Below are positions 1-64,000 of a stretch of 64,000 bases of DNA, one piece after another. The stretch comes from a virus: the IMG/VR virus record IMGVR_UViG_3300037423_001547; one strand, given 5' to 3'. Numbering within the stretch: the first letter of the stretch is position 1; each line of letters starts with the position of its first letter. Below the pieces are notes generated by a model, which searched no databases, had not been told where the DNA came from, and was given only the letters and a program-made list of their open reading frames with translations. Made by a program: the position numbers and the translations under genes.

Positions 1-69
1 GGCGAGCGGGCCGCGGTGCCAGGGCACTTCGACGTGCCCGGTCAGGTCGGGCTGTACGGGGGCGGTCAT
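1..69 (-). CDS. 5' end of an unidentified early gene running off the left edge (partial)
   Basis: ATG at 69-67 overlaps the TGA stop of the upstream gene (ATGA at 66-69), the coupling pattern used throughout this operon. Only 23 codons are visible. Confidence 0.35.
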   Translation of the reverse strand, partial: MTAPVQPDLTGHVEVPWHRGPLA

Positions 70-596
70 TCGGCACCTCCGGCGGTGAGTTCGGGCAGGA
101 CGGCGGCGGTGAGACGGCCCTCGCGCCAGGCCTGCATGACCTGGGCGCGGCCGTCCTTCTTGAAGCGCACGGAGTGGGTGCGTGCCCGGGCCGGAGCGAT
201 CTCGACCCCGGGCACGTCGTGGATGACGCCGGTCTCCGGGTCGGCGTACTCGGCGGCGCCGGCCGCGGTCATCTCCTTCAGCAGCCGGTCGGTGAACGCG
301 GCGCGGACGGTGGTGATGAACTTCCGCTCGATCTCGCTGCCGTAGTTCGCGAGGACCCAGGCGGTGAACGCCTCCTCGTCGACCACCTTGGCGGCGGCCT
401 CACCGCTGGAGAGGCTGACGGTGGCGATGTCGGGGCCGTCGGGGAGGCTGACGGCGACCTGCTTGACGCCGGTCTCCTGCGCGGCGGTTTCGAGGGCGGC
501 GCGGGTGGCCTTGCGGGCGTCGTCGTAGGCGTCCTTGACGGTGTCGAGGAGCGTCTTCAGCGCGGCCTCGCGCGCTGCTGCTTCCTTGAGGTTCAT
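66..596 (-). CDS. Gp157-like early protein, partner of RecT in the recombination module
   Basis: 176-aa ORF with ATG 596 preceded by AAGGAG. It has an Ala/Glu-rich coiled-coil N-terminus and lies directly downstream of RecT. Family assignment is from memory only. Confidence 0.55.
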   Translation of the reverse strand: MNLKEAAAREAALKTLLDTVKDAYDDARKATRAALETAAQETGVKQVAVSLPDGPDIATVSLSSGEAAAKVVDEEAFTAWVLANYGSEIERKFITTVRAAFTDRLLKEMTAAGAAEYADPETGVIHDVPGVEIAPARARTHSVRFKKDGRAQVMQAWREGRLTAAVLPELTAGGAE

Positions 597-656
597 GTGC
601 TACTCCTTGGGGTGGGCCGCCCCGATAGCCGCGGGGCGGCCCGTGTTGTGCGGCGG

Positions 657-1721
657 TCAGGCGGCGGAGCCGGTGAGCAGCGCGGTCATCTGCCGCATCT
701 GCGCGGCGGGTGCCTGCGCGATCGGCAGGCCGAAGCTCTTCTCGAACTCCTCGTCGAGGTTGTCGAGGCCGACCGCCGCGGCGGCGGCGCGCAGCTCCCG
801 CTCGGCGATGTCCGCGTCGGTCTCGCCCTCGGCGACGACCTCGGCGTCCGTCACCCCGTCGTCGTTCTTCTCCTCGGGCTTCGGCAACGCCTTCCAGCGG
901 CGCGTGAGGTACTCGCGCAGCCCGTCCTGCTCACCCGTGTCCGGCGCCTTGATACGCGCGTCGGAGGGCACGGAATCCTTGGCCTCGCCAACGATCCCGT
1001 TGACCTCGTCACGGCTCTGCGCCCTGGACGCCCGCTCGGCGAGCGCCTGCGCCTCAGGGTGCGGCTCGAACTCACCGCCCGGGGCGGGCGCCGCCCACGG
1101 GTCCTGCTCGCCCGACTGAACGCGCCGCAGCTGCTGCACCTCCGCCTCCACCGGCTCGCCCTCAGCGTTGACCTGGGCGCCCAACTCCTCAGGCGTGTAG
1201 TGCAGACCGAACAACACGTCCTCACACGCGTCCCGCGCCACCTCCGTGATCGCCCGCGCCTTCAACATCGCGGCCGTGTACTTCTCCCACGTCGCGGGCT
1301 TCCCGTTCCTGTCCCGAGCGAAGGGCTTGCCGTCCTTGATCTGGAGCAGCCCAGCCTGCTCGGCACGCTGAAGGTTCCACGTGCACTCGTAGGTGAACTC
1401 GGGGTCGTCGGCCCGCACGATCTGCGCGGTGGCCCACGTCATGCCGTCCGACTTCACCCGCAGCTTGTGGCCGGCCTTCCGCACCAGCGCGCCGATAAGG
1501 CCGGACGAGGCGGAGGGCTTGCCCTCGATGACGTGAATGCCGGTGATGGCGGCGACGGGGGTGATGCCGAGGGTGCGGCCGTACTCGACGGCGTAGAGGA
1601 CGTTGGCGGGGCGGCCGACGAACTGGCGGGGCAGGAGGTCGGCGTCGGAGAGGAGTTGGGCGAATCGGACGGCGCTGTCGAGGCTGCCGGCCTGCTGGTG
1701 CTTGACGATTTCGGTGCTCAC
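657..1721 (-). CDS. recT: RecT-family single-strand annealing protein
   Basis: The core (LGITPVAAITGIHVIEGKPSASSGLIGALV ... TWEKYTAAMLKARAITEVAR) looks RecT-like, with an acidic C-terminal tail. GTG 1721 has GAAGGA upstream and a GTGA overlap with the preceding small ORF. ATG 1745 is an alternative start. The upstream part of track ORF 657..2156 is Arg/Pro-rich and overlaps the 1885..2400 gene. Confidence 0.8.
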   Translation of the reverse strand: MSTEIVKHQQAGSLDSAVRFAQLLSDADLLPRQFVGRPANVLYAVEYGRTLGITPVAAITGIHVIEGKPSASSGLIGALVRKAGHKLRVKSDGMTWATAQIVRADDPEFTYECTWNLQRAEQAGLLQIKDGKPFARDRNGKPATWEKYTAAMLKARAITEVARDACEDVLFGLHYTPEELGAQVNAEGEPVEAEVQQLRRVQSGEQDPWAAPAPGGEFEPHPEAQALAERASRAQSRDEVNGIVGEAKDSVPSDARIKAPDTGEQDGLREYLTRRWKALPKPEEKNDDGVTDAEVVAEGETDADIAERELRAAAAAVGLDNLDEEFEKSFGLPIAQAPAAQMRQMTALLTGSAA

Positions 1722-1888
1722 GGGCGTGTGTCCTTCGGGTCGCATGTGCACTTCTCGGGGTGGTCGCACGCCAGTTGCGCGAACCGGCGGTCGGCGTCCA
1801 GGTCGAGGGCGTGCCGGTCGGGGTCGTCGAGGGGTAGTGACTGGCGGAGCGCTTCGAGCGCGGCCACCTGCTCCGTGAGGGCGCTCAC
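1718..1888 (-). CDS. small hypothetical protein (56 aa)
   Basis: Read by hand: VSALTEQVAALEALRQSL...CDHPEKCTCDPKDTRP. GTGA overlaps at both ends tie it to the neighbouring genes. It is below the ORF-track size cutoff. Confidence 0.45.
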   Translation of the reverse strand: MSALTEQVAALEALRQSLPLDDPDRHALDLDADRRFAQLACDHPEKCTCDPKDTRP

Positions 1889-2400
1889 CGCTCACCGCCG
1901 TCGGTGACCTCGGTCCAACCGTCCTTGGCCCACGAGTCGGTGCCTTCGCAGATGTCGAGCCAGGAGGCGCCATCGCGGCTGAGGAACCCGAACGCGGCCA
2001 GACGGCCGTGGGGGTCGGTGGCGACGGCCGCGACCTTGAAGGTCCACGTCTCGTCCTCGAAAGGGGCACCGTCCCGCTGGTAGGTCCGGCCGGGCTCGAA
2101 GAACGTCGGCTTGACCCCGGCGGGCAGCATGGTGTTGTTCGGGCGGACCGCGCCACGGGAGATCTTCGACGCGATCACGTTGAGGAAATCCGCCCGTTCC
2201 GCGTCCGCCTTCTTGCCGGTGGCGCGGTACTCGCGGGCCTTCTTGCCCAGCCACCGCATGATCTCGGCGTCCCGCTCGGCGACGGCCTCGGCGCGATAGC
2301 GGTCGGCGAGAGCCATGGCCTCTCGGCAGCCTTCACACTTCATCTCGGTGGTGCAGTCCGATACCCCGAGACGGAACTCGATCTCATCGCGAGCGCTCAT
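1885..2400 (-). CDS. hypothetical early protein (171 aa)
   Basis: Balanced amino-acid composition, translationally coupled to both neighbours, with a CxxC pair near the N-terminus. Confidence 0.7.
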   Translation of the reverse strand: MSARDEIEFRLGVSDCTTEMKCEGCREAMALADRYRAEAVAERDAEIMRWLGKKAREYRATGKKADAERADFLNVIASKISRGAVRPNNTMLPAGVKPTFFEPGRTYQRDGAPFEDETWTFKVAAVATDPHGRLAAFGFLSRDGASWLDICEGTDSWAKDGWTEVTDGGER

Positions 2401-2777
2401 GCCGCACCCGCCTCACGCTGCGCAGGGACGGGACGCGGGGCGGCGATCGTGGCGAGCCGGTCCCGCATCCGGGCCACCTGAGCCCCGTAGATCGGCACGA
2501 GGCCGCCGTTCGCGAACTCGTCGACCAGCTTGTGCATCCGCTCGTCGAACTCGTGCCGGGCGTGCGAGTCCCGGCCCTGGTGCACCGCCGACCGCAGCAG
2601 GCCGGCCATGTCGGCGAGTTCGTCGACCAGGCCCTGCGGGTCCTCGTCGGCGGCGGTGATCAGCTCGGTGAACACGGCGGAGATGAGGAACGCGGTGAGA
2701 TCGAGTTCGGCGCCGGATTCGGTGGCGTTGACGCGGATCGGGAACGGGCCGTCCACGGGGGTGTCGTTGGTCGTCAT
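2397..2777 (-). CDS. hypothetical early protein (126 aa)
   Basis: ATGA overlaps at both ends and an acidic, non-repetitive composition. Confidence 0.65.
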   Translation of the reverse strand: MTTNDTPVDGPFPIRVNATESGAELDLTAFLISAVFTELITAADEDPQGLVDELADMAGLLRSAVHQGRDSHARHEFDERMHKLVDEFANGGLVPIYGAQVARMRDRLATIAAPRPVPAQREAGAA

Positions 2778-3034
2778 CGGTTCACCTCGGCGGTGGGAGC
2801 GGAGAGGAGCAGGAGCAGTCCGGCGGCGGTCACAGCCGCTGCACGGCGGGCCTCAACGGCGGTGTGGCGGGCACGGACGACCTCGACCAAGACCCGGTCA
2901 CGAACCGACTGCCAGTCCGGCAGCAGCAGGTAGTCGGCGTTCACCCAGCCCACGAACGGGATGGCGGCAGTGGCGCTCAGGCTGATGCCGAGCGACAGGA
3001 ACGCGACCAGCTCAGACAGCGAGTGAGCCATCAC
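2774..3034 (-). CDS. small membrane protein (86 aa)
   Basis: Two hydrophobic stretches (LVAFLSLGISLSATAAIPFVGWV and AAAVTAAGLLLLLSAP). Coupled by overlapping start and stop codons. Confidence 0.6.
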   Translation of the reverse strand: MMAHSLSELVAFLSLGISLSATAAIPFVGWVNADYLLLPDWQSVRDRVLVEVVRARHTAVEARRAAAVTAAGLLLLLSAPTAEVNR

Positions 3035-3384
3035 GGGCCCCCCATCTCGGGCAGGTCGTGGCCCAGCCGGTGGTCATGGTGGACGTAGGCGTAGAACTCG
3101 CCGTCCGGCACCTCACGCACCCGCGCCGGCGCCTCCAACTCGGCAAACACGGCCCGGTTCTCCCGCAGCGCCCCCGTCGCGACGGACAGCGCCTCCTCCA
3201 GATCAGCGACCCGAGCCTCCAGTCGCTTCAACTCCTGCGCCTGGAACGCACCCACCAGACGGCCCTCGCGGTCCACCGCCTCCAGACCACGCGCCAGCGA
3301 GTCCTCGAACACGTCCGCCTCAACCGGGCTGAACGCGGACTGAGCGGCCTTCAGCGCCTCCAGCGCGATCGGTGACAGGCTCAT
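3031..3384 (-). CDS. coiled-coil hypothetical protein (117 aa)
   Basis: Internal ATG 3384 forms an ATGA overlap with the upstream stop. The longer track ORF to 3492 would overlap the 3381..3638 gene. Confidence 0.6.
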   Translation of the reverse strand: MSLSPIALEALKAAQSAFSPVEADVFEDSLARGLEAVDREGRLVGAFQAQELKRLEARVADLEEALSVATGALRENRAVFAELEAPARVREVPDGEFYAYVHHDHRLGHDLPEMGGP

Positions 3385-3638
3385 GCCCTCACCACCGGCT
3401 TCAGCGGGCCGAACGCCGTCTCCACCAGACGCCACGTCCACGCGAACGACTCGCCCACGCCGGCGTCCTCCGGGTTGGACGGCTGCGGGCAAGCCAGCAG
3501 CACCTCACCCGACGGGGTGTGCCCGCTCGGCACCCACGTGTCGCCCTCGCGGTCCACGAACGCCTGCGGGGACTGGTGCAGCGGGAGAACCCTGCTGCGG
3601 GTCTGCGATGATGTGCTCAAGGTGATCCACTCCTTCAC
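3381..3638 (-). CDS. hypothetical protein (85 aa)
   Basis: ORF in the cro-led operon with plausible composition (FVDREGDTWVPSGHTPSGEVLLACPQ). Confidence 0.55.
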   Translation of the reverse strand: MKEWITLSTSSQTRSRVLPLHQSPQAFVDREGDTWVPSGHTPSGEVLLACPQPSNPEDAGVGESFAWTWRLVETAFGPLKPVVRA

Positions 3639-3713
3639 TGGGATCAGGTGGATTGCCGAGTCGTTGGGCTGCTCAGGCCGGCCAGTCGGAGCGGCCCTTC
3701 GGCGTAGATGGGG

Positions 3714-3899
3714 TCAGGCGGCGTCGGCCGCCGGCGCCGTTGTCGGCTGGGCCACCGGGATGGGGCCGCCGGGGTTGGTCATGATTCGGCGGAGTTCTTC
3801 GACGAGTTCGTCTGTGGGCTCCGGGGCCTGCGCTACGCGGGCGCGGATAGCGGCGACGACGTCGGGGCCGAGGATCGCGAGGCGCTCTTCGCGGGTCAC
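3714..3899 (-). CDS. hypothetical protein (61 aa)
   Basis: Start overlaps the stop of the Cro-like gene (3896-3899). Confidence 0.5.
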   Translation of the reverse strand: MTREERLAILGPDVVAAIRARVAQAPEPTDELVEELRRIMTNPGGPIPVAQPTTAPAADAA

Positions 3900-4126
3900 G
3901 CCATGGCCTTGGCGGTCTCGGTGACCTCATCCATCACGTCGCGGATGTCGAAGTCGTACGTTTCCGACAGGCGGATCGCCGTGATCAGGTCAGGTTGTGC
4001 GGCGCCTCGAAGGATTCGATAGACGGTGGTCGGGTTGATGCCGGTCCGCTTCTGGATGGCGTGGCCGCTCTTGTCGCCTGCTTCCTCTGCCTTTTCGCGG
4101 AGCTTGGTGACGTTCAGCTGGTACAT
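3896..4126 (-). CDS. Cro-like HTH DNA-binding protein (76 aa)
   Basis: From ATG 4126: MYQLNVTKLREKAEEAGDKSGHAIQKRTGINPTTVYRILRG, an XRE/Cro-type helix-turn-helix. It is divergent from the repressor-like gene. Confidence 0.75.
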   Translation of the reverse strand: MYQLNVTKLREKAEEAGDKSGHAIQKRTGINPTTVYRILRGAAQPDLITAIRLSETYDFDIRDVMDEVTETAKAMA

Positions 4127-4363
4127 GGGTGTGCGCCTCCTTCCGCAGGTAGCGGGGGGTTTCTGCCTCACGAGGAAGACTCTGACAGAAGAATGCCTGC
4201 CGCGCAAGGCAGGTGTCAGGCAAGGCAGGTGCGAATTTCCAGCCGAATGCTTGTTCGATCCCGGGTGTGACCAGTGTTAATGCAGGTCAGTGGCCGGATG
4301 GTGCACCTTCCTCGCGAGGCAGTCCCTAGCTACTGCCTACCTAGGCAGGTACTGTCTAGGGAC
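4127..4363. promoter_or_regulatory. divergent lysis-lysogeny switch region with repeated GGCAG-type operators
   Basis: CAAGGCAGGTG occurs at 4205-4215 and 4221-4231. Dyads: CCTGCC/GGCAGG (4196-4201/4208-4213), AGGCAGT/ACTGCCT (4317-4323/4332-4338), CTGCCTA/TAGGCAG (4334-4340/4343-4349). Confidence 0.6.
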
Positions 4364-4825
4364 ATGACGGATGCCCCCCAGGGCCGCGTACAGCAGTTCT
4401 TCGCGGTCGTCCTCCCCGCCCTCACAGAAGCCGGCTACACCGGCTACGGATCGCAGCAGCGCCTCGCCGACGCCACCGGCATGTCCCCCGGCACGGTGTC
4501 CCGGCTCGTCCGCGGCAAGACGATTCCGGACATCCAGTTTTTCCCGGCCCTCGCCGAGGCGATTGGCATGTCCCCACTCAAGCTGCTCGTTCTCGCGGGC
4601 GTCTTCCCCGAAGAGACGCTTGAGTCCCACCAGCCACTGTCCGAAACTAACCAGTCACAGGTAGGCTCCGAAGGAATCACTCCGGAGAAGGCTGCGGACC
4701 GGCTCGGCTTCCACGACGACGTCCGGCGCGCAATCTTCGTAGGATTCGTCGAATCCCTCAGAAAAACCGAACCCGAGGGCCCCGGCGAGACCAAGGACTC
4801 CGGAGACGCAGCAGCACAGATGTGA
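4364..4825 (+). CDS. cI-like XRE-family repressor
   Basis: From ATG 4364: QQRLADATGMSPGTVSRLVRGKTIPDIQFFPALAEAIG is a clear HTH_XRE motif. It lies next to the integrase and is divergent from the cro-like gene. Confidence 0.75.
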   Translation: MTDAPQGRVQQFFAVVLPALTEAGYTGYGSQQRLADATGMSPGTVSRLVRGKTIPDIQFFPALAEAIGMSPLKLLVLAGVFPEETLESHQPLSETNQSQVGSEGITPEKAADRLGFHDDVRRAIFVGFVESLRKTEPEGPGETKDSGDAAAQM

Positions 4826-4832
4826 TGCGGGG

Positions 4833-5393
4833 GTGCGGTGGATGAGTCTCACAGGCAGTACGCGGACCACAACGACGGCAGGCATAGCGCTCCTGGCCGC
4901 CGGCCTGGCTCTCTGCACCAGCGGAGCCATCCGCGACAGCCTCCCCCACGCCCTCGGCGGAACGTGCCTCACCACTGTCGCGCTCACACTGATCGCACTG
5001 ACCCTCATCCGGCAATGGGTCAGTGACACGCGGCACGAGCGGAAAGACTTGGCTGCCGCACGCCACGACGCCGAGGCGCAGCAGCGTAAGTTCTTCGCTC
5101 TTCAGGCGGCTAACGAAGGTGAGATGGCCCGTTTCAAACGGGACATGAACATGGAGAAGGCCCGCATCGTCGAGACGCTCAGGGTTGAGCGGGAGGCGAT
5201 GCGGGCCCAGTTCGAAGAGGAACGCCTGCAAGTCAGCCAGAACGCGTTCCGGATGGGCGTTGAGATGGAGCGGTCCGGGGCGCTGAGGGCCGTGAAGCCG
5301 GTCCAGCTCGACAATCTCATCCCGTTCCCGGAGCAGGCCTCCCGAGCGTCGGAGCATCAGCGGTCTCGGGAGCACGGAGTGGTCGGTCCCTGA
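4833..5393 (+). CDS. membrane-anchored coiled-coil protein, co-oriented with the repressor
   Basis: Two N-terminal hydrophobic segments (AGIALLAAGLALC, LTTVALTLIALTLI) followed by a charged coiled coil. ATG 4842 is an alternative start. The 3' end overlaps the integrase 3' end convergently. Confidence 0.55.
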   Translation: MRWMSLTGSTRTTTTAGIALLAAGLALCTSGAIRDSLPHALGGTCLTTVALTLIALTLIRQWVSDTRHERKDLAAARHDAEAQQRKFFALQAANEGEMARFKRDMNMEKARIVETLRVEREAMRAQFEEERLQVSQNAFRMGVEMERSGALRAVKPVQLDNLIPFPEQASRASEHQRSREHGVVGP

Positions 5394-6957
5394 ACCCTGG
5401 CTCTCCTGCAAACGCCAGCGTGACACGGCCGTCTTCAATTGTCCGGACAGTCGAACTACGCGCCTTCCACAGCCGCACAGTCACCACCTGCCTTATGACT
5501 TCACGCTTCTGCTCCAGCGACAGCGCCCGCACCGCTGGCCGCCCCTCCTCTTCCGGCGCACCGTTCCACACCACGTCCGGGTCCGGCGCGTTGATGAGCG
5601 CCAGGAGCACGGGGTCCACACCAGTGATCTCGCGCAGCTTCTTCCGTTCGGCTTCCAGCCTCGGCACGAGCCTCTGCTCCAGCGAGGCCAGCGAGGCCGC
5701 AGAGAGCCTGAACCGCCCCGTCTCCTCGTCGTACTCCTCGGCGGTGCGTCGGGCCTCGGCGAGCTGCTCCTCGAAGGCGTTGATGCGGCGCTGTGCGGCC
5801 GCCATCTCGTCCTCGACAGCACCATCGTCGGGGATCAGAGCGGAGATGGCTTTGGACTTGTCGCGGAACCAGTTGACCACTGCTTCTTCGACGTAGGCAT
5901 CGAGCCAGCGTTCCCGGATCGACGTGTCCTTCTTCTCACCGCACTCCAACTTCGGGCCTCTCCCGGCATTGGGGTTCCCCCTCAGCAGCGCGTGGTCGCC
6001 GCAGGGGCCGCACAGGGCAATCAGCGACAGGAGGTGTACGGGCTCAGAGCCGCGCTGCGTGCGCCGAGTTGGGTCCGTCAGCTTGGCCGTGACCCGGTTG
6101 AACATGGCCCGGCCTTCTGGGGTTTCGAGTCCACGGATCGGGGGCCATGTCGCCTTCTTCCAGTCCCCTCCGTTCTTCCGCTCTCCCAAGTACGCGCGGT
6201 TGAGGAGCATCAGCCGGACGTTACGTGTGGTCCACGGGCGGCCGTCCGTGCGGGCCGCTTCCGGTTCGCCGTTCAGCCAGCGGATGAGGGAGGCGACGGA
6301 GTCCCCGCGATCGATGTGCACGAGCGACTGGTACACGAACGGGCCGGTCGTCTTGTTCTCATACTGGCGGACGCACCTGAGCTGTCCGTTGACGACCTCG
6401 TAGTCGCGGCTGTAGCCGAACAGGAGCCTGCCGTGCGGGTCGCCGGCCGCGGCCGTGCGCTGGGCGGTGCGCACGTTGCGGTCCCGGATGTCGTCTGCCT
6501 CCCCTTCCGCATTGATGGCGTCCATGGCGGTTGCCCTGCGGTCGTCGCTGCGGCTGAGGTCGTAGACGGTGCCCTTGTAGCAGAGGAGGACGCCGGCGTG
6601 GAGGCAGGCGGCGCGGAGCCTGACGTAGGCCTCAAGGTCGCGGTAGTACCTGCTGGCTTCGTAGGCGACGACGATGCGGGTGATGCCGGGGCGGGTGGGG
6701 GTGGTTTCGATGGCTTCGAGGAGGTCTTCGAAGTCGTCGCGTGCGCGGGTGGCGTGGCGGGATGCTGAGAGGCCGAGGTCTTTGAACTCTTCGACGATGC
6801 GCCAGCCGTAGTTGTGGCAGATTGCCCGTCCTGCGATGAGCTGGTCTTCGACGCTGTCTCCGCGTTTGTTGGGGTCGCGGGAGGCGCGTCCGTAGAGCAG
6901 TGCTTCGAACTCGGTGTTGGGGAGTACGAGGTGCAGGTATGACGGGTCGTAGGGCAT
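5317..6957 (-). CDS. int: large serine recombinase (phage integrase)
   Basis: N-terminal resolvase catalytic domain with YGRASRD (catalytic Ser context). Also a recombinase domain, a Cys cluster (CGPCG...C) and a C-terminal coiled coil. 546 aa, typical of phiC31/R4-type integrases. Confidence 0.92.
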   Translation of the reverse strand: MPYDPSYLHLVLPNTEFEALLYGRASRDPNKRGDSVEDQLIAGRAICHNYGWRIVEEFKDLGLSASRHATRARDDFEDLLEAIETTPTRPGITRIVVAYEASRYYRDLEAYVRLRAACLHAGVLLCYKGTVYDLSRSDDRRATAMDAINAEGEADDIRDRNVRTAQRTAAAGDPHGRLLFGYSRDYEVVNGQLRCVRQYENKTTGPFVYQSLVHIDRGDSVASLIRWLNGEPEAARTDGRPWTTRNVRLMLLNRAYLGERKNGGDWKKATWPPIRGLETPEGRAMFNRVTAKLTDPTRRTQRGSEPVHLLSLIALCGPCGDHALLRGNPNAGRGPKLECGEKKDTSIRERWLDAYVEEAVVNWFRDKSKAISALIPDDGAVEDEMAAAQRRINAFEEQLAEARRTAEEYDEETGRFRLSAASLASLEQRLVPRLEAERKKLREITGVDPVLLALINAPDPDVVWNGAPEEEGRPAVRALSLEQKREVIRQVVTVRLWKARSSTVRTIEDGRVTLAFAGEPGFRDRPLRAPETADAPTLGRPAPGTG

Positions 6958-7043
6958 GCGGTGAAGGTACCGCCCTGTGGGGGATGTTAGCTACAGATTC
7001 GGGGGACAGTGTCGCTTAGGTTCACTGGTGCCGTTTCCTGGTT
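6958..7043. other. candidate attP region immediately upstream of int (core not defined)
   Basis: Position by analogy with other serine-integrase phages. Only weak dyads are seen around a TAGCTA centre at 6988-6993. Confidence 0.25.
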
Positions 7044-7044
7044 T

Positions 7045-7081
7045 GCCGGGTCCGCCGCGCGGGGGTGGTGGCGGACCCGGC
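7045..7081. terminator. GC-rich hairpin (12-bp arms)
   Basis: GCCGGGTCCGCC (7045-7056) pairs with GGCGGACCCGGC (7070-7081). It lies just downstream of the minus-strand gene ending at 7098. Confidence 0.6.
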
Positions 7082-7097
7082 GAACTGCATGGGGTGC

Positions 7098-7304
7098 TCA
7101 GTCGCCGTTGATTTCCTCGACGAGGTTCAGCATGTCGTCGAGTCGGCCGCGCAGCGTCTCGACGAGGAGGATGAGGCCGGCGGCGTCGAGTTGTGCGAGG
7201 TCTTCGGATCGGGCGTATTCGTAGTCTCTACGCGCGTAGTCGACGCGGGTGCGCTGGAGGTCGGTGAGGGGTCCCGGGGGGTGTGGGGACGGCTCATCGG
7301 TCAT
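7098..7304 (-). CDS. hypothetical protein (68 aa)
   Basis: From ATG 7304: MTDEPSPHPPGPLTDLQRTRVDYARRDYEYARSEDL... The upstream part of the track ORF runs into an AT-rich non-coding-looking stretch. Confidence 0.5.
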   Translation of the reverse strand: MTDEPSPHPPGPLTDLQRTRVDYARRDYEYARSEDLAQLDAAGLILLVETLRGRLDDMLNLVEEINGD

Positions 7305-7430
7305 GGTGTGCCACCTGTTTGACGTGCTCATCAGTGGTTGCTGTAACGGCCAATAGTTGACTGTTGAAGTCATATTTTTCAATGGGGCAAGGATCACGTC
7401 ACTCGAACGGGCGTTTTAATCATTCCGTGA

Positions 7431-7745
7431 TTGCGTTCTGGCCGGAAAGCGCACTCACGATGTACCAGAGATGGTACAGACATTGATCATCGCGGGCAGC
7501 AGCGTGTACCCGTGCCATCCGATCCGCTGCCCGACTGGGTACTCACCCGCCGCCGGGCCATCGGAGATGCCGTCCGCGCAGCCCGCACCGCCAAGAAGCT
7601 CAGCCAGGAGACCTTAGGCGAGCTGACGGGCCTCGACCGCAAAACCGTCAACCGGATCGAGCAAGGCACACACCCCACGACCATCGACCGCCTCCTCCTC
7701 ATCGCCGACGCGCTTGACACACCTCTCGCTGACCTCGTCAGGTGA
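7431..7745 (+). CDS. XRE-family HTH regulator
   Basis: KKLSQETLGELTGLDRKTVNRIEQGTHPTTIDRLLLIADAL is a canonical HTH_XRE motif. The start is uncertain: TTG 7431 per the track, or GTG 7512, which would leave the dyad outside the CDS. Confidence 0.65.
   Translation: MRSGRKAHSRCTRDGTDIDHRGQQRVPVPSDPLPDWVLTRRRAIGDAVRAARTAKKLSQETLGELTGLDRKTVNRIEQGTHPTTIDRLLLIADALDTPLADLVR
7461..7478. promoter_or_regulatory. operator-like dyad TGTACCA-N4-TGGTACA
   Basis: Perfect 7-bp inverted arms in the locally AT-richer 7305-7500 stretch, upstream of or overlapping the XRE gene 5' end. Confidence 0.45.
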
Positions 7746-7777
7746 CGGACCGCCTCTCGTTCTACGCGGGAGGGCGG

Positions 7778-7808
7778 GGCGTCCGTCGCGTCGGACGCGG
7801 ACTTTTTT
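7778..7808 (+). terminator. intrinsic terminator with T-tract
   Basis: GCGTCCG (7778-7784) pairs with CGGACGC (7791-7797), followed by TTTTTTT at 7802-7808, 30 nt after the XRE stop. Confidence 0.7.
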
Positions 7809-8000
7809 TGGCGGGCTCCCGTAGCACGCCTCACCAGCACGTCCGCTGACCCAGCCTGTCGGCCCGTACAGGGTGCGGACATAGACCGGCCCGCTGCAAG
7901 GGATCACGGCGGCGTGTCTACGTCATGTCGCAGGCTCGCCAACAGGAGGCCCCGCCCATCCGCCACGGGGGAGGCAGACGGACGGGGCCAGCCAGTGGTG

Positions 8001-8453
8001 CTACACGGCCGCCGGGACGGGCACGAGAGCACGAGCCTGCTCCATCAGTCCCGCGTCCTCAACCGCGAACCTGCCGGCCGTCACCCGCAGGTGCCCGTAG
8101 TAGGCGCTGTCGAGGTCGACCGTGCGGGTCATGTCCAGCGACCACGAGGCCTCGGGGACGTCGATCGTCCCGGCCTTACGGACAGTGCGGGAGCCCGAGC
8201 CGGTGCACGCGAGCCAGCATCCGGCGCGCTGCTCATGCTGGCCCTTCCACTCGCCGACGAACCCATGCCGGGCGGCCATCGCGAACAGATCACCCGGTTC
8301 GTGGACGTTACCTTCGACGGGGATGACGCCGAGGACGGCGGTGAGTCCGCCGTCGGTGGTGGTGTAGGCGAGGACGCAGCGGGAGCTGGTTTCCCAGTCG
8401 TGGAGGAACGGGAAGATCGTGACGCGGCCGTGTCCCTTGATGTCTCTCGCCAT
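8001..8453 (-). CDS. hypothetical protein (150 aa)
   Basis: ATG 8453 preceded by GAGAGGA. Globular-looking composition with no motif I recognise. Confidence 0.6.
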   Translation of the reverse strand: MARDIKGHGRVTIFPFLHDWETSSRCVLAYTTTDGGLTAVLGVIPVEGNVHEPGDLFAMAARHGFVGEWKGQHEQRAGCWLACTGSGSRTVRKAGTIDVPEASWSLDMTRTVDLDSAYYGHLRVTAGRFAVEDAGLMEQARALVPVPAAV

Positions 8454-8473
8454 CGCGTGGTCCTCTCTTCGGG

Positions 8474-8510
8474 GTGTCGGCCCCGCCACTGTACGGGCGG
8501 GGACCGACAC
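8474..8510 (-). terminator. hairpin after the GRDP-like gene
   Basis: GTGTCGGCCCCGCC (8474-8487) pairs with GGCGGGG-A-CCGACAC (8496-8510), directly downstream of the stop at 8518. Confidence 0.6.
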
Positions 8511-8517
8511 ACTTATC

Positions 8518-8994
8518 TCAGTTGGCGTGCCCGCAGTCCGGAGGGTTGCCCGGAACGCCGTCGTCTCCGCAGGTGTCCTCGCAGTCGACGCGGGTGTCCT
8601 GCCACAGTTCCGGCAGCACCACGTAGCCGGCGCGCTCGATCGCTTCCACGGTCAGTGGCAGCACCGTGGCGGCCGGAGGGTACGCAACCCCCTGGCTGTC
8701 GCACGGGTTGTGATGGACCTTCGGCCAGCCGTGTGAGTCGAAGAACTGGTCGTACTCGCGGGTGTACTCCAGGAAGGCGTGCCAGCCCATGTCGACGGCT
8801 GGGCTCATGTAGAGCGTCGGGCTTCCCGCTGGCTTCTGCGCGCAGGTGGCCAGGTAGGCGAAGATCTGGTCGGTGACCTGGACCGCCAGTTCCCGGGCTA
8901 TGCCGTTCTTGGTCATGACCCGTCGGATGAGCCGCTCGAAGAAGACGGGCTCTGCCAGAGATCGGCCGGTCACGCGTACTGCGGTTGCTGCCAT
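8518..8994 (-). CDS. glycine-rich-domain-protein-like (DUF1399-like) protein, function unknown
   Basis: ATG 8994 preceded by AAGGAGAG. SPAVDMGWHAFLEYTREYDQFFDSHGWPKVHHNP resembles the WHxH...Y signature of GRDP/DUF1399 proteins (from memory). The C-terminus is Cys/Asp-rich. Confidence 0.55.
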   Translation of the reverse strand: MAATAVRVTGRSLAEPVFFERLIRRVMTKNGIARELAVQVTDQIFAYLATCAQKPAGSPTLYMSPAVDMGWHAFLEYTREYDQFFDSHGWPKVHHNPCDSQGVAYPPAATVLPLTVEAIERAGYVVLPELWQDTRVDCEDTCGDDGVPGNPPDCGHAN

Positions 8995-9033
8995 GCTCTC
9001 TCCTTGCGTAGGTGGAGTAGTGCACGTGCGGTG

Positions 9034-9073
9034 GGGTCTGCCGCCGGGACGGGGTAGCACCGGCGGCAGACCC
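9034..9073 (-). terminator. strong hairpin (14-bp perfect stem)
   Basis: GGGTCTGCCGCCGG (9034-9047) pairs with CCGGCGGCAGACCC (9060-9073), downstream of the 9646-to-9147 gene pair. Confidence 0.7.
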
Positions 9074-9146
9074 GCGGCCTCCCACGAGGGGGTCGGCGAG
9101 GCCGCCCGGCACCGTCTTGCCGCGGTGCCGAGTCTGAGAGGGGCTG

Positions 9147-9308
9147 TCAGTGGCCGCGCGGCCGTGTCGGGTACCGCTGATGCGGCACAGCCTGGCAGCG
9201 CTCCTTGTGGACGTACACGGTGTGGCCTGGGCCAGTTGGCGCGATGTGGTCGACCCGCCGGTATTCCTCGTCGGGCAGGATCGGCTGGTCGCAGCGGGCG
9301 CACACCAT
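9147..9308 (-). CDS. small CxxC protein (53 aa)
   Basis: MVCARCDQPILPDEEYRRVDH...VHKERCQ. The ATG overlaps the upstream stop (ATGA at 9308). Below the ORF-track cutoff as a separate ORF. Confidence 0.45.
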   Translation of the reverse strand: MVCARCDQPILPDEEYRRVDHIAPTGPGHTVYVHKERCQAVPHQRYPTRPRGH

Positions 9309-9646
9309 CAGCGGCGTCCTTCCCGGATGAGGCGGCGCAGCCCGCGCCCGACCTGGCAGTGGTCGGCGTTGTCGACGCACTGTTCGCACAGGGGGCCGTG
9401 GTCGAGGAGCGCCCGGTACGCGGCCGTGCCGGTACAGGAGCGGCAGCCGCGAGGGAACCAGGAAACAGGCTCGCCGACCCGCTTGAACTTGCGTGGGCCG
9501 AGGTCGACCGCCGTGCTGGGGGTGAGGGCGATGCCGTCCCATACGCAGGTGTAGCCGCGTACCTGGTCCTGCGACAGGCTGTTTATCGGCGGCAGGTCCA
9601 GTAGGGCGAGCACCTCCGTCAGGGTGCTCGCGGTCTCGCTCGGCAT
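9308..9646 (-). CDS. Cys-rich hypothetical protein (112 aa)
   Basis: The C-terminal half carries CRSCTG...CEQCVDNADHC, which looks like a metal-binding arrangement. Confidence 0.6.
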   Translation of the reverse strand: MPSETASTLTEVLALLDLPPINSLSQDQVRGYTCVWDGIALTPSTAVDLGPRKFKRVGEPVSWFPRGCRSCTGTAAYRALLDHGPLCEQCVDNADHCQVGRGLRRLIREGRR

Positions 9647-9716
9647 GGGTCAGGCCTCCACGGTCACGGTGATCCGTCTCACACCACCGACCGTAGAAGC
9701 CGGGCAACGCCGCAAC

Positions 9717-9734
9717 GCTCACAAATCTGTGAGC
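9717..9734. promoter_or_regulatory. dyad GCTCACA-N4-TGTGAGC
   Basis: Perfect 7-bp arms between the regulator stop (9745) and the next gene start (9646). It could be an operator or a short terminator. Confidence 0.4.
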
Positions 9735-9744
9735 GCTGTGAGTG

Positions 9745-10929
9745 TTACAGGCCGACCCAGGCCGCCATGTGGTTCAGCGTGTCCGGCGTCCGACGGGCCA
9801 CATGTACCAGCCCGCGGATCGTCTCCCGCGCGCCAGGGTGGTAGCGGGTCTGCTCCGGCGCCGCGTGACGGGCATCGACCAGCGACTGCAACGCCGCCTC
9901 CGTGTGCCCAGTCTCCATCTCCGTGCGGGCCCGGTCGATGAAGAAGTGGGCGCGGCGGCTGGTGGCGAGCGACGGCGGCAGCTTGATCCTGCGGGCCTGC
10001 GTCAGTGCGGCGTCGTAGTGACGCATCTCCACGGCCGCCGACATCCGGTGCAACATCACATTGGTCGGGCCGAACGACAGCCAGTGAACGTCGGAGGCGT
10101 CCCCGATCCGCTGCGCGATCTGCCGTGCCTCGGAGATGTGGCTGACGACGGTGCTCGTCTGCCGGGCCCGTGCTGCGATGACGGACGCCCCGAGGTGCAG
10201 CTGTCCCATGACCGCGTGCGCTTCGCGGGTGGGTTCGGCCTGCGCAACGGTTGTGTGCCCGGACGCGATGAGTCGCTGGCCGATGGTGTACTCGCCCTCC
10301 CGGAAGTAGACGAGGGCGCGCATGTACTGGCGGACCGCCCCCAAGCACGGGTCCGAAGCACGCTCGGCAGCCCACGCCATCCGGTCCAGGGCGACCGCCG
10401 ACAGATCGTAGTAGCCGAGCTTCACGCTGATGTCGTGGGCGGTCCGGTACGTCGAAGCCAGCGCCTGCCACAGCTCGGTCGACGGCATTGCCCAAGCAGT
10501 GTGCGTGAGTTCGGCGATCGCGCCGGGCAGTGCGCGGGCGGCGTTGCGGAGGTGGGTGGCGCGCACCTGCTCGCACAGCCGGTCCGCCTCCGTGATGAGG
10601 ACGTCGGCCGGCCGGGCGCGCAGGTCCGGGTTGGCGCCGAGGTCGTACAGGTCGAGGGCCTCGCGGATCGGGCGGACCAGTTCGGCGAGCCGGTCGCGTT
10701 GGAGTTCGGTCACGTAGGGCTGTCCCGTGAGGGTGGTGACGTCGACCTTCAGGGCGTGTGCTACGGCTGCGACGAAGTCGGCTGTGGCGGGGCGGGCGCC
10801 GCACTCCACTTGGTTGAGGAGGCTGTACGAGTAGGGGATGCGGTCGGCGAGTGAGCGTTGGGTGAGCCTGGCCAGTTTGCGTTGTTCGCGGATCCGCGCG
10901 CCGGTGTGGTCGTCGTCCAGTGTGGGCAT
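9745..10929 (-). CDS. XRE-family regulator with long helical-repeat (TPR-like) C-terminal domain
   Basis: N-terminus GARIREQRKLARLTQRSLADRIPYSYSLLNQVECGARP is an HTH_31-type motif. About 300 further residues form an Ala/Leu/Arg-rich helical domain, an architecture common in Streptomyces. Confidence 0.85.
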   Translation of the reverse strand: MPTLDDDHTGARIREQRKLARLTQRSLADRIPYSYSLLNQVECGARPATADFVAAVAHALKVDVTTLTGQPYVTELQRDRLAELVRPIREALDLYDLGANPDLRARPADVLITEADRLCEQVRATHLRNAARALPGAIAELTHTAWAMPSTELWQALASTYRTAHDISVKLGYYDLSAVALDRMAWAAERASDPCLGAVRQYMRALVYFREGEYTIGQRLIASGHTTVAQAEPTREAHAVMGQLHLGASVIAARARQTSTVVSHISEARQIAQRIGDASDVHWLSFGPTNVMLHRMSAAVEMRHYDAALTQARRIKLPPSLATSRRAHFFIDRARTEMETGHTEAALQSLVDARHAAPEQTRYHPGARETIRGLVHVARRTPDTLNHMAAWVGL

Positions 10930-10993
10930 ACTGGTCTCCGTTCTAAGCAGCCACTTGGAACAGTACCCACGCAGGGCCGTGTGGGTGATGCTT

Positions 10994-11024
10994 CCGCCCC
11001 CGACTCCGCCCGGAGCGGGGGCGG
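10994..11024 (+). promoter_or_regulatory. GC-rich hairpin in the leader of the flavoprotein gene
   Basis: CCGCCCCCG/CGGGGGCGG plus inner CTCCG/CGGAG. It ends 22 nt before ATG 11047 and sits in a divergent intergenic region, so it is not a simple operon terminator. Confidence 0.4.
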
Positions 11025-11046
11025 TTGCATGTGATCAGATACCGGC

Positions 11047-11595
11047 ATGACCTCTCGTGTGCTGTACCTGTTCGGCTCGGCGGCTCCTCCGGTCTTCGAC
11101 ATCGCGGCCGTGATCCGGGATGCGCAAGCGCGTGGGTTCGACGTGTGCCTCGGCCTCACTCCCACCGCGAACCGGTGGCTCAGCGAGCAGCTCCCCGACC
11201 TGGAGGAGCTGACCGGGCGCCCAGTCCGGTCCGAGTACAAGCTGCCCGGCGAGCCCGACGTGTGGCCCAAGGCCGACGTCATCGCCGTCGCGCCGGCGAC
11301 CTTCAACACGGTCAACGCGTGGGCGCTCGGCATCACCCGGGACTTCGTTGTCGGTGTCGTCGCCGAGGGCATCGGCAAGGGGATCCCGATCGTGACCATG
11401 CCCTGTGTGAACGCGGCCTACGTGCAGCACCGGCAGTTCGAGCGGAGCGTCGGCGAGCTACGGGAGATGGGGGTGCAGGTGCTGTACGGGGAGGGCGGGT
11501 TCGTGCCGAACCTGCCGGGCCAGGGAAAGCCGAAGGAGTATCCGTGGCACCTGGTGCTCGACACGGCAGAGCGGATTGCGGCGTCAACCCCGTAG
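11047..11595 (+). CDS. HFCD-family flavoprotein (CoaC/EpiD-like cysteine-decarboxylase fold)
   Basis: VLYLFGSAAPP...GLTPTANRWL...VAPATFNTVNAWALGITRD...MPCVN matches the flavoprotein (PF02441-type) signature as I remember it. 182 aa. Confidence 0.75.
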   Translation: MTSRVLYLFGSAAPPVFDIAAVIRDAQARGFDVCLGLTPTANRWLSEQLPDLEELTGRPVRSEYKLPGEPDVWPKADVIAVAPATFNTVNAWALGITRDFVVGVVAEGIGKGIPIVTMPCVNAAYVQHRQFERSVGELREMGVQVLYGEGGFVPNLPGQGKPKEYPWHLVLDTAERIAASTP

Positions 11596-11604
11596 GCTTG
11601 GATC

Positions 11605-11787
11605 ATGTCCCCCGACCCTGCCGTCTCTGGCACCGTGCGGTCGTCTGTCGTCCTCAACGCGCAGATACGGGCCCTGTGGCAGCGTGGCGGCGGCCAGTTG
11701 GGGACAGCCGAGCTGCGGGCGGAGTACGAGCGGCTTGTCGTCGAATGGGCGGCAGCAGTACGGCGCGAGACGGCTGAGGCGGTGTGA
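11605..11787 (+). CDS. hypothetical protein (60 aa)
   Basis: Follows the flavoprotein gene after 9 nt. Helical composition with no Cys. Confidence 0.45.
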   Translation: MSPDPAVSGTVRSSVVLNAQIRALWQRGGGQLGTAELRAEYERLVVEWAAAVRRETAEAV

Positions 11788-11817
11788 CGAAGCCCCGCCT
11801 CCGCCGCGCGGGCGGAC

Positions 11818-12018
11818 TCACGGCTCCTCAGGCCACACAGACAGCTCCTCGCCGGTCTCCTCATCGACGAGGGCGACCCGGACGCCGGGCATGCTGCCGT
11901 ACTCGCCGACCCAGCCGATGAACTTCCGGCGGGCGACTTCCTCGCTACCCCACCAGCCGTGCTGCACTGGCCGGCCGTGCGTGGCGAGCAGGAGGTGGTA
12001 GCGGCCTGGGCTGGTCAT
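11818..12018 (-). CDS. hypothetical protein (66 aa), downstream partner of the LexA-DBD gene
   Basis: ATGA overlap with the upstream gene at 12015-12018. Trp/Gly-rich (HGWWGSEEVARRKFIGWVGEYG). Confidence 0.6.
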   Translation of the reverse strand: MTSPGRYHLLLATHGRPVQHGWWGSEEVARRKFIGWVGEYGSMPGVRVALVDEETGEELSVWPEEP

Positions 12019-12233
12019 GCGAGCCGGATCCCGCGGTAGCGGCCGGGCTCGCGGACGATCGCGCGCTTCGCTTCGAGTTCGACGAGCTGGTAGTGGACGG
12101 AGGCGCGGCTACGCAGGCCGACGGCGGCGCCGATCTCCCGGATGCTCGGTGCTTCGCCGTGGTCGGTGATGTGCTGGCGGATGGCGCGGAGGATGCGCTC
12201 CTGGGTGTCGGTGAGGTGGTCTACGCGGTGCAT
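12015..12233 (-). CDS. LexA N-terminal DNA-binding-domain-only protein (72 aa, no peptidase domain)
   Basis: LTDTQERILRAIRQHITDHGEAPSIREIGAAVGLRSRASVHYQLVELEAKRAIVREPGRYRGIRL matches the LexA winged-helix domain. The ORF stops where the hinge and S24 domain would begin. Confidence 0.75.
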   Translation of the reverse strand: MHRVDHLTDTQERILRAIRQHITDHGEAPSIREIGAAVGLRSRASVHYQLVELEAKRAIVREPGRYRGIRLA

Positions 12234-12241
12234 GCAACGAC

Positions 12242-12257
12242 TAGAGCACGTGTTCGA
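12242..12257 (-). promoter_or_regulatory. SOS-box-like operator
   Basis: The minus strand reads TCGAAC-ACGT-GCTCTA. The left half is perfect and the right half matches 4 of 6 positions of the actinobacterial TCGAAC-N4-GTTCGA box. It is 9 nt upstream of ATG 12233, with ATAAAAT just upstream. Confidence 0.45.
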
Positions 12258-12284
12258 ATTTTATGGCAAGGTGACGCACCAGGC

Positions 12285-12317
12285 AGGGCCCCGCACGCGC
12301 GCGGCGGACGGGGCCCT
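12285..12317 (-). terminator. hairpin ending the late operon
   Basis: AGGGCCCCG (12285-12293) pairs with CGGGGCCCT (12309-12317), abutting the stop of the last late gene. Confidence 0.6.
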
Positions 12318-12595
12318 CACCGGTTGCTGATCGTGAGGTGGATCGACCGCTCGTCGATCAGCCCCCCGACAGTGGTGATCTGGCAGACCAGCGTGTACGC
12401 GCTGTCGACCGTCCCACCCGACACCCGCTGAGTCACCACCGTGCCCGTCACAACAGGCGCCCCGACAGCAGTAAGCCCGGCAGGCACGGTGACCGTCGCA
12501 GAACTGATCGTGTCAGCGACCTCCGCGAGCCACGCCGACCAGTCCCAGGTGTAATCCAGCAGCGCGGAAGGATCCTTGACGTAACTGTCGGCCAC
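12317..12595 (-). CDS. hypothetical virion-associated protein (92 aa)
   Basis: Last gene of the late operon with a beta-rich Thr/Val composition. Confidence 0.6.
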   Translation of the reverse strand: MADSYVKDPSALLDYTWDWSAWLAEVADTISSATVTVPAGLTAVGAPVVTGTVVTQRVSGGTVDSAYTLVCQITTVGGLIDERSIHLTISNR

Positions 12596-12600
12596 GCGAC

Positions 12601-13665
12601 CTACCTCCGGATTATCAGGGTTCGCGGCTCGGCAGCCACGGCCAGGGTTCGGGATTCGGCGGCCACAGTCAGGCGCCGCCGCTCGGCGGGAATCATGAGG
12701 GTGCGCTCCGGGCTGGGCACGGTGGTGGACGGCACGGTGAGCGGGCGCGCCGTGTCGACCTCCAGTGCGGGCGTCAGAACCGCCGTCTTGACGCCTACGA
12801 GGGGTAGTGCCGTCTCCACGGATCCGGCGGCGGCCAGCGTCGCCGTGACAGTCGACGCGAGCGGCTGGGCGGCCTCGACGGATCCGGCTGCCCCGAGCGC
12901 ACCTGCCTTCACGCCGACGAGGGCCTGCGCGGTGTCCTGTTCGACAACCGGTACGAGAGTAGCGGTCTTGGTACCGACGAGCGCCTGCGCGCCGTCGGTC
13001 TCCGAGGCGATGCCGAGCGTGACTGTCTTGCTGGCGACCAGTTGCTGCGCTGCCTCGGTGGCGGATGCGACGCTGAGCGTTGTCGTCTTGCTGCCGGTCA
13101 GCGTCTGTGCGGTCTCGGTGGCGGACGCGATGCCGAGGGTCGCGCCGTTGACCACATCCGCGGCGGTGAAGTCATCGAAGCGAAGGGAGGACGTGGATTC
13201 AGCGCGGACGCCGACGCTGGTGCCGGTCGTGACAGCCGAGTCGGTGACGGAGATCCGCAGGGTCCCGTTGATGTACCCCTTGATCGCGGTCCCGACGACT
13301 TGAAGTTTCACGACGTCGCCCGCTACGGCGGCCGCGGCGTAACTGCCGATGCTGGTGAAGCTGCCGCCGACCACCGAGAAGAGGTTCCACGAGGTGCCGT
13401 CGTTACGGAGCAAGTAGCCCTGGGTGATGTTCGCGTTGCCTCTGGCCCATACGCCGTGGCTGACGGCTGCTGTGGCGGCGATGGTCATCTGGACTGAGTG
13501 GTCGGAAGTGGCCATCGCTCCGGCAGCGCGCAGGATGATCGTGCCGCCCGCCGAGCCGCTGCTGAGTTGGTTGGAGATGATCGACCAGTCGCCGGACACC
13601 TCAACCCACCCGGCCCCCAGGTCGGTGGAGTTGGCGCGGTTGAAGTCGTCGCTGAAGCTGGCCAC
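12601..13665 (-). CDS. lectin-fold-like protein with seven 20-aa tandem repeats (fibre or decoration candidate)
   Basis: The N-terminal ~170 aa look like a concanavalin/LamG-type beta sandwich (weak call). Residues 176-315 form 7 exact 20-residue repeats (TLGIASATETAQTLTGSKTT etc.). Confidence 0.7.
   Translation of the reverse strand: MASFSDDFNRANSTDLGAGWVEVSGDWSIISNQLSSGSAGGTIILRAAGAMATSDHSVQMTIAATAAVSHGVWARGNANITQGYLLRNDGTSWNLFSVVGGSFTSIGSYAAAAVAGDVVKLQVVGTAIKGYINGTLRISVTDSAVTTGTSVGVRAESTSSLRFDDFTAADVVNGATLGIASATETAQTLTGSKTTTLSVASATEAAQQLVASKTVTLGIASETDGAQALVGTKTATLVPVVEQDTAQALVGVKAGALGAAGSVEAAQPLASTVTATLAAAGSVETALPLVGVKTAVLTPALEVDTARPLTVPSTTVPSPERTLMIPAERRRLTVAAESRTLAVAAEPRTLIIRR
12721..13140 (-). 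repeat. 7 x 60-bp in-frame tandem repeat
   Basis: Period-20 peptide repeat with a conserved T-L-x5-(E/D)-x-A-Q-x-L-x-G-x-K-T pattern. Confidence 0.75.
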
Positions 13666-13692
13666 GGGTGCCTCCTGCTCGGGCCGCCGGCG

Positions 13693-14145
13693 TTACGCGG
13701 TGGAGCTGGCCCGGAAGAAGTCGTTGATCGTCAGCGAGAAGTTGTTTCCGTCCGGCGTCCAGGTCAGGTCGTGCTTGGTGAGTGGGATGAGGTCGGCGTC
13801 GGTGCCGCCCGTGGTGTCGGGGTCGTAGCAGATGACGAGGGCGCCGATCGGGTTGCCGGTTGGCGACGTCCACGTGACGTCCGCGGCGTCCAAGGCGATG
13901 CGGTCGTTGGTGTCGTCGACGGTGACCGTGACGCTCGCGAGGGTCTTGCGGCCGACGGTGGTCTGTTCGTTCGTGGTCCCGGCAACCAGCGAGGCGAAGT
14001 CGTCCTTGTCGCGCAGGACGGAATCTGCCTCCAGACCGCTGGACTCCAGGGCGATCAGGATGAGGGCGTCGTTCGCGGCGGGCAGTGAGGCGTAGTACGC
14101 CACCTTGCCCAAGGCGATGTTGAAGGTGATGGTGGCCATGCTCAC
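13693..14145 (-). CDS. hypothetical protein (150 aa)
   Basis: Well-balanced, beta-rich composition, located in the post-lysis block. Confidence 0.65.
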   Translation of the reverse strand: MSMATITFNIALGKVAYYASLPAANDALILIALESSGLEADSVLRDKDDFASLVAGTTNEQTTVGRKTLASVTVTVDDTNDRIALDAADVTWTSPTGNPIGALVICYDPDTTGGTDADLIPLTKHDLTWTPDGNNFSLTINDFFRASSTA

Positions 14146-14150
14146 TACTC

Positions 14151-14780
14151 CTATACGTACTGCCTGCGCTGGGGGTCCAGCGCCAAGGCCTGCGGACTCT
14201 TACCGTCGTCGGGATCGCTGGGCTGCGGAGCGCCGTCCTTCCGGCACACCAGCGCATCCGGATCCCACGACGGCACCTGCGGCGAGTAGCCGGTCGGGCA
14301 TGCGGGGCCCGCAGGGCCTCGCTCTCCCTGCGGCCCTTGCTCTCCCCTGGGACCAGCCGGTCCGGGCTCGCCTTGCGGGCCCTGCTGCCCGGCCGGCCCG
14401 ACGGGACCCGTTGGGCCGGTCGAACCGGCGGGTCCCGTCGTACCGTCGGTCCCGTTCTTCCCGTTCTTGCCGGGGGAGCCAGAGGGGCCGGGTTCGCCCT
14501 GTGGTCCGGTCGGTCCTTCAGGACCCGGTGGACCAGTGACGGTCTTACCTGGTTCGCCGCGAGATCCGGGCGGTCCCGCGACGGGCTTCTCACCGAGCTG
14601 CTCCACCTGCCGGGCGAGCGCGTCACGGGCGGCATTGGCCGTGTGCAGTTCATTGGTGAGGCCCTGCACGCTCAGCACGATCCACGCAAGCGCAGCCCCG
14701 AGCATCAGCGCCGCTGTTATAGCCAGCACATCGCCGCGGCGCCACCGCCGCTCTTCCGCCCTGACTTGCACCCGGCTCAC
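14151..14780 (-). CDS. membrane-anchored collagen-like repeat protein
   Basis: GTG 14780 lies 2 nt after the upstream stop. There is a TM segment ([21 protein letters not shown]), then about 100 residues of uninterrupted G-X-Y triplets ([11 protein letters not shown]...GERGPAGP) and a C-terminal globular part. Confidence 0.75.
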
Positions 14781-14782
14781 GA

Positions 14783-15073
14783 TCAACGCCCCTGTGTCAG
14801 CAGGATGATGACGGGGAGAAGGATCCCGACGAGCGGCACGATCACCGCGCCGATCAGCCACCTGCGGGTGGCGACCAACTTCTCGGTGTCCTTCTCTCTC
14901 AGGGTCTCCAGCGTTGCGACCCGTGCGGCGAGTGCTTCGTGCCGCAGGTCGTAGATCCGCTGGTCGACTTTCTCGTCCATGCGGCGGCCGAGCTGCTGGA
15001 TGTCGTCGCGGACGTCGGCGAACCTCTCGTCGAAGCGTCTGACGACTTCACCCAGCGTCGGCTCGTCCGGCAC
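14783..15073 (-). CDS. lysis-cassette membrane protein (C-terminal TM anchor)
   Basis: 96 aa with a charged coiled-coil N-terminus and a C-terminal TM ([21 protein letters not shown]). Directly follows the holin. Confidence 0.65.
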
Positions 15074-15085
15074 GTGCAGCTCCGA

Positions 15086-15352
15086 TCAGACCCGGGGAGC
15101 GGAAGAAGCGGAGTTGGTGAAGCCGATCCCGCGGGCCAGCAGCCCCTTCACGAGGGACACGACAGCGGCGACCCCGGCCGTGCCCACCGCCTGCCAGAAG
15201 CTGACGTTGAACATGTCCGCCGGGCCGGCGGCAAGGGCGACGCTGGCGACCGCGGCAAGGAAGGTCCAGATGACGCGTTCGGTGAGGTCGATGGCGTAGG
15301 TCTTGGCGGTCTTCACGATCGTGTTGACGTCGGGCAGGGATGGAGTGGACAT
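15086..15352 (-). CDS. holin
   Basis: 88 aa with two hydrophobic helices (IWTFLAAVASVALAAGP, AVGTAGVAAVVSLV). Immediately downstream of the endolysin. Confidence 0.65.
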   Translation of the reverse strand: MSTPSLPDVNTIVKTAKTYAIDLTERVIWTFLAAVASVALAAGPADMFNVSFWQAVGTAGVAAVVSLVKGLLARGIGFTNSASSAPRV

Positions 15353-15385
15353 GGGTTCTCTCTTCTGTGGGTTGGAGTGGGAGGG

Positions 15386-16330
15386 TTACTGGGCGAGGCG
15401 CGCGGCGAGTTTGGCCGCGACCTTCTCTGCGATCTGTTCGGCGAGTGCCGGGTTCGCGGCGACCGCTGCGGCGAGCGCCGTGATCTGCGCGTCCGACACG
15501 ACCGGCGTCGTCAGCGTGTCGACCTTCTTCGCGAGCTCGCGCAGGCGGGTGTTGGTGTCCTTGAGGTAGGACTGGGGCTGCCAGGTCGTGTTGGTGGCCG
15601 CGTCCGGCGCATCCGGCGGGGCGGCGACCTGGTCGGTCTTCCAGACGGCGTCGTAGATGTCGGCCTTGGTGATTCCGGCCATGGGGTCCTCTTCCTGGGT
15701 GGGTCCTGCACGGAGGGTGGAGGCCACGTCGGAGCGGACCGCAGGCATGGCCATGATCTTGCCCGGGGCGTAGCCGGGGTCCCACTTGTCGTCGGACCAT
15801 TCGCCGTGCGCGATGACCGAGCGTTCCGTCCAGCCGTGGAAATCGAGGACCGCCGCCGACAACCGGCGGGCCGCCGCATACTGCGCCGCGCTCATCTCAT
15901 GCGATCCGCTGTACTGGATCTCGACGCCGTAGAAGTGGGCGTTGCCGTCCACCCCGTCGCTGTTGCCGCGCGTCGGGTGCAACTGGCCCGTGTAGTCCTC
16001 GTTGATGACGTGCTGCAGCACCGCCGGGTCGCCGCCGCCAGCGTGGTTCGCTCGGCCCCAGCCGATCAGGTAGACGGTGCCGTCGGCGCCGATGGAGAAG
16101 TGGCAGAGCGGGCCCGGCAGGTCGGAGAGTCCGTTGTAGAGGGTGCCTGCGGCGTAGGCCTTGGCGTCTTTCACGTCGGCGCCGGTGTGGTGCCAGATGA
16201 AGCCGTTGACCGGCCCCCACGCGCCCTTGCTGTTGCGGTTGTGGGTGGCCCAGCCGGAGATCTCGACGTACCGGAGACCCCACTTCTTCAGCTGGGTGAC
16301 GGCCTCCGTGGCCGTCATCGGGGTCGCCAT
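15386..16330 (-). CDS. endolysin, N-acetylmuramoyl-L-alanine amidase (PGRP/amidase_2 type)
   Basis: From ATG 16330 (GGAG upstream): GFIWHHTGADV...GRANHAGGGD...FYGVEIQYSG are amidase_2-like motifs, with an Ala-rich C-terminal domain. The track extension to 16429 has no RBS and covers a regulatory motif. Confidence 0.88.
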   Translation of the reverse strand: MATPMTATEAVTQLKKWGLRYVEISGWATHNRNSKGAWGPVNGFIWHHTGADVKDAKAYAAGTLYNGLSDLPGPLCHFSIGADGTVYLIGWGRANHAGGGDPAVLQHVINEDYTGQLHPTRGNSDGVDGNAHFYGVEIQYSGSHEMSAAQYAAARRLSAAVLDFHGWTERSVIAHGEWSDDKWDPGYAPGKIMAMPAVRSDVASTLRAGPTQEEDPMAGITKADIYDAVWKTDQVAAPPDAPDAATNTTWQPQSYLKDTNTRLRELAKKVDTLTTPVVSDAQITALAAAVAANPALAEQIAEKVAAKLAARLAQ

Positions 16331-16331
16331 C

Positions 16332-16382
16332 TCAGGCTCCGTTCGCGCTGGCGTGGCGGGCGAGTGACGATTCCGCGGGCAT
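16332..16382 (-). CDS. 16-codon upstream ORF coupled to the endolysin start
   Basis: ATG 16382 preceded by GGGAGG. Encodes MPAESSLARHASANGA. The TGA (16334-16332) sits 1 nt before the lysin ATG. Confidence 0.3.
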   Translation of the reverse strand: MPAESSLARHASANGA

Positions 16383-16405
16383 GCTGGCCTCCCACAGGCT
16401 AGGTT

Positions 16406-16419
16406 CCTTTGAATCGTAG
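16406..16419 (-). promoter_or_regulatory. late-operon leader motif, copy 1 (upstream of the lysis genes)
   Basis: The minus strand reads CTACGATTCAAAGG, 23 nt upstream of the uORF ATG. A second GAATCGCAG copy lies at 16443-16451. Confidence 0.5.
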
Positions 16420-16572
16420 CCTGTAGCACCCCATTGACCTATGAATCGCAGGCTATAGTTCGTTCATCCCTGGCTCAGGGGATGGCGGCGGGAGCGTGTC
16501 CGTGCGGGTCGCGCTCTCGCCGCGCCAGGCACCGGCACCCCCACCCGCACAAACCCGCACGCAGGAGCAGCC

Positions 16573-17310
16573 ATGCATGACCCGCTCACCGTCGCGTTCG
16601 AGATCCGCCGCCCCTGGCCGGAGCGCTCCACCCTCCCCGCCGCAGGCGACAAGGCCGCGCGCTGGCGCATCCGCCTCCACCACGACTGTGGCACCTGGTG
16701 CGCCGACGACCCACCTCACAAGGGCGGCGCGTTCCCCTGGTGGAAGCCCTCCAGCTACAGCGCGTTCTGGCGCCTCGCAGGCCGGGACTACTACTTCCCG
16801 CCCGTGATCACCGTGTGGCACCGGGAGCCTGGTGGGCGTGACGGCCTGACGGTGTGCAGCAGACGTGTCCAGCGTCGCGACGGTACGTGGCGGCGCACGC
16901 GCGGCTGGCGTTGGCACATTCACCATTACAAGATCCAGTTGCGGCCCTTCCAGAAGTGGCGCCGACGCCTGCTCACCCGCTGCGCCTGGTGCGGTGGCCG
17001 CTCCGTGAAGGGCGACCAAGTCAACGTCTCCCACTCCTGGAACGGCTCGCGATCCCGCTGGTGGCAGGGCGAACGTGGCTTGTTCCACCGGGACTGCTCC
17101 CCGATCGAACGGGCCCACGCCACCTGCGTGTGCACGCGGCCCGTGCTGGACCACGACACCTACGGGAGGTGCGCCAGCTGCGGCCGGTTCCGGCCCTTCG
17201 GCCTCACCGACGCCAACCTCGCCCGCGCCCGCGACCTCCAGACCATCCCGAAGGGCAGCCGCCGCGCCGACGCCGAGGAGAAGCCCGTGGCGGACGGGGA
17301 CGAGTCGTGA
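16573..17310 (+). CDS. Trp/Arg/Cys/His-rich protein of unknown function, first gene of the plus-strand cassette
   Basis: 245 aa containing VWHREPGGRD, WRWHIHHYKIQ, CAWCGG and CASCG, which looks like a metal-binding arrangement. I recognise no family. Confidence 0.65.
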   Translation: MHDPLTVAFEIRRPWPERSTLPAAGDKAARWRIRLHHDCGTWCADDPPHKGGAFPWWKPSSYSAFWRLAGRDYYFPPVITVWHREPGGRDGLTVCSRRVQRRDGTWRRTRGWRWHIHHYKIQLRPFQKWRRRLLTRCAWCGGRSVKGDQVNVSHSWNGSRSRWWQGERGLFHRDCSPIERAHATCVCTRPVLDHDTYGRCASCGRFRPFGLTDANLARARDLQTIPKGSRRADAEEKPVADGDES

Positions 17311-17410
17311 GCTACCTGTGCGCCGCGTTGGCGTTCCTGTTCGCGTTCGTCGTCCTCGCCCCACACGCCGAAGTCCACGTAGAGCCCGTACCTGCCGCGT
17401 GGAGCGGCCG

Positions 17411-17569
17411 ATGAACACCGCCGTCACCATCACCGCGATCATCGCCGCCGTCGCCCTGCTGAACAGCGGCATCACCGCCCTACGCGACATCGCCAAAGCG
17501 AAACACCAGACCGTCACTAAGCACTGCAAGACCTGCACCTGCGACAACAGCAAGGAGTCAGAGGCATGA
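17411..17569 (+). CDS. small membrane protein (52 aa)
   Basis: ATG 17411 preceded by GGAG. Has a TM segment (VTITAIIAAVALL) and a Cys-rich tail (CKTCTC). Its stop overlaps the epimerase ATG (ATGA). Confidence 0.5.
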   Translation: MNTAVTITAIIAAVALLNSGITALRDIAKAKHQTVTKHCKTCTCDNSKESEA

Positions 17570-19242
17570 AGGTTCTGATCACGGGTGGCAGCGGCTTCAT
17601 CGCCTCATGGTGCCGCCGGGAACTCCTCGCGCGAGGCCACAGCGTGCTGGTCATGGACCACCAGGACCGCCGCCAGCACCTCGCAGACGGCGAGGAGTTC
17701 TTCCTCGGCGACGTCCGTGACGCAACCGCCGTCACCGAAGCCGCCGCCCACGTCGACGGGATCATCCACCTCGCCGCCGTCCTCGGCACCCAGGAGACCA
17801 TCAGCAACCCGCGGCCCAGCGCCGAGACGAACATCCTCGGCAGCCTGAACGTCTTCGAGGCCGCCGTGCAGTACAACCTCCCTGCGGTCTATGCAGGGGT
17901 GGGGAACGCGTGGATGCGGGACCACGGAACCGGCTCCTACACGATCAGCAAGACGGCGGCCGAGGACTTCGTCCGCATGTTCAACGCCTACCGCAGCGGC
18001 CGTATCACGATCGTCCGCCCCGTCAACGCCTACGGGCCGGGGCAGAGCATCGCCGCCCCCTACGGCTGCGTCGATCCGAGCACACCCGTACTGTGCGCCG
18101 ACCTCGTCTGGAGGCCGATCTCCAGCCTGCGGGAAGGTGACGAGATCGTCGGCATCGACGAGTACGCGCCAGCGAAGAAGCAGCGAAAGCTGCGTCGGTC
18201 CACCGTGACGGGCTCGTGGGCAACGCGAAAGCATGCCGTCCGTCTCCACTTCGACGACGGCCGGTCGGTCACCTGCTCGCTCGATCACCCCTGGCTCGCA
18301 TCCTCACCGTCGGGGCAGATCCGCCAGTGGATCGAGGCGCGGAAGCTCCGCACAGGGGACCGCGTCGTGTGGGCCACGGATCAGACCTGGGACGCTGGGG
18401 ACAGCCGTTCCCACGGCTACGTCTCTGGACTCCTCGACGGCGAGGGGCATGTAGGCGGCCACGGCCCGGTATTCACGCAGAACCCCGGCCCCGTGCTGGA
18501 CGAGTACCTCTACCTCCTCAAAGAGTTCGGGTTCGAGCCCCAGACCCGGACGAAGGAGAACGGCCGGATCGTCGTGGACACGTCGGTCTCGGGACTGACT
18601 TCACGACTTCGGCTGCTGGGCGAGTTCCGCCCCGTCCGTCTCCTTGCGAGGGCCTCGCAGCTCTGGGAAGACAAGGCGCCGAACGGCGGCCGGGCGACCA
18701 TCACGGCCATCGAAGAGCTGGGCGAGACGGACCTGTGGGACGTCGAGACCACGTCGCACACCTACATCGCCAACGGGTTCGCGTCACACAACTCCAGCAA
18801 GGTCCGCAAGATCATGCCCGCCCTGACGTGCCGTGCGCTGACCGGTGCGGACATCGAGGTGTACGGCGACGGCACCCAGATCTCCGACTGCGTGTACGTC
18901 GGCGACGTGGCGCGGACGTTCGTGACCGCGTTTGAGCACACCGCCGCGCACGGGCCGACGGAGAAGCCGGTGGAGGTCGGGCCGCTCACGTCGGTCACCG
19001 TCAACGACATCGCCCGCCTGGTCGCTGAGGAGGCCGCGCGGGTGACGGGGCGGGAGCCGGTCGGGTTGAAGCATCTGCCGATGCGGCCGGGTGAGGTCCC
19101 GAACGCTGTCGTCTCCTCCGACACCAGCACGCTGCAGCAGATCGGGATGACGGCCGCGGACTTCGTGCCGCTCGACGAGGGCATCCACCACACGGTCCGC
19201 TACTACGCCGAGCAGTGGCTCCCCGGCTACCTGGCCGCCTGA
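17566..19242 (+). CDS. NAD-dependent sugar epimerase/dehydratase (extended SDR) interrupted by an intein
   Basis: Rossmann motif TGGSGFIAS and catalytic SYTISK (YxxxK). The exteins (167 + 149 aa) sum to 316 aa, the normal length for GalE/RmlB-like enzymes. Confidence 0.88.
   Translation: MKVLITGGSGFIASWCRRELLARGHSVLVMDHQDRRQHLADGEEFFLGDVRDATAVTEAAAHVDGIIHLAAVLGTQETISNPRPSAETNILGSLNVFEAAVQYNLPAVYAGVGNAWMRDHGTGSYTISKTAAEDFVRMFNAYRSGRITIVRPVNAYGPGQSIAAPYGCVDPSTPVLCADLVWRPISSLREGDEIVGIDEYAPAKKQRKLRRSTVTGSWATRKHAVRLHFDDGRSVTCSLDHPWLASSPSGQIRQWIEARKLRTGDRVVWATDQTWDAGDSRSHGYVSGLLDGEGHVGGHGPVFTQNPGPVLDEYLYLLKEFGFEPQTRTKENGRIVVDTSVSGLTSRLRLLGEFRPVRLLARASQLWEDKAPNGGRATITAIEELGETDLWDVETTSHTYIANGFASHNSSKVRKIMPALTCRALTGADIEVYGDGTQISDCVYVGDVARTFVTAFEHTAAHGPTEKPVEVGPLTSVTVNDIARLVAEEAARVTGREPVGLKHLPMRPGEVPNAVVSSDTSTLQQIGMTAADFVPLDEGIHHTVRYYAEQWLPGYLAA
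18067..18792 (+). mobile_element. intein (242 aa) with a LAGLIDADG-like motif
   Basis: Starts with Cys (CVDPSTPVLCADL). Block B is VTCSLDHPW, followed by GYVSGLLDGEGHV. It ends TSHTYIANGFASHN and is followed by Ser (+1). Confidence 0.85.
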
Positions 19243-19257
19243 ACGAAGGAGGCGGCC

Positions 19258-19860
19258 GTGGCCCGCTTGCAGATCCTGCAACTTCCCGAAGGCGCTGGCG
19301 ACGACCGGCCGCCGTTCGTCCTCGTCATCGACCAGCACCAGCCGCAGCGCTACGCACTCGGCATCGGCGAGGACGAGCCCGAGATGGTCGACGAGTTCGC
19401 CGGCGTCGCCGAGCAGATCGGGGCCCGTGTCGTGTTGGTGTTCCAAGAGACCGTCGAGATCCCTGCGAATGAGACCGCCGTGCACGCGCAACCCCTGATG
19501 CGCGTCGCGGACTTCGCGGGGCTCGACGAGATCAAGCGGCTGACCGAAGAGCGTGACGAAGCCCGCCTGTGGGCCCGACACGGCTACGAGATCGGGCAAC
19601 GCCACTGCGGCTGGTCCGACCACGGCGTCGCACCCGACTGGCTCACCGAAGGTTGGCCGCCCCACTTCGACGACTGCGAGCACTTCAAGCGTGCGGCGGA
19701 CTACGACGAGGCGCTCACCCGCGTCCGCAACCTGCCCGAGGAGCCCAAGTTCATGGATGCCCTGCACTCCGACTCCGCTGGCTACCGGCACGGCTACCGA
19801 GTGGCCATCGGCGATGCCAAGCGCGCCACCCGAGCCCGAGCCGCAGAGGACGGAGGCTGA
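19258..19860 (+). CDS. hypothetical protein (200 aa)
   Basis: Balanced composition, GGAGG upstream, embedded between the epimerase and the glycosyltransferase. Confidence 0.65.
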   Translation: MARLQILQLPEGAGDDRPPFVLVIDQHQPQRYALGIGEDEPEMVDEFAGVAEQIGARVVLVFQETVEIPANETAVHAQPLMRVADFAGLDEIKRLTEERDEARLWARHGYEIGQRHCGWSDHGVAPDWLTEGWPPHFDDCEHFKRAADYDEALTRVRNLPEEPKFMDALHSDSAGYRHGYRVAIGDAKRATRARAAEDGG

Positions 19861-19861
19861 C

Positions 19862-20875
19862 GTGCGCTGCCACTTCTGGTCCGCTGACCAGGCGGGTTCC
19901 AGTCTGTACAGGGCTACCCTGCCCGGGATGAGCTTGCAGTGGCTCGGTCACAATGTGTCCGGCGGCATGCGACTCCCCCAGGACTGGCCTGCCCTCGACG
20001 CGGTCGTTGGCTGCCGGGTGGCCAAGCGGGAGCCGTCCCTGATGTGGCACAAGCTGAAGGACGAGGGGAAGCGGCTCGTCCTCGACCTCGACGACGACTA
20101 CTTCCACATCGACCCCAGCAACGCCCACGCCCGCCAGGTCTGGGACACCGACATGCTCGGCAGGCTCGTCGCCAACATGCAGATCGCAGACCTCGTCACC
20201 TGCTGCTCCGAACCCCTCGCCGACGTCCTCCGCAACTACGCCGAAAACGTGCGAGTGATTCCGAACGGGCTGCCGGCGCAGTACCTGGGCACGCCCCGCG
20301 ACTACGAGGCCGCGGATCGTCCGCTGTTCGTGGGCTGGGCTGGCACGTCGTCCACGGTGGCGGAGTTGCCAGAGACTGTTCGCGCCCTCAACCGGATCGC
20401 CCAGTACCCGCGGCCCGGCGGCGGGGTGCAGGTCCGCATCGTTGGGATCAGCCCGGAGCACGCGATGGGCCTGGGGCTGCGCGGCCGGCGGGTCGGTGCG
20501 TTGGGTTGGGTGGAGCGGTTCGAGCACTACCTGCACGCGGTGTCCGAGTTCGACGTGTGGTGTGCGCCGTACAGGGACACGGCGTTCAACCGGGCGAAGT
20601 TCGCTACGAAGTGGCTGGAGGCCTCGGTGCTGGGGATCCCGCTGATCGCCTCCGATATCGAGCCGTACCGGCGGGTGATCCGGCATGGGGAGAACGGGTT
20701 CCTCGTGAAGTACGAGCACGAGTGGGGACGCTGGCTTAAGCGGCTCGCCGACGACCCGGAGCTGCGCCAGCGGATCGGGATGACGGCGCGGGGTGAGGCG
20801 TCGGGCAGCATCATGCAGGCGTTGCATCACCAGTGGGAGGCGGCCGTCCGCATGCCTGCGGAGGTGACCGCATGA
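19862..20875 (+). CDS. GT-B fold glycosyltransferase (GT1/GT4-like)
   Basis: GTG 19862 with GGACGGAGG upstream. The C-terminal KWLEASVLGIPLIASDIEPYRRVIRHGENGFLV matches the E-x7-E sugar-donor region of GT4-type enzymes. Confidence 0.78.
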   Translation: MRCHFWSADQAGSSLYRATLPGMSLQWLGHNVSGGMRLPQDWPALDAVVGCRVAKREPSLMWHKLKDEGKRLVLDLDDDYFHIDPSNAHARQVWDTDMLGRLVANMQIADLVTCCSEPLADVLRNYAENVRVIPNGLPAQYLGTPRDYEAADRPLFVGWAGTSSTVAELPETVRALNRIAQYPRPGGGVQVRIVGISPEHAMGLGLRGRRVGALGWVERFEHYLHAVSEFDVWCAPYRDTAFNRAKFATKWLEASVLGIPLIASDIEPYRRVIRHGENGFLVKYEHEWGRWLKRLADDPELRQRIGMTARGEASGSIMQALHHQWEAAVRMPAEVTA

Positions 20876-21117
20876 TCGCCCGCCTGACCTGGATCCCTGA
20901 CAACGGCGAGAGCGAGACCCTCACCGTAGACATCGCAGCACCCTGGCTCGAAGAGTTCCGCTCCTTGATCGGCACGCCCGAGTGGGCAAGCAGCGAAGCC
21001 GTCATGTGGATCCCCTGCCGTACCCGCGATGACCAGCCCATGACGAAGCGTCTGTTCCGGCTCGCACGCATCATCGCACTCGAACCCGTCCCAGCTGCGG
21101 AGAGGTCGACGCCTTGA
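20872..21117 (+). CDS. hypothetical protein (81 aa)
   Basis: ATGA overlap with the glycosyltransferase stop. Confidence 0.5.
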   Translation: MIARLTWIPDNGESETLTVDIAAPWLEEFRSLIGTPEWASSEAVMWIPCRTRDDQPMTKRLFRLARIIALEPVPAAERSTP

Positions 21118-21299
21118 CCGGGCCAGATCATTACCGCGAAGGCGAGCACCTCCTCGGCCGCTGCCTGGAATGGGGCCACGGCGAGCAACGCCAAGCCCTG
21201 GCCGTCGAAGCCGTCGCCCACTTTCTTGCCGCGCTCGTCGCCGCCACAGCCACCCACCAGCACCCCGAATCCGTCCGATGGCAGGAGGCCACCGAATGA
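21114..21299 (+). CDS. hypothetical protein (61 aa)
   Basis: TTG start overlapping the upstream stop. Its own stop overlaps the next ATG. Weak call. Confidence 0.4.
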   Translation: MTGPDHYREGEHLLGRCLEWGHGEQRQALAVEAVAHFLAALVAATATHQHPESVRWQEATE

Positions 21300-22165
21300 T
21301 CGACGGCAAAAGAGTCATTGCGTGGACCCCCTACGGCCGGGTCCGGACGTACAGCATCCTCTTCCAGTACCTGCGGCGGGACTTCGAGGATGGCCTCCTC
21401 GACGAGGTCTGGCTGTACATGAACACCGACCCGACCGGCCAGGAAGACGACATTGCCTACGCCCACCAGCTCGCCGAGGAGCACTCGACCTGGGTCAAGC
21501 TCAAGCACCGGCCCGAAGGCGTCCACCTCGGCCACCTGCCCAAGCAGAGGTACACCGGCCTGGCCTACCGGGAAATGATCGACCCGGACACGGTCTACCT
21601 GCGGCTCGACGATGATGTCGTCTACCTGCACGAGGACGCGATCGAGAACCTCGTGCGCGCCCGCATCGAGATGCCGGCGCCGACCGCCGTGTTCCCGATC
21701 ATCGTCAACAACGCGATCTGCTCCCACTTCCTCCAGGTCTGCGGGAAGGTCCCCATGGAGTGGGGTGAGGTCAAGCCGTACTGCATGGACCCGACCGGCT
21801 GGGCCAACGGGCCCTTCGCCGTCAAGCTGCACGAGATGCTCCTCGACCACATCGACGCCGGCACCGTCGACCAGCTCTACCTGTACCAGGACTTCCCGCT
21901 CCAGCCAGGCACGCAGTTCTCCGTGTCCTGCTTCGCGAGCCTCGGCAGCATGTACGCCGGCCTCCCGCACGGGCCCGGCATCCTCGTGCCGGATGAAGAG
22001 GAGAGCTGGCACACCATCCACCGGCCGCTCGCCACCGGCGCCCCGAACATCCTCCGCGGCGACGCGATCGTCAGCCACTGGTCGTTCTTCCCGCAGCATC
22101 CGTTCCTCAACAACACCACGCTCCTGGACCGGTACCGGGAGATCGCAGACAAGGCGGTGGCCTGA
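21296..22165 (+). CDS. putative GT-A-like glycosyltransferase (DxD-type motif)
   Basis: From ATG 21296 (ATGA overlap), 289 aa. VYLRLDDDVVYLHEDAI resembles a DxD nucleotide-sugar/metal site after an N-terminal beta-alpha region. The family is not identified. Confidence 0.55.
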   Translation: MIDGKRVIAWTPYGRVRTYSILFQYLRRDFEDGLLDEVWLYMNTDPTGQEDDIAYAHQLAEEHSTWVKLKHRPEGVHLGHLPKQRYTGLAYREMIDPDTVYLRLDDDVVYLHEDAIENLVRARIEMPAPTAVFPIIVNNAICSHFLQVCGKVPMEWGEVKPYCMDPTGWANGPFAVKLHEMLLDHIDAGTVDQLYLYQDFPLQPGTQFSVSCFASLGSMYAGLPHGPGILVPDEEESWHTIHRPLATGAPNILRGDAIVSHWSFFPQHPFLNNTTLLDRYREIADKAVA

Positions 22166-22371
22166 TGGCCCAGATCAGCGTCGAGGACGCCCTCGAAGAG
22201 TTCCGGAAGCAGTACGGCAAGGCCGTCGACGAAAACGTCCTCCTCCGCGCGCAGAACACGGCCTTGGAGCGGCGGGTGACGGAGCTGGAGCAGCAACTCG
22301 AAGGCCGCCCCGCACCCGCCGGCCCGGATCTGGCCGCGCAGCCCCCGTTCCTGGAGGGCGAGCAGGGTTAG
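22165..22371 (+). CDS. small coiled-coil protein (68 aa)
   Basis: Its start overlaps the upstream stop. Its 3' end overlaps the convergent tail-fibre stop by 4 nt. Confidence 0.5.
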   Translation: MAQISVEDALEEFRKQYGKAVDENVLLRAQNTALERRVTELEQQLEGRPAPAGPDLAAQPPFLEGEQG

Positions 22372-23435
22372 GCGATTCGGCGGATGTACATGTAGGAGCT
22401 GGTCAGCACCGATACGGCGGCCGCGTTCGACACGGACTGCGACCACTGGTAGGTGATGTTGCCTGCGCTGCCGACGGTGACGATGGACTCCTCGATGATG
22501 GCGATCGACAGGGTGTCGGCCTGGTAGATGGTGGTGGTTGTGTAGCCGTGGCCGGAGAATCGGCCTTGGGTCTGCTGACGTGAGGTGAATCCGGCGGTGA
22601 CGTCGCAGGGGCCGTGTACGAGTTTCAGGCCGGTGGTGCTGGCGGGTACGGCCCAGGCGGATTTGAAGTCGGTGTTGGCGGTGTCCGCGGTCGTCGCGAA
22701 GATCACGAAGCGGACGAGGTAGATGCCTCCGGAGACGACGCTTGCTGTCAGGTGGGGGTCGTCTGCGACGGTGGCGTTGTTGGTGCGGGCGGTGTCGGAC
22801 GGTTTGAGAACGTATCGTTCCTGCCCGATTCCGGTGGCGGAGAGGTTCCCGCCGACGGCGAGGTTCCCGGTGATGTTGGCGCTGCTTGCCACGCTGAGGT
22901 TGATGCCGACGTTGAGGCTGTCGTCGGTGGCCAGTGTGTTGGCGGCGGATCGGTAGAGGTTGACGTCGGGGGCGGTGGACCCGCCTGGCCCCCAGTTGTG
23001 GGTGCCGTCGGTGTCGATCTCGAATCGGTCCTGGGTGTCTCCGGTGACGCGGCTGGAGATCAGGTCGGTGGTGGTGGCGGCGTTGACGACGGCGAGGCTG
23101 GCGCTGCTGCCGCTGGAGTTGATGTTGATCTGTTTGCCGGACGCCAGCCGCAGCGTGGAGTTGAAGCTTGCGCTGCCGTTGGGGATTTCCACCCAGGAGC
23201 CGGACGCCGGGCTGGTGCCGTTGGAGAAGTAGGTCCGGTAGCTGGTGTCGGTCTCGAAGATGCCCTTGCCCGAGTACGGAGACGAGGGCCGCGTCGACGA
23301 CGTGCACGATGCGAAGCCGACTGCGGCGTCGACCTTGTCCCAGTTCTGGCCGATGTCCTGGCTGTAGTTGACCAGTTCGGAGCCGTCGCTCTTGCTCTTG
23401 TACAGGCCGAGGCGTGTGGTGGACGGGTCAGGCAT
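22368..23435 (-). CDS. tail fibre / receptor-binding protein
   Basis: AAAGGAGA RBS. The N-terminus MPDPSTTRLGLYKSKSDGSELVNYSQDIGQNWDKVD is typical of actinophage minor tail proteins. The rest is a Ser/Thr/Asn/Gly-rich beta-type sequence. Confidence 0.78.
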   Translation of the reverse strand: MPDPSTTRLGLYKSKSDGSELVNYSQDIGQNWDKVDAAVGFASCTSSTRPSSPYSGKGIFETDTSYRTYFSNGTSPASGSWVEIPNGSASFNSTLRLASGKQININSSGSSASLAVVNAATTTDLISSRVTGDTQDRFEIDTDGTHNWGPGGSTAPDVNLYRSAANTLATDDSLNVGINLSVASSANITGNLAVGGNLSATGIGQERYVLKPSDTARTNNATVADDPHLTASVVSGGIYLVRFVIFATTADTANTDFKSAWAVPASTTGLKLVHGPCDVTAGFTSRQQTQGRFSGHGYTTTTIYQADTLSIAIIEESIVTVGSAGNITYQWSQSVSNAAAVSVLTSSYMYIRRIA

Positions 23436-23898
23436 GCCGGGTCTCCTTTGCGGCCTTGGCGTGGCGGGTGCGTTCAGCGAGGACGGATCGGCGCATGGCG
23501 GCGATCTCCTGGCCGGATGCGCGCGGCCATTGCCGGATCACGTCCAGGGGGTCCGCGGCGCGGGTCTTCTGTGGCGGAACCACGGCCTTGGCGACTTCCT
23601 GTTTGGCGCGTTCCAGCAGTGTCAGGTGGCTGTCACGGGCGACCTGCACGCTGTCAGCAGTGAACAGCGCCGGGACTTCTCCGGGTTCGCGGAGGCGGGC
23701 GGCGAACGGTTCGTGCAGGATCATGTCGAGGGCGGTTTCCGCGTCGACGTCGTACTCGGCCATCCGCCAGTCGACGGCATTCTTCGGGAATACGTGCAGG
23801 TGAGTGCTGCCGTCGGGGCGTTCCATGACGATCATCCAGCAGGGTGTTTCCCGATCTGGTCGGTATTCCTTCACATCGGTGATGGTGTAGGTGTCCAT
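23428..23898 (-). CDS. hypothetical tail-associated protein (156 aa)
   Basis: GAGGAG RBS, located between Tal and the fibre. Confidence 0.65.
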   Translation of the reverse strand: MDTYTITDVKEYRPDRETPCWMIVMERPDGSTHLHVFPKNAVDWRMAEYDVDAETALDMILHEPFAARLREPGEVPALFTADSVQVARDSHLTLLERAKQEVAKAVVPPQKTRAADPLDVIRQWPRASGQEIAAMRRSVLAERTRHAKAAKETRHA

Positions 23899-23907
23899 GG
23901 GGTCTCC

Positions 23908-26817
23908 TCAGATCCGGAAGCACCAGAAGTAGATGGACCAGAGCCCGGATCCGGCGGGGCTGATGGTGGCGGTGAACCCGGTGGCGTCGGATGCAGTGCA
24001 AGAGTTCGAATGGACCACATCGTCACGAATGGTGTAGATGGGCAGCATTTGGGATGCCTTGGTGGAACCGAAGGAGATGGAGATGGACGATGAGCCGCTG
24101 GTGGCGTCGATGGACCCGGTGAAAAGTCCCATGTTCGTGCCGCGGTCGGTGAAGTCGTCCCACTTGCCGGTGTGGTGGGTGATGCTGTCGTTGCCGAACC
24201 AGAGCACGTTTTCGTTGCCGGTTCCCTGCCCGAACCCGACAAAGGCTTGGTTCGCGTCAGCGTAGAATTCCCCGCCTTGACCGTATGAGACCTGCGCTTT
24301 GTTCGAGTCGGCGTAAAAGTTTCCCCCCTCGGTTCCGCCTCTGTTGAACCCGGCGTAGAGGGCTCCCGGCGCGGCCCATACGTAGCCGCCGCGTCGTTGC
24401 TCGCTGGGGAACGTGATGCTTTCGAGGGCGGCGGCGGAACTGGTCAGATAGACGCGGTTGGCGCACGTGACGCCTGCGTCGTCGAAGGGGCTGGAGTTGA
24501 CGCCGACGGAGACGTCCGTGCCTGCCGAGACGCCGTTGATGGACCCGTAGTCGGTGCCGGTGTTGGCGTAGAAGCGGATCTCGGGCAGGAGTGTGGCGGT
24601 TGGGTTGATCTCGATACGGCGGCCGCTGGTCCCGGATTTGAGCTGCCCGATGATGGACACCGACCCGTCAGCCGCCGCGATGTTCACCGTCTGCGTGCCT
24701 GAGCCGTTGTAGGCAAGCAGCCCTGCGCTGGAGAGTTCAACGCGCGCCCCGCTGTCGGCGGTCTTGATGCGCGAGCCGACGATCCAGTCCGCGCTGATCG
24801 TGCCAGCGGTGACCTTGGTGACGGTGAGATCAGAGATGTGGGCGTCGTCGATGAGGAGCGCGGTCGCCGTGGCCGCATCCGAGGGCCCGCTCTTGTTGCC
24901 CGCCTTGTCGACCGCGATCACCCGGACGTAGCGGGCCGATGTCTCCTCCACCTGCACCGTGAAGACGACCGGGATCTGCGCCTGCATCATGCCCGCGTTT
25001 GCGACGGCCTTGCCGAGCAGCGTCGAGGTGGACGGCGTGAACGTCGGCTCGTAGCTCACGTGGACTTCGAGGTGGTCGAGGTCCGCCTCCAGGTTGTACG
25101 TACCGCCACTGGACTTGCCAAGGGTGTGCGTGATCTGCACAGCGATCCGTGAGCCGGCCACCGACGGGGCCGCCGGCGTGGACGGCGGAATGTTGTCCGA
25201 GGTTGCCACGAACGTCGTGGTAGCCGACCAGGCGCCAGTGTTGCCGGTGGAGTCGACGCCACGGATCTGCACGTCGTAGCCGACACCAGGGCTGAGGTCG
25301 AGGAGTTCGGCGGTGGTGTGGTCCCAGGCCACCGTCATGTACTGCCACTGGGTGGACGGTGCGGCAAACGGCTGCTTCCAGACCTGCATGTCCTGCCAGC
25401 GGATCTGGCTGACCTGGGACCAGGTGGCCGGGTAGATCATGTCGGTGTCGATGGCCCAGCGGATGTCGTAGTGGTCGCCGTCCAGGACGGTGGAGCCGTC
25501 GACGTTGTTCGGGGCGTTCCAGGACAGGATCGTGCGGGCGCGGGTGAAACCGCGGTTGTCGAGGTAGGCGGCGCCGGTGAATGGGGTGATGAATACCGGT
25601 ACGCCTGGCGTCGAGGTGTCGCTGTTGGGGCGGGAGCCGACGGGTTCGGTGCTGGTGTTGGTGAGCTGGCGGGAGAAGTCGCCGACGGTCACCGTGGACG
25701 TGGCGTCGGTTTCCCATTCGACGTACTGGGTGAGATCAGTCCAGGTGCCGTTCGCGTCGCGGTAGGCGACCGTGTACTGCTCGGTGATCGCCCACTGGGT
25801 TTCGGCGACTTGCAGTTTGATCGGGTTGATTCGTACGCCCCGGAACGTGATCTCCGTGCTCGTGTCGACGAGCCCACTGTCCGGGTCGTACACCCACACT
25901 CGGTCACCGACGACGAAGCTGCCGTGGACGTCGTAGTCGGCCGTGCTGAGGGTGAGGGCGTTGCGGGTCGACGTGAACTGGGACAGGGCCAGTTGCGCCC
26001 GTGTGGCCGCGTTTGCGGTCGCCGTGTCCGACTCGGACACCAGCCGTGTCAGCTTCAGCGCGTTGCCGTGGATGTCCTTGTACGGAGTCGCCGGGCTGAT
26101 GTTCGCCGACCCGGTGGCGATGCTGGAGCCCTCGCCCTCCGCGAGGAGCACCACCCGCGTGCTGTAGTCCTCCACATCCCGGGTGACGTCCACGCTGCCG
26201 GGCAGCGCACGGAGGAACATGTCCTCCCCGGTCTCCTTGGTGGTGATCACACAGGTGGGGTTGGTGACGAACAGGCTGCTGTCCGGGCCCGCGTCCAACG
26301 TCCCGTTGCCGTTGACCCGCCAGGACACCGGCACCGAAGTGGTGGACATGGTGTCGCACACGTAGGTGATCGCCTCACGGGGCGACTCGTACTGATGCCG
26401 GCCGGTGTACTGCCCGGACACGCTGTAGATGGTGCCTGCGGTGACCGCGCCGCTGGCTGGCAGGAGCATGTTGATGGCGGTGGCGAAGGATGCGGACGCG
26501 GGCTCAACCGCGTTCTCGTAGACGTCGCCCTTGCCGTCCTCGTCCCCCAGCCAGAACGCCATGCCGACCCCGCCGATGGACAGATCGTCTTGGGGAGCCG
26601 CGGTGCGGCCGTCGTCGCCGATGGTGCGGGTGCGGAGGACACCGACGTAGCGGGCGGCAGTCAGCAGGTTGTCGCCGTACTGGGCCGGGTCCAACCGGCC
26701 GGGGATGATCGCGACATGCCCGAAGTAATCGAGGCGGTCGAGGACGTCGCGGGGCGTCCCAGGGAGGAGCTTGACCTCCCACGAGCCGAGGGCTTTGAGA
26801 ACCTCCTGGACAGCCAC
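23908..26817 (-). CDS. tail-associated lysin/tip protein (Tal-like minor tail protein) with FN3-like repeats
   Basis: 969 aa directly after Dit, GTG start with GGAGG upstream. The N-terminal part is like prophage tail endopeptidase family proteins, and the middle is FN3-like (WSATTTFVATSD, PSTPAAPSV). Confidence 0.82.
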   Translation of the reverse strand: MAVQEVLKALGSWEVKLLPGTPRDVLDRLDYFGHVAIIPGRLDPAQYGDNLLTAARYVGVLRTRTIGDDGRTAAPQDDLSIGGVGMAFWLGDEDGKGDVYENAVEPASASFATAINMLLPASGAVTAGTIYSVSGQYTGRHQYESPREAITYVCDTMSTTSVPVSWRVNGNGTLDAGPDSSLFVTNPTCVITTKETGEDMFLRALPGSVDVTRDVEDYSTRVVLLAEGEGSSIATGSANISPATPYKDIHGNALKLTRLVSESDTATANAATRAQLALSQFTSTRNALTLSTADYDVHGSFVVGDRVWVYDPDSGLVDTSTEITFRGVRINPIKLQVAETQWAITEQYTVAYRDANGTWTDLTQYVEWETDATSTVTVGDFSRQLTNTSTEPVGSRPNSDTSTPGVPVFITPFTGAAYLDNRGFTRARTILSWNAPNNVDGSTVLDGDHYDIRWAIDTDMIYPATWSQVSQIRWQDMQVWKQPFAAPSTQWQYMTVAWDHTTAELLDLSPGVGYDVQIRGVDSTGNTGAWSATTTFVATSDNIPPSTPAAPSVAGSRIAVQITHTLGKSSGGTYNLEADLDHLEVHVSYEPTFTPSTSTLLGKAVANAGMMQAQIPVVFTVQVEETSARYVRVIAVDKAGNKSGPSDAATATALLIDDAHISDLTVTKVTAGTISADWIVGSRIKTADSGARVELSSAGLLAYNGSGTQTVNIAAADGSVSIIGQLKSGTSGRRIEINPTATLLPEIRFYANTGTDYGSINGVSAGTDVSVGVNSSPFDDAGVTCANRVYLTSSAAALESITFPSEQRRGGYVWAAPGALYAGFNRGGTEGGNFYADSNKAQVSYGQGGEFYADANQAFVGFGQGTGNENVLWFGNDSITHHTGKWDDFTDRGTNMGLFTGSIDATSGSSSISISFGSTKASQMLPIYTIRDDVVHSNSCTASDATGFTATISPAGSGLWSIYFWCFRI

Positions 26818-26820
26818 CCG

Positions 26821-28029
26821 CTACCTCCGAACCCCATAGACGCTCTCCGGCATGCATGCCACGTACTGGTTCCGCAGATCCGTCGCCGCGTCCCCTGAGA
26901 CCGCGCTGCCGCCGCCGGCTACGACTCCGATCCAGAAGTCCATGCTCGTCGTACTCGCCTTGGTGACGCCGCCGTTCGTGTGTGCGGTGAAGGTGCGGGC
27001 GGAGCCGACGGCGAACCGGTTGCCGTCGGAGTCGTTCGCCGTGGCGGTGACGTATCCGGATGCCGCGAAGCTGGTGTTGGTCTCCAGCGTGGACCGGTAG
27101 GCGGCCAACGTGGCGGAGGTGCCGGTCTGGAGGTAGCCCTCAACGAACCGGGAGCCGCGGCGGAGGGTGAGGTCGAGGGTGGTGCGCCCGGGGTTCTGGC
27201 TCTTGATGAGCCTCACGACGGCCATCTCGGGGTCGTTGCGGATGAGGGTGGCTGCGTCCCAGGTGGTGATGCTGCTGGCGGATCCGGCGACGGAGACGTT
27301 CCACAGCTTCGAGTGGTAGGCGCCGCCGGTGTAGGCCTGTACGTCGAGGGTGGCCGAGGCGCTGGGTGTGACGTTGACGAGGCCGTTCGACAGGGCCCAA
27401 CCAGCGGCCGAGAGCGGCACGTCGACGCCGTACACCTCCTGCGACGCCGTGGTGGTGACCTTCACGCGGCCCGTCAGGTAGCTGGTCGGGGCGCAGCCCC
27501 AGCGTGGGCTGATGTTGGCGGGGACGCTGCGGTAGACGGTGATCGTGCCGTCCGCGCTGGCGCGGGTCATCGTGGTCGGGTTGGTGGTGCCGGTGTAGTA
27601 GCCGTAGTGGCCGATCGGCGGGGCGTGCCAGCGCTCGCCGGTCAGGGAGAAGTCGTTCAACCGGACGGCGCCGGTGAGGCGGGACTGGAGGTCGGTCTCC
27701 GAGTCGGAGCCGACCCGGTCCAGGCTGACTTTCCAGTCGGCGGTCACCATGTCCGTGCGGTACTCGGTGTACGTGCTGCTCGCGGCCTTGACCGTGTAGT
27801 AGCCGTTCCGCTCCGGCTTGTCCGTCCACGTGACGGGGATGCACTGGCCCGGGATCAGCGCGTTGATCCCGTCGTGTCGGGCCACCACCTGCGCGCGGGT
27901 GAGCGGCGGATACGACTCCTGCCCTTCGATGTCGAGGCTACGGTCGTCGCCGCCAGACTCTCCGACGGCGAACGTCTCCCGCAATGGGATCCGCCCGAGC
28001 TGGACGTCGCCCCAGTTGTACAAGGCCAT
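26821..28029 (-). CDS. distal tail protein (Dit)
   Basis: ATG 28029 forms an ATGA overlap with the tape-measure stop. Size and position are canonical. The track extension to 28320 is Arg-rich and lies inside the tape-measure gene. Confidence 0.75.
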   Translation of the reverse strand: MALYNWGDVQLGRIPLRETFAVGESGGDDRSLDIEGQESYPPLTRAQVVARHDGINALIPGQCIPVTWTDKPERNGYYTVKAASSTYTEYRTDMVTADWKVSLDRVGSDSETDLQSRLTGAVRLNDFSLTGERWHAPPIGHYGYYTGTTNPTTMTRASADGTITVYRSVPANISPRWGCAPTSYLTGRVKVTTTASQEVYGVDVPLSAAGWALSNGLVNVTPSASATLDVQAYTGGAYHSKLWNVSVAGSASSITTWDAATLIRNDPEMAVVRLIKSQNPGRTTLDLTLRRGSRFVEGYLQTGTSATLAAYRSTLETNTSFAASGYVTATANDSDGNRFAVGSARTFTAHTNGGVTKASTTSMDFWIGVVAGGGSAVSGDAATDLRNQYVACMPESVYGVRR

Positions 28030-31000
28030 CAGCGCGCCCTCTCCCGGTCGTAGGTCCGCAGCGCTTCCTTGATCTCGACGACCAGCTCCTGCGCGGCCTG
28101 CCTGCGCGCGGACCGGCTGGAGAAGTCGAAGCTGCCCGAGACGGTGATGTTCTCGATCGTGACGCTGCCGCCACCCCGACCGGAGACGAGCTGCTCGAAC
28201 ATCGCCGTCTGCCGGGCGTCCAGCACGCGCTCCGGGCGTCCGGTCCGGTTGATGGCCATCGTGGCGCCGGGCTGCAGCAGGCCACCGCTGTCGTACTTGG
28301 CGGCCGGCGCGAAGCCCCACCGGCTGGTGAACAGGCTGTCGCGGTAGGAGCGGGCGCGCGGGCCGACGATGACGCCGGCGCCGCCCCGGGACTCGACGTT
28401 GACGCCTGCGATGGTGCCTGCGGTGTGGCCGACACCGGAGTTGGTGATCCCGACCATGAAGGGGCTGTTGAGGTTGCGGACCCAGCCGGACGGGCCGTTG
28501 TTCCCGACGAACGCGCCGGTCGCCCAGCGGCGGTGCGGGCGCTCGCCACGGATCACAGACTCAATCGCCGACATGAACCCGGAGCAGTCCCAGCTGGGGT
28601 TCCCGTTTCCGGCCCACTGATAGGGCAGGCCAGCCTGGGTCTTCGCCCACGCCAGCGCCCGCTGTACGGCTGGCCCGCCCACGGCCTTCTTGTCCTCGTT
28701 GCCCAGGAAAGACAGCATCCCGTCGAGGGCCTTGTTGGAGAGGCCCTTCAGGAGGGAGCCGACGCCGCCGCCGGGGATCCGGCCGATGAGCGGGCGGACG
28801 ATGGCGGCGATGGCTTTCTGCGCGGCCGACTTGAGTCCACCGATCACCAGGTCTTTCGCCCAGTCGACTGCGCCGCCGATGGCTCCTCCGATGCCGGAGG
28901 TGATGCTGCCGACGATGCCGCCGGAGGCGTAGTGCTGGGTGCCGCCTTGGTACCGGCGGCGTTCCTCTTGCCTGCTGGGGTTGCCGCCGGTTTTGGTGGG
29001 GTGGTCCTGGCCGAGCATGGCGTCGATGCCGCGGTGTCCGCCGAGCTGGGCGACCTGCTGCTTGGAGAGGATGCGCTCGCCGGGGGTGAGCATGGCGGGG
29101 ACGGTGTCGGTGTTGCCGGTGCCGGGGACGACGCCGCCCTTGTTGAAGCCGAGGCTGATGGTGGGCAGCGTCAGCTTGGAGTTGATTTTTCCGGCGATGG
29201 TGTTCCACATCTTCCGGATGCCTGAGTTGTACACATGTGACACCACCCATTTCACGGGGGCCGCGAACTTGGACTGGATGCCCGCGAACAGGGTTCCGGT
29301 GCCGTCACGGATCGCGCGGACACCGTTGAGGAAGGCGTTCTTGAAGTCGCTGAGCTTGCCTCGCAGGGTGGAGAAGACGCTGGTGACCTTGGACACGGCG
29401 CTGTTCCACAGCCCGTTCCAGGTGTTCGTGACCGAAGTCCTCAGCCCGGACACCCAGTTCACTACCGACGTCTTCGCGCCGGTGAGGGCCTTCCACAGTC
29501 CGGACCAGAAGCTGTCCCACTTCGATCGGGCGCTGTTCCACAGGTTGTTCCAGGTGTCGACGACCCACTTGCGCAGGTTGTTGAAGATCTCCTTCGACTT
29601 CGTCCAGAGCTTGGTGAACCAGTCGATGATCGCGTGCACCAGATCCGGGATGATCGAGTGCCCGACGAGAACGTCATACAGCCACGTGAACTTGTCGACG
29701 ATCCACTTGACGCCGTCCGTGATCGCCTTGGTGAACGTGGTGATCCACCCGATGACCGTCGTAATCGCCGGGACCAGCGTGGTGATCGCGCTCGTGAGTA
29801 CGGTCGTCAGCATGGTCGCGAGCTGGAGGATCAGCGGCATCAAAGGTGTGAGCACCTGCAACGCCAGGTCCAACAGCGCGATCGTGAGCTGCGACAGCGG
29901 CGGAATCAACGGCAACACCGCAAGCATCAGCTGCGGGAACAAAGGAGCCAACTGCCCGAGGAACTGGCCGAACTGCTGCACGATCGGCACCAGCGCCCCG
30001 ACGACCGGCAACAAGCCCTGCGTCAACGCGCCGATCAGCGGCACCAACTGGGCGCCGAACGCCGAGATCATCGGCCCCAGCGCCTCGACGATAGCCCCGA
30101 TCAGCTCACCGAGCGGCGGCAGCAGCGGCATGACCGCCTGCACCAGCCCGACGATGATGTCCCCGACATCCGACACGATCGGCAGCAGCGCGTCCACGAT
30201 CGGCATCAACGCCTTGCCCAGCGCAGCGGCGAGGTCGGCGAGGACGGGCCCGAACTTTTCCGCCAACTCGGTCACGACTGGCGCCAGCGCGGCGAGCAGC
30301 GGCAGCAGCGCCTCGATCACCGCACCCAGGGTTCCCGCGAACAGCTTCGCGATCGAGTTGACCGCCGTAAAGATCGACGTGAGGGCCTTCTGCACCTCCG
30401 GCATCGCTGTGATCTTCCGCAGCTCCGCGAACACGGCCCCCAACGAACCGAGCGCGTCACCACCACCTGCGGATGCCGCCTTGAAGATGTTCTTGACCGT
30501 GCCGAAGATGTCACCGAGGAGCTGCCCGAACTGCTTCGCGATGTCGACACCGTTGTTGATGGCGTCCTCAAGAGCACCCGACTTGAACGCGTCCGACAAC
30601 TTCTTCGAGATGCGGTCCGCCGCAGTGCCGGCCGCCGTCGTCAGCCGCTCGAACGCTGGCGACGCGGCGATGCTGATCTGCGTGAGCGCGGTGACGATCT
30701 GCCCGGGGATCCGGGTCAGCTGGCTCGTGGCGTCGTTGAGGCCCTGGAACATCTTCCGCAGTTGGCCGGTCTTCGCCAGCTCGATCACAGCGTTCGCGGC
30801 GTTCGTCGCCATCGCGTTGAGATTGCTGGCCATGCCGACCAGCCCAGCCCGCAGCGAGGGGATCACCGCCGTGGACAGCTCGGTGAACTTCTGCCCCAAC
30901 CCTTGGAAGAGGGCGTTCTGAACGTCCAGCTTCAGGCCCCGCCACGCATCCCGCTGCGCGAGCACAGAGTTGACGAAGGCCTGCGCGTTCGGCGCCAGGT

Positions 31001-32471
31001 TGGCGATCGCTGTACCCAGCTTGTCGGTGGCTGAGGCGCCGGCCTCCTGCGCGGCCGCGAGCGCCTCCGCGGCTTCCTTCGCTGCCTCCTGGGCGTCGGC
31101 GATCTGCCGGGCCCCGTCCTTGGCGGCCTGCGCTGCCGCGGCCTGGGCGTCCGCGACGTCCCGCTGGGCTTTCGCGATCCGCTGCGCCCCGTCTACCTGG
31201 GCGCGGGCGGCGTCGATCTGGGCGTCCTTCAGCTCCTGGGTCTTGTCCTTGATCTCCTGGTTGGCGTCACGCTCCTTCTCTTTGGCGTCCTTGACCTTCT
31301 TGCTGCCTTCGACCCCGGCCTCGTTCGCTGCGGTGGTCTGCTCCTGAAGGCGCTGCGTCTCGGTCTGCTGCTCGTTGAGTGCCTGCAGGGCTTTGTCGTA
31401 GGCCAGCTGCGCCTTGTCGATTTCCTCCTGCGTTGCCTTCGAGCCCTTGGCTTTGACCGCGGCCAGCTCCTGCTCGGCGTCCTGCAGGTCCAGCACCTTC
31501 TGCCGCTGGTCCAACTGGGCGTCGGCGAGCCGGTCGTTCAAGTCCTGGAGATCTTCGGCGGCCTGCTTGCGAGCATCGTTGAGGTCTTCCTGTGCCCGCT
31601 TCGCTGCCCGCTGCGCATCCGCGAGGTCCCGCTCCGCCTGCTCCACCTGTTCGGCCGCCCGCCGGCTGGCGTCGGCCACGTCCTGGACGGTGTTCTTCAG
31701 GTTCTGCTGCGCGTCCTCGATGTCCCGGGCTGCCCTCACGCGGGCCTCGGCAGCGTTGACCTCGGCGTCCTTCACAGCCCGCTGTGCCTTCGCAAGGGAC
31801 CGCTGCGCCGACTCCACCCGCCGCGTCGCGTTCTCCGCGGTGGCCGCGCTCTTCGTGGCCGGCGCGAACGCGGCCTTGAAAGCGTCCCCGATCCCGGACG
31901 TGCCGATCTTGATGGCGGCGAACGCGGCACCCAGCGACAGCACCGCCGGCGCGGCCAGCGCTGCGGCCGGACCCATCTGGATGATGGCCTGTCCGAGCGA
32001 AGCCAGCGTGGGGAGTGCGCCAGTGGCTAGGACTTTCAGGTTGGTCAGGGCAGAGGTGAGGCTGCCGATTCCGGCCGAGCTGCCTCCCGCTCCTCCCACG
32101 CTCCCGGTGAGGCGCGAGAGCGCGGACCGGTCGAGGTCGACGCGGACGTTGATGCGGCGGTCGCGGGTGAGGGTGTCGAGATCGGCGCGGGCGCGGCCGG
32201 TGTCGGCGTCTGCGGTGATCCGTGTGGTGCGGGCACGGGTGAGGAGTGCCAGGTCGTCGGCTGCCGCACGGGTGTCGACGTCGGCGGTGATCCGGGCGGT
32301 GCGGTCCCGCATCAAGGCGTCGAGGCGAGCGAGGGCGGACCGGTCGTCGAGTTCGACGCCCACCTTGACGATGTACCGGCGGGACTGGAGCCGCTGCATG
32401 GACCGGTTGAACGAGGTCTCATCGGCCGTGACCTCGACGAAACCCTCAGCGATCCGAAACGCGCCGGCCAT
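28029..32471 (-). CDS. tape measure protein with NlpC/P60-like domain
   Basis: 1480 aa with Ala/Leu-rich coiled-coil and hydrophobic segments. GLPYQWAGNGNPSWDCSGFMSAIESV is an NlpC/P60 catalytic-Cys motif. Follows the G/G-T chaperones. Confidence 0.93.
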   Translation of the reverse strand: MAGAFRIAEGFVEVTADETSFNRSMQRLQSRRYIVKVGVELDDRSALARLDALMRDRTARITADVDTRAAADDLALLTRARTTRITADADTGRARADLDTLTRDRRINVRVDLDRSALSRLTGSVGGAGGSSAGIGSLTSALTNLKVLATGALPTLASLGQAIIQMGPAAALAAPAVLSLGAAFAAIKIGTSGIGDAFKAAFAPATKSAATAENATRRVESAQRSLAKAQRAVKDAEVNAAEARVRAARDIEDAQQNLKNTVQDVADASRRAAEQVEQAERDLADAQRAAKRAQEDLNDARKQAAEDLQDLNDRLADAQLDQRQKVLDLQDAEQELAAVKAKGSKATQEEIDKAQLAYDKALQALNEQQTETQRLQEQTTAANEAGVEGSKKVKDAKEKERDANQEIKDKTQELKDAQIDAARAQVDGAQRIAKAQRDVADAQAAAAQAAKDGARQIADAQEAAKEAAEALAAAQEAGASATDKLGTAIANLAPNAQAFVNSVLAQRDAWRGLKLDVQNALFQGLGQKFTELSTAVIPSLRAGLVGMASNLNAMATNAANAVIELAKTGQLRKMFQGLNDATSQLTRIPGQIVTALTQISIAASPAFERLTTAAGTAADRISKKLSDAFKSGALEDAINNGVDIAKQFGQLLGDIFGTVKNIFKAASAGGGDALGSLGAVFAELRKITAMPEVQKALTSIFTAVNSIAKLFAGTLGAVIEALLPLLAALAPVVTELAEKFGPVLADLAAALGKALMPIVDALLPIVSDVGDIIVGLVQAVMPLLPPLGELIGAIVEALGPMISAFGAQLVPLIGALTQGLLPVVGALVPIVQQFGQFLGQLAPLFPQLMLAVLPLIPPLSQLTIALLDLALQVLTPLMPLILQLATMLTTVLTSAITTLVPAITTVIGWITTFTKAITDGVKWIVDKFTWLYDVLVGHSIIPDLVHAIIDWFTKLWTKSKEIFNNLRKWVVDTWNNLWNSARSKWDSFWSGLWKALTGAKTSVVNWVSGLRTSVTNTWNGLWNSAVSKVTSVFSTLRGKLSDFKNAFLNGVRAIRDGTGTLFAGIQSKFAAPVKWVVSHVYNSGIRKMWNTIAGKINSKLTLPTISLGFNKGGVVPGTGNTDTVPAMLTPGERILSKQQVAQLGGHRGIDAMLGQDHPTKTGGNPSRQEERRRYQGGTQHYASGGIVGSITSGIGGAIGGAVDWAKDLVIGGLKSAAQKAIAAIVRPLIGRIPGGGVGSLLKGLSNKALDGMLSFLGNEDKKAVGGPAVQRALAWAKTQAGLPYQWAGNGNPSWDCSGFMSAIESVIRGERPHRRWATGAFVGNNGPSGWVRNLNSPFMVGITNSGVGHTAGTIAGVNVESRGGAGVIVGPRARSYRDSLFTSRWGFAPAAKYDSGGLLQPGATMAINRTGRPERVLDARQTAMFEQLVSGRGGGSVTIENITVSGSFDFSSRSARRQAAQELVVEIKEALRTYDRERAR

Positions 32472-33271
32472 CTACCCTCCCTGTGCCACGCTCACGAGTC
32501 CCGGGAATTGCGCCCGGAACTGGGTCAGCGAGACTTCCGTCTTCTCGCTGCTGCCGCGTCCCTGAGGCGCGGCGGTTGTGCTCGTGCGGGTTTGGGTGGT
32601 GTTAGTCGGCTGCCGGTCCTCGCGTTCGGCTTCGACGCGGGCGGCCATCACGCCTTGGTAGGCGGTCAGCCGGTGCGCCAGTGCAAAGTAGCGTCGGGCG
32701 CTGATGTCGACTTGCTCAAGGTCGATGCGGTAGATGGCCAGGAAGTCGGCGTCCAAGTCGTCTTCGTGGTCGAGGACCCAGCCGATCTCATCGATCCGGT
32801 CCAGTACCGGTCGGGAAAAGTCTCGGCGGCGAAACCCCTCATCCAGGAGCCGCGCCCATGCAGGTCCTACGCTTTTCCCTCCTTCTTCTCTCCCCGGCCG
32901 AGGGCCAGGTCGATGACGATCTGGATGATCCGTTCGAGCTGTTCGCCCTTCAGCCCCCGGGACTTCTCCAGCGCCTTGTACGCCTCCGTACCAAGGACCC
33001 GGGTCAAGAGGGCCGGGGCGGCGAGCTCCTGGCCGATCTCGGCTGCGATCCGCAGGTATTCGAGGCCGACACCGACGGGGATCTCCTTGGGGATCGTGTA
33101 CTCGGTGTCGCCGATGTAGAAGAGCGGGACACGTTCCTCGACGACGTCCTCGTCGGCCTCGATGTGGATCGGTTCGAAGTCCAGGGCCGCCGCGGGGCCG
33201 GTCGGCTTGCTTGCCGGGCGCTTCCGGGCGGCCGTGGTCTGGCGGGTACGGGCGGGGGTGGTGGATGCCAT
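32472..33271 (-). CDS. tail assembly chaperone G-T fusion made by a -1 programmed frameshift
   Basis: The -1 frame is open from the slip site through to the stop at 32472-32474, which abuts the tape-measure ATG. I translated this by hand across 32757-32897. Confidence 0.65.
32867..33271 (-). CDS. tail assembly chaperone (G-like)
   Basis: 134 aa between the tail tube and the tape measure. It ends in a slippery GGGAAAA heptamer. Confidence 0.75.
   Translation of the reverse strand: MASTTPARTRQTTAARKRPASKPTGPAAALDFEPIHIEADEDVVEERVPLFYIGDTEYTIPKEIPVGVGLEYLRIAAEIGQELAAPALLTRVLGTEAYKALEKSRGLKGEQLERIIQIVIDLALGRGEKKEGKA
32873..32879 (-). other. slippery heptamer G_GGA_AAA
   Basis: Plus-strand TTTTCCC. 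In the zero frame it reads gaG GGA AAA gcg TAG. After slippage it reads GGG AAA AGC GTA GGA. Confidence 0.65.
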
Positions 33272-33309
33272 GGGTGGTGCTCCTCGCTACGGGCAGGGAC
33301 AGGCGCCGG

Positions 33310-33870
33310 TCAGCTGGTCTGGTCGACGATGTGGAACGGCGTGATACTGGCGCTGACGTAGTGGCCGGCGAATTTGATCGGGATGAGCGTCTGCTTGTCC
33401 TTGGTGTAGGCCAGCTCGCTGCTGTCGGTGTTCAGCATGCGCCGGCCGATCACGCGGCGCCGGAACTGGGACGGGGCGTAGCCGTCCATGATGATCGCGA
33501 AGTATGTCGGCTGGGTGGCTGAGCTGCTGACGTTCGGGTCGTAGCTCTTCCAGCCGGAGCCGCTGGCTGCGGTGCCGCCGTTGAGGCTGAGCGACAGGTT
33601 CTCCAACGTGGGCTCGGCCAGGGAGGTCTCGATCGTGAAGTCGGCCTTGGTCAGTCGGGAGCCGACGCGGAGGGTGATCTGGTCGACTTCCAGCTCCGAG
33701 TAGGTCTGGTCGACGGACAGCTTGACGCCGTCCTGGGTCCCGCCCAGGTCGGTCCAGCTGGACGCGGCCGGGGTGGTGTTGACCTGGGTGTCGGTCGGCT
33801 CAACGGCACCGAAAGCGCCCTGGTAGAGGGTCGCGGGCCCCTGGATGAGGTTGGTGGTGGTGACGGCCAT
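33310..33870 (-). CDS. major tail (tube) protein
   Basis: 186 aa with an AAGGAGAG RBS, in the canonical position upstream of the chaperones. Beta-rich with a LIQGPATLY start. Confidence 0.78.
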   Translation of the reverse strand: MAVTTTNLIQGPATLYQGAFGAVEPTDTQVNTTPAASSWTDLGGTQDGVKLSVDQTYSELEVDQITLRVGSRLTKADFTIETSLAEPTLENLSLSLNGGTAASGSGWKSYDPNVSSSATQPTYFAIIMDGYAPSQFRRRVIGRRMLNTDSSELAYTKDKQTLIPIKFAGHYVSASITPFHIVDQTS

Positions 33871-33871
33871 G

Positions 33872-34051
33872 TCAGCTCTCCTTGTTTCCGGCCGACGTCT
33901 TCTTGGTGGTGACCGGCGGCGCGGAGGCGGCCGGGGCTTCGGTGGTGTGGGCGTCTTCGACGAGGAGGCCCTGCGCCTTCAGGTCGGCGTACTCGACGTC
34001 CCCGACCTCGATCGGCTGATCGGGGCGCATGGTGGTCCGGACGATGGGCAT
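33872..34051 (-). CDS. hypothetical protein (59 aa)
   Basis: ATGA overlap at 34051. MPIVRTTMRPDQPIEVGDVEYADLKAQGLLVED... Confidence 0.45.
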   Translation of the reverse strand: MPIVRTTMRPDQPIEVGDVEYADLKAQGLLVEDAHTTEAPAASAPPVTTKKTSAGNKES

Positions 34052-34278
34052 CAGGGGTAGTCCTCCCGACGAAGTGGGAACCGGTGGTGGGCGAACTGCG
34101 GCAGGAGCGGCAGCGCGATGGTCTGCTCGGGCGGGATACTCCGCGGGCACTCGACGATCCGGATGTCCCCGGTCAGGAGGAACTCCAGCTCCCCACGGGA
34201 GTTGTGGACGATGACCCGTCCGTTCCAGGTGAGGAGGTCGCCGCCGAGCCCGGCGTCCTGGATGGCGTAGCGGCTCAC
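34051..34278 (-). CDS. hypothetical protein (75 aa)
   Basis: GTGA overlap at 34275-34278 with the upstream stop. Confidence 0.5.
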   Translation of the reverse strand: MSRYAIQDAGLGGDLLTWNGRVIVHNSRGELEFLLTGDIRIVECPRSIPPEQTIALPLLPQFAHHRFPLRREDYP

Positions 34279-34724
34279 GACGGCACCTCCGTCCACGCGA
34301 TGACGAGGCCGGGGATGCTGTACCGGGCATACGAGGAGGCGTCGTCGTGGATACGGCGGTGCTCGCCTGTGGTGTACGCGGACAGCACCCGCGCCTGCGG
34401 GTAGCCGGTCGGCAGCGTGAGCGTCTGAGGGATCGCTGGGTGGTCGTAGCAGGCGGCCTGGATCGCCTCAGCCAACGCGGCGGCCTTGTTCCATGGCGGC
34501 TTCTGCGACTGCGGGTTGTTGGCCCAGCAGTCCACGCCGACCGCGGGCTCGCGCAACGGCACGTACAGGTTCGGGGTGCCGCCGGCCACGACGAGCGTGC
34601 AGAACCCGGACGCCGCCCACGAGGTGTTGTCCTTCGGGAGGGTGGTGGCGACGCGGTCGCCGACGACGGTCTTCAGCCAGGCGGTGGCCACGAGTTCCGG
34701 GGTCGGGCGCAGGCGGAGGCTCAT
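34275..34724 (-). CDS. tail terminator / tail completion protein
   Basis: 149 aa, called from position in the connector block only, with ATGA coupling. Confidence 0.55.
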   Translation of the reverse strand: MSLRLRPTPELVATAWLKTVVGDRVATTLPKDNTSWAASGFCTLVVAGGTPNLYVPLREPAVGVDCWANNPQSQKPPWNKAAALAEAIQAACYDHPAIPQTLTLPTGYPQARVLSAYTTGEHRRIHDDASSYARYSIPGLVIAWTEVPS

Positions 34725-35092
34725 GGCGTCCTCCGTTGGAACAGGGCCGGCCGGAGGTACGGCATGGGCTGTGTGCCGGGGTGGTTGACGCGGGCCACGG
34801 GGTGGTCCGCGCCGGGCCAGTACAGGGCCTTCTTGTTGCGGGGCAGGATCACGTGCGGGCTGGTGCCCATTTCCACGTCGGTGGCGTAGTTGCAGTCGAG
34901 GGAGCCGACCCTGAGCACTTTGTCGTGGACTTCGCGGCGGAGGCTGTCGTGGAGGCGGCCGGTGCGCTTGTGCACGTAGTTCCGGGCGTCGCCGAGGATG
35001 GCGTCGCCGATGGTGTCCTGGAGCCAGTCGTTGATCGCCTGGTCGACGTGTGCGCGCGCTGAAGGGTCGATCCGCACACCGGATCGCGCCAT
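34721..35092 (-). CDS. HK97 gp10-like head-tail adaptor
   Basis: ATG 35092 with a GGAGAGGAGG RBS. DAILGDARNYVHKRTGRLHDSL and GTSPHVILP resemble the gp10 family. Confidence 0.65.
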   Translation of the reverse strand: MARSGVRIDPSARAHVDQAINDWLQDTIGDAILGDARNYVHKRTGRLHDSLRREVHDKVLRVGSLDCNYATDVEMGTSPHVILPRNKKALYWPGADHPVARVNHPGTQPMPYLRPALFQRRTP

Positions 35093-35195
35093 GGCCGCCT
35101 CCTCTCCGAAGGTGGTCTCGTGCCGGCCGCCCGGTCTCCCCGAGCTGTGTGGCCCTGTTCGGTTGTTGATCGCGTTGCGGACAGCCGCAAAGCGA

Positions 35196-35525
35196 TCAAG
35201 TCGTGCGCCGCAGATCCAGCCGGCGGTCGACCCTGATGGCCGGGTTATCCATCCCAGACACCGCGTCGACGATGTACTTCGCGCCCGTGCACTCATCGAG
35301 CACCCGGTCCTGATCCGTCACGTCCGTATCCGCCGGCACCCGGGCGACGGCGTAGCGGACGATGCGAGGCGTCGGATCGTCCCTGGTCGTCACCCGCCGG
35401 GACTGCTCGGTCAGCGACGCGGGAATGCCCGTGTAGACCGCGGTGTCGGTGTCCTGCTCGTCGCCATAGGCGTCGGTGGTGGTGCCGCGGAGGACGCTGA
35501 TCCGGGTGGTCGCGACTGCCTGCAT
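35196..35525 (-). CDS. head closure / head-tail joining protein
   Basis: ATG 35525 in an ATGA overlap. 109 aa, called from position in the connector block. Confidence 0.55.
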   Translation of the reverse strand: MQAVATTRISVLRGTTTDAYGDEQDTDTAVYTGIPASLTEQSRRVTTRDDPTPRIVRYAVARVPADTDVTDQDRVLDECTGAKYIVDAVSGMDNPAIRVDRRLDLRRTT

Positions 35526-35971
35526 CACGCACCTCCGTGGTACGGGGCCCAGACGAGCGAGTCGTCCATGCTGTCCGACAGCGCGTCCCCGACCAGCGGG
35601 CCAGCGCCCTCGACCGCGGACCGGATGTGCACGGTCCTCGACCGCATCCACGACACTCGCTTCAGTGCGCGGGCGGCCATGGGTGCGAGGACCAGGCCGT
35701 CGCCCTGCAGCGTGGTGGAGACCTGGTCCTGCTGGATCTGCGTGGCATCCAGCCGCGTCTCCAGCCCGAACTGCCCCGCGATCCATGCTGCTTGGTAGGC
35801 GACGGCCTGGCCCAGCCAGTGAAGGTCCCGTGTACGCATCCGGTCCTGGTCGGTGTAGATGCGGTTGCTGAAGACCTCGATTGCAGCCTGCGCCTGAACA
35901 AGCTGCTGACCCGTCACCGACACCCCAGTGGTGTCGAGGACGTCCTGCACAGTCGCCCAGGCGTTGACCAC
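35525..35971 (-). CDS. head-tail connector (gp6-like)
   Basis: 148 aa. N-terminal WATVQDVLDTTGVSVTGQQLVQAQAAIEVF is typical of phage gp6-like connector proteins. Confidence 0.62.
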   Translation of the reverse strand: MVNAWATVQDVLDTTGVSVTGQQLVQAQAAIEVFSNRIYTDQDRMRTRDLHWLGQAVAYQAAWIAGQFGLETRLDATQIQQDQVSTTLQGDGLVLAPMAARALKRVSWMRSRTVHIRSAVEGAGPLVGDALSDSMDDSLVWAPYHGGA

Positions 35972-35972
35972 G

Positions 35973-36350
35973 TCAGCCCTCGCCCTCGATCACATCGCGC
36001 GGGGTGGTGGTGTCCTCCGGGTGGTGATCGACAGAGGCCGGGGCCGTCTCCACCGAGTACGTCAGCACCAGAGACAGACCGTCCGCATGCTGTTCGGCGC
36101 CATCGAAGGCCACGCCACCGTGAGGGTGCAGGCCGCGCTGGATCGCCTCGTTGACGACGCCGGCGCGGTTGGCCTCGTGCTGGTAGTCCTCGTCGTTCCA
36201 CCGTGCGGCAAGCACGACGAACTGCTTGACGAACCGCATGCCTTGCGCGCCGTCGGCGGTCCGCTCGTCGACCTCGACTTCGGGCTCACCGGCCTTCGCC
36301 GGATGCTGTCGGGCCCGCGCGCTGGCGGTGGTCTTCTTCGCTGCTGCCAC
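35973..36350 (-). CDS. hypothetical head-associated protein (125 aa)
   Basis: GTG start with a GGGAGG RBS, directly downstream of the capsid gene terminator. Confidence 0.6.
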   Translation of the reverse strand: MAAAKKTTASARARQHPAKAGEPEVEVDERTADGAQGMRFVKQFVVLAARWNDEDYQHEANRAGVVNEAIQRGLHPHGGVAFDGAEQHADGLSLVLTYSVETAPASVDHHPEDTTTPRDVIEGEG

Positions 36351-36370
36351 GGCTCGCCTCCCTGCCTGCT

Positions 36371-36403
36371 GCTGTACCGCCCGGAGCCGTCGGGCGGTAC
36401 AGC
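36371..36403 (-). terminator. 13-bp-stem hairpin just after the major capsid gene
   Basis: GCTGTACCGCCCG (36371-36383) pairs with CGGGCGGTACAGC (36391-36403). The capsid stop is at 36417. Confidence 0.7.
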
Positions 36404-36416
36404 GTCGTGAGGTGGG

Positions 36417-37331
36417 TCAGCCGACGAGGATGGACGCGCCGTTGGGGTGGCCGTAGGCGAAGCCGCGGCGGGCGCGCATCTTCAGGATCGACTCGTCCGT
36501 CAACGCGCTGAGGCCGTCGCGTCCGTCGATGAACACCGACTCCGGGCCTGAGCGGATACCGAGGAGCATCAGCTCCGGGTTGACGAACGCCATGATCGAC
36601 CGGCCGGTCGGCGCCGAGGTGGCGGTCGCGGCGAGCTTCGCACCCAGCGACCAGCGGATCGGCACGCTGAAGATGGTGTCGGGGGTTCCGGCCGTGCCCT
36701 GGATGAAGATCGGGCGGGACTGGCCGTCGAGGACACCGCGGAGGCTCTTACGGAACGACGGGTGCGCGATGGCGACCATGCTGCCGGGGTCGAAGTAGTC
36801 GCCGGACTCGACGTTGCCGATCGCGGTGGAGAACTCCGCGTAGGTCGGTGCGCCCGAGCTGGCGGCGGTGGTGATGTTCGCGCCACCGGTGTAGGAGAGG
36901 GTCGCGTCGGTGGTGTTCAGCAACTGATACAGCGACGTGAACGGGACCGTCGTACCGTTGCTGGCCGCGCTGACGGCGAGGCTCGCGTTGTCGATCATCT
37001 TGGCGTAGGACTTGCCCCAGCCCATCATCTTCGACTCGATGACGTTCGCCACCGAGTCATCGATGTCCTCCTCGGCGATACGGACGGCCTTGCCGAACTT
37101 CACCGCGGACAGGAGGACTTCGTCGTTGAGGGAGGTGTCCTCGCCGTAGGTGCCGCCCTTCGCGACGACCGCGACGTCCATGCCCGCGGTGCGGGGAACG
37201 TGCTTGGTGTCGGAGCCCATGGGGATACGGGCGGCGAGGGATTCGACGGCGGAGATCTGGGTGATGGACTGGACGACCTTGGACGTCTCCCACTCTTCGG
37301 GAATCCACGGTTCCATGGTGTTGCGGGCCAC
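36417..37331 (-). CDS. major capsid protein (HK97 fold)
   Basis: 304 aa, GTG start with an AGGAGGG RBS. Follows the scaffold. The sequence is typical of HK97-family capsids lacking a delta domain. Confidence 0.86.
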   Translation of the reverse strand: MARNTMEPWIPEEWETSKVVQSITQISAVESLAARIPMGSDTKHVPRTAGMDVAVVAKGGTYGEDTSLNDEVLLSAVKFGKAVRIAEEDIDDSVANVIESKMMGWGKSYAKMIDNASLAVSAASNGTTVPFTSLYQLLNTTDATLSYTGGANITTAASSGAPTYAEFSTAIGNVESGDYFDPGSMVAIAHPSFRKSLRGVLDGQSRPIFIQGTAGTPDTIFSVPIRWSLGAKLAATATSAPTGRSIMAFVNPELMLLGIRSGPESVFIDGRDGLSALTDESILKMRARRGFAYGHPNGASILVG

Positions 37332-37351
37332 GGTTGCCCTCCTGTGGGCGT

Positions 37352-37390
37352 CGTGATGGGGAAGCGTTTGTCGGCTCGGGCCCCATCACG
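37352..37390 (-). promoter_or_regulatory. hairpin in the 137-nt scaffold-capsid spacer
   Basis: CGTGATGGGG (37352-37361) pairs with CCCCATCACG (37381-37390). An AT-richer stretch at 37430-37468 is adjacent. Confidence 0.45.
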
Positions 37391-37468
37391 GGCGCCTACA
37401 AGCAAAGGGCGGTGGTTGGCTCCGATCACCGGAGTTATTTCACCTGATGATGAATATACCTCTGTACG

Positions 37469-38191
37469 TCAAGCCTTACCCAAGATCCGGGCCGCGTGCT
37501 GTTCCGCCGTCGACTTCGGCTTGTCCGGGGCCGCCGGGCGAGGCGCACCCGTCGGCCGCGCCTTCGGCTTCGGCCGTTCCTGCGGCAGCAGCTCCGGGTA
37601 GTCCGACTTCACCCGGTCCACCTCCGCCTCGACACCGAGGAGGTCGCCGTCGTCGTCGACGCTGATGGCATCCCAGTCGATCAGCTTCATCAGCCGGTCC
37701 GGGCTCGTGAACCCCGCTTCGGCCAGCGCCGCGCGGACACCGGACTTCTTCATCGGCTCCCGGAACCGGCGCTCCCCCTCCTCACGGGCCTCGCGTAGCG
37801 CCTTCTCGTGCTCGGTCTCGTCGCCGCGGGCCTTCTCCTCCAACTCCTTGTTGCGGAGCCGGTGCCGCTTCGCGTCGTCGTTGGCCTTCTTCAAAGCGGC
37901 CTGCGTCCGCGCCCACTCGTCCTTCGACGGCGGCTTGAAGTCGTCCCCGGTGTCGTCGGTCTTCTTGGCCGGAGGCTTCGGCTTCGGCGTCTCGTCGGGC
38001 TCCGGCTCGTAGTCCGGGCCAGGCTCGGTCTCCGGCTCCTCCTCGTCGGAGACCTCGACGTCCGGCTCGTCGTCGGTTTCGGCGCCGCCGGCGATGACGT
38101 GGATCGGGCGGCCGTCTGCGCGGTAGCCGAGGATCGTGCCCGGGGGCAGGCTGATGCCTTCAGCCTGCTCAGTGTTGGGGTGGATGCCCAT
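37469..38191 (-). CDS. scaffolding protein
   Basis: 240 aa, highly charged (Glu/Asp/Lys/Pro) and coiled-coil. Lies between the MuF-like and capsid genes. Confidence 0.75.
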   Translation of the reverse strand: MGIHPNTEQAEGISLPPGTILGYRADGRPIHVIAGGAETDDEPDVEVSDEEEPETEPGPDYEPEPDETPKPKPPAKKTDDTGDDFKPPSKDEWARTQAALKKANDDAKRHRLRNKELEEKARGDETEHEKALREAREEGERRFREPMKKSGVRAALAEAGFTSPDRLMKLIDWDAISVDDDGDLLGVEAEVDRVKSDYPELLPQERPKPKARPTGAPRPAAPDKPKSTAEQHAARILGKA

Positions 38192-38241
38192 GGTGTTCTC
38201 CCATCACGGGGTTGGCGACGCCCATCGTCGGGCGCCGGGGT

Positions 38242-39258
38242 TCATGCGGCGGCCGGGAAGCGGCCGGTCCTGATCGCGGTGCGGGCGCGGGCCTCGACCG
38301 CGGGCAGCAGATCGTCGACGGTGCGCAACAACTCGCGGGCGGCGCGCAGCCGTACCGCACGGGACTCGGACGGGCGGGCGGTGCCGTAAGCGAGGGAACG
38401 GTGTGCCTCCCGCTGCAGTGCCAGCGGGAACGGCACGCCCTCGGTGGTCCACGCGTCGTCCCAGGGGACTGCTCTGCACCTGCAGTGCGCGTGCAAGGGC
38501 GGCCCGTCCACGCCCGGACGGTGCGCACCACGCTGCCGGGGATCCCAGGACAAGCCGCCCGGGAACGGCTCGTCCTTCTTGACGACGCGGCCGGTGTACG
38601 CGCTGCAACGAACGCAGGCATCCGCTTCCGATACCCACACCCTGAGCGGAGCCGCCGCCCGCACCACCGCGTCCAGGCCCTCGTGCACGGCGGTGTTGAT
38701 GACCCACGCGATATGCGCACGCACCGCAGGCAGCGCGGCGCGGGCTGCGCCGAGCCCGGCCAGCATGTGCGACCAGCGCGACACCCGGTCCGGATGCAGC
38801 AAGAACAGTGCACGGTCGCGGCGCTCGGTCACCATCTCCCGGATCCGGCGCGCCTCGTCCCGCAGCGAACGGCTGACGGACGGGACACGCGGTTCCCGGC
38901 GCCGTCGGCCCGACGCGGCTCGAACGAACTCGGTGCCCTGCCGCACCCCCATCGCGAGCGCCGGGCCGAGCCCGTCGGCGAGTGCGGCGGGGGCCCGGTC
39001 GGCGATGCCGGCGAGGAGTCGCTGGACGGCTGCCTTCGCGGTGGCAAGGATCCGGCGCAGCGCGTCAGCCGAGGCAGCCGCATGGTGGGGTCCGCCGAAC
39101 GCGCGGGTCCACGCATCGAGGATGCGACGGATCAGCTCCTCGAACGCCCGGTCGGCGCCGCGGAGCGCACGGGCGGCGATCCCGTTCTCCAGGTCAACGA
39201 CCTCGCCCGTGTGCTCGTCCTGCACCAGGTTCATGAGGCGGTCGCTGGAGTACGGCAT
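38242..39258 (-). CDS. head morphogenesis protein (MuF / SPP1 gp7 family)
   Basis: 338 aa with CVRCSAYTGRVV...PPLHAHCRCRAVPW, the conserved MuF-like C-terminal motif. ATGA overlap with the portal stop. Confidence 0.8.
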   Translation of the reverse strand: MPYSSDRLMNLVQDEHTGEVVDLENGIAARALRGADRAFEELIRRILDAWTRAFGGPHHAAASADALRRILATAKAAVQRLLAGIADRAPAALADGLGPALAMGVRQGTEFVRAASGRRRREPRVPSVSRSLRDEARRIREMVTERRDRALFLLHPDRVSRWSHMLAGLGAARAALPAVRAHIAWVINTAVHEGLDAVVRAAAPLRVWVSEADACVRCSAYTGRVVKKDEPFPGGLSWDPRQRGAHRPGVDGPPLHAHCRCRAVPWDDAWTTEGVPFPLALQREAHRSLAYGTARPSESRAVRLRAARELLRTVDDLLPAVEARARTAIRTGRFPAAA

Positions 39259-40784
39259 CAGCCCTCCTCCTGCACCTGCGCGAGGGCTTCGAGGTCGTCG
39301 ATCGCCCCAGACAGCAGTGCGGTGACCTGCTCGCCGGTGATGACCCCGAGCGCGGCCGCAGACCCCAGCTTCTGAGCGGAGTCGGCCAGGGAGGCGAGGA
39401 CATCGACACGGCGCTGCAACTCGGCATCATCGGTACCCGCGAGCCACGCGTCGACCTGCTCGGCCCGGTAGCCGGCCTCCATGAGGGCCTGCTTACGCGG
39501 CACACCAGCATCGATCTTCGCCTTGACGGTCTGCCAGCCTTCGACGCTCGACACGGACCGGGCCGGCACCCAGTCGACGGTTACGACCGGGTTCTCGACG
39601 CCGAGGCGGCGCAGCGCGAACACGAACGCCTCATGCAAGGATGCGCCGTAGCTGGTCTGCCGGTTCTCCACCTTCGAGATGAACGGGCCGTCCTCCTCGC
39701 GGTAGGACTCGCCCGAGCGCTGGCTGGAGGACTGGGGGTCGAACATGCGCAGCGGGGTGTCGGTGATCTGTGCCATCGCCCGAACGTTGAAGTTGATCGG
39801 GTCGAGGAACACGTCAGGTTGGGCGGCGTCGAACTGCCCGACCTGCTTGAAGCCGCGTAGCAGCAGCATCTCGCCCGGCCCGGCTTTCAGGCTGCTGTCG
39901 TCACCGGAGTCGGAGGGGCCGGTGCCGTTCTCGTTGAGGGGCCAATCGTCGTCGTCGAAGTCGCCGGGTTCCAGATCGCTGGTGTCGGTGTTGGCGGTCT
40001 CGGTGAGCGCGTACCGCTGCGGGAAACCCTGGTAGTCGACGGTACCCATGTGGGTGGCCTGGAGCTTGGTGATGGCGTTCTGCGGGCCGTAGGCGCCGTA
40101 ATGCTCAGGACATCCGTAAGGGCGATCGTTCCTGAAGTGGAAGACGGGCTGCTCGCCCCAGTCATGGTCGATGACCCACGACTCAGGGTCGTCCGGGTCT
40201 GCGGGCCAATGGTTCCAGTCGGCCGGCTTGTCGCCTCGGGAGTTCTCTCCGGTGGTCCAGCGTTCGGTGCGGTCGTCGTACAGCAGCTCGGCCCGCTGGT
40301 ATCTGCCCTCACACCATCGCTTGATCGTGAAGTCTTTGCGGCGCGGGTTGTCCTCGGCGTAGATGACGCGGACGGTCTGCGGGGAGTTGTAGAACATCTC
40401 GACCCGCAGCACGTTGCCCTGCTCGTCCTCGACAGGCAGGACCATCAGGTAGGCGTCGCCGTACTCGCCGGCCCGGCGGAACAGGTCGGGGAGTTCGAGG
40501 TTGAGCTGGTTGTCCTTCCAGATTTTGGAGATGAGGGTGTTCGTGGCTGGGTCGGGGCTGGTGATCGAGGCGACCTTGAGCCGGTTGGTGACCGCGTTGA
40601 CGGGGGTTTTGGCGAAGTTGAGGTCGAAGTCGATGTGGTGGGCGCGGAGGGCGCGGCGGATCCGGGTCGACGTGAAGACTTCGGGGACTTTGCCGTCGTA
40701 GTAGATCTGGGCCTGGTCGTAGCCGGGGCGGGCTTCCTTCAGCTCTTCGATTCCGAGCATGAGGTCGGCGCGTGACTCGTCCAC
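39258..40784 (-). CDS. portal protein
   Basis: About 508 aa in an SPP1 gp6-like position and size. GTG 40784 has GGTGGGAGG upstream. The track start, GTG 40847, would bury the conserved leader motif inside the CDS. Confidence 0.9.
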   Translation of the reverse strand: MDESRADLMLGIEELKEARPGYDQAQIYYDGKVPEVFTSTRIRRALRAHHIDFDLNFAKTPVNAVTNRLKVASITSPDPATNTLISKIWKDNQLNLELPDLFRRAGEYGDAYLMVLPVEDEQGNVLRVEMFYNSPQTVRVIYAEDNPRRKDFTIKRWCEGRYQRAELLYDDRTERWTTGENSRGDKPADWNHWPADPDDPESWVIDHDWGEQPVFHFRNDRPYGCPEHYGAYGPQNAITKLQATHMGTVDYQGFPQRYALTETANTDTSDLEPGDFDDDDWPLNENGTGPSDSGDDSSLKAGPGEMLLLRGFKQVGQFDAAQPDVFLDPINFNVRAMAQITDTPLRMFDPQSSSQRSGESYREEDGPFISKVENRQTSYGASLHEAFVFALRRLGVENPVVTVDWVPARSVSSVEGWQTVKAKIDAGVPRKQALMEAGYRAEQVDAWLAGTDDAELQRRVDVLASLADSAQKLGSAAALGVITGEQVTALLSGAIDDLEALAQVQEEG

Positions 40785-40806
40785 CAGTGCGACCTCCCAC
40801 CCTTGA

Positions 40807-40821
40807 CCTTTGAATCGAAGG
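40807..40821 (-). promoter_or_regulatory. late-operon leader motif, copy 2 (upstream of portal)
   Basis: The minus strand reads CCTTCGATTCAAAGG, 22 nt upstream of GTG 40784. An inverted GAATCGAAG copy lies at 40746-40754. Confidence 0.5.
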
Positions 40822-40886
40822 ATAGACGGTCGATCGAGTCGCGTCACACCTCACCACAGGTAGCCCCTACCTTCGAAAGCGAGGCG

Positions 40887-42494
40887 CTACGCATACGTGG
40901 CGGCCCGAGCCGACGGCGCCGCCTTCTTCACCGGCGGCATGAATCGCCGGACGGCCGACCCCACCGCATCGACCATGTCGTCGTTCGGGCCCTTGGGGAA
41001 CGTGCACATCTGCTGCTCCAACTCCGGCAGCCTGCGCGCGTGAAACACCCGGCCACGCTGATACAGCCCGAGCAACCCCTCAGCCCGCGTGAACTTCGGC
41101 TCGCTCTGGTGAACCGTCTTCACCCTCACCGGCAAGCTGTGGAGGATCGCCTGCCACGCGTCGCCGCCCTGGTTGACCTCGATCAGGACCAGTCCGATCC
41201 GCGGGAACTCATCCAGCAACGCCAGCACCCGCTCCCTCAGCTCCGGGCCCGGGCGGACCTTAAGCGCCATCGCCGCGTGCACGGTGCACCGCTTATGCTG
41301 CGCCGACCACGACACCACGGCCAGCCCGGTGAAGTCGGACGCCCTCTTGGCGGTGGTGGCCGGGTCGATGCTGAGCATCATGTGGGTAATCGGGTCGGCG
41401 CCGGTGACCGGGTCGACGCGGTCTTCGATGTTCAGGGCGCCGTTGAGGCGTTCCAGTGCGGTCGGCGGTGTCGGGTAGCGGAAGTCGTCCGGTGTCCACA
41501 GTGCGCCGTCCGCGGCCAGCGGATCGTTCGCCATGTTCTTCGCATAAGACCTGGTGTGCCGTATCTCGGTCAGGTACCCGATGGGCCACTTCGCCGGCCA
41601 CATGGACCGCTCCGTGCCGTCGGGGCGTTCCACGATCGGCAGGCTGTGGTGCGCGCGGATCCCCTCGTCCTGGATCCACTGGGCGACGTTGACACCCTTC
41701 GCGGCCCGGACCAGCTGGTGGATGATGCTGCCCGGCATGGTGACGGTCCCGCAGATCGCGACGCGGGCGTAGATGTTCAGCGGCAGGATTGCGTCCAGCA
41801 GGGTGGTGAGTCGCTTCGAGGCGAGGGCGGCGGAGTAGCTGCTCTCGTCGGGCTCCACATCGTCGCAGAGAAGCAGGTCAGGTCGCTTCTCCTCCACCTT
41901 CATACCGAGGGCACTCGAATCGATGCCGTGAGCTGCGAAGATGAACCCGCTCTTGGCGATGTACATGCTGTGCGTGTCCGCGATGTTCTGCCCGGACGGC
42001 CGTTTCGCCGCGGTGCATAGGTCTGGGAAGTCACGGCGCAGCAAGGCGTTACCGTCCAGCTCCCGCTTGAACGTGCTGAGATGCCGTTCCGCCTGGGTGG
42101 CGGCCGATGCGAATGCTGCTGCGAACTTCACGTGCCCGTGCGCGGCAGCCCACATCGGCAGGATCAGGAACCACCACGTCGTCTTGCCGGTGTTGCGGGG
42201 CGCGATCCAGGCGTCGCGCTCCTCGGCCGGCCCGGTGGGCGGTCGTACCCAGCGGCGGCCGGCCCTGCACCAGTCGAGGTGGGCGTCACCGAAGGTGATC
42301 CGACCTTCCTCGTCTTTGAGATGGTGCCTGAGGTAAACGAGGGCGAACAGCAGGGGATCGAGCCGGGTGAGGGTGCGCCGGCCTTCGGGGTCGGCGAGGA
42401 GCCGCGCGTCGAACTGGGCGAGGTAGGCGTCCAGGTTGAAGGTCTCTGCGTCGAGGCCTTCGAGGTAGCCGACCGTGCGGGTTGCGGTCGTCAC
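40887..42494 (-). CDS. terL: terminase large subunit
   Basis: Walker A-like IAPRNTGKTTW, an ATPase domain and a C-terminal nuclease domain. The start is uncertain: GTG 42494 follows the upstream stop at 42499, and the track ORF extends to 42596. Confidence 0.92.
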   Translation of the reverse strand: MTTATRTVGYLEGLDAETFNLDAYLAQFDARLLADPEGRRTLTRLDPLLFALVYLRHHLKDEEGRITFGDAHLDWCRAGRRWVRPPTGPAEERDAWIAPRNTGKTTWWFLILPMWAAAHGHVKFAAAFASAATQAERHLSTFKRELDGNALLRRDFPDLCTAAKRPSGQNIADTHSMYIAKSGFIFAAHGIDSSALGMKVEEKRPDLLLCDDVEPDESSYSAALASKRLTTLLDAILPLNIYARVAICGTVTMPGSIIHQLVRAAKGVNVAQWIQDEGIRAHHSLPIVERPDGTERSMWPAKWPIGYLTEIRHTRSYAKNMANDPLAADGALWTPDDFRYPTPPTALERLNGALNIEDRVDPVTGADPITHMMLSIDPATTAKRASDFTGLAVVSWSAQHKRCTVHAAMALKVRPGPELRERVLALLDEFPRIGLVLIEVNQGGDAWQAILHSLPVRVKTVHQSEPKFTRAEGLLGLYQRGRVFHARRLPELEQQMCTFPKGPNDDMVDAVGSAVRRFMPPVKKAAPSARAATYA

Positions 42495-42498
42495 CGGG

Positions 42499-42738
42499 TC
42501 AGCCCTCGTCGTCGCGGCTGCTGACGTAGCCGCCGTTCTCGATCTCCAAGGCGGCCGTGAGCATGCCGAGCGTGGTGATCCAGTCGAGGGATTCACTGGC
42601 CGCCTTGACGAGGCTGACGACCCCGTCAGCCTTTACGATCTTCAGGATGACGTGGGCGTCGGTCGGCATGTCACCCTCGTCCAGGTCGACGGTGACGCCG
42701 AGCGCGTCGAGGAGCTGCCCGATCTTCTGGTCAGGCAT
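42499..42738 (-). CDS. hypothetical protein (79 aa) between terS and terL
   Basis: GGAGG RBS and acidic composition. Its start overlaps the terS stop region. Confidence 0.55.
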   Translation of the reverse strand: MPDQKIGQLLDALGVTVDLDEGDMPTDAHVILKIVKADGVVSLVKAASESLDWITTLGMLTAALEIENGGYVSSRDDEG

Positions 42739-43279
42739 TGGCGCCTCCGTCGAGGATCTGCTGCTCTTCCAACTGGGTGCGGGCCTTGGCCTCGCGGAGC
42801 ATCTCCTGCAGCTCCACGTCCTGCTGCGTGACCTGGTGGACGGTGGCGTCGACCTTGACGGGCTGATTGAGGCCCATCATGATCCGGAAGCTGTCGAGGG
42901 TCTGCCGGGCTTCGCGGAGCGCGGCAAGCACTGGCGCGTGGTCGCGGAGGGGCTTGCCGTCCTCGTCGCAGATGACCTTGCCGTGGGAGACCATCACATG
43001 GTCCGCTTCGGCGATCTCGATGGCCTTGGCGTAGGCGTACTCCAGGCGGCTGGCGTGGACTCGGATGGCCTCTTGGCCGGCGTCTTGGACGACGGCTTGG
43101 ACGGCGCGTTGGACGCTGCGCATGGCGGTCCATTTACTGACGCCGAGCTGTTCGCCGATCTCCCTGTAGTTGAGGCCCTGGCTGAAGAGGCGCGCTGCTT
43201 GGGCGTCTTGTTCTGCGGTCTCGATGGTGCGGGTGTACTTGCCTTTGCCGTTGCGGGCGTCCTGGTTGGGGTTGGCCAT
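42731..43279 (-). CDS. terS: terminase small subunit (HTH-containing)
   Basis: 182 aa with QGLNYREIGEQLGVSKWTAMRSVQRA, a sigma-70 region-4-like HTH. GAGGAGG RBS. First gene of the packaging block. Confidence 0.7.
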   Translation of the reverse strand: MANPNQDARNGKGKYTRTIETAEQDAQAARLFSQGLNYREIGEQLGVSKWTAMRSVQRAVQAVVQDAGQEAIRVHASRLEYAYAKAIEIAEADHVMVSHGKVICDEDGKPLRDHAPVLAALREARQTLDSFRIMMGLNQPVKVDATVHQVTQQDVELQEMLREAKARTQLEEQQILDGGANA

Positions 43280-43303
43280 GGTGGGTGCCTCCTCAAGCCT
43301 GTA

Positions 43304-43318
43304 CCTTTGAATCGTAGG
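43304..43318 (-). promoter_or_regulatory. late-operon leader motif, copy 3 (upstream of terS)
   Basis: The minus strand reads CCTACGATTCAAAGG, 24 nt upstream of ATG 43279. An inverted GAATCGAAG copy lies at 43336-43344. Confidence 0.5.
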
Positions 43319-43362
43319 TCAGAGTGCCATCTCATCTTCGATTCCAGCGTGAGGCGGGTTTG

Positions 43363-43569
43363 ATGGCCAGCAAGCGGAGCAGCAAGAAGAAGACGCCGAA
43401 GCTCGGCACCGGCAAGCGGTTCGCCGCGGTCGAAGCCAGCGCCGCGAAGTCCGGCGCCCGCAACCCGGCGGCCGTCGCCGCGGCGATGGGGCGGAAGAAG
43501 TTCGGGGCGAAGAAGATGGCCGCACTCGCGGCGGCCGGCCGACGGCGCGCCGCGCGCAAGGGGCGCTGA
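43363..43569 (+). CDS. small highly basic protein (68 aa)
   Basis: MASKRSSKKKTPKLGTGKRFAAVEASAAKSGARNPAAVAAAMGRKKFGAKKMAALAAAGRRRAARKGR. GAGG upstream. Confidence 0.5.
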   Translation: MASKRSSKKKTPKLGTGKRFAAVEASAAKSGARNPAAVAAAMGRKKFGAKKMAALAAAGRRRAARKGR

Positions 43570-43572
43570 GCC

Positions 43573-43770
43573 TTGGTCTCTTCGAAGGGCGGTCGCGCCG
43601 GCTTCGTGTACCGCGCGCGCTTCGCCGTGTACCGCGCTCTGCGGCGGCAGGGTGCGTCGAAGTCGAAGGCGGCGAGGATCTCGAACGCGGGTCGGACCCA
43701 CGCTCAGCGTTCGGCCATGAGTCGCAAGGCGGCCCGCACGCGGCAGGCACGCGGGCGCAAGCGTCACTGA
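43573..43770 (+). CDS. small highly basic protein (65 aa)
   Basis: TTG start. Arg/Lys/Ala-rich (YRALRRQGASKSKAARISNAGRTHAQRS). Confidence 0.4.
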   Translation: MVSSKGGRAGFVYRARFAVYRALRRQGASKSKAARISNAGRTHAQRSAMSRKAARTRQARGRKRH

Positions 43771-43788
43771 GGGCAGTGGCGGGTGGCA

Positions 43789-43824
43789 GAGGCCCCGGAG
43801 GCTGTGGCGGCGCTCCGGGGCCTC
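43789..43824. terminator. bidirectional terminator hairpin (12-bp stem)
   Basis: GAGGCCCCGGAG (43789-43800) pairs with CTCCGGGGCCTC (43813-43824), between convergent genes. Confidence 0.75.
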
Positions 43825-43831
43825 GCCATGT

Positions 43832-44458
43832 TCAGGGGCAGTGCTCGCCGTACTTGACCGCGTTCAGCGTGACCGGCTGCCCGTTCAGCTTCGTCCCGGC
43901 GGCCGGTTCCTGGGAGCAGACCTGCCAGTTGGACTCGATGAGGACCAGCCGCCCGGCCTTGGTCGCGTCGTTGACGGTGATCGACGTGCTGGAGTCAAGG
44001 GCGCCCCGTGCGGCCTTGACGCTCTTGCCGTGGAAGTCGGGCATCGTCCCGCCAGCAGCCGATGGCGGAGCCTGGTCGTGGGCCGGGCAGGTCTCGTCGA
44101 GCTTGACCGCGCCGAAGTCCAGCTCGGTGTTCGTCGCGGCCTGGCTGCCGGCCTTGATGTTCTGGGAGCAGACCTTCCAGTCGCGGTCGAGGATTTGCAT
44201 GCGGGCGCGGCCGGATGAGTCGTGGCTCTTGAGGCTGTAGAAGCCGACCTCTTGGGCCTTGTCTTGGGCGGATTGGAGACCCATGCCGACGAAGTTGGGC
44301 ACGGTCTCCTTGGTGCCGGTCTTGCTGTCGCTGCTGGTGGTTGCCGTCGCGGTGGCGGTGCTGCCGCTGCTGCCCGTCGTCGTGGCGGGATCGCAGGCGG
44401 TGGCCGCGCCGAGGATGGCGATGACGGCGGTGGTGCAGGCGAGTGTTCTGCGGTGCAT
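43832..44458 (-). CDS. secreted lipoprotein with two PASTA-like repeats
   Basis: From ATG 44458: signal peptide plus lipobox (AVIAILGAATAC). Two repeats start VPNFVGMGLQSAQDKAQEVGF and MPDFHGKSVKAARGALD, each ending V-C-SQ-x-x-AG. Confidence 0.72.
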   Translation of the reverse strand: MHRRTLACTTAVIAILGAATACDPATTTGSSGSTATATATTSSDSKTGTKETVPNFVGMGLQSAQDKAQEVGFYSLKSHDSSGRARMQILDRDWKVCSQNIKAGSQAATNTELDFGAVKLDETCPAHDQAPPSAAGGTMPDFHGKSVKAARGALDSSTSITVNDATKAGRLVLIESNWQVCSQEPAAGTKLNGQPVTLNAVKYGEHCP

Positions 44459-44562
44459 GGTGGTCCCCCCTGGGTGTGCGGGTGTCGGGGGTGAGGGTAC
44501 GGCGGGTGTCGGGTGTGTGGGGGTTATGTGATGGTGCTGTGACCGGATCGGGTGGTGCGCGA

Positions 44563-44793
44563 TCAGGAGTAGTTCCGCGGCGGGAGTGGCTCGGCCTGCG
44601 ACTCGTCGATGATCCAAACGCAGCTGATGTAGTTCGGGTTGATCAGCACGTCCTGATCCCGGTCCGCCACATGCACCGCAATCGGTTTCCCGGAGTCGTG
44701 GTGTTGAGTGACAGTGCCTTCGATCGTGACACCGCTCGACAGGACAAACTCGTAGCGGCCGCCCTTCTTCACCTTGCGGTCCATCAAATCCAT
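44563..44793 (-). CDS. hypothetical protein (76 aa)
   Basis: ATG 44793 with an AGGAG RBS. Beta-rich small protein. Confidence 0.5.
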   Translation of the reverse strand: MDLMDRKVKKGGRYEFVLSSGVTIEGTVTQHHDSGKPIAVHVADRDQDVLINPNYISCVWIIDESQAEPLPPRNYS

Positions 44794-44956
44794 GAGGGTG
44801 CTCCTGTCACAGGATGTTGGGCTGGACGTCGCCACTGGGCATGGCTGCTCCTTGTGCGGGTTAGTGTTGCGGTGGAGGAGAGCGACAGGCTTTGGGCCTG
44901 TGCTGCGTGGAGCCCCCGCCGGGTTGTTGGAGGCGGGGGCTTCGGCCATGCAGGGG

Positions 44957-45196
44957 TCAGGCGCCCTGGCGGGTCTGCTTGGCGTGCCGCCGGGACTCGG
45001 TGAGGGGGCACAGGTAGACGCAGGTGCTCTCCCGGCATAGGGGGCAGATATCCGTGTGGAGCGCCGTGTCGATGTTCTGAGCGACCGTGAGGAGCCGGGC
45101 CCGGTCCTCGGGGCCCTCCAGGTGCTCGGCTGCCAGGCGCAGCGCGGCGGCGACCATCGCGTCGACGGGTACGCGGGTTCCGGTCATGTCTCGCAT
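44957..45196 (-). CDS. hypothetical protein (76-79 aa)
   Basis: ATG 45196 (GGGAG upstream) or ATG 45187 (ATGA overlap with the upstream stop). Has a CPLCRESTCVYLCP cluster. Confidence 0.5.
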   Translation of the reverse strand: MRDMTGTRVPVDAMVAAALRLAAEHLEGPEDRARLLTVAQNIDTALHTDICPLCRESTCVYLCPLTESRRHAKQTRQGA

Positions 45197-45426
45197 GGGT
45201 GGCTCCCGAGGTGGTTGGGCTGGATGTCGAAGGTAAGCGTGACGGGGGTTGCTCCGTCGGAGAGTCCGGCTTCGTCGAGTACGGCGGACCGGATCCGCAG
45301 GTACAGGTCGTAGCGGGTCTCGTCTGGCTCCCAGTTGCAGGTGCCGGAGCGGGAGCCGATGCCGTCGAGGGTGATCAGCCAGTGGTGGGTGCCCTGTTCG
45401 TGGAGGGGGTCGATTCTGTTGGGCAT
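45184..45426 (-). CDS. hypothetical protein (80 aa)
   Basis: Strong AAAGGAGG RBS. Confidence 0.6.
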   Translation of the reverse strand: MPNRIDPLHEQGTHHWLITLDGIGSRSGTCNWEPDETRYDLYLRIRSAVLDEAGLSDGATPVTLTFDIQPNHLGSHPCET

Positions 45427-45445
45427 CAGCCCCTCCTTTGATCGT

Positions 45446-45817
45446 TCAGGTGGTGCTGGCGTGAACTCGGGGGTGCCAGCGCACTGTCAGGATCACTGAT
45501 GGGGCGAGTGCTTGCCAAGCGTGGCGAACGCCGGGGCCGAAGTACACGAACTGGCCCTGTTCGTGGAGGGTGACGTGGTTGGGGGTTTGGTCGGGGAAGT
45601 CGAGGCGGAATCGGCCGTCGATGAGGACGGCGATGCTGGCGGTTTCGGCGGCTGCTGAGAGTTCGTGGCGGTGGTCGCCGATGGGGTGCCGGCTCCATTT
45701 GAGTTCGAGGTCGTTGGTTTTGAGGGGGCCGTGGGTGTCGTCGAGGAATGCGCCGACGAACCAGCCGCGGGTTTCGGGGAAGTTTTCGGCGTTGCCGATG
45801 TGGATGGTGCCGGTCAT
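45446..45817 (-). CDS. cupin-like small protein (weak call)
   Basis: From ATG 45817, 123 aa. Beta-rich with a GDHRHE...H pattern reminiscent of cupins. Confidence 0.45.
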   Translation of the reverse strand: MTGTIHIGNAENFPETRGWFVGAFLDDTHGPLKTNDLELKWSRHPIGDHRHELSAAAETASIAVLIDGRFRLDFPDQTPNHVTLHEQGQFVYFGPGVRHAWQALAPSVILTVRWHPRVHASTT

Positions 45818-45902
45818 GGGGTTCGTCCTGTCGTGTCGGGCGGTCAGACGGCGGGTGGTCAGCGGACGCGGCGGTCGGGGCCTTCGGGGTTGTGGTGGCC
45901 TG

Positions 45903-46163
45903 CTACTGCTTGCGGTAGTAGCCGTCGAGGAACTCGCGCGTGCCACGGATCGACCGTGCGAGGTCCTCGTCGAACTCGTCGGCGCGTTCAGCCAGGTCGT
46001 CGAGCATGGTGAGGGTGCCGTCGATGCCGTACTCCAGGCTGGAGATGCGCTGCTGGTAGCTGCGGTAGAGGCGTTCGTCGGCCTCGGCTTTGGCTTCGGC
46101 GGCGTCGCGGGCGGTGAACTCGTCGTCCACTTCGGTGTCTGTGTGCTGCGAGTTGATGGTCAT
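45903..46163 (-). CDS. hypothetical acidic protein (86 aa)
   Basis: AGGAG RBS and helical composition. Confidence 0.55.
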   Translation of the reverse strand: MTINSQHTDTEVDDEFTARDAAEAKAEADERLYRSYQQRISSLEYGIDGTLTMLDDLAERADEFDEDLARSIRGTREFLDGYYRKQ

Positions 46164-46190
46164 GGTGGGTACTCCTGTCAGGTCGGGCGG

Positions 46191-46460
46191 TCAGGCGAGC
46201 TGTGTTGCGGTGATCAGCGGGTGCGGCTCCAAGGAGACCCAGTCGCAGCCACCGTGGGCGTGGACCGCGCCGCTCTCCTCGTCCTGCCACGCGCTGTCCA
46301 GGTCGAACGGGATGCGGCGCGCGGCTTCAGCGAACGGGCCCTTAGCGGCGTCCTTGCTGGCGTACACGCCGAGGACTTCGCCGCCCTCGTGGTCCTCGCC
46401 CGTGGAGAGAACCCAGACGATCGGTTCGGACGGCTGCTGGCAGTGGGCGAGTTCGGACAC
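46191..46460 (-). CDS. hypothetical protein (89 aa)
   Basis: GTG 46460 with AAGGA upstream. The longer track ORF is Arg/Pro/His-rich upstream of that point. Confidence 0.5.
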   Translation of the reverse strand: MSELAHCQQPSEPIVWVLSTGEDHEGGEVLGVYASKDAAKGPFAEAARRIPFDLDSAWQDEESGAVHAHGGCDWVSLEPHPLITATQLA

Positions 46461-46480
46461 GGCTGGGGTCCTTTCGTGGC

Positions 46481-46508
46481 GGTGGGTTGAGCGTATGGCG
46501 GGGGTCAG
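46481..46508 (-). repeat. 25-28-nt early-gene leader repeat, copy 1
   Basis: GGTGGGTTGAGCGTATGGCGGGGGTCAG, 21 nt upstream of GTG 46460. Confidence 0.5.
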
Positions 46509-46681
46509 AGGGCGCGGACGCCCCACTTGCATTCGGTGCAACGCCAGATGGGGCCGAGGCTGAGCCGGCACCCGTGATAGTCGGTGTAGTCCTCGACGCG
46601 GACGAACGTGATGGAGCCGCATTCGGGGCACAGGTCGGGCTCGTCGTCGTACTCGACCGGCTGGGGGCTGGTGGCGGTCAT
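46505..46681 (-). CDS. zinc-ribbon protein (58 aa)
   Basis: ATG 46681 with a GAGAGGAA RBS. CPECG...CTEC gives two CxxC pairs. Confidence 0.55.
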   Translation of the reverse strand: MTATSPQPVEYDDEPDLCPECGSITFVRVEDYTDYHGCRLSLGPIWRCTECKWGVRAL

Positions 46682-46694
46682 GGCGGTTCCTCTC

Positions 46695-46719
46695 GGTGGG
46701 TTGAGCGTATGGGGGTCAA
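46695..46719 (-). repeat. early-gene leader repeat, copy 2
   Basis: GGTGGGTTGAGCGTATGGGGGTCAA, 14 nt upstream of ATG 46681. Confidence 0.5.
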
Positions 46720-46874
46720 ACGGCGACACGGGCGGCGCGCTTCCACTGCTGCCGCTCGGAGCGCTTCACACGCCGGCGGGCGGTCTTGCGGTCACGGCCG
46801 GGGGCCTGACCGCAGCAGTGGCAGTCGCGGCCGCCGGGTCCGTCAGGGGCGTGGCGGCCGATCATGCGGGGCAT
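46716..46874 (-). CDS. small basic Cys-containing protein (52 aa)
   Basis: Read by hand: MPRMIGRHAPDGPGGRDCHCCGQAPGRDRKTARRRVKRSERQQWKRAARVAV. AAGGAG RBS. Below the track cutoff. Confidence 0.45.
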   Translation of the reverse strand: MPRMIGRHAPDGPGGRDCHCCGQAPGRDRKTARRRVKRSERQQWKRAARVAV

Positions 46875-46886
46875 CGGGTTCTCCTT

Positions 46887-47231
46887 TCAGGCGGCGGGCC
46901 GGTAGGGGCCCCAGTCGCCGCGCAGCATCGGGTTGTACGGGCGGTCCTCCAGCTCCAACGGCAGGTCGGACCAGACCAGCATGGTGATGCCGAGGTCGAC
47001 GGCGGCGGCCACACGGTGGTGACCGTCGACCAGCCACGGCCGGCCGTTGAAGGTGCGGACCATGACGGGGAGGGCGATGCCGTCCCGGCGGATCTCCTCC
47101 AGCAGGCCGGCGTAGTGCTCGGAGGTTTGCTTGTGGTTGAGGACGTCGCGGACGTACAGGGCGTCGGGGGTCTCGTCGTCGTCGACGGTGAGCATGTCCA
47201 GGACGGTTGCGGTGGGGATGATGCCAAGCAC
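46887..47231 (-). CDS. ParB-like nuclease domain protein
   Basis: 114 aa, GTG start with an AAGGAG RBS. WLVDGHHRVAAAV is the DGxHR motif of the ParB/Srx fold. Confidence 0.72.
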   Translation of the reverse strand: MLGIIPTATVLDMLTVDDDETPDALYVRDVLNHKQTSEHYAGLLEEIRRDGIALPVMVRTFNGRPWLVDGHHRVAAAVDLGITMLVWSDLPLELEDRPYNPMLRGDWGPYRPAA

Positions 47232-47255
47232 GTCGGGGCTCCTTACGCGGCGCGG

Positions 47256-47432
47256 TCAGGTGTTGTTTCGGCGGTCGAGTTCGTCGCTGATGCGGTCGGC
47301 GTAGTCGGCGTGGAACTCGACCACGGAGGGGCTGCACATGTCGTAGCGGGGGTCGATCAACCGCAGGCAAGCGGCGCGTTCGTCGTGGAGTCCGTTGGTG
47401 GTCATGGTGGCGAGGTGTTCGGAACGGGTCAT
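47256..47432 (-). CDS. hypothetical protein (58 aa)
   Basis: Read by hand: MTRSEHLATMTTNGLHDERAACLRLIDPRYDMCSPSVVEFHADYADRISDELDRRNNT. Fills an otherwise empty gap. Confidence 0.4.
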   Translation of the reverse strand: MTRSEHLATMTTNGLHDERAACLRLIDPRYDMCSPSVVEFHADYADRISDELDRRNNT

Positions 47433-47441
47433 GGCGGGTTC

Positions 47442-47798
47442 CTAGGCGGCGAGGCTGAGGATGTGGGCGGCGATGCGGTGCTTGCAGGGGTGGAGGCCCT
47501 TGATGCCGGCCGGGCATGAGCAGGCGGTGCGGTGGGCCTTGTAGGTGCGCGTGCCGTCGGAGGAGGGGGCGAGGTAGATGCCGGCGCGGAGGGGGATGAG
47601 GGCGCCCTGCTCGATGAGTTCTTCGGCCTTGGCGACCTGGTGGGGCTTGTACTGGGCGACGACCTCGGCCTTGGCTGCCTCGCGGACCTTGCGGTGGCAG
47701 GTGGGGCCGTAGCCGAGAGCGGTCGACTTGGCGGACCGGAGCCCCCTGCCGCAGCGGAGGCAGTTGGTGTGCTGGTGGGTGGTGGCTGCGGCGTTCAT
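47442..47798 (-). CDS. SWIM zinc-finger protein
   Basis: ATG 47798 with a GAGGGGA RBS. Has CSCPAGIKGLHPCKH (CxCxnCxH) and an N-terminal CLRCG...C...H pair. Confidence 0.7.
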   Translation of the reverse strand: MNAAATTHQHTNCLRCGRGLRSAKSTALGYGPTCHRKVREAAKAEVVAQYKPHQVAKAEELIEQGALIPLRAGIYLAPSSDGTRTYKAHRTACSCPAGIKGLHPCKHRIAAHILSLAA

Positions 47799-47829
47799 GT
47801 CGTTCCCCTCACTTCGTCGTGCTGATATA

Positions 47830-47860
47830 GACAAGGTAGTTCCGTAGCCCTAACCTTGTC
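47830..47860. promoter_or_regulatory. operator-like dyad GACAAGGT-N15-ACCTTGTC
   Basis: 8-bp perfect arms in the divergent spacer between the SWIM gene and the plus-strand HTH gene. A further TAGAC-TTT-GTCTA dyad lies around 47899-47911. Confidence 0.5.
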
Positions 47861-47932
47861 AATATGAATGCAGCGAAGTTCCTGGAGGGTGTGGCGCTAG
47901 ACTTTGTCTACGCCACATCGACAGGGGGAACC

Positions 47933-48175
47933 ATGGCCGACCCGAACGCCGACTACTGGACCGTCGCCGACATCGCCGAACACTGGGGGGTCACCGCGCA
48001 GACGATCCGCACCTACCGCTCACGCAAGCGCGGTGAACTGCCCGAGCCCGACAACGTCTTCGGCCGCTCCCCGGTCTGGCGGCCGGCCACCATCATCAAC
48101 TTCCAGCGGCCCGGCCAAGGCGCACGGACCGACCTGCCGGAGCGCCCGGTGAGCAGCGAGGAGAAGACCGGATGA
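47933..48175 (+). CDS. excisionase/MerR-like HTH protein (80 aa)
   Basis: From ATG 47933 (GGGGGAA upstream): YWTVADIAEHWGVTAQTIRTYRSRKRGELPEPD...PVWRPATI is HTH_17/Xis-like. Confidence 0.68.
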   Translation: MADPNADYWTVADIAEHWGVTAQTIRTYRSRKRGELPEPDNVFGRSPVWRPATIINFQRPGQGARTDLPERPVSSEEKTG

Positions 48176-48423
48176 ACAGTGTTGGCATCCAGCTCGTCGG
48201 CGGCCCGGCCGACGGCAGGCTCCTCGTGATCCCCGGCGATCCGGCGAACCCGCCCCGCGTCTATGACGGGCTGATCTATGAGATGGGCAAGCGCAGGCTG
48301 ATCTATCGGCGCGCGGACGGCCGGGGTGTCCTGGGAAGGCGGACGCCGGGCGCCGAGGGACTGCCGTGGCGCTACCAGTACGACGGCGACCGCCCGGTGC
48401 GCCCGGACGAGGAGCCCACATGA
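48172..48423 (+). CDS. hypothetical protein (83 aa)
   Basis: ATGA overlaps at both ends. Confidence 0.55.
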   Translation: MNSVGIQLVGGPADGRLLVIPGDPANPPRVYDGLIYEMGKRRLIYRRADGRGVLGRRTPGAEGLPWRYQYDGDRPVRPDEEPT

Positions 48424-48821
48424 CCGCCCTCGCCGTCCGTGCCCTGCCGCACTGTCCGAACCCGCGCCGTATCCCCGCATCGGACCGCTGGACCGGTGAC
48501 TACATCGCCGAAGTCTGCGACTGCCCGCGCGACCACCCCCACCACTGGCGCGTCCACTGGGTCCACCAGGACGGCCGCCCCATGCACTGCCCGTGCGGGC
48601 TGAGGCAGCGCGTGAACGCCCCGCCGGACGACTACCTGATCACCATGAACGACGGCTACGTCTGCGCCGCGTGCGTGCCACGCGTGCCATCCACGGTCCG
48701 ATTGCAGGGAACACCGCTGGTAGCTGATCTGCCCTGCTGCTACTGCCCGGGAACAGCTCGGGCAGGCAGCGGATACGGGATCGACGGGCCGTACCACCCC
48801 GAGCTGGAGCCCACCGCATGA
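48420..48821 (+). CDS. Cys/His-rich hypothetical protein (133 aa)
   Basis: From ATG 48420. Multiple Cys/His clusters (CDCPRDHPHH, CPCG, CAAC, CCYCPG). Confidence 0.55.
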   Translation: MTALAVRALPHCPNPRRIPASDRWTGDYIAEVCDCPRDHPHHWRVHWVHQDGRPMHCPCGLRQRVNAPPDDYLITMNDGYVCAACVPRVPSTVRLQGTPLVADLPCCYCPGTARAGSGYGIDGPYHPELEPTA

Positions 48822-48825
48822 CGAC

Positions 48826-48850
48826 GGCCCCGCCCAACCCGGGCGGGGCC
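48826..48850. terminator. bidirectional terminator hairpin
   Basis: GGCCCCGCCC (48826-48835) pairs with GGGCGGGGCC (48841-48850), between convergent genes. Confidence 0.7.
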
Positions 48851-48870
48851 GCTGCATGTCGAGGCGGACG

Positions 48871-49287
48871 CTAGCTGCCGAGACTCTCCACCATCTTCAG
48901 CTTGTCGAACCGACCATCCTTGCCCGTCCAACCCAACCCATCAAGCGCCTTCGCCATCAGCAGCACGGTGTAGTCATCCTCCGAAAGCGACTCGCACGCC
49001 CCCGGCCGGCCCTTCCCGCCCTCCTTGGTCTTCTTGCCGAGCGTGTCGAACGCGTCGTTGGCCACGCCCTCGTACCCGGACCGGACCATGCCGGCGAGCG
49101 TCTTGTCGAAGGCATCGACCCGCTTCTTCGCCTCGCCGACGGTCGGCTTGTCTGCGGTATCGCCTCCGGTCCGCTCGGTGAGCGCGGCGGCGCAGTCCGT
49201 GGCTTTCTCGTCGCCGGACTTCGAGCAGCCGGCCGCCCCTACGGCGAGCAGGGCGGCGGCGAGCAGGGCGGTGGTGGTGTAGCGCAT
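48871..49287 (-). CDS. secreted lipoprotein (138 aa)
   Basis: From ATG 49287: MRYTTTALLAAALLAVGAAGCSKSG is a signal peptide with a lipobox. The long track extension upstream has no coding character. Confidence 0.72.
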   Translation of the reverse strand: MRYTTTALLAAALLAVGAAGCSKSGDEKATDCAAALTERTGGDTADKPTVGEAKKRVDAFDKTLAGMVRSGYEGVANDAFDTLGKKTKEGGKGRPGACESLSEDDYTVLLMAKALDGLGWTGKDGRFDKLKMVESLGS

Positions 49288-49381
49288 GGTCCCCCCATTG
49301 GCGCGTGAGATCTGTCGCCGCATCATCCGCCCGTGTGAACGCGGCGTGGAGGCGGTGTCACCGGACTGTGACCGAATGGGC

Positions 49382-49418
49382 GAGAGCCCCACCGGACGGG
49401 GAGGCCAGTGGGGCTCTC
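49382..49418. promoter_or_regulatory. 11-bp-stem hairpin in the 361-nt non-coding spacer
   Basis: GAGAGCCCCAC (49382-49392) pairs with GTGGGGCTCTC (49408-49418). Confidence 0.45.
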
Positions 49419-49602
49419 TCAGGGGGTAGCCGTGGCGCTCGAAACCCGACCACGAACCCAGTGTCCCAACACTGTCAAACGGTGTCCGCGGGATCCGGTT
49501 GCGCGTCCCTGGCTTCCGGGGCGGCGGAACAGGGCGGCCGATCCTCCCGGAACCGTGAACACGGGGGTTGACCTGCATGGATGCGTGTTCACCGCGCAGG
49601 GC

Positions 49603-49635
49603 GGGGTGTTCAACGGCGGCCGCGCTGAACACCCC
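49603..49635 (-). terminator. hairpin after the FtsK-like gene
   Basis: GGGGTGTTCA (49603-49612) pairs with TGAACACCCC (49626-49635), 14 nt downstream of the stop at 49649. Confidence 0.6.
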
Positions 49636-49648
49636 GTGAGCGGGCCTC

Positions 49649-51541
49649 TCAGAGGCTCTTGATGATGGCGTTGACCTTCCCGAGGGACACCCCGGTCGCC
49701 TCCGCCGTAGCGCGCTGCGTCGCCCCCGGGTTGGCCGTGAGGAACGCCCGCACCTTGTCTTCGGGGGACGCGCCGAACGCTGGCGTGGCCGTGTCCACGG
49801 CGGCGGCCGGCAGCTCCCGGACCGCGTTGTCGTCCATGGTCCAGGTGCGGATCAGGACGGGACCGTAGCCCTTGAGGAAGCCGTGGCCGCGGAATGCTCG
49901 GTCGTCGGGGATCGACTGGGGTTCGTAGTAGGCGCAGTCGTCCAGTGCGACCTGGGCGTGGGTGCCGTTCGCGACGCGCAGGGAGAAGCGTTGCAGCATG
50001 TTCGGGGCGATCATCTTGTGAATGCCGGGCGCATCACCGCTGGTCACGCCGTACTGGGTCTGCCACCACAGCACCACGCCACGGGACCGGCCGAGCGATG
50101 ACAGCTCGATCAGCTTCTGCAGAAGGTCGTCCTTCCCCTTCTTCAACCCCGCGATCACCGCGAGGATGACCTGACCCTCGTCGATGTTCACGGTGAGCTG
50201 CCGGCCGTCCCATACGGACAGGCCGCGGGCTCGCATCTCGCTCTTTCGGCTGGTCATCACGTCGTGCGCGTACTCGATCGCGTCGACGACCTCGGGCGTG
50301 TCGGTGGCGCAGCGGCAGATCCCGTCCCACACGTTGGCCTCCTCGCCCTTGCCGTCGATCAGGATCAGCTCGCCACGCAGGTGCGCGTGCGCCATCAACG
50401 GGCGTGTCGACCACGACTTGCCAGTACCGGACGCGCCGGTGATCAGGAGCCGCTCGTCGAACCTGATGAGGACTTCCTCACCGGTCTCCGTGTCCGTGCC
50501 GAGGGACACCATCAGGCCTTCCGGCGGCGGCATGACGTCCGCTGTCCACGCTGTCCGGACACCGGTCGCGGCATGGCTGGACACGAACTTGACCAGCAGT
50601 TCGTTCGTGACACGGCCCTCGGAGACGATGAACCGGCCGTCGGCACGCATCGCGGTCTGGATCTTGTCCCAGCCTGTCCGGGCTTCCTTCCTGGACAGCT
50701 TGGACAGGCCGACGGTGGCCTTCCACCCGGACAAGGTCGACGTGACCTCGCAGGTCAGCACCTGCTCGCTGAACACCTGCCAGAACGCTTCACGGAGCGC
50801 ACGTTCCTCACCCGTCGATCCGCCAAGGTAAGGGGCCTGTTCCTGCTGCATGAGGGTCTGCAGCCGGGCCAGGTCGAGGGCGGTCTTCACCTGGGACTGT
50901 GCTGCGATGGCGTCACCGCGGAACGTCTCGGTACGCGTCCGGGCCTGCTTGAGCCGGATGTCTTCCCGCTTCTCTTCGAGGTCAAGGCGGTGCCCGGCAT
51001 TGTTGCGCTCATACATCAGCTTGAAGCCGAGCGCGGCCGCCGTCCCGCCGAGCCACGCGAAGAAGTCGACCCAGCCGCTTCCGGTGGCTGCGGTGGTCCA
51101 GGTGATCCCACCGACCGCGAGGCCGAGGACGACGGAGTTGAAGCCCTGCGGCCACGATCGGTTCATGCCGGCGATCCCGGCGATGGTGCCGATGACGGTG
51201 GCCGTACCGCCGCAGAGGGACGGCCAAAGAGGGCCGTAGGCGTGGACGGCGATGTTCGCGCAGCCGGTGACCAGGGTTGGTACGGCGACAGTCCAGTAGC
51301 TGGTCTTCGCAGTGTCGGACTTCGCCCAGTCGGGGACCTTGCCGGCGTGTTGGGCGGGCTCGGGTGCGGCGTCCTTGACGACCCGTTGAGCGGCCACCAG
51401 CGCAGCCGTGAGGGCTTGGATGTCGAGTTCCCCCACGCGGGGTGCGGCAGGCGCTCCAGCGGCCTCCAGGGGGCTGGCGTGCCCGTCCACGAAGTCATCC
51501 CACGCCGGATCAGGGGCACCCGGGAACGGGTCGACAGCCAT
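49649..51541 (-). CDS. FtsK/SpoIIIE-family DNA translocase (TraB-like)
   Basis: 630 aa. N-terminal TM segments, Walker A ITGASGTGKSWS, a Walker B-like LTVNIDEGQ, and a C-terminal winged-helix tail. GAGGAG RBS. Confidence 0.88.
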   Translation of the reverse strand: MAVDPFPGAPDPAWDDFVDGHASPLEAAGAPAAPRVGELDIQALTAALVAAQRVVKDAAPEPAQHAGKVPDWAKSDTAKTSYWTVAVPTLVTGCANIAVHAYGPLWPSLCGGTATVIGTIAGIAGMNRSWPQGFNSVVLGLAVGGITWTTAATGSGWVDFFAWLGGTAAALGFKLMYERNNAGHRLDLEEKREDIRLKQARTRTETFRGDAIAAQSQVKTALDLARLQTLMQQEQAPYLGGSTGEERALREAFWQVFSEQVLTCEVTSTLSGWKATVGLSKLSRKEARTGWDKIQTAMRADGRFIVSEGRVTNELLVKFVSSHAATGVRTAWTADVMPPPEGLMVSLGTDTETGEEVLIRFDERLLITGASGTGKSWSTRPLMAHAHLRGELILIDGKGEEANVWDGICRCATDTPEVVDAIEYAHDVMTSRKSEMRARGLSVWDGRQLTVNIDEGQVILAVIAGLKKGKDDLLQKLIELSSLGRSRGVVLWWQTQYGVTSGDAPGIHKMIAPNMLQRFSLRVANGTHAQVALDDCAYYEPQSIPDDRAFRGHGFLKGYGPVLIRTWTMDDNAVRELPAAAVDTATPAFGASPEDKVRAFLTANPGATQRATAEATGVSLGKVNAIIKSL

Positions 51542-51612
51542 TGCAGTGTGCTCCTCAGATGGCGGGTGCGGGCGGGCCCGAGACGCGGTAGTCCCGGGCC
51601 GGCAGGGGTGGG

Positions 51613-52557
51613 TTAGCTGTACGGGTTGCCGATCCGCTTGGCGGTGCGGCGGATACTGTCGGCGTTCATGTCCGGGCGGAGCCGTGTGGCTGTCCGGACC
51701 AGGTCGTCGTGACGGACACCGTTGTCCGAGAGTGCCCGGACGAGGGCGGCCGGCCCGGACGCCTTGTCGGCAAGCGCCCGGAGAGCGTCCGAGTATGTGT
51801 CCGTGCCGGTCAGGACGTTGTTCGCGTCTGCTGTCCGGATGCTGCCGGATACCTCATCCGGACTGTCTGGGGACGTGTCCGGGCGGTCTCCGGACAGCAT
51901 GTCCAGGGTGTCCGCCCCGACCTCCGCGACGGTGTCCGAAGGGGCCGGCCGGGCCGCGCTGACGGTGATGCCGAGAGGGGATCGGCGGGACAGCTCGTCC
52001 CGCTTCCGGATCCGCTCCAACCCGACCTGGAAGGTGACGTCGTCCCGCTCCAGGGCGACCTTCCCCTGAGCGCGGATCAGGGCGACCTCCTCGGCAGCCT
52101 CCCGCTCGATCTCCGCCGCGCGCCGCCGGGAGATGTATTCGCTGTCCCGGATGACGGCGTTGATCTCCGCCTCCTGCTCTGCGGTGAGTGCGGTCGGATC
52201 CCGGCGGAGCCTGATGTCACCAACCCATGCGATCTTCGCGACGATCGGGGGGAGGGCGCCGGCGAACGCGGCGGCTGGGGTGATGTGCCAGCCGTGCCAG
52301 GCGAGGAGGGTGCAGGCGACGCCGAGGGTGATCCACTCGACGACCTCGATGATGCGGCCGCCGATGCCCTTGTAGGACAGGTATTGGACTACGCCCCACA
52401 GGCCGTCGACGGAGACGGCGGCGAGGAGTCCCCACGCGCCGGACTGCACCAGGTCGGTGATGGACCATCCGGTCCAGCCGAGGGATACGAGGGTGAACAG
52501 GATGGCGACGGGCGTGAGGGCGGTCGTGCGGGGCGCGGGTGCGTCGGCGGTCTTCAC
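51613..52557 (-). CDS. DUF2637-like polytopic membrane protein with charged C-terminal domain
   Basis: GTG start with a GGAGA RBS. Four N-terminal TM helices are followed by a Glu/Arg/Ala coiled region. This architecture often accompanies FtsK-like Tra genes on actinomycete mobile elements (from memory). Confidence 0.6.
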   Translation of the reverse strand: MKTADAPAPRTTALTPVAILFTLVSLGWTGWSITDLVQSGAWGLLAAVSVDGLWGVVQYLSYKGIGGRIIEVVEWITLGVACTLLAWHGWHITPAAAFAGALPPIVAKIAWVGDIRLRRDPTALTAEQEAEINAVIRDSEYISRRRAAEIEREAAEEVALIRAQGKVALERDDVTFQVGLERIRKRDELSRRSPLGITVSAARPAPSDTVAEVGADTLDMLSGDRPDTSPDSPDEVSGSIRTADANNVLTGTDTYSDALRALADKASGPAALVRALSDNGVRHDDLVRTATRLRPDMNADSIRRTAKRIGNPYS

Positions 52558-52578
52558 GGTCGTCTCCGGGTGGGTGGG

Positions 52579-52818
52579 TCAGTGGATGTGGGGTCGGTGG
52601 GTGAGGGCGTTATGGGCGATCAGGGCGAGGCCGACAACGAGGGCGGTGGCGCCGAGGTGCTGGACGGCGGCCGTGGCGACGCCTTCGACGATGGCGAGGA
52701 GCAGGCCGGTGACGAGTTGGGCGAGGTGGCGGGTGCCGTCGGGGTGCATGGCGGCGAGGATGATCAGGCTGGCGTAGAGCAGGTTGCGGATGAGGTGGTC
52801 GGGGCGGCGGCGTCGCAT
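52579..52818 (-). CDS. small membrane protein (79 aa)
   Basis: ATG 52818 with an AGGAGG RBS and two or three hydrophobic helices. Confidence 0.6.
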   Translation of the reverse strand: MRRRRPDHLIRNLLYASLIILAAMHPDGTRHLAQLVTGLLLAIVEGVATAAVQHLGATALVVGLALIAHNALTHRPHIH

Positions 52819-52897
52819 CGGAGCCTCCTGAGCGGGTCGGGTGGGTGGCTGGCGGTTCTCCTTGGCACCCCCGCGGGTCGGGTGCCGCGGGCAGCCG

Positions 52898-52987
52898 TCA
52901 GTCGTCGGGGTTGTCGGCTTGGCGGCAGCCTTCGCTGCAGTAGGGGTGTCCGCCGGGGGCGCCACAGTTGATGCATTCGTTGTCCAC
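52898..52987 (-). CDS. 29-aa Cys-rich mini-protein
   Basis: Read by hand: VDNECINCGAPGGHPYCSEGCRQADNPDD. GAGGAG lies 9 nt upstream of the GTG. Confidence 0.3.
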   Translation of the reverse strand: MDNECINCGAPGGHPYCSEGCRQADNPDD

Positions 52988-53072
52988 GGGCTACTTCTCC
53001 TCAGGGTTTGGGCCGGGCTGGCGGGACGGGAGGGGACCGGTCTGGCCGCCAGCCCGGCGGCATGGGGTGGGG

Positions 53073-53240
53073 TTAGCGGGTGCGGGCTTCTTGCGCGGCG
53101 AGGGTTTGCCGGACGTCGGCGGCGGCCGCGTAGTCGGCGGCGCACGCCTGGACGGTGGCCGGCTCGGCGAGGATCCGGTTCGGTTGCGGCGCGAGGGACA
53201 CGGGGGTGGGCTCACCTTGGGTTTGGCCGTTACGCTGCAT
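53073..53240 (-). CDS. hypothetical protein (55 aa)
   Basis: Read by hand: MQRNGQTQGEPTPVSLAPQPNRILAEP... AGGAGAG upstream. Confidence 0.35.
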   Translation of the reverse strand: MQRNGQTQGEPTPVSLAPQPNRILAEPATVQACAADYAAAADVRQTLAAQEARTR

Positions 53241-53340
53241 GCGGTCATCTCTCCTGGTAGGCAGGCGGATGGCTGGCCCGACGGGAGGTGCAACTCCCGC
53301 CGGGCCGTTCTGTTGGTGCCGGAATCAAAGTACCGACCTT

Positions 53341-53356
53341 GTTGCCACGTGGCAAC
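53341..53356. promoter_or_regulatory. perfect 16-bp palindrome GTTGCCACGTGGCAAC
   Basis: 50 nt upstream of the plus-strand HTH gene, in a divergent spacer. Confidence 0.55.
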
Positions 53357-53405
53357 TAGGTCAGACAGGATGGTGTCCATGGGCGAGGCCGAAGGAGGGC
53401 CGGAC

Positions 53406-53645
53406 ATGGTGTCGTTCCGCGAACTCGCGCGAAGACTGGTAGCCGATGGGATCGTTGAGACGATCTCGCATCAGCGGTTGTCGAAGATCTCGCGCGACGA
53501 TCCGGACTTCCCGCCCGTGGTGAAGGTCGGCAGTTCGAATGCTGTCGACTATCGGCTTGCCGTGCCGTACTTCCGAAGCCGGGTGACGCGGCCCGGGTGG
53601 CGGACGGACGTGAAGGGCAAGCCGCCGAGAGCAGAGTCGGAGTAG
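53406..53645 (+). CDS. HTH DNA-binding protein (79 aa)
   Basis: ATG 53406 with an AAGGAGG RBS. MVSFRELARRLVADGIVETISHQRLSKISRDDPDFPP is MerR/Xis-like. Confidence 0.6.
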   Translation: MVSFRELARRLVADGIVETISHQRLSKISRDDPDFPPVVKVGSSNAVDYRLAVPYFRSRVTRPGWRTDVKGKPPRAESE

Positions 53646-53664
53646 CCGCGCCCGGACAGACGAG

Positions 53665-53687
53665 AGCCCCGGTCGTCGGCCGGGGCT
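53665..53687. terminator. bidirectional hairpin between convergent genes
   Basis: AGCCCCGG (53665-53672) pairs with CCGGGGCT (53680-53687). Confidence 0.6.
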
Positions 53688-53783
53688 TCGTCGTGCCCGA
53701 GGTGCTGTCCACCGGGCGGGTAGCGGCCGCCCGGCGCGAGCCAGAGTGTGGCGCCGGCGGTTGGGTTCAGGGTAGGCGGGCTG

Positions 53784-54134
53784 TCAAACGGGGCGGTAGA
53801 ACGGAGATGCCTCGCACTCACCCATCGTGCAGACCACCCTCTCGTCGCCCGGAGTGTCTGGGGAGGCGCCGCGGCGGAGGCTCCAGCATCCGCACTCGGG
53901 GCAGGGCTCTTGCGGGCCGGGCTTGGTCGTAGCAAGCCATTCGGCGAACGGCTGGGGCATGGGCCAGCGCTCGCGAGCGGGTTGCGGCCCGTTGGCCATC
54001 CACTCGTTGACGCTGCTGACGATCTGGTCGTCGCTGAGCTGGTCGTTCCAAGGGGTGTGCGGAACGGTGATGGTGTAGCGGGTGCCGTCGTCGTCTTCGC
54101 GGCTGACGATGCGGTGGTCGTCGTGTTCGGTCAT
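53784..54134 (-). CDS. hypothetical protein with C-terminal zinc-ribbon-like motif (116 aa)
   Basis: ATG 54134 with GAGGGAAA upstream. CPECGC...C...C near the C-terminus. Confidence 0.55.
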   Translation of the reverse strand: MTEHDDHRIVSREDDDGTRYTITVPHTPWNDQLSDDQIVSSVNEWMANGPQPARERWPMPQPFAEWLATTKPGPQEPCPECGCWSLRRGASPDTPGDERVVCTMGECEASPFYRPV

Positions 54135-54333
54135 GGCTGGTTTCCCTCTGGTGGCGTGAGGGTTCATGGTGCGCTCGGGTTGGGGGAGGTTCAAGGGTGC
54201 ATACATCTACCGCTTGCCGTCGTGTGGGCGTAGCGTCTGCTTCCCCGCGAAGGGGCGCCCTTCGAGGCACCATGGCCCGCTGGCTGGCGGGGTACCAGCC
54301 GGCGGGCCGCGCCATGCCCGGGTGCCACGACCG

Positions 54334-54465
54334 TCAAGCCGGGTGCGTGCTGCCTTGGTTCATCGGCCAGCGGCGGCCGCAGCGGACGCATTCGTACTGG
54401 CCGCCCTTGATGACCTTGACGGCTCCGGGGCGGCCTTTGCTGCTGCATGGGGCGACGCTGGTCAC
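54334..54465 (-). CDS. 43-aa hypothetical mini-protein
   Basis: GTGA overlap with the nuclease stop. VTSVAPCSSKGRPGAVKVIKGGQYECVRCGRRW... Confidence 0.3.
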   Translation of the reverse strand: MTSVAPCSSKGRPGAVKVIKGGQYECVRCGRRWPMNQGSTHPA

Positions 54466-54827
54466 GGCTGCGGTTCCTTCACATGCTCGGCTGCGCGGGG
54501 CCAGGGGACCGCGTGCCCGGTGGCGAGTAGCTCGGTGTTGAGGCAGGCCCCGTCGGGTGCGGTGATGGTGCCGAGGAGCCGTCCGTATGCGTCGTTGCGG
54601 TCCTTCTGCGTGCGGACGGTGAGTATGCCGTCGGGGCAGTGCTGCCCGAACCAGTCGATGACCCAGGCGAGGGCGGCGCTTCCCTCCACCGTGGAGAGTT
54701 CGGGGGCGTTGAGGCCGGCGGCGCGGATGCGGATGCCGTGCTGCCAGACGTGCATTCCGAGATCCACGTCGAGGATCAGGGTGTCTGCGTCGACCAGGCG
54801 GACGAGGCGGGCGGTGTACTCATACAC
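54462..54827 (-). CDS. staphylococcal-nuclease-like (thermonuclease family) protein
   Basis: GTG start with an AAGGAG RBS. VRLVDADT, IRIRAAGLNAPEL and DRNDAYGRLLG match SNase active-site regions. Confidence 0.8.
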   Translation of the reverse strand: MYEYTARLVRLVDADTLILDVDLGMHVWQHGIRIRAAGLNAPELSTVEGSAALAWVIDWFGQHCPDGILTVRTQKDRNDAYGRLLGTITAPDGACLNTELLATGHAVPWPRAAEHVKEPQP

Positions 54828-55038
54828 GGGGCTGCTCCTTGCGTCGGGCGGCGCGCTGCATGGCGCGCCGGGTTGCGCGGTTCGCGGCGGGCGGGGCGGG
54901 GAGTTCGCGCCAGCCGAAGGGGCTTTCGTCGTCGTCCAGGTCGACGACTTGCTCGCCGAGGCTGACGAGGTGGGTGTTCCAGGTGGCCGGGACGGTTCCG
55001 GCGCGTTCTCCGCGGGGTGTGCTGGATGGCCCGGTCAT
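54820..55038 (-). CDS. hypothetical protein (72 aa)
   Basis: Overlapping start and stop codons link it to both neighbours. Confidence 0.5.
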   Translation of the reverse strand: MTGPSSTPRGERAGTVPATWNTHLVSLGEQVVDLDDDESPFGWRELPAPPAANRATRRAMQRAARRKEQPRV

Positions 55039-55427
55039 GCGTGCTGCTCCTGGTGCTCCTCGGTGACGTGCCGGTCGCGGGCGCGTTCGGCGGACTGCTG
55101 GCTGGTGTGGTCGAGGGAGAGCCAGCCGTCGCAGGTGTCGGCGCCCCAGCAGCGGAACACCCAGGCGGGGTCGCCTCGGTCGGTGCGGTAGGGCTGGACG
55201 ACGAGGCCGGTGGTGACGGCGGGCTGGGGCTGCTCCTGTGCGGCTGCTTGGCGTCGGGTGTCACGCAGGCCGGCGACCAACTCTTCGATGCGGTCGACGG
55301 GGATGCGGACGGGGATGGTGGCGAACTCGCCGCGGGCCCAGATCGTGACGACGGGCTCGTTGCCCCAGTGGGTTTCGGGGGTGGTTTCGATCTCGTGGCC
55401 GTCGGGGTCGGTGTAGTGGAAGGTCAC
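55035..55427 (-). CDS. hypothetical protein (130 aa)
   Basis: GTG start with an AGGAG RBS and balanced composition. Confidence 0.62.
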   Translation of the reverse strand: MTFHYTDPDGHEIETTPETHWGNEPVVTIWARGEFATIPVRIPVDRIEELVAGLRDTRRQAAAQEQPQPAVTTGLVVQPYRTDRGDPAWVFRCWGADTCDGWLSLDHTSQQSAERARDRHVTEEHQEQHA

Positions 55428-55540
55428 GGTGTGGCTCCTGAGGGGCTGTGCGCCTCAGTGGGGCGCGTTGAGGGTGCGGGGTGATGTCGGGGGCTTACGC
55501 GAGCTGTGAGGCCGTCAGGCGCCCGTACAGCCGCCTCCGT

Positions 55541-55566
55541 GGGGCCGCGCTGCTCCACGCGGCCCC
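55541..55566 (-). terminator. hairpin inside the early region
   Basis: GGGGCCGCG (55541-55549) pairs with CGCGGCCCC (55558-55566), 8 nt after the stop at 55574. Confidence 0.6.
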
Positions 55567-55573
55567 GGCAGGC

Positions 55574-55813
55574 TCAGCTCTGGCGGGCCTCGGTCTGGAA
55601 CTCGATGACGATCTCTTCGTCCCGGACGTGGAACCGGAGCGCGTCGTCGGCGATCGTCTGTCCCTCCGTCAGCCCGTGTGCCTCCCGGTAGGCGCGGCAG
55701 GCGGCTGCGCAGGCGGCGTTGATGTCGCCGATGCAGGCACCCCAGGGTTCGGCCGCGGGGATGATCCAGCGGTGCACGGTGCTGGTGACGGTCTCGGTGG
55801 TGTAGGTGGCCAC
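55574..55813 (-). CDS. hypothetical protein (79 aa)
   Basis: GTG 55813 with a GGAGG RBS, 2 nt after the upstream stop. Confidence 0.55.
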   Translation of the reverse strand: MATYTTETVTSTVHRWIIPAAEPWGACIGDINAACAAACRAYREAHGLTEGQTIADDALRFHVRDEEIVIEFQTEARQS

Positions 55814-55815
55814 GG

Positions 55816-56889
55816 TCAGGCCTCCGTGTCGGGCTGGCCGGACCGCGCCACGGCGGCGGGGTCCTCCACGGTGTACGTCGTGGTCGCACGGACGAGGCGG
55901 CGCTGAACGGGCGTGCCGTCCTTCCACTTCGGTCCGATGGCGCTGGCGTGGGCCAGGTGCTTCACGGCGCGGTCGCGGTCGGGGTATCGGGTGCCTGGCA
56001 CCCACTCGTCGGCGACTGGGTCATACAGCTCGGCAGCCCACCTGTGTTCAGCCGGGTGCGCCTCCGTGCCGTCCTGTGTCGGGTCCTGCCGCGCCTCGCG
56101 GGCTGACTCCGGAAGCGGCTGCACAACGACCGTCGTGGTCTGCCGGGCCACCCGGTACTCGAAGTGCGGCATCTCACCTCGATACGCGGCCAACTGACGA
56201 TTCGCTTCGTCGAGGTCTTCCAACGTGAGAATGGGCGATTCCCACCCGCCGTCCTCGGCGCGGCATTCGAGGAAGTACAGGACCGTCTCACGGCGAACAG
56301 CATCCGGCTCGGAGCCCTCCGAGTCCTCGGCGGTCAGAGGACGCAGCTCGTCGGGGTCCTGCGGCTGCGGCTGCTCCCCGGGCTCGGGCTGTTCCTCTGG
56401 CTGCCAGACCGGATGCTCGGCCCGCTTGCTGATCGTCAGCATCTCCAGCAGCCGCTCCGCCATGAAGCGGGCCACGGTCGACGTGAGTTCGATGGGGTAG
56501 GGCGTCGAGTTGTCCAGGGCGTGGGCGAGTTCGTCGACGGTGACGGCGGTCTGCTGGTCGGGCGCGGGCAGCTCGGCCCGGCTCGCGTCGTAGGCGGCGA
56601 GCAGCTCCTCCGGCGTTCCGTAGCCGAGGCCCTGGCAGTACGAGAAGTCCAGCGCATGCAGCAGTTGGGCGCGGACGTCGTCGGTGGCGGGCGCCGGGCC
56701 GGCAGGAGCGGCGGCAACGGTCAGCCTCGGCAGCAGCCAGCGGGCAGCCTTCCGGTAGTCGTCCTGACCGCGCCCGTGCTGAGCGACGGACAACTGCTGC
56801 CAGGTCGGGTGGTCGCCGTCGTGGACGTGGACGTCGGCGGCGCACAGCATGCGCGCCCACACTTCGATGGCGGCGGTCGGGTCGGTCAT
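55816..56889 (-). CDS. hypothetical protein (357 aa)
   Basis: Long ORF with balanced composition and an acidic Pro/Glu linker. No motif recognised. Confidence 0.7.
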   Translation of the reverse strand: MTDPTAAIEVWARMLCAADVHVHDGDHPTWQQLSVAQHGRGQDDYRKAARWLLPRLTVAAAPAGPAPATDDVRAQLLHALDFSYCQGLGYGTPEELLAAYDASRAELPAPDQQTAVTVDELAHALDNSTPYPIELTSTVARFMAERLLEMLTISKRAEHPVWQPEEQPEPGEQPQPQDPDELRPLTAEDSEGSEPDAVRRETVLYFLECRAEDGGWESPILTLEDLDEANRQLAAYRGEMPHFEYRVARQTTTVVVQPLPESAREARQDPTQDGTEAHPAEHRWAAELYDPVADEWVPGTRYPDRDRAVKHLAHASAIGPKWKDGTPVQRRLVRATTTYTVEDPAAVARSGQPDTEA

Positions 56890-57209
56890 CGCTGGTCACT
56901 TCCGTCGGCGAAGAGGATCGGGGTGGCAGGGCAGGCGTCGTCACCGCGCGCCTGCCGGACGGCCTCACGCCCGGCCTCGATGCCTCGCAGGTTGGTCGCT
57001 CGCGGCTCCGGGTAGGCCGGGTTCGGCGCAGCGGTGTCGGCATCGGTGTGGATCGGGTGATCGGCCGGGTAGGCGCACACGCACAGGTTGCTGCGGTAGG
57101 CCTGCGTGTAGGCGTGGGGGTGGGCTCGGGATTCCTCGGCCATGCCGCACTCGCAGTTGCCTGCGTTGCTGTGGCGAGAGCGCTGGTACGGGTGCAAGGT
57201 CACGGTCAC
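56886..57209 (-). CDS. His/Cys-rich hypothetical protein (107 aa)
   Basis: Its stop overlaps the start of the downstream gene (56886-56889). Has CECG and CVC clusters. Confidence 0.55.
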   Translation of the reverse strand: MTVTLHPYQRSRHSNAGNCECGMAEESRAHPHAYTQAYRSNLCVCAYPADHPIHTDADTAAPNPAYPEPRATNLRGIEAGREAVRQARGDDACPATPILFADGSDQR

Positions 57210-57231
57210 TCCTGGTGGCTGGTGCGGGCGG

Positions 57232-57561
57232 TCAGGCGGCAGCGTTGACTGAGTTCACGGCGCATCCGTGGTGTGGCTCGGTGCACCAGTGGCGTCCGGC
57301 CCAGGTGATTCCGCCGGGCTGCAGTGCTCCGAGGGCGATGGCGCCGGCGAGAGCGGTGAGCGCTGCGGCTCGCTCCCGCCGGTCTTCGAAGTTGCCGGGT
57401 GCGGTGAGCCGGTCGGCTCCGGCCGCGAGTTCGTCGGCGTAGTGGACGGCGAGACGCTGCCGGGCCCGGTCGGTCAGGTCGGCGAGCTGGACGAGGTGCA
57501 GGGGGATCAGGCCCTCGATGGCGGTGAGCAGCATCGGCGGGATCCCGGTGCTGGCGGTCAT
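57232..57561 (-). CDS. hypothetical protein (109 aa)
   Basis: ATG 57561 in an ATGA overlap. The longer track ORF upstream is Arg/Pro/His-rich. Confidence 0.58.
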   Translation of the reverse strand: MTASTGIPPMLLTAIEGLIPLHLVQLADLTDRARQRLAVHYADELAAGADRLTAPGNFEDRRERAAALTALAGAIALGALQPGGITWAGRHWCTEPHHGCAVNSVNAAA

Positions 57562-57824
57562 CGGCCGTCTCCGATCTCGTCGAGGGCGGTGCGGATGGCG
57601 TGCTGCTGCTCGCGGTCGGGGTAGCCGAGGCCGGAGAGTTGAGCGGCGGCGATCAGGTCGGCGTGGGTGGGGGTGTCGGGGTCGGTGTGGCCGTGGTCGG
57701 CGAGGATGCGGGCTGCGTCGGCCGGGGTGGCGGTCACGTCGGTCCTTTCGGTCGTGGTGTGGGAGGCTGGGGCCGGCCCGGGCGTGGTAACGACACGCCC
57801 GGGCTCTTGCGTGGGTGCGGTCAT
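57558..57824 (-). CDS. hypothetical protein (88 aa)
   Basis: ATG 57824 in an ATGA overlap. Confidence 0.52.
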   Translation of the reverse strand: MTAPTQEPGRVVTTPGPAPASHTTTERTDVTATPADAARILADHGHTDPDTPTHADLIAAAQLSGLGYPDREQQHAIRTALDEIGDGR

Positions 57825-58105
57825 GCGGCACGCTTGGCGGCCGAAGCTCGACGCGGGCTCCCGCCGGACCGGCCAGTGCGCTTGTCGTAGTCCCGCATGT
57901 AGGGCCGCATGTAGGCCGAGTTCGCGGCCCTCGACTCCTCGCAGGCGGGCAGGTTCCCTGTGCGCTGGTGCCACTGGTAGCCGCGCCGATCTCCCGTGCA
58001 GCAGCTGAGCGTTGCGTGCTCCGGCTCGGGCTCCGGCTCGGGCCGGGCGGTCGGCTTCATCGGGATGGCTCGGAGTTCGGCGAGCGCCCGCTGGATCGGG
58101 TCCAT
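57821..58105 (-). CDS. hypothetical protein with CCTGDRRGYQWHQRTGNLPACEESRAANSAY motif (94 aa)
   Basis: ATG 58105 with GAGGA upstream. The Cys-containing motif resembles one I recall from other actinophage proteins, but I cannot name the family. Confidence 0.5.
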   Translation of the reverse strand: MDPIQRALAELRAIPMKPTARPEPEPEPEHATLSCCTGDRRGYQWHQRTGNLPACEESRAANSAYMRPYMRDYDKRTGRSGGSPRRASAAKRAA

Positions 58106-58106
58106 G

Positions 58107-58292
58107 TCAGTCCTCGCATTCGTGGTCGTGGCCTGCTCCGGCACATTGGCCGCAGTCGAGGCAGGTGTCGCAGTGGGTGCAGTGGCCGCAGGGGCGTCGG
58201 GTGGGCGGGGTGCAGGTGCAGGTGGTGAGGGTGGGTGCGGGGTCGGGCCAGATGGGGAGTTCGATCTGACCGGGGCAGAGAGTGCGGGTCAC
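58107..58292 (-). CDS. Cys-rich small protein (61 aa, 10 Cys)
   Basis: GTG start with a GGAGAG RBS. TCTCTPPTRRPCGHCTHCDTCLDCGQCAGAGHDHECED. Confidence 0.55.
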   Translation of the reverse strand: MTRTLCPGQIELPIWPDPAPTLTTCTCTPPTRRPCGHCTHCDTCLDCGQCAGAGHDHECED

Positions 58293-58326
58293 CTGGTCTC
58301 TCCGTTCGGTGTGTGGTGGCTGCTGG

Positions 58327-58689
58327 TCACGGCCGGGCGGCGGCAGACACGGCGGCGGGGTCCTCGATTGCGCGGCGGACGGCGACGATCCACTCGGGCG
58401 TGGGCAGTTCGAACAGGCGGGCCGCCATGTCCTGCTCGTCGCACAGGGCGGTGACGGCGGTCAGCTGGGCGCGGAGGCGGCGGATCTCGGCGGCCATGGC
58501 GGTTACGTCCTCCGGCGCGTGGACGATGAACTCGCCGTCGGCGGTGTGCCAGTAGCTGGCGAGGTGGTCGCCTTCCGCGTTGTGGATGTCGTTGAAGTCC
58601 TCAGACAGCCGCCACGGCCCCTTGCTGGCGGCGCTGGCGCGGGCTTGGATCGCGTCGAGGTTGAGGGGCTGGCTGGTGGTCATGGGCAT
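58327..58689 (-). CDS. hypothetical protein (120 aa)
   Basis: ATG 58689 with GGAG upstream. The long track ORF to 59385 is an alternative-frame shadow over the methyltransferase gene. Confidence 0.6.
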   Translation of the reverse strand: MPMTTSQPLNLDAIQARASAASKGPWRLSEDFNDIHNAEGDHLASYWHTADGEFIVHAPEDVTAMAAEIRRLRAQLTAVTALCDEQDMAARLFELPTPEWIVAVRRAIEDPAAVSAAARP

Positions 58690-58721
58690 CTCCAGGGGTG
58701 TGTGACGGGACGGGCGGGCGG

Positions 58722-59531
58722 TCAGGCGGAGGCGAACAGGTCGGCGGCATACGGCTCGGACAGCCGGCGGGCAGCGGCCTCGGCGTGCGGCTCGTGACCC
58801 TCGACGGCTATCGCCCGGAGGCCGAGCTGGCGGGCGGCGAGCAGGGTGCTGCAGGAGCCGCCGAACGGATCCACCACCAGACCGGCGGGAGGGCAGGCGT
58901 AACGGATCAGCGGCAGCAGCAGCGGGACGGGCTTCTCGGTGGGGTGGATGCCGCCGTTGCGGTGCATCGACCGGACCTTGATGACGGAGGTCATCAACCG
59001 GGTGCCGTTGTCGGTCCAGCTGCCGGTGGCGTACTCGCCTCGGTGCCCGATCTCCTTCGGCCCCTGCTTGACGACTCGGCCGCGTTCGATGACGCCGGTG
59101 GTGATGCGCTGCGGCTGCCGGTACACGTCCCGCCACGCGCCCTGGTAGAAGAACCCGGCCTGCTCGTGGACGCGGCGGAAGCGGTCGTTGTTCGGGCCGG
59201 ACGCGTTGTGCTTCTCCCAGATGACGTCGACGTCGTCGGGGTCGTCTTTGCCGATGGTGTCGTGGGAGAGGTGCCAGCCGGCGGCGCGGAACTGGTCGGC
59301 AAACCGCATGAACGTTCGCAGGCCGCCGAAGCACCACATCGACGGGGCCACGGGCGCGACAGCGTCGAGCCAGCCGTCGGGCCAACGATCCCAGCCGTGG
59401 GAGGTCTCTTCGTAGGGCGGGTCGGCAACGATCAGTTCTGCCTGCAGGCCGAGTTCGGGCAGGATGTCCCGGCAGTCGCCGAGGTAGAGGGTGAGGCCGC
59501 TGTCGGGGTCCTCCCAGTACGGGGTGGGCAT
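58722..59531 (-). CDS. DNA methyltransferase (N6-adenine/N4-cytosine, beta class)
   Basis: The N-terminal LIVADPPYEE (DPPY, motif IV) precedes the C-terminal VVDPFGGSCSTLLAARQLG (motif I). That order defines beta-class amino-methyltransferases. Confidence 0.9.
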   Translation of the reverse strand: MPTPYWEDPDSGLTLYLGDCRDILPELGLQAELIVADPPYEETSHGWDRWPDGWLDAVAPVAPSMWCFGGLRTFMRFADQFRAAGWHLSHDTIGKDDPDDVDVIWEKHNASGPNNDRFRRVHEQAGFFYQGAWRDVYRQPQRITTGVIERGRVVKQGPKEIGHRGEYATGSWTDNGTRLMTSVIKVRSMHRNGGIHPTEKPVPLLLPLIRYACPPAGLVVDPFGGSCSTLLAARQLGLRAIAVEGHEPHAEAAARRLSEPYAADLFASA

Positions 59532-59574
59532 CGTGTCCTCCGGGTGTGGTGGGTGGTGGTGACGGGGGCGGGGA

Positions 59575-59724
59575 TCAGGCGCGGCGCTGCTGCCAGTGGC
59601 TGGGGTCGTTGCCCGTGCCGCAGCAGGTGGGGCAGTTCCCGGTGTCGGGGTCGCAGTCGTGGCAGCCGTTGCCGTTGCAGTCGGGGTGGGCTCCGTCGCC
59701 GTGGCAGGTGCGGCAGTCGTTCAT
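59575..59724 (-). CDS. 49-aa DnaJ-type CxxCxGxG zinc-finger mini-protein
   Basis: Read by hand: MNDCRTCHGDGAHPDCNGNGCHDCDPDTGNCPTCCGTGNDPSHWQQRRA. AGGAG RBS. Confidence 0.5.
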   Translation of the reverse strand: MNDCRTCHGDGAHPDCNGNGCHDCDPDTGNCPTCCGTGNDPSHWQQRRA

Positions 59725-59787
59725 GGAGTGCTCCTGGTTTTGTACGGACTGGTCAGTTGGGTGCGGCGGTCATTTGGTGCACCGGGG

Positions 59788-59943
59788 TCAGGCGGCGGGC
59801 TCGTAGGCGGTGCGGAGCCGGTTGGTGATCCAGGCGTGGCCGCAGTGGGGGCAGCGGTAGGCGGAGCGGATCTGGGTGTCGTCTCGGCGTTCGGCGCGGG
59901 GGCGTATGCCGCAGCGGCAGCAGTTGGGGCAGGTGTCGGTCAC
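59788..59943 (-). CDS. 51-aa zinc-ribbon mini-protein
   Basis: Read by hand: VTDTCPNCCRCGIRP...YRCPHCGHAWITNRL. GGAGA RBS. Confidence 0.5.
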   Translation of the reverse strand: MTDTCPNCCRCGIRPRAERRDDTQIRSAYRCPHCGHAWITNRLRTAYEPAA

Positions 59944-59956
59944 GGTTGGTCTCCGT

Positions 59957-60325
59957 TCAAGCGGAGGGTTCGGCGAGGGGGAGCTGGCCGCTGGCTTCGA
60001 TGGCGGCGCGTCGGGTGGCGGCTGCCGTCTGTGCGTGGTGGTCGCGGTCGTAGTGGAGGTGGCAGCCCTGGCACATGGCGCGGAGGTTGTCGTCGTGGCA
60101 GTTCTCGGGGGTGTGGTCGAGGTGGGCGACGGTGAGCACCACCTTCGAGCCGGTGCCGTACGCCTGACCGCCGTTGACGTTGGGGCAGCGGCCGACGTGT
60201 GTGCCGCGTCCGCATTCGCCGTGGCATTCGCAGCGGCCGGCGGCGCGTTCGGTGCGGATGCGGAGGCTGATGGTTTTCCAGTCGGCGGGGTACCGGTGGC
60301 GGTTTTCGGGCCGGATGGGGCTCAT
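59957..60325 (-). CDS. HNH endonuclease
   Basis: CECHGECG...VAHLDHTPENCHDDNLRAMCQGCHLHYD gives an H-N-H arrangement with flanking Cys pairs. Confidence 0.88.
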   Translation of the reverse strand: MSPIRPENRHRYPADWKTISLRIRTERAAGRCECHGECGRGTHVGRCPNVNGGQAYGTGSKVVLTVAHLDHTPENCHDDNLRAMCQGCHLHYDRDHHAQTAAATRRAAIEASGQLPLAEPSA

Positions 60326-60338
60326 GGCTGGTGTCCTG

Positions 60339-62168
60339 TCAGGCGGCGTCGTGGGGTGCGTCGGGGTGGCCGTGGTTGGGCCTGTCGGGGTGGCTGCCGG
60401 TTTCGGGGTCGCAGCCGAGGTGGGTGTCGTAGCCGCGGTCGAGTCGGTAGCCGGTGAGGGGTTCGGTGCAGACGGTGCAGCAGCGTTCTGAGTGCTGCGC
60501 TGTTCCCGGTGTTCCCTCCCCGTTCCCCCTCTTCGAGGGGGGAACGTGGGGAACGGGGGGCGTTCCCGGTGTTTCCCCGAGCGTTCCCGGAAACGTCTGA
60601 CCTGCGGTTTCTTCTGTTCCCGGTGTGTTCCGGGAAACGTTTCCGGGAAACGTGGGTTGGGGAACGTCGGGGAAACGTTGCTGGGAAACGTCGATACCGG
60701 GCTTTTCGGACCGCGCCTTGCGGTGCTTCACAGCCTCCGCGATCTTTTCGTTGCGGGCGGAGATCTGAAGTTCTGCCAGCTTTGCGCGGACCTGCCGGTT
60801 GCCCGCGTCGTCGGGGACTCCTGCACGGTCCAGGGCGGCGATGATGTGCTCGACGGTGCCGGGGACGGCCGCCATGCCGGCGTCCTGGCCGGGCTCGGTG
60901 TCGTAGGTCATTAGGACGTGCCGGGTGCCGCCCAACGCCCAGTTGTCGCCGTCACGCTGGGACTGGCGCAGCAGGGTGAAGGAGTCGGGGCCGATGCCGG
61001 TGCGGGTGTGGGTGCGCTTCAGTACGAGGGTGCCGCCGCCCTGGTAGGTCAGCTCCCATACGTGGTCGACGTCCTGCGTCTTTGCTGAGGAGCCCCGGCC
61101 GCCGCGCTCTTTGTCCTTGCCGAAGTGGTCCAGGCGCACGCTCGCGATCCGGTCCCGCTTCAATGGCAGCAGGGTGTGCCGGTACAGCGACAGCCACGTA
61201 TCGGCGTCGTTCTCGGGTCCGCCGATGAATCGGGACACGGTGTCGATGACGACGAGTTCGGCTCCGGTGGCCTTCACCAGGGCCATGAGGTCGGCGCCGC
61301 CGCCGGCTGTGTCGAGGGGGCGGACGGGTGGGAAGGATGCGTACCTCAGTTCGCCCATGCGGAGCGGGCCTGCGCCGAAGGACAGGAACCGTTCCTGTAC
61401 CTGTTCCTGTCCGTTTTCGGCGTCGAGGTACAGCACCTTCACGGGGTCCTGTGCGGTGTCGCCGAGGAACGGCTGGCCGGTGGCCATCCGCCACATCCAC
61501 TCTTGCGTGAAGAGGGACTTGCCGGCCTTGCCGTCGCCGACGAGGGTGATCTGCTGGCCGGGGCCCATGAGTTTGCCGGGCAGGAGCTGGATGGCGCCGA
61601 AGTCGGTCGCGAAGAACGTGCCCCAGTTCAGGAGAGAGGCGACGAGGTGGGCGGGTCCGCGACCGGTGTTCTCGCGGAGCTGTTCGCCCTGTTGGAACTC
61701 GGCGACTATGGCGGCGAGTTCGTCACCGCTGACGCCGCGGTCGATGGCGGCTTTCAGCGCGGTGGAGTGGGCGTCGTAGCGGCGTTGCCGCGCGGTTTCG
61801 GCGATGCGTTCGGCGAACGCGGCGGCCATCATCGACGGGATGGTCTCGTTGCCGAGCCGGTAGATGAGGTTGCCGCCCTCGACGCGGTGGAGCTGCCCCT
61901 GCTTTTCGATCTCAGCGCGCACGAGGGCCGGGTGGCATTCCTGGCCGGTGGCGTACAGGCCGGCGGCGATGTCCCAGATGAGCTGGTGCGCGGGCCGGTA
62001 CAAGTCGTCGCGGCTGATGAGGAGGGAGCATTCCTCGTAGGCGAGGCGGGAGTGCATGACGACGCCGACGACGTACTGTTCGGCCTCGATGTCGTGGGGA
62101 GGCGGGTTTCGGTTGAGGCCGTCCTGGTCCGCCGTGTCGCGCGGGCTCATGTGGCGGACGTTCTCCAC
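60339..62168 (-). CDS. replicative helicase-like protein (DnaB N-terminal domain plus RecA-like/RepA-type ATPase)
   Basis: GTG 62168 with a GAGGAG RBS. PPHDIEAEQYVVGVVM is a DnaB N-domain signature. Walker A is TLVGDGKAGKS. The Pro/Gly/Thr-rich tail is encoded by the repeat array. The track start at 62411 adds an Arg/Pro-rich stretch with no RBS. Confidence 0.85.
   Translation of the reverse strand: MENVRHMSPRDTADQDGLNRNPPPHDIEAEQYVVGVVMHSRLAYEECSLLISRDDLYRPAHQLIWDIAAGLYATGQECHPALVRAEIEKQGQLHRVEGGNLIYRLGNETIPSMMAAAFAERIAETARQRRYDAHSTALKAAIDRGVSGDELAAIVAEFQQGEQLRENTGRGPAHLVASLLNWGTFFATDFGAIQLLPGKLMGPGQQITLVGDGKAGKSLFTQEWMWRMATGQPFLGDTAQDPVKVLYLDAENGQEQVQERFLSFGAGPLRMGELRYASFPPVRPLDTAGGGADLMALVKATGAELVVIDTVSRFIGGPENDADTWLSLYRHTLLPLKRDRIASVRLDHFGKDKERGGRGSSAKTQDVDHVWELTYQGGGTLVLKRTHTRTGIGPDSFTLLRQSQRDGDNWALGGTRHVLMTYDTEPGQDAGMAAVPGTVEHIIAALDRAGVPDDAGNRQVRAKLAELQISARNEKIAEAVKHRKARSEKPGIDVSQQRFPDVPQPTFPGNVSRNTPGTEETAGQTFPGTLGETPGTPPVPHVPPSKRGNGEGTPGTAQHSERCCTVCTEPLTGYRLDRGYDTHLGCDPETGSHPDRPNHGHPDAPHDAA
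60500..60695. repeat. dense GTTCCC/GGGAAC and GTTTCC/GGAAAC half-site array (iteron-like, candidate origin)
   Basis: About 16 half-sites in about 190 bp. TGTTCCCGGTG occurs at 60501 and 60615, and CGTTCCCGGTG at 60561. A perfect 15-bp palindrome CGTTTCCGGGAAACG lies at 60638-60652. Confidence 0.6.
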
Positions 62169-62179
62169 GGGCGGTCTCC

Positions 62180-62485
62180 TCAGAAGAGCGTTGTCGTCGG
62201 GCACTGGTGCGATATGAGGTGCTGGTGCGGGCAGTCCGGCGGGTGTCGGGTGCCGGTCCAGCGCAGGCGTAGGGGCCGGAAGCGTTGGCGAGGCAGGCAC
62301 CAGACGAGGTCGTGTGGTGTGCTTGCTGCGGCGGCCGGCCCGTAGGGGCGGGGCTCGTCGGCGGGTGGGAGGTCGACGCTGGCTTTGATGGCGGCGACGT
62401 GGCCGACCCACTGGGTGAGGACGGGCGCGGAGCAGGCCGGGCAGCGGCTGGTGCTGCTGCCCTTTCCGCTCGCGCGCCCGCTCAT
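62180..62485 (-). CDS. hypothetical protein with N-terminal CxxC (101 aa)
   Basis: ATG 62485 in an ATGA overlap with the DUF2303 stop. The longer track ORF is a shadow frame. Confidence 0.55.
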   Translation of the reverse strand: MSGRASGKGSSTSRCPACSAPVLTQWVGHVAAIKASVDLPPADEPRPYGPAAAASTPHDLVWCLPRQRFRPLRLRWTGTRHPPDCPHQHLISHQCPTTTLF

Positions 62486-63312
62486 CAGGCGGAGGTCCCG
62501 TTCATGACCGCGGTGTCGATCTGTTCGCTGATGGCCTTGACCACGTCCGCGAACGCGGTCTTGCGGATCTCGTCGGGACGTTCCAGCTTGTAGCCGAGTT
62601 GGAGCCCGTTCTGCCCGATGCGGTGGCGGAGGCGGGCGGTGAGCTTGTAGCCCTCGCTGCCGTCGAACGGGACCAGGCCGATGATGAACGTCTCGGGGAC
62701 GGTGAGCTGTCCCTTCTGTCCGGCCTTGGACTGGACGGTCTCGACGTACTGGAACTGCCGCTGCCCTGAGGAGAGTCGGCTGGCGGACTGGAAGTCGACC
62801 TTGACGGCGGCCTGGAAGGACTGAGCGATCTCCAGCATGTCCGCGGAGTTCGGCTCCAGCAGTTCGGGGAGGTGGTCCTCCAGGAACTCGGCGAACTCCT
62901 CCTGTTTCATCAGCTGGCCGTCCTGCTGGGTCCACTGCTGCCAGGCGGTGGTCGGGCGCAGCGCGAGGTGGAGGCGGTGGTCACCCCAGCGGGCGGCGTC
63001 CGCGGCGTTGGCGTTGAGGACGGCGGTGACGGTGAGGCGCTCGCTGTCGGCGTACACCTCGGAGGCGTCGTCGTGGTGCTTGGTCCAGTAGGCGAGGAAG
63101 GACTCGGCGTCGCGGACGGTGGTGGTGCCGGTCTTCCGGGACGGCTGGTCCTTGTACTCCTCGCCGGTGAGGTCGATCTTCTGGACGCCGGCCGGGGTGC
63201 GGAAGGCGTAGACCTTGCCGATCTCCAGCTGGGCGGGCTCGGCCGCGAGGAGCGCGGTGTCGACGATGACCTGCGCTTCGCCGGGCGTGGCGGTGAGGTT
63301 GCTGTAGCTCAC
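62485..63312 (-). CDS. DUF2303 (YfdQ-like) prophage protein
   Basis: 275 aa, GTG start with an AAGGAAG RBS. The overall sequence resembles the YfdQ/DUF2303 family as I remember it. Confidence 0.65.
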   Translation of the reverse strand: MSYSNLTATPGEAQVIVDTALLAAEPAQLEIGKVYAFRTPAGVQKIDLTGEEYKDQPSRKTGTTTVRDAESFLAYWTKHHDDASEVYADSERLTVTAVLNANAADAARWGDHRLHLALRPTTAWQQWTQQDGQLMKQEEFAEFLEDHLPELLEPNSADMLEIAQSFQAAVKVDFQSASRLSSGQRQFQYVETVQSKAGQKGQLTVPETFIIGLVPFDGSEGYKLTARLRHRIGQNGLQLGYKLERPDEIRKTAFADVVKAISEQIDTAVMNGTSA

Positions 63313-63315
63313 GGA

Positions 63316-63711
63316 TCAGGCTTCCTTGTAGTCGGTGGTGGTGTCGGCCATGCGGAACTCGGTGGTGCCGTCGGCGTTGCGGTAAACGCCGGGGGTCATC
63401 TGGCGGGGGTCCTCGCGGACGGGCTGGCCGTCGTCGTTGAGGAAGTAGAGGCTCTTGACCGGGGTGGGCTTGGGGGCCTTGACGGCGGACTCGACGCCGA
63501 TGGGCAGCGGCGCGGACTCGACGCCGTTGGCGGGGGGTTCGACGACGATGGTGATCGTCATTTGGCCCTTCTTTCCGTGGGCGCGGACGGCGTCGAGGAG
63601 GGTGTGGAACTCGGCGGAGAGTTCTTCCTCGGTGCGGCCGTTGAGGTGGCTGGCGAGGAATGCGGCGACGGGGGCCTGCATGATTTCGCCGGTGTCGGGC
63701 TGGATGGTCAT
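63316..63711 (-). CDS. hypothetical protein (131 aa), first gene of the rightward-located early operon
   Basis: ATG 63711, balanced composition, preceded by a divergent regulatory spacer. Confidence 0.65.
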   Translation of the reverse strand: MTIQPDTGEIMQAPVAAFLASHLNGRTEEELSAEFHTLLDAVRAHGKKGQMTITIVVEPPANGVESAPLPIGVESAVKAPKPTPVKSLYFLNDDGQPVREDPRQMTPGVYRNADGTTEFRMADTTTDYKEA

Positions 63712-63808
63712 ACGGTGGTGCCTTTCTGAGTGGTGTATCCGAGTGAATGTGCTGGTCAGGGCGTGATGCAGTGCCGTGCGCTACGGGCTTCTGACGCACA
63801 TCCATGAT

Positions 63809-63829
63809 GCCACATTGATGTGGCCACAT
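63809..63829. promoter_or_regulatory. overlapping palindromes GCCACAT-TG-ATGTGGC and ATGTGGCCACAT
   Basis: Perfect 12-bp palindrome at 63818-63829. A related TGTGGCCAC occurs again at about 63866-63874. Both lie in the divergent spacer 63712-63896. Confidence 0.5.
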
Positions 63830-63896
63830 GCGAGTATCGGAAACGGTTGGGAGGCTGGACTTCCGTGTGGCCACCCTGATGTGCGAACATGTCGAC

Positions 63897-64000
63897 ATGC
63901 CCGCCACCGAGGAGACCGTCGCTGCCCTGCGGAAGGCAGTGCGCGCCAAGACCGCAGCTGAGAAGCGCGCTGATGACGCGCGCGCCGCGCTGGCCGTTGC
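63897..64000 (+). CDS. 5' end of a plus-strand gene running off the right edge (partial)
   Basis: ATG 63897. MPATEETVAALRKAVRAKTAAEKRADDARAALAV... Confidence 0.4.
   Translation, partial: MPATEETVAALRKAVRAKTAAEKRADDARAALAV

Follow-up and report, generated by a model that had tools for sequence, protein, structure and literature searches.

The window analysed here, a 64-kb stretch of viral DNA, contains a dense array of short repeats which is probably an iteron-type replication origin, bound by the C-terminal domain of the DnaB-family helicase whose own gene contains it. This reading draws on the anatomy of the array, on the selection that acts on its DNA, on its co-variation with one small protein domain, and on the exchange of the two together among related prophages. 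The parts of the array are:

60502 to 60689, both strands: iteron array, 16 GTTYCC sites with the consensus A-C-G-T-T-Y-C-C-C, eight per orientation; encodes aa 483-554
60646 to 60689, minus strand: Block I, four iterons in one orientation (60684, 60671, 60660, 60646), 11-14 nt apart
60628 to 60653, both strands: Block II, overlapping dyads including a perfect 17-nt palindrome (60637-60653); encodes TFPGNVSR
60595 to 60610, minus strand: conserved box, sense AAACCGCAGGTCAGAC, plus strand GTCTGACCTGCGGTTT; the array is at its lowest GC here
60582 to 60596, both strands: Block III, dyad right behind the box, sense ACGTTTCCGGGAACG; encodes TFPGT
60518 to 60558, both strands: Block IV, hairpin or cruciform with iteron arms CCCCGTTCCCC ... 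GGGGAACGGGG and loop CTCTTCGAG; encodes PPSKRGNG

A first-pass annotation had counted about nine GTTCCC/GGGAAC and about seven GTTTCC/GGAAAC half-sites in some 190 bp. The numbers are exactly nine (60502, 60511, 60522, 60540, 60549, 60562, 60583, 60616, 60660) and seven (60571, 60589, 60633, 60639, 60646, 60671, 60684). The longer unit which it had seen three times, GTTCCCGGTG, was located at 60502, 60562 and 60616, and its 15-bp perfect palindrome, CGTTTCCGGGAAACG (60638-60652), turned out to sit at the centre of a 17-nt dyad, ACGTTTCC-G-GGAAACGT (60637-60653). Read on the minus strand within the helicase ORF, the array gives the peptide ...TFPGNVSRNTPGTEETAGQTFPGTLGETPGTPP..., in agreement with its earlier placement in the 3' part of the gene encoding a Pro/Gly/Thr tail. 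The single-strand DNA fold of the Block IV hairpin has a z of -5.3.

The clustering is far beyond chance. Sixteen of the 66 GTTYCC sites of the window fall within 200 nt, the other 50 being spread over the remaining 63.8 kb; the background is 0.157 per 200 nt, for which the Poisson P(>=16) is 5e-27. For longer motifs the share of the array is 12 of 30 (CGTTYCC) and 8 of 12 (ACGTTYCC). No second GTTYCC cluster was found in the 64-kb window, nor in 21.8 kb of contig context. The stretch 38394-38567, considered as a second iteron cluster, consists of three Pro-Phe-Pro codon runs in a structural gene and was judged to be due to chance.

The helicase gene, carried by a Streptomyces prophage, is organized as follows:

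60339 to 62150, minus strand: helicase gene, 603 aa, stop codon included in the coordinates
61797 to 62102, minus strand: DnaB N-terminal domain, about aa 17-118 (Pfam PF00772, E 7.5e-16)
61110 to 61574, minus strand: RecA-type ATPase core, about aa 193-347 (Pfam PF13481 AAA_25, E 2.8e-21)
60708 to 60860, minus strand: three-helix domain, aa 431-481, candidate DNA-binding and specificity domain
60381 to 60485, minus strand: C-terminal Cys/His zinc-ribbon-like tail, aa 556-590, CxxC...HxxC, with C558 and C561 invariant

The protein starts at 62150 (MSPRD...) and is identical to the called gene P0001, also of 603 aa. An upstream GTG start, giving a 690-aa ORF, was rejected; the P0001 gene call begins at 62150. 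At E<=1e-20 the helicase has 454 homologues. It is a DnaB-family (SF4), RecA-type helicase, as seen from its N-terminal domain, its Walker A core and its DnaB-like fold. The N-terminal domain is helical in the predicted structure (pLDDT about 90), and the Walker A sequence GDGKAGKS of the ATPase core is invariant across the aligned relatives. Since the core matches AAA_25 (PF13481) and gave no match to the Pfam DnaB_C model, it is assigned to a divergent, RepA-like branch. The top 40+ Foldseek matches of the model are DnaB/DnaC(Bsu) structures (about 440 aligned columns, best E 4.5e-16), with low TM-scores (0.25-0.40) that are consistent with another orientation of the domains in the model.

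Behind this core the AF2 model places three helices (aa 433-442, 451-460 and 467-481; pLDDT 80-88), with the signature GNRQ at aa 450-453. Pfam searches with the C-terminal 183, 67 and 53 residues of the helicase gave no match, a PDB profile search with the three-helix domain returned nothing significant, and Foldseek with its model gave E>4 throughout; because of this we do not name it a helix-turn-helix or a winged helix. That it may bind DNA is suggested by its co-variation with the repeats and by its position. The linker encoded by the array (aa 483-554) is predicted to be disordered (pLDDT about 30), and the zinc-ribbon-like tail which follows (pLDDT 63-78) is absent from short-form relatives.

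The array was compared across about 90 related loci, from the Streptomyces clade and from distant relatives; the relatives compared are integrating prophages. Its repeat comes in five types in the Streptomyces clade (ACGTTTCC/ACGTTCCC, ACCTCCCC, ACCTGCCC, ACCTGTCC and GGTTCCCC) and in six further types in the distant relatives (CTGTCCC, CTGTTCC, CGTGTCC, CTCGCCC, CCGTCC and CCTGTGC). In all 70 orthologous loci the locus's own motif occurs 5-15 times within the 300 nt that precede the CxxC codons and 0-6 times in the other ~9.4 kb, and the array keeps the same position in all orthologs while the repeat sequence differs. The sole cultured member within the phage collection is phage mu1/6, in whose complete genome 10 of 31 CCTGCCC sites lie within 14135-14319. 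Sixty-three arrays hold 6-16 sites each, the spacing between neighbours being mostly 9-13 nt in all classes; many short repeats about one helical turn apart are a feature of iteron origins.

The order of the blocks is likewise constant: direct repeats, dyad, box, dyad, reverse repeats and iteron-armed hairpin. The dyads equivalent to Block III read ACCTGCCC-C-GGGCAGGT in mu1/6, ACCTGTCC-C-GGACAGGT in locus L076 and ACCTCCCC-C-GGGGAGGT in locus L039, and the hairpin corresponding to Block IV is present in every class, including the non-coding arrays. The latter occur in 14 distant short-form relatives, in which the helicase stops after the three-helix domain and the array, box and hairpin lie in 230-330 nt of non-coding DNA behind the stop codon; an array inside the ORF is thus a feature of the Streptomyces clade. 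Three distant helicase relatives (L096, L109 and L110) have no obvious array behind the stop.

The array segment encodes a low-complexity peptide predicted to be disordered, and the repeats might on that account be a by-product of a Pro/Gly/Thr-rich linker, either because the peptide is selected or through recent slippage without selection. This explanation is already contradicted by the comparison and we regard it as extremely improbable. Where the repeat sequence changes between clades the encoded peptide changes with it, and it is the DNA layout which stays constant; both orientations of the repeat are present although they encode different peptides, and in the 14 short-form relatives the same array is not translated at all. 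Classes A-D translate the central box, AAACCSCAGGTCARAC, in frame 1 and class E translates it in frame 0, and the non-coding arrays keep it too. Its CAGGTCA is 92-100% conserved over 65 distinct arrays, and of the strict matches to the box, 55 lie in arrays and 10 in 517 kb of other sequence.

Codon usage tells against a selected peptide as well. The GC3 of the array is 0.69 as against 0.93 elsewhere, and the codons are strongly non-preferred (Gly GGC 5% vs 82% elsewhere, Val GTT 51% vs 2%, Phe TTT 28% vs 1%), yet synonymous sites are conserved, synonymous-codon identity exceeding the expectation from codon usage by 0.30-0.35 in the array and by 0.02-0.08 elsewhere. The dyad behind the box stays symmetric through paired changes (TFPGNV, TCPGQV, TSPGEV); between mu1/6 and L076 the peptide is identical although the dyads carry two synonymous changes that compensate each other, TGC..GGG vs TGT..GGA. 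The array is conserved as DNA and not as protein, which shows that the DNA is under selection. That DNA-level constraint shapes the segment had been proposed in the first-pass annotation, and the frame switch, the non-coding arrays and the conserved but non-preferred synonymous codons bear it out. So does the comparative check suggested there: repeats and layout are conserved in the orthologs and the encoded peptide is not. The outcome favours the annotation, which had also put forward an origin of iteron type within the helicase gene.

The part of the protein that changes with the repeat is the three-helix domain. Its signature at aa 450-453 ([GS]NR, GSPR, GR[DE]R or GNP) matches the repeat type in 63 of 63 sequences, and in 9 of 9 of an independent set. 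The repeat is replicon-specific and varies with the presumed DNA-binding part of the presumed initiator, as iterons do. Alignment columns share most mutual information with the repeat type at aa 452-454 and 467, a signal that is confounded by phylogeny; the coupling of domain and repeat was instead judged from the signatures and from the mosaic structure of the genes. Nucleotide identity between the window and loci L007 and L008 is 0.70-0.97 over aa 1-438, drops to 0.40-0.62 over aa 439-558 and is 0.78-0.87 over aa 559-578; this renewed rise in the zinc-ribbon tail is seen between classes A and B. Conversely, L008 and L033, which share one repeat type on diverged backbones, reach some of their highest mutual similarity in aa 439-478 and 519-538. 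What is exchanged as a cassette is the three-helix domain together with the array; the zinc-ribbon-like tail lies outside it.

Tight linkage offers another account of this match: the array, as origin or as some other cis element, could be bound by a different protein, which might be a host factor or a separate phage initiator whose gene lies at another place. Domain and array are only about 50 nt apart, so that their co-inheritance could partly stem from physical linkage, recombination between such close neighbours being rare; the domain has no recognisable DNA-binding fold match, and the flank comparison spans about +/-4 kb, beyond which a trans-acting binder might be encoded. However, the zinc-ribbon segment, which borders the array just as closely, does become separated from it by recombination, and the three-helix domain never does (its signature agrees with the repeat type in 63/63 and 9/9 sequences). 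Among the gene families that flank the locus within about 2.5 kb, none tracks a particular repeat type, eleven repeat types in one host genus are more than a host factor could explain, and the short-form relatives have the domain at the very C-terminus with the array directly next to it, as in SaPI Rep. We consider a different binder unlikely.

Profile searches of the early region recognised the helicase as its only replication-fork protein; no primase, polymerase, loader or separate initiator was recognised by them among the neighbouring genes. At the centre of the array the GC content falls to about 0.62 as against 0.71, and in 41 of 63 loci no lower value occurs within +/-2 kb. Beyond this modest dip no discrete AT-rich unwinding element was found at the array, in a genome of 70% GC, and no DnaA boxes (TTGTCCACA, 1 mismatch) were found near it in the window. 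GC skew does not switch at the array; with all genes running in one direction it is uninformative there. In Rfam no RNA family matched credibly (E about 1 only). Against phages, megablast with 60000-62500 hit nothing except the HNH gene downstream, which matched Mycobacterium phages.

The array might instead be a cis binding site for the C-terminal domain of the helicase and not a start of replication, serving in regulation or titration (autoregulation, a roadblock to read-through into downstream genes, or copy control of the handcuffing type). The missing unwinding element speaks for such a role, and DNA-level selection and the coupling to the three-helix domain fit it equally well. The helicase gene nevertheless has the array at or just behind its 3' end, and not at a promoter, and a scan of 60200-61000 found no sigma-70-like promoter or terminator. 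Its opposed iterons, lower-GC centre and hairpin match the layout of characterised origins, and the early region showed neither another candidate origin nor another candidate initiator; a purely regulatory role seems improbable to us. Packaging (pac/cos), partition and site-specific recombination sites can also be repeat arrays within genes, and here the case is weaker still. In the complete mu1/6 genome the terminase gene lies 4.6 kb downstream of the array, the integrase gene 9 kb away from it and the record end 14 kb away, and throughout the array is tied to the helicase gene and not to terminase, ParB or integrase genes. The prophages are integrating ones, and no close homologue of the helicase was found in the plasmid collection. 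A site of one of these kinds is very unlikely.

Under the preferred reading, an origin recognised by its own helicase, the three-helix domain (aa 431-481), encoded directly 5' of the array, would recognise the 8-9-bp iterons (ACGTTYCCC in the window), and many protomers would occupy the 16 sites. In the array the direct repeats lie to one side, and the dyads and the iteron-armed hairpin around the conserved lower-GC box AAACCGCAGGTCAGAC. Binding would assemble one or more DnaB-type rings on the phage DNA and promote local opening, so that the helicase would be self-loading, needing neither a loader nor a second initiator, and the rest of replication would fall to the primase and polymerase of the host. 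Because the ORF traverses the putative origin, the iterons would dictate a 72-residue disordered tether from the DNA-binding domain to the zinc-ribbon tail; and because the presumed DNA-binding helices adjoin their own sites, both would be inherited and exchanged as one specificity cassette.

We give roughly even chances to the wider proposition that one family of DnaB-type (SF4) helicases from actinobacterial prophages are their own origin-recognition proteins and load themselves, with the origin directly behind the DNA-binding domain (inside the ORF in the Streptomyces clade, where the iterons encode the disordered tether), and with at least 11 specificities swapped as cassettes of helices and iterons.

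An incomplete literature search found no published description of the array element and no mapped origin of mu1/6. To our knowledge essentially no phage origins have been mapped in Streptomyces, and the array, if correctly read, would be the first candidate for a widespread group of Streptomyces prophages. It would also represent a DnaB-family helicase carrying its own origin-recognition module; the fusions of helicase and initiator that we know to be established all involve SF3/AAA+ helicases (SaPI Rep, P4 alpha and viral E1/LTag). The eleven repeat types with their matching protein signatures form a natural specificity series, from which a recognition code and orthogonal Streptomyces replicons may be possible; if the wider proposition holds, the cassettes themselves would be natural orthogonal replicon and incompatibility modules. 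The array is, moreover, an unusually clean case in which a cis element sets the sequence of a protein: depending on the relative, its DNA is translated in one of two frames or left untranslated.

Multifunctional primase-helicase-initiator proteins with their own origin-binding domain are represented by the alpha protein of phage P4 and RepA of N15, and the N15 origin is situated within the 3' part of repA. These enterobacterial proteins join primase modules to SF3-type helicase modules, with repeats unrelated to those of the array described here.

Nearer in host are the theta-type plasmids pWTY27, pFP1 and pFP11, which share the genus Streptomyces and have an origin of about 300 bp. The origin of pWTY27 is proven: it has 7-8-bp repeats on both strands and long discontinuous inverted repeats, binding by Rep has been demonstrated, and replication is bidirectional (PMC3583192). 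Its repeats, GTGGGAAC/TTCCCAC, resemble the GGGGAAC/GTTCCCC of the array (PMC3583192). The plasmids differ in their unrelated Rep proteins and in a non-coding origin beside rep.

The parallel drawn in the first-pass annotation was with the lambda origin inside gene O. Its architectural half holds, in that the array (60502-60689) is inside the ORF of a replication gene (60339-62150), in the Streptomyces clade only; its protein half does not, the product being of DnaB type and no O homologue (the helicase has no Pfam or PHROG match to phage O). In lambdoid phages the binding domain and the iterons vary together. The lambda O protein is not a helicase and recruits host DnaB via P. In lambda a single block of 4-6 iterons, each about 19 bp long, precedes a marked AT-rich tract; the array of the window has 16 shorter ones (8-9 bp) that face both ways, together with a hairpin and a conserved box. 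The likeness is that the iterons of the lambda origin are located within the initiator ORF, beside the part encoding the iteron-binding domain (PMC7466680). Iterons of lambdoid O genes encode a stretch that is unneeded for DNA binding, and extra iterons simply add residues (PMC7466680).

Since the protein is a DnaB-type helicase and not an O homologue, the closer functional analogue is the Rep/ori system of the SaPIs. SaPI Rep binds iterons of 5-6 nt in opposite orientations just 3' of rep (PMC9371898). In that system one polypeptide is helicase and initiator, with a C-terminal DNA-binding domain, the combination that we infer here; the element-specific ori has 6-12 iterons directly 3' of the binding-domain sequence, opposed around a less stable centre (PMC9371898). 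The two are not of one fold: the SF3/AAA+ 3'-5' helicase with a winged-helix domain that characterizes SaPI Rep was not found in the window protein, which has a DnaB-family, RecA-type core and a DnaB N-terminal domain, and a three-helix bundle lacking a structural match in place of the winged helix. The SaPI ori is also non-coding with a clear AT-rich centre, whereas the array of the window is read through by an ORF and its centre is mildly GC-poor. The array nonetheless appears to share the SaPI arrangement, short opposed iterons immediately 3' of the sequence for the C-terminal domain in a region with no recognised initiator or loader, and the short-form relatives have exactly the SaPI-like order of gene and then array.

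The repeat array lies in the 3' part of the helicase gene, the relevant features being:

60339-62150, minus strand: helicase gene, 603 aa, product identical to a called metagenomic protein, containing the array
N-terminal and central part of the helicase: DnaB N-terminal domain and RecA-type AAA_25 core (domain matches)
aa 431-481, past the RecA-type core: three-helix domain, confidently predicted by AlphaFold
aa 483-554: low-confidence stretch of 72 residues (pLDDT ~30), coinciding exactly with the array-encoded part
C-terminus of the helicase: small Cys/His zinc-ribbon-like tail (AlphaFold model)
59957-60325, minus strand: HNH endonuclease gene, directly downstream of the helicase

A structure search with the predicted model returned bacterial DnaB helicases as the closest matches, and no recognisable DNA-binding fold was found for the three-helix domain using Pfam, a PDB profile search or Foldseek. 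The mechanical ORF is GTG-initiated and 690 aa long, extending 87 codons beyond the real helicase start (62151-62411); contig gene calls place a separate 101-aa gene of unknown function (PHROG 16156) between that start and the DUF2303 gene. The element is a temperate phage, the early region of which specifies a repressor/cro pair, RecT, a DnaQ-like exonuclease, RuvC, WhiB, YfdP/DUF2303, the helicase, the HNH endonuclease and a methylase. Among these genes we recognised none for a primase, a polymerase or a helicase loader. The HNH gene shares 80-90% nucleotide identity with those of Mycobacterium phages (Ksquared, KilKor, SkinnyPete and others), which have no other match in 60000-62500, and from this similarity it looks like a recently mobile gene common to phages of different host genera.

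Between 60502 and 60689 a motif count gave nine GTTCCC/GGGAAC and seven GTTTCC/GGAAAC sites, eight per strand, in agreement with the approximate counts that the first-pass annotation had given for 60500-60695. Its three copies of a longer unit were recovered as GTTCCCGGTG at 60502, 60562 and 60616, and its palindrome at 60638-60652 (CGTTTCCGGGAAACG) proved to be the core of a 17-nt dyad (60637-60653). Since the remainder of the 64-kb window has just 50 GTTYCC sites, 16 in 200 nt is a roughly hundredfold excess (Poisson P ~5e-27), and a site scan revealed no further cluster, either in the window or in the longer contig. At 38394-38567, three CGTTCCC copies within 170 nt probably reflect chance; they are Pro-Phe-Pro codons of a minus-strand, 338-aa gene of the structural-gene region (38242-39258).

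The helicase has 454 homologues at E<=1e-20, nearly all from Streptomyces genomes, and only one, gp21 of Streptomyces phage mu1/6 (49% identity), is from a cultured phage. Our ortholog sample comprised 70 loci (genomes and viral contigs) plus 31 from metagenomes. Every ortholog possesses one short, clade-dependent motif, with 5-15 copies in the 300 nt preceding the CxxC codons versus 0-6 in the remaining ~9.4 kb per locus.

Repeat classes of the Streptomyces clade
Class A (the window's own): ACGTTTCC or ACGTTCCC; 42 loci
Class B: ACCTCCCC; 5 loci
Class C: ACCTGCCC; includes mu1/6
Class D: ACCTGTCC
Class E: GGTTCCCC; 19 loci

Of the 31 CCTGCCC sites in the complete mu1/6 genome, 10 fall within 14135-14319. 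All classes share one sense-strand layout: 3-5 direct repeats, a dyad cluster, a reverse repeat and a conserved box, followed by a dyad, 2-3 reverse repeats and a hairpin with iteron arms. In two class B proteins (P0068 and P0072) an insertion of ~25 residues separates the three-helix domain from the array-encoded linker (alignment columns ~514-546); the spacing from the domain coding sequence to the array is therefore not fixed.

Five independent lines show that selection acts on the DNA of the array and not on the encoded peptide. The GC3 of the arrays is 0.69 versus 0.93 for the remainder of the gene, and codon usage differs accordingly (Gly GGC 5% vs 82%, Val GTT 51% vs 2%, Phe TTT 28% vs 1%). 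Synonymous-codon identity exceeds the regional codon-usage expectation by 0.30-0.35 in the arrays and by 0.02-0.08 elsewhere. The dyad 3' of the box retains its symmetry despite sequence change between classes: ACGTTTCC-C-GGAAACGT encodes TFPGNV, ACCTCCCC-C-GGGGAGGT encodes TSPGEV, and ACCTGCCC-C-GGGCAGGT and ACCTGTCC-C-GGACAGGT, which differ by two compensating synonymous changes, each encode TCPGQV. The box itself, AAACCSCAGGTCARAC, is near-invariant in 65 distinct arrays and rare outside them; its translation is (A/P)GQT in classes A-D, and class E reads it in a different frame, giving PQV(K/N). Lastly, the helicase of 14 distant relatives (33-47% identity) terminates immediately after the three-helix domain, and the array, again comprising direct repeats, the box and a hairpin with iteron arms, lies within 230-330 nt of non-coding DNA past the stop. 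These short-form loci have 6-13 copies of a locus-specific motif versus 0-5 elsewhere per locus, and add six more repeat types. The first-pass annotation had suspected constraint at the DNA level and proposed comparing the conservation of repeats and peptide in relatives; the suspicion is upheld by that comparison, in which the layout persists through two reading frames and into non-coding DNA. The array is a genuine feature under strong selection at the DNA level, and a peptide-level explanation of the repeats is scarcely credible. Because of these lines, the non-coding copies included, we conclude that the array is an autonomous cis element, through which the Streptomyces-clade ORF has extended to its zinc-ribbon tail.

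No obvious array was present within 450 nt of the stop in L096, L109 and L110, three distant relatives whose helicase has a similar C-terminal domain at its end. At one short-form locus (L107) a small ORF starting ~230 nt past the stop, right after the array, encodes ...GGCDTC...HDDQC, a CxxC...HxxxC pattern not seen in this position at the other short-form loci; fusion with a downstream gene of this kind might have given rise to the zinc-ribbon tail of the Streptomyces helicases. GATCTTG recurs in the short-form arrays of L099, L101, L102, L105 and L111, in four of the five as TGATCTTG, and in L099, L105 and L111 it stands a little ahead of the box.

Repeat type is coupled to the three-helix domain. 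Residues 450-453, the start of its second helix, read [GS]NR in 39/39 class A, GSPR in 4/4 class B and GNP in 17/17 class E proteins, and GR[DE]R in classes C and D; the rule held in 9/9 independent metagenomic sequences. Class B backbones have 90% and 66-73% identity to the window's core. Nucleotide identity of the window to two class B loci, L007 and L008, stands at 0.70-0.97 for aa 1-438, drops to 0.40-0.62 for aa 439-558, and recovers to 0.78-0.87 in the 20 residues that follow (aa 559-578, zinc ribbon). In L008 and L033, class B loci with diverged backbones, aa 439-478 and 519-538 are among the most alike stretches. This drop and recovery and this likeness show that helices 2-3 and the array move as one cassette, from which the equally adjacent zinc ribbon stays out. 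Physical linkage contributes to their co-inheritance. That some protein other than the helicase binds the array is unlikely, as no flanking gene family within ~2.5 kb is type-specific.

We favour, as the probable reading, an iteron-type origin combined with self-recognition by the DnaB-type helicase. The three-helix domain would recognise the array; from binding onward, we infer that the helicase would oligomerise on the 16 sites, the DNA would open around the box, in the less GC-rich middle of the array, the helicase would load itself, and host primase and polymerase would take over. The GC content dips to 0.62 versus 0.71 at the array centre, the lowest value within +/-2 kb at 41 of the 63 loci; no clear AT-rich element was found at the array. 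A binding array that is not an origin seems improbable, and a packaging, partition or recombination site much more so, the mu1/6 array being far from the ends of the record and from the terminase and integrase genes. Either a host factor or some conserved portion of the helicase could target the box. A weak hint comes from TGTGGACA, an 8/9 match to the Streptomyces DnaA box located 66-78 nt past the helicase stop in the non-coding arrays of L099, L105 and L111; it occurs 3 times in 26.6 kb of arrays and once in 688 kb elsewhere, and may represent a single event, these loci being related. The origin reading is directly testable in phage mu1/6.

No published description of the element was found in the searchable literature. 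The nearest system in function and layout is SaPI Rep, which has its own iteron origin 3'-adjacent (PMC9371898); since that helicase is SF3/AAA+ and not DnaB-type, the window's helicase is not in its family. Lambda O has the origin inside the ORF of the initiator (PMC7466680), as in the window, but shares no homology with the helicase. The repeat anatomy of the array matches that of pWTY27 and similar proven Streptomyces plasmid origins (PMC3583192).
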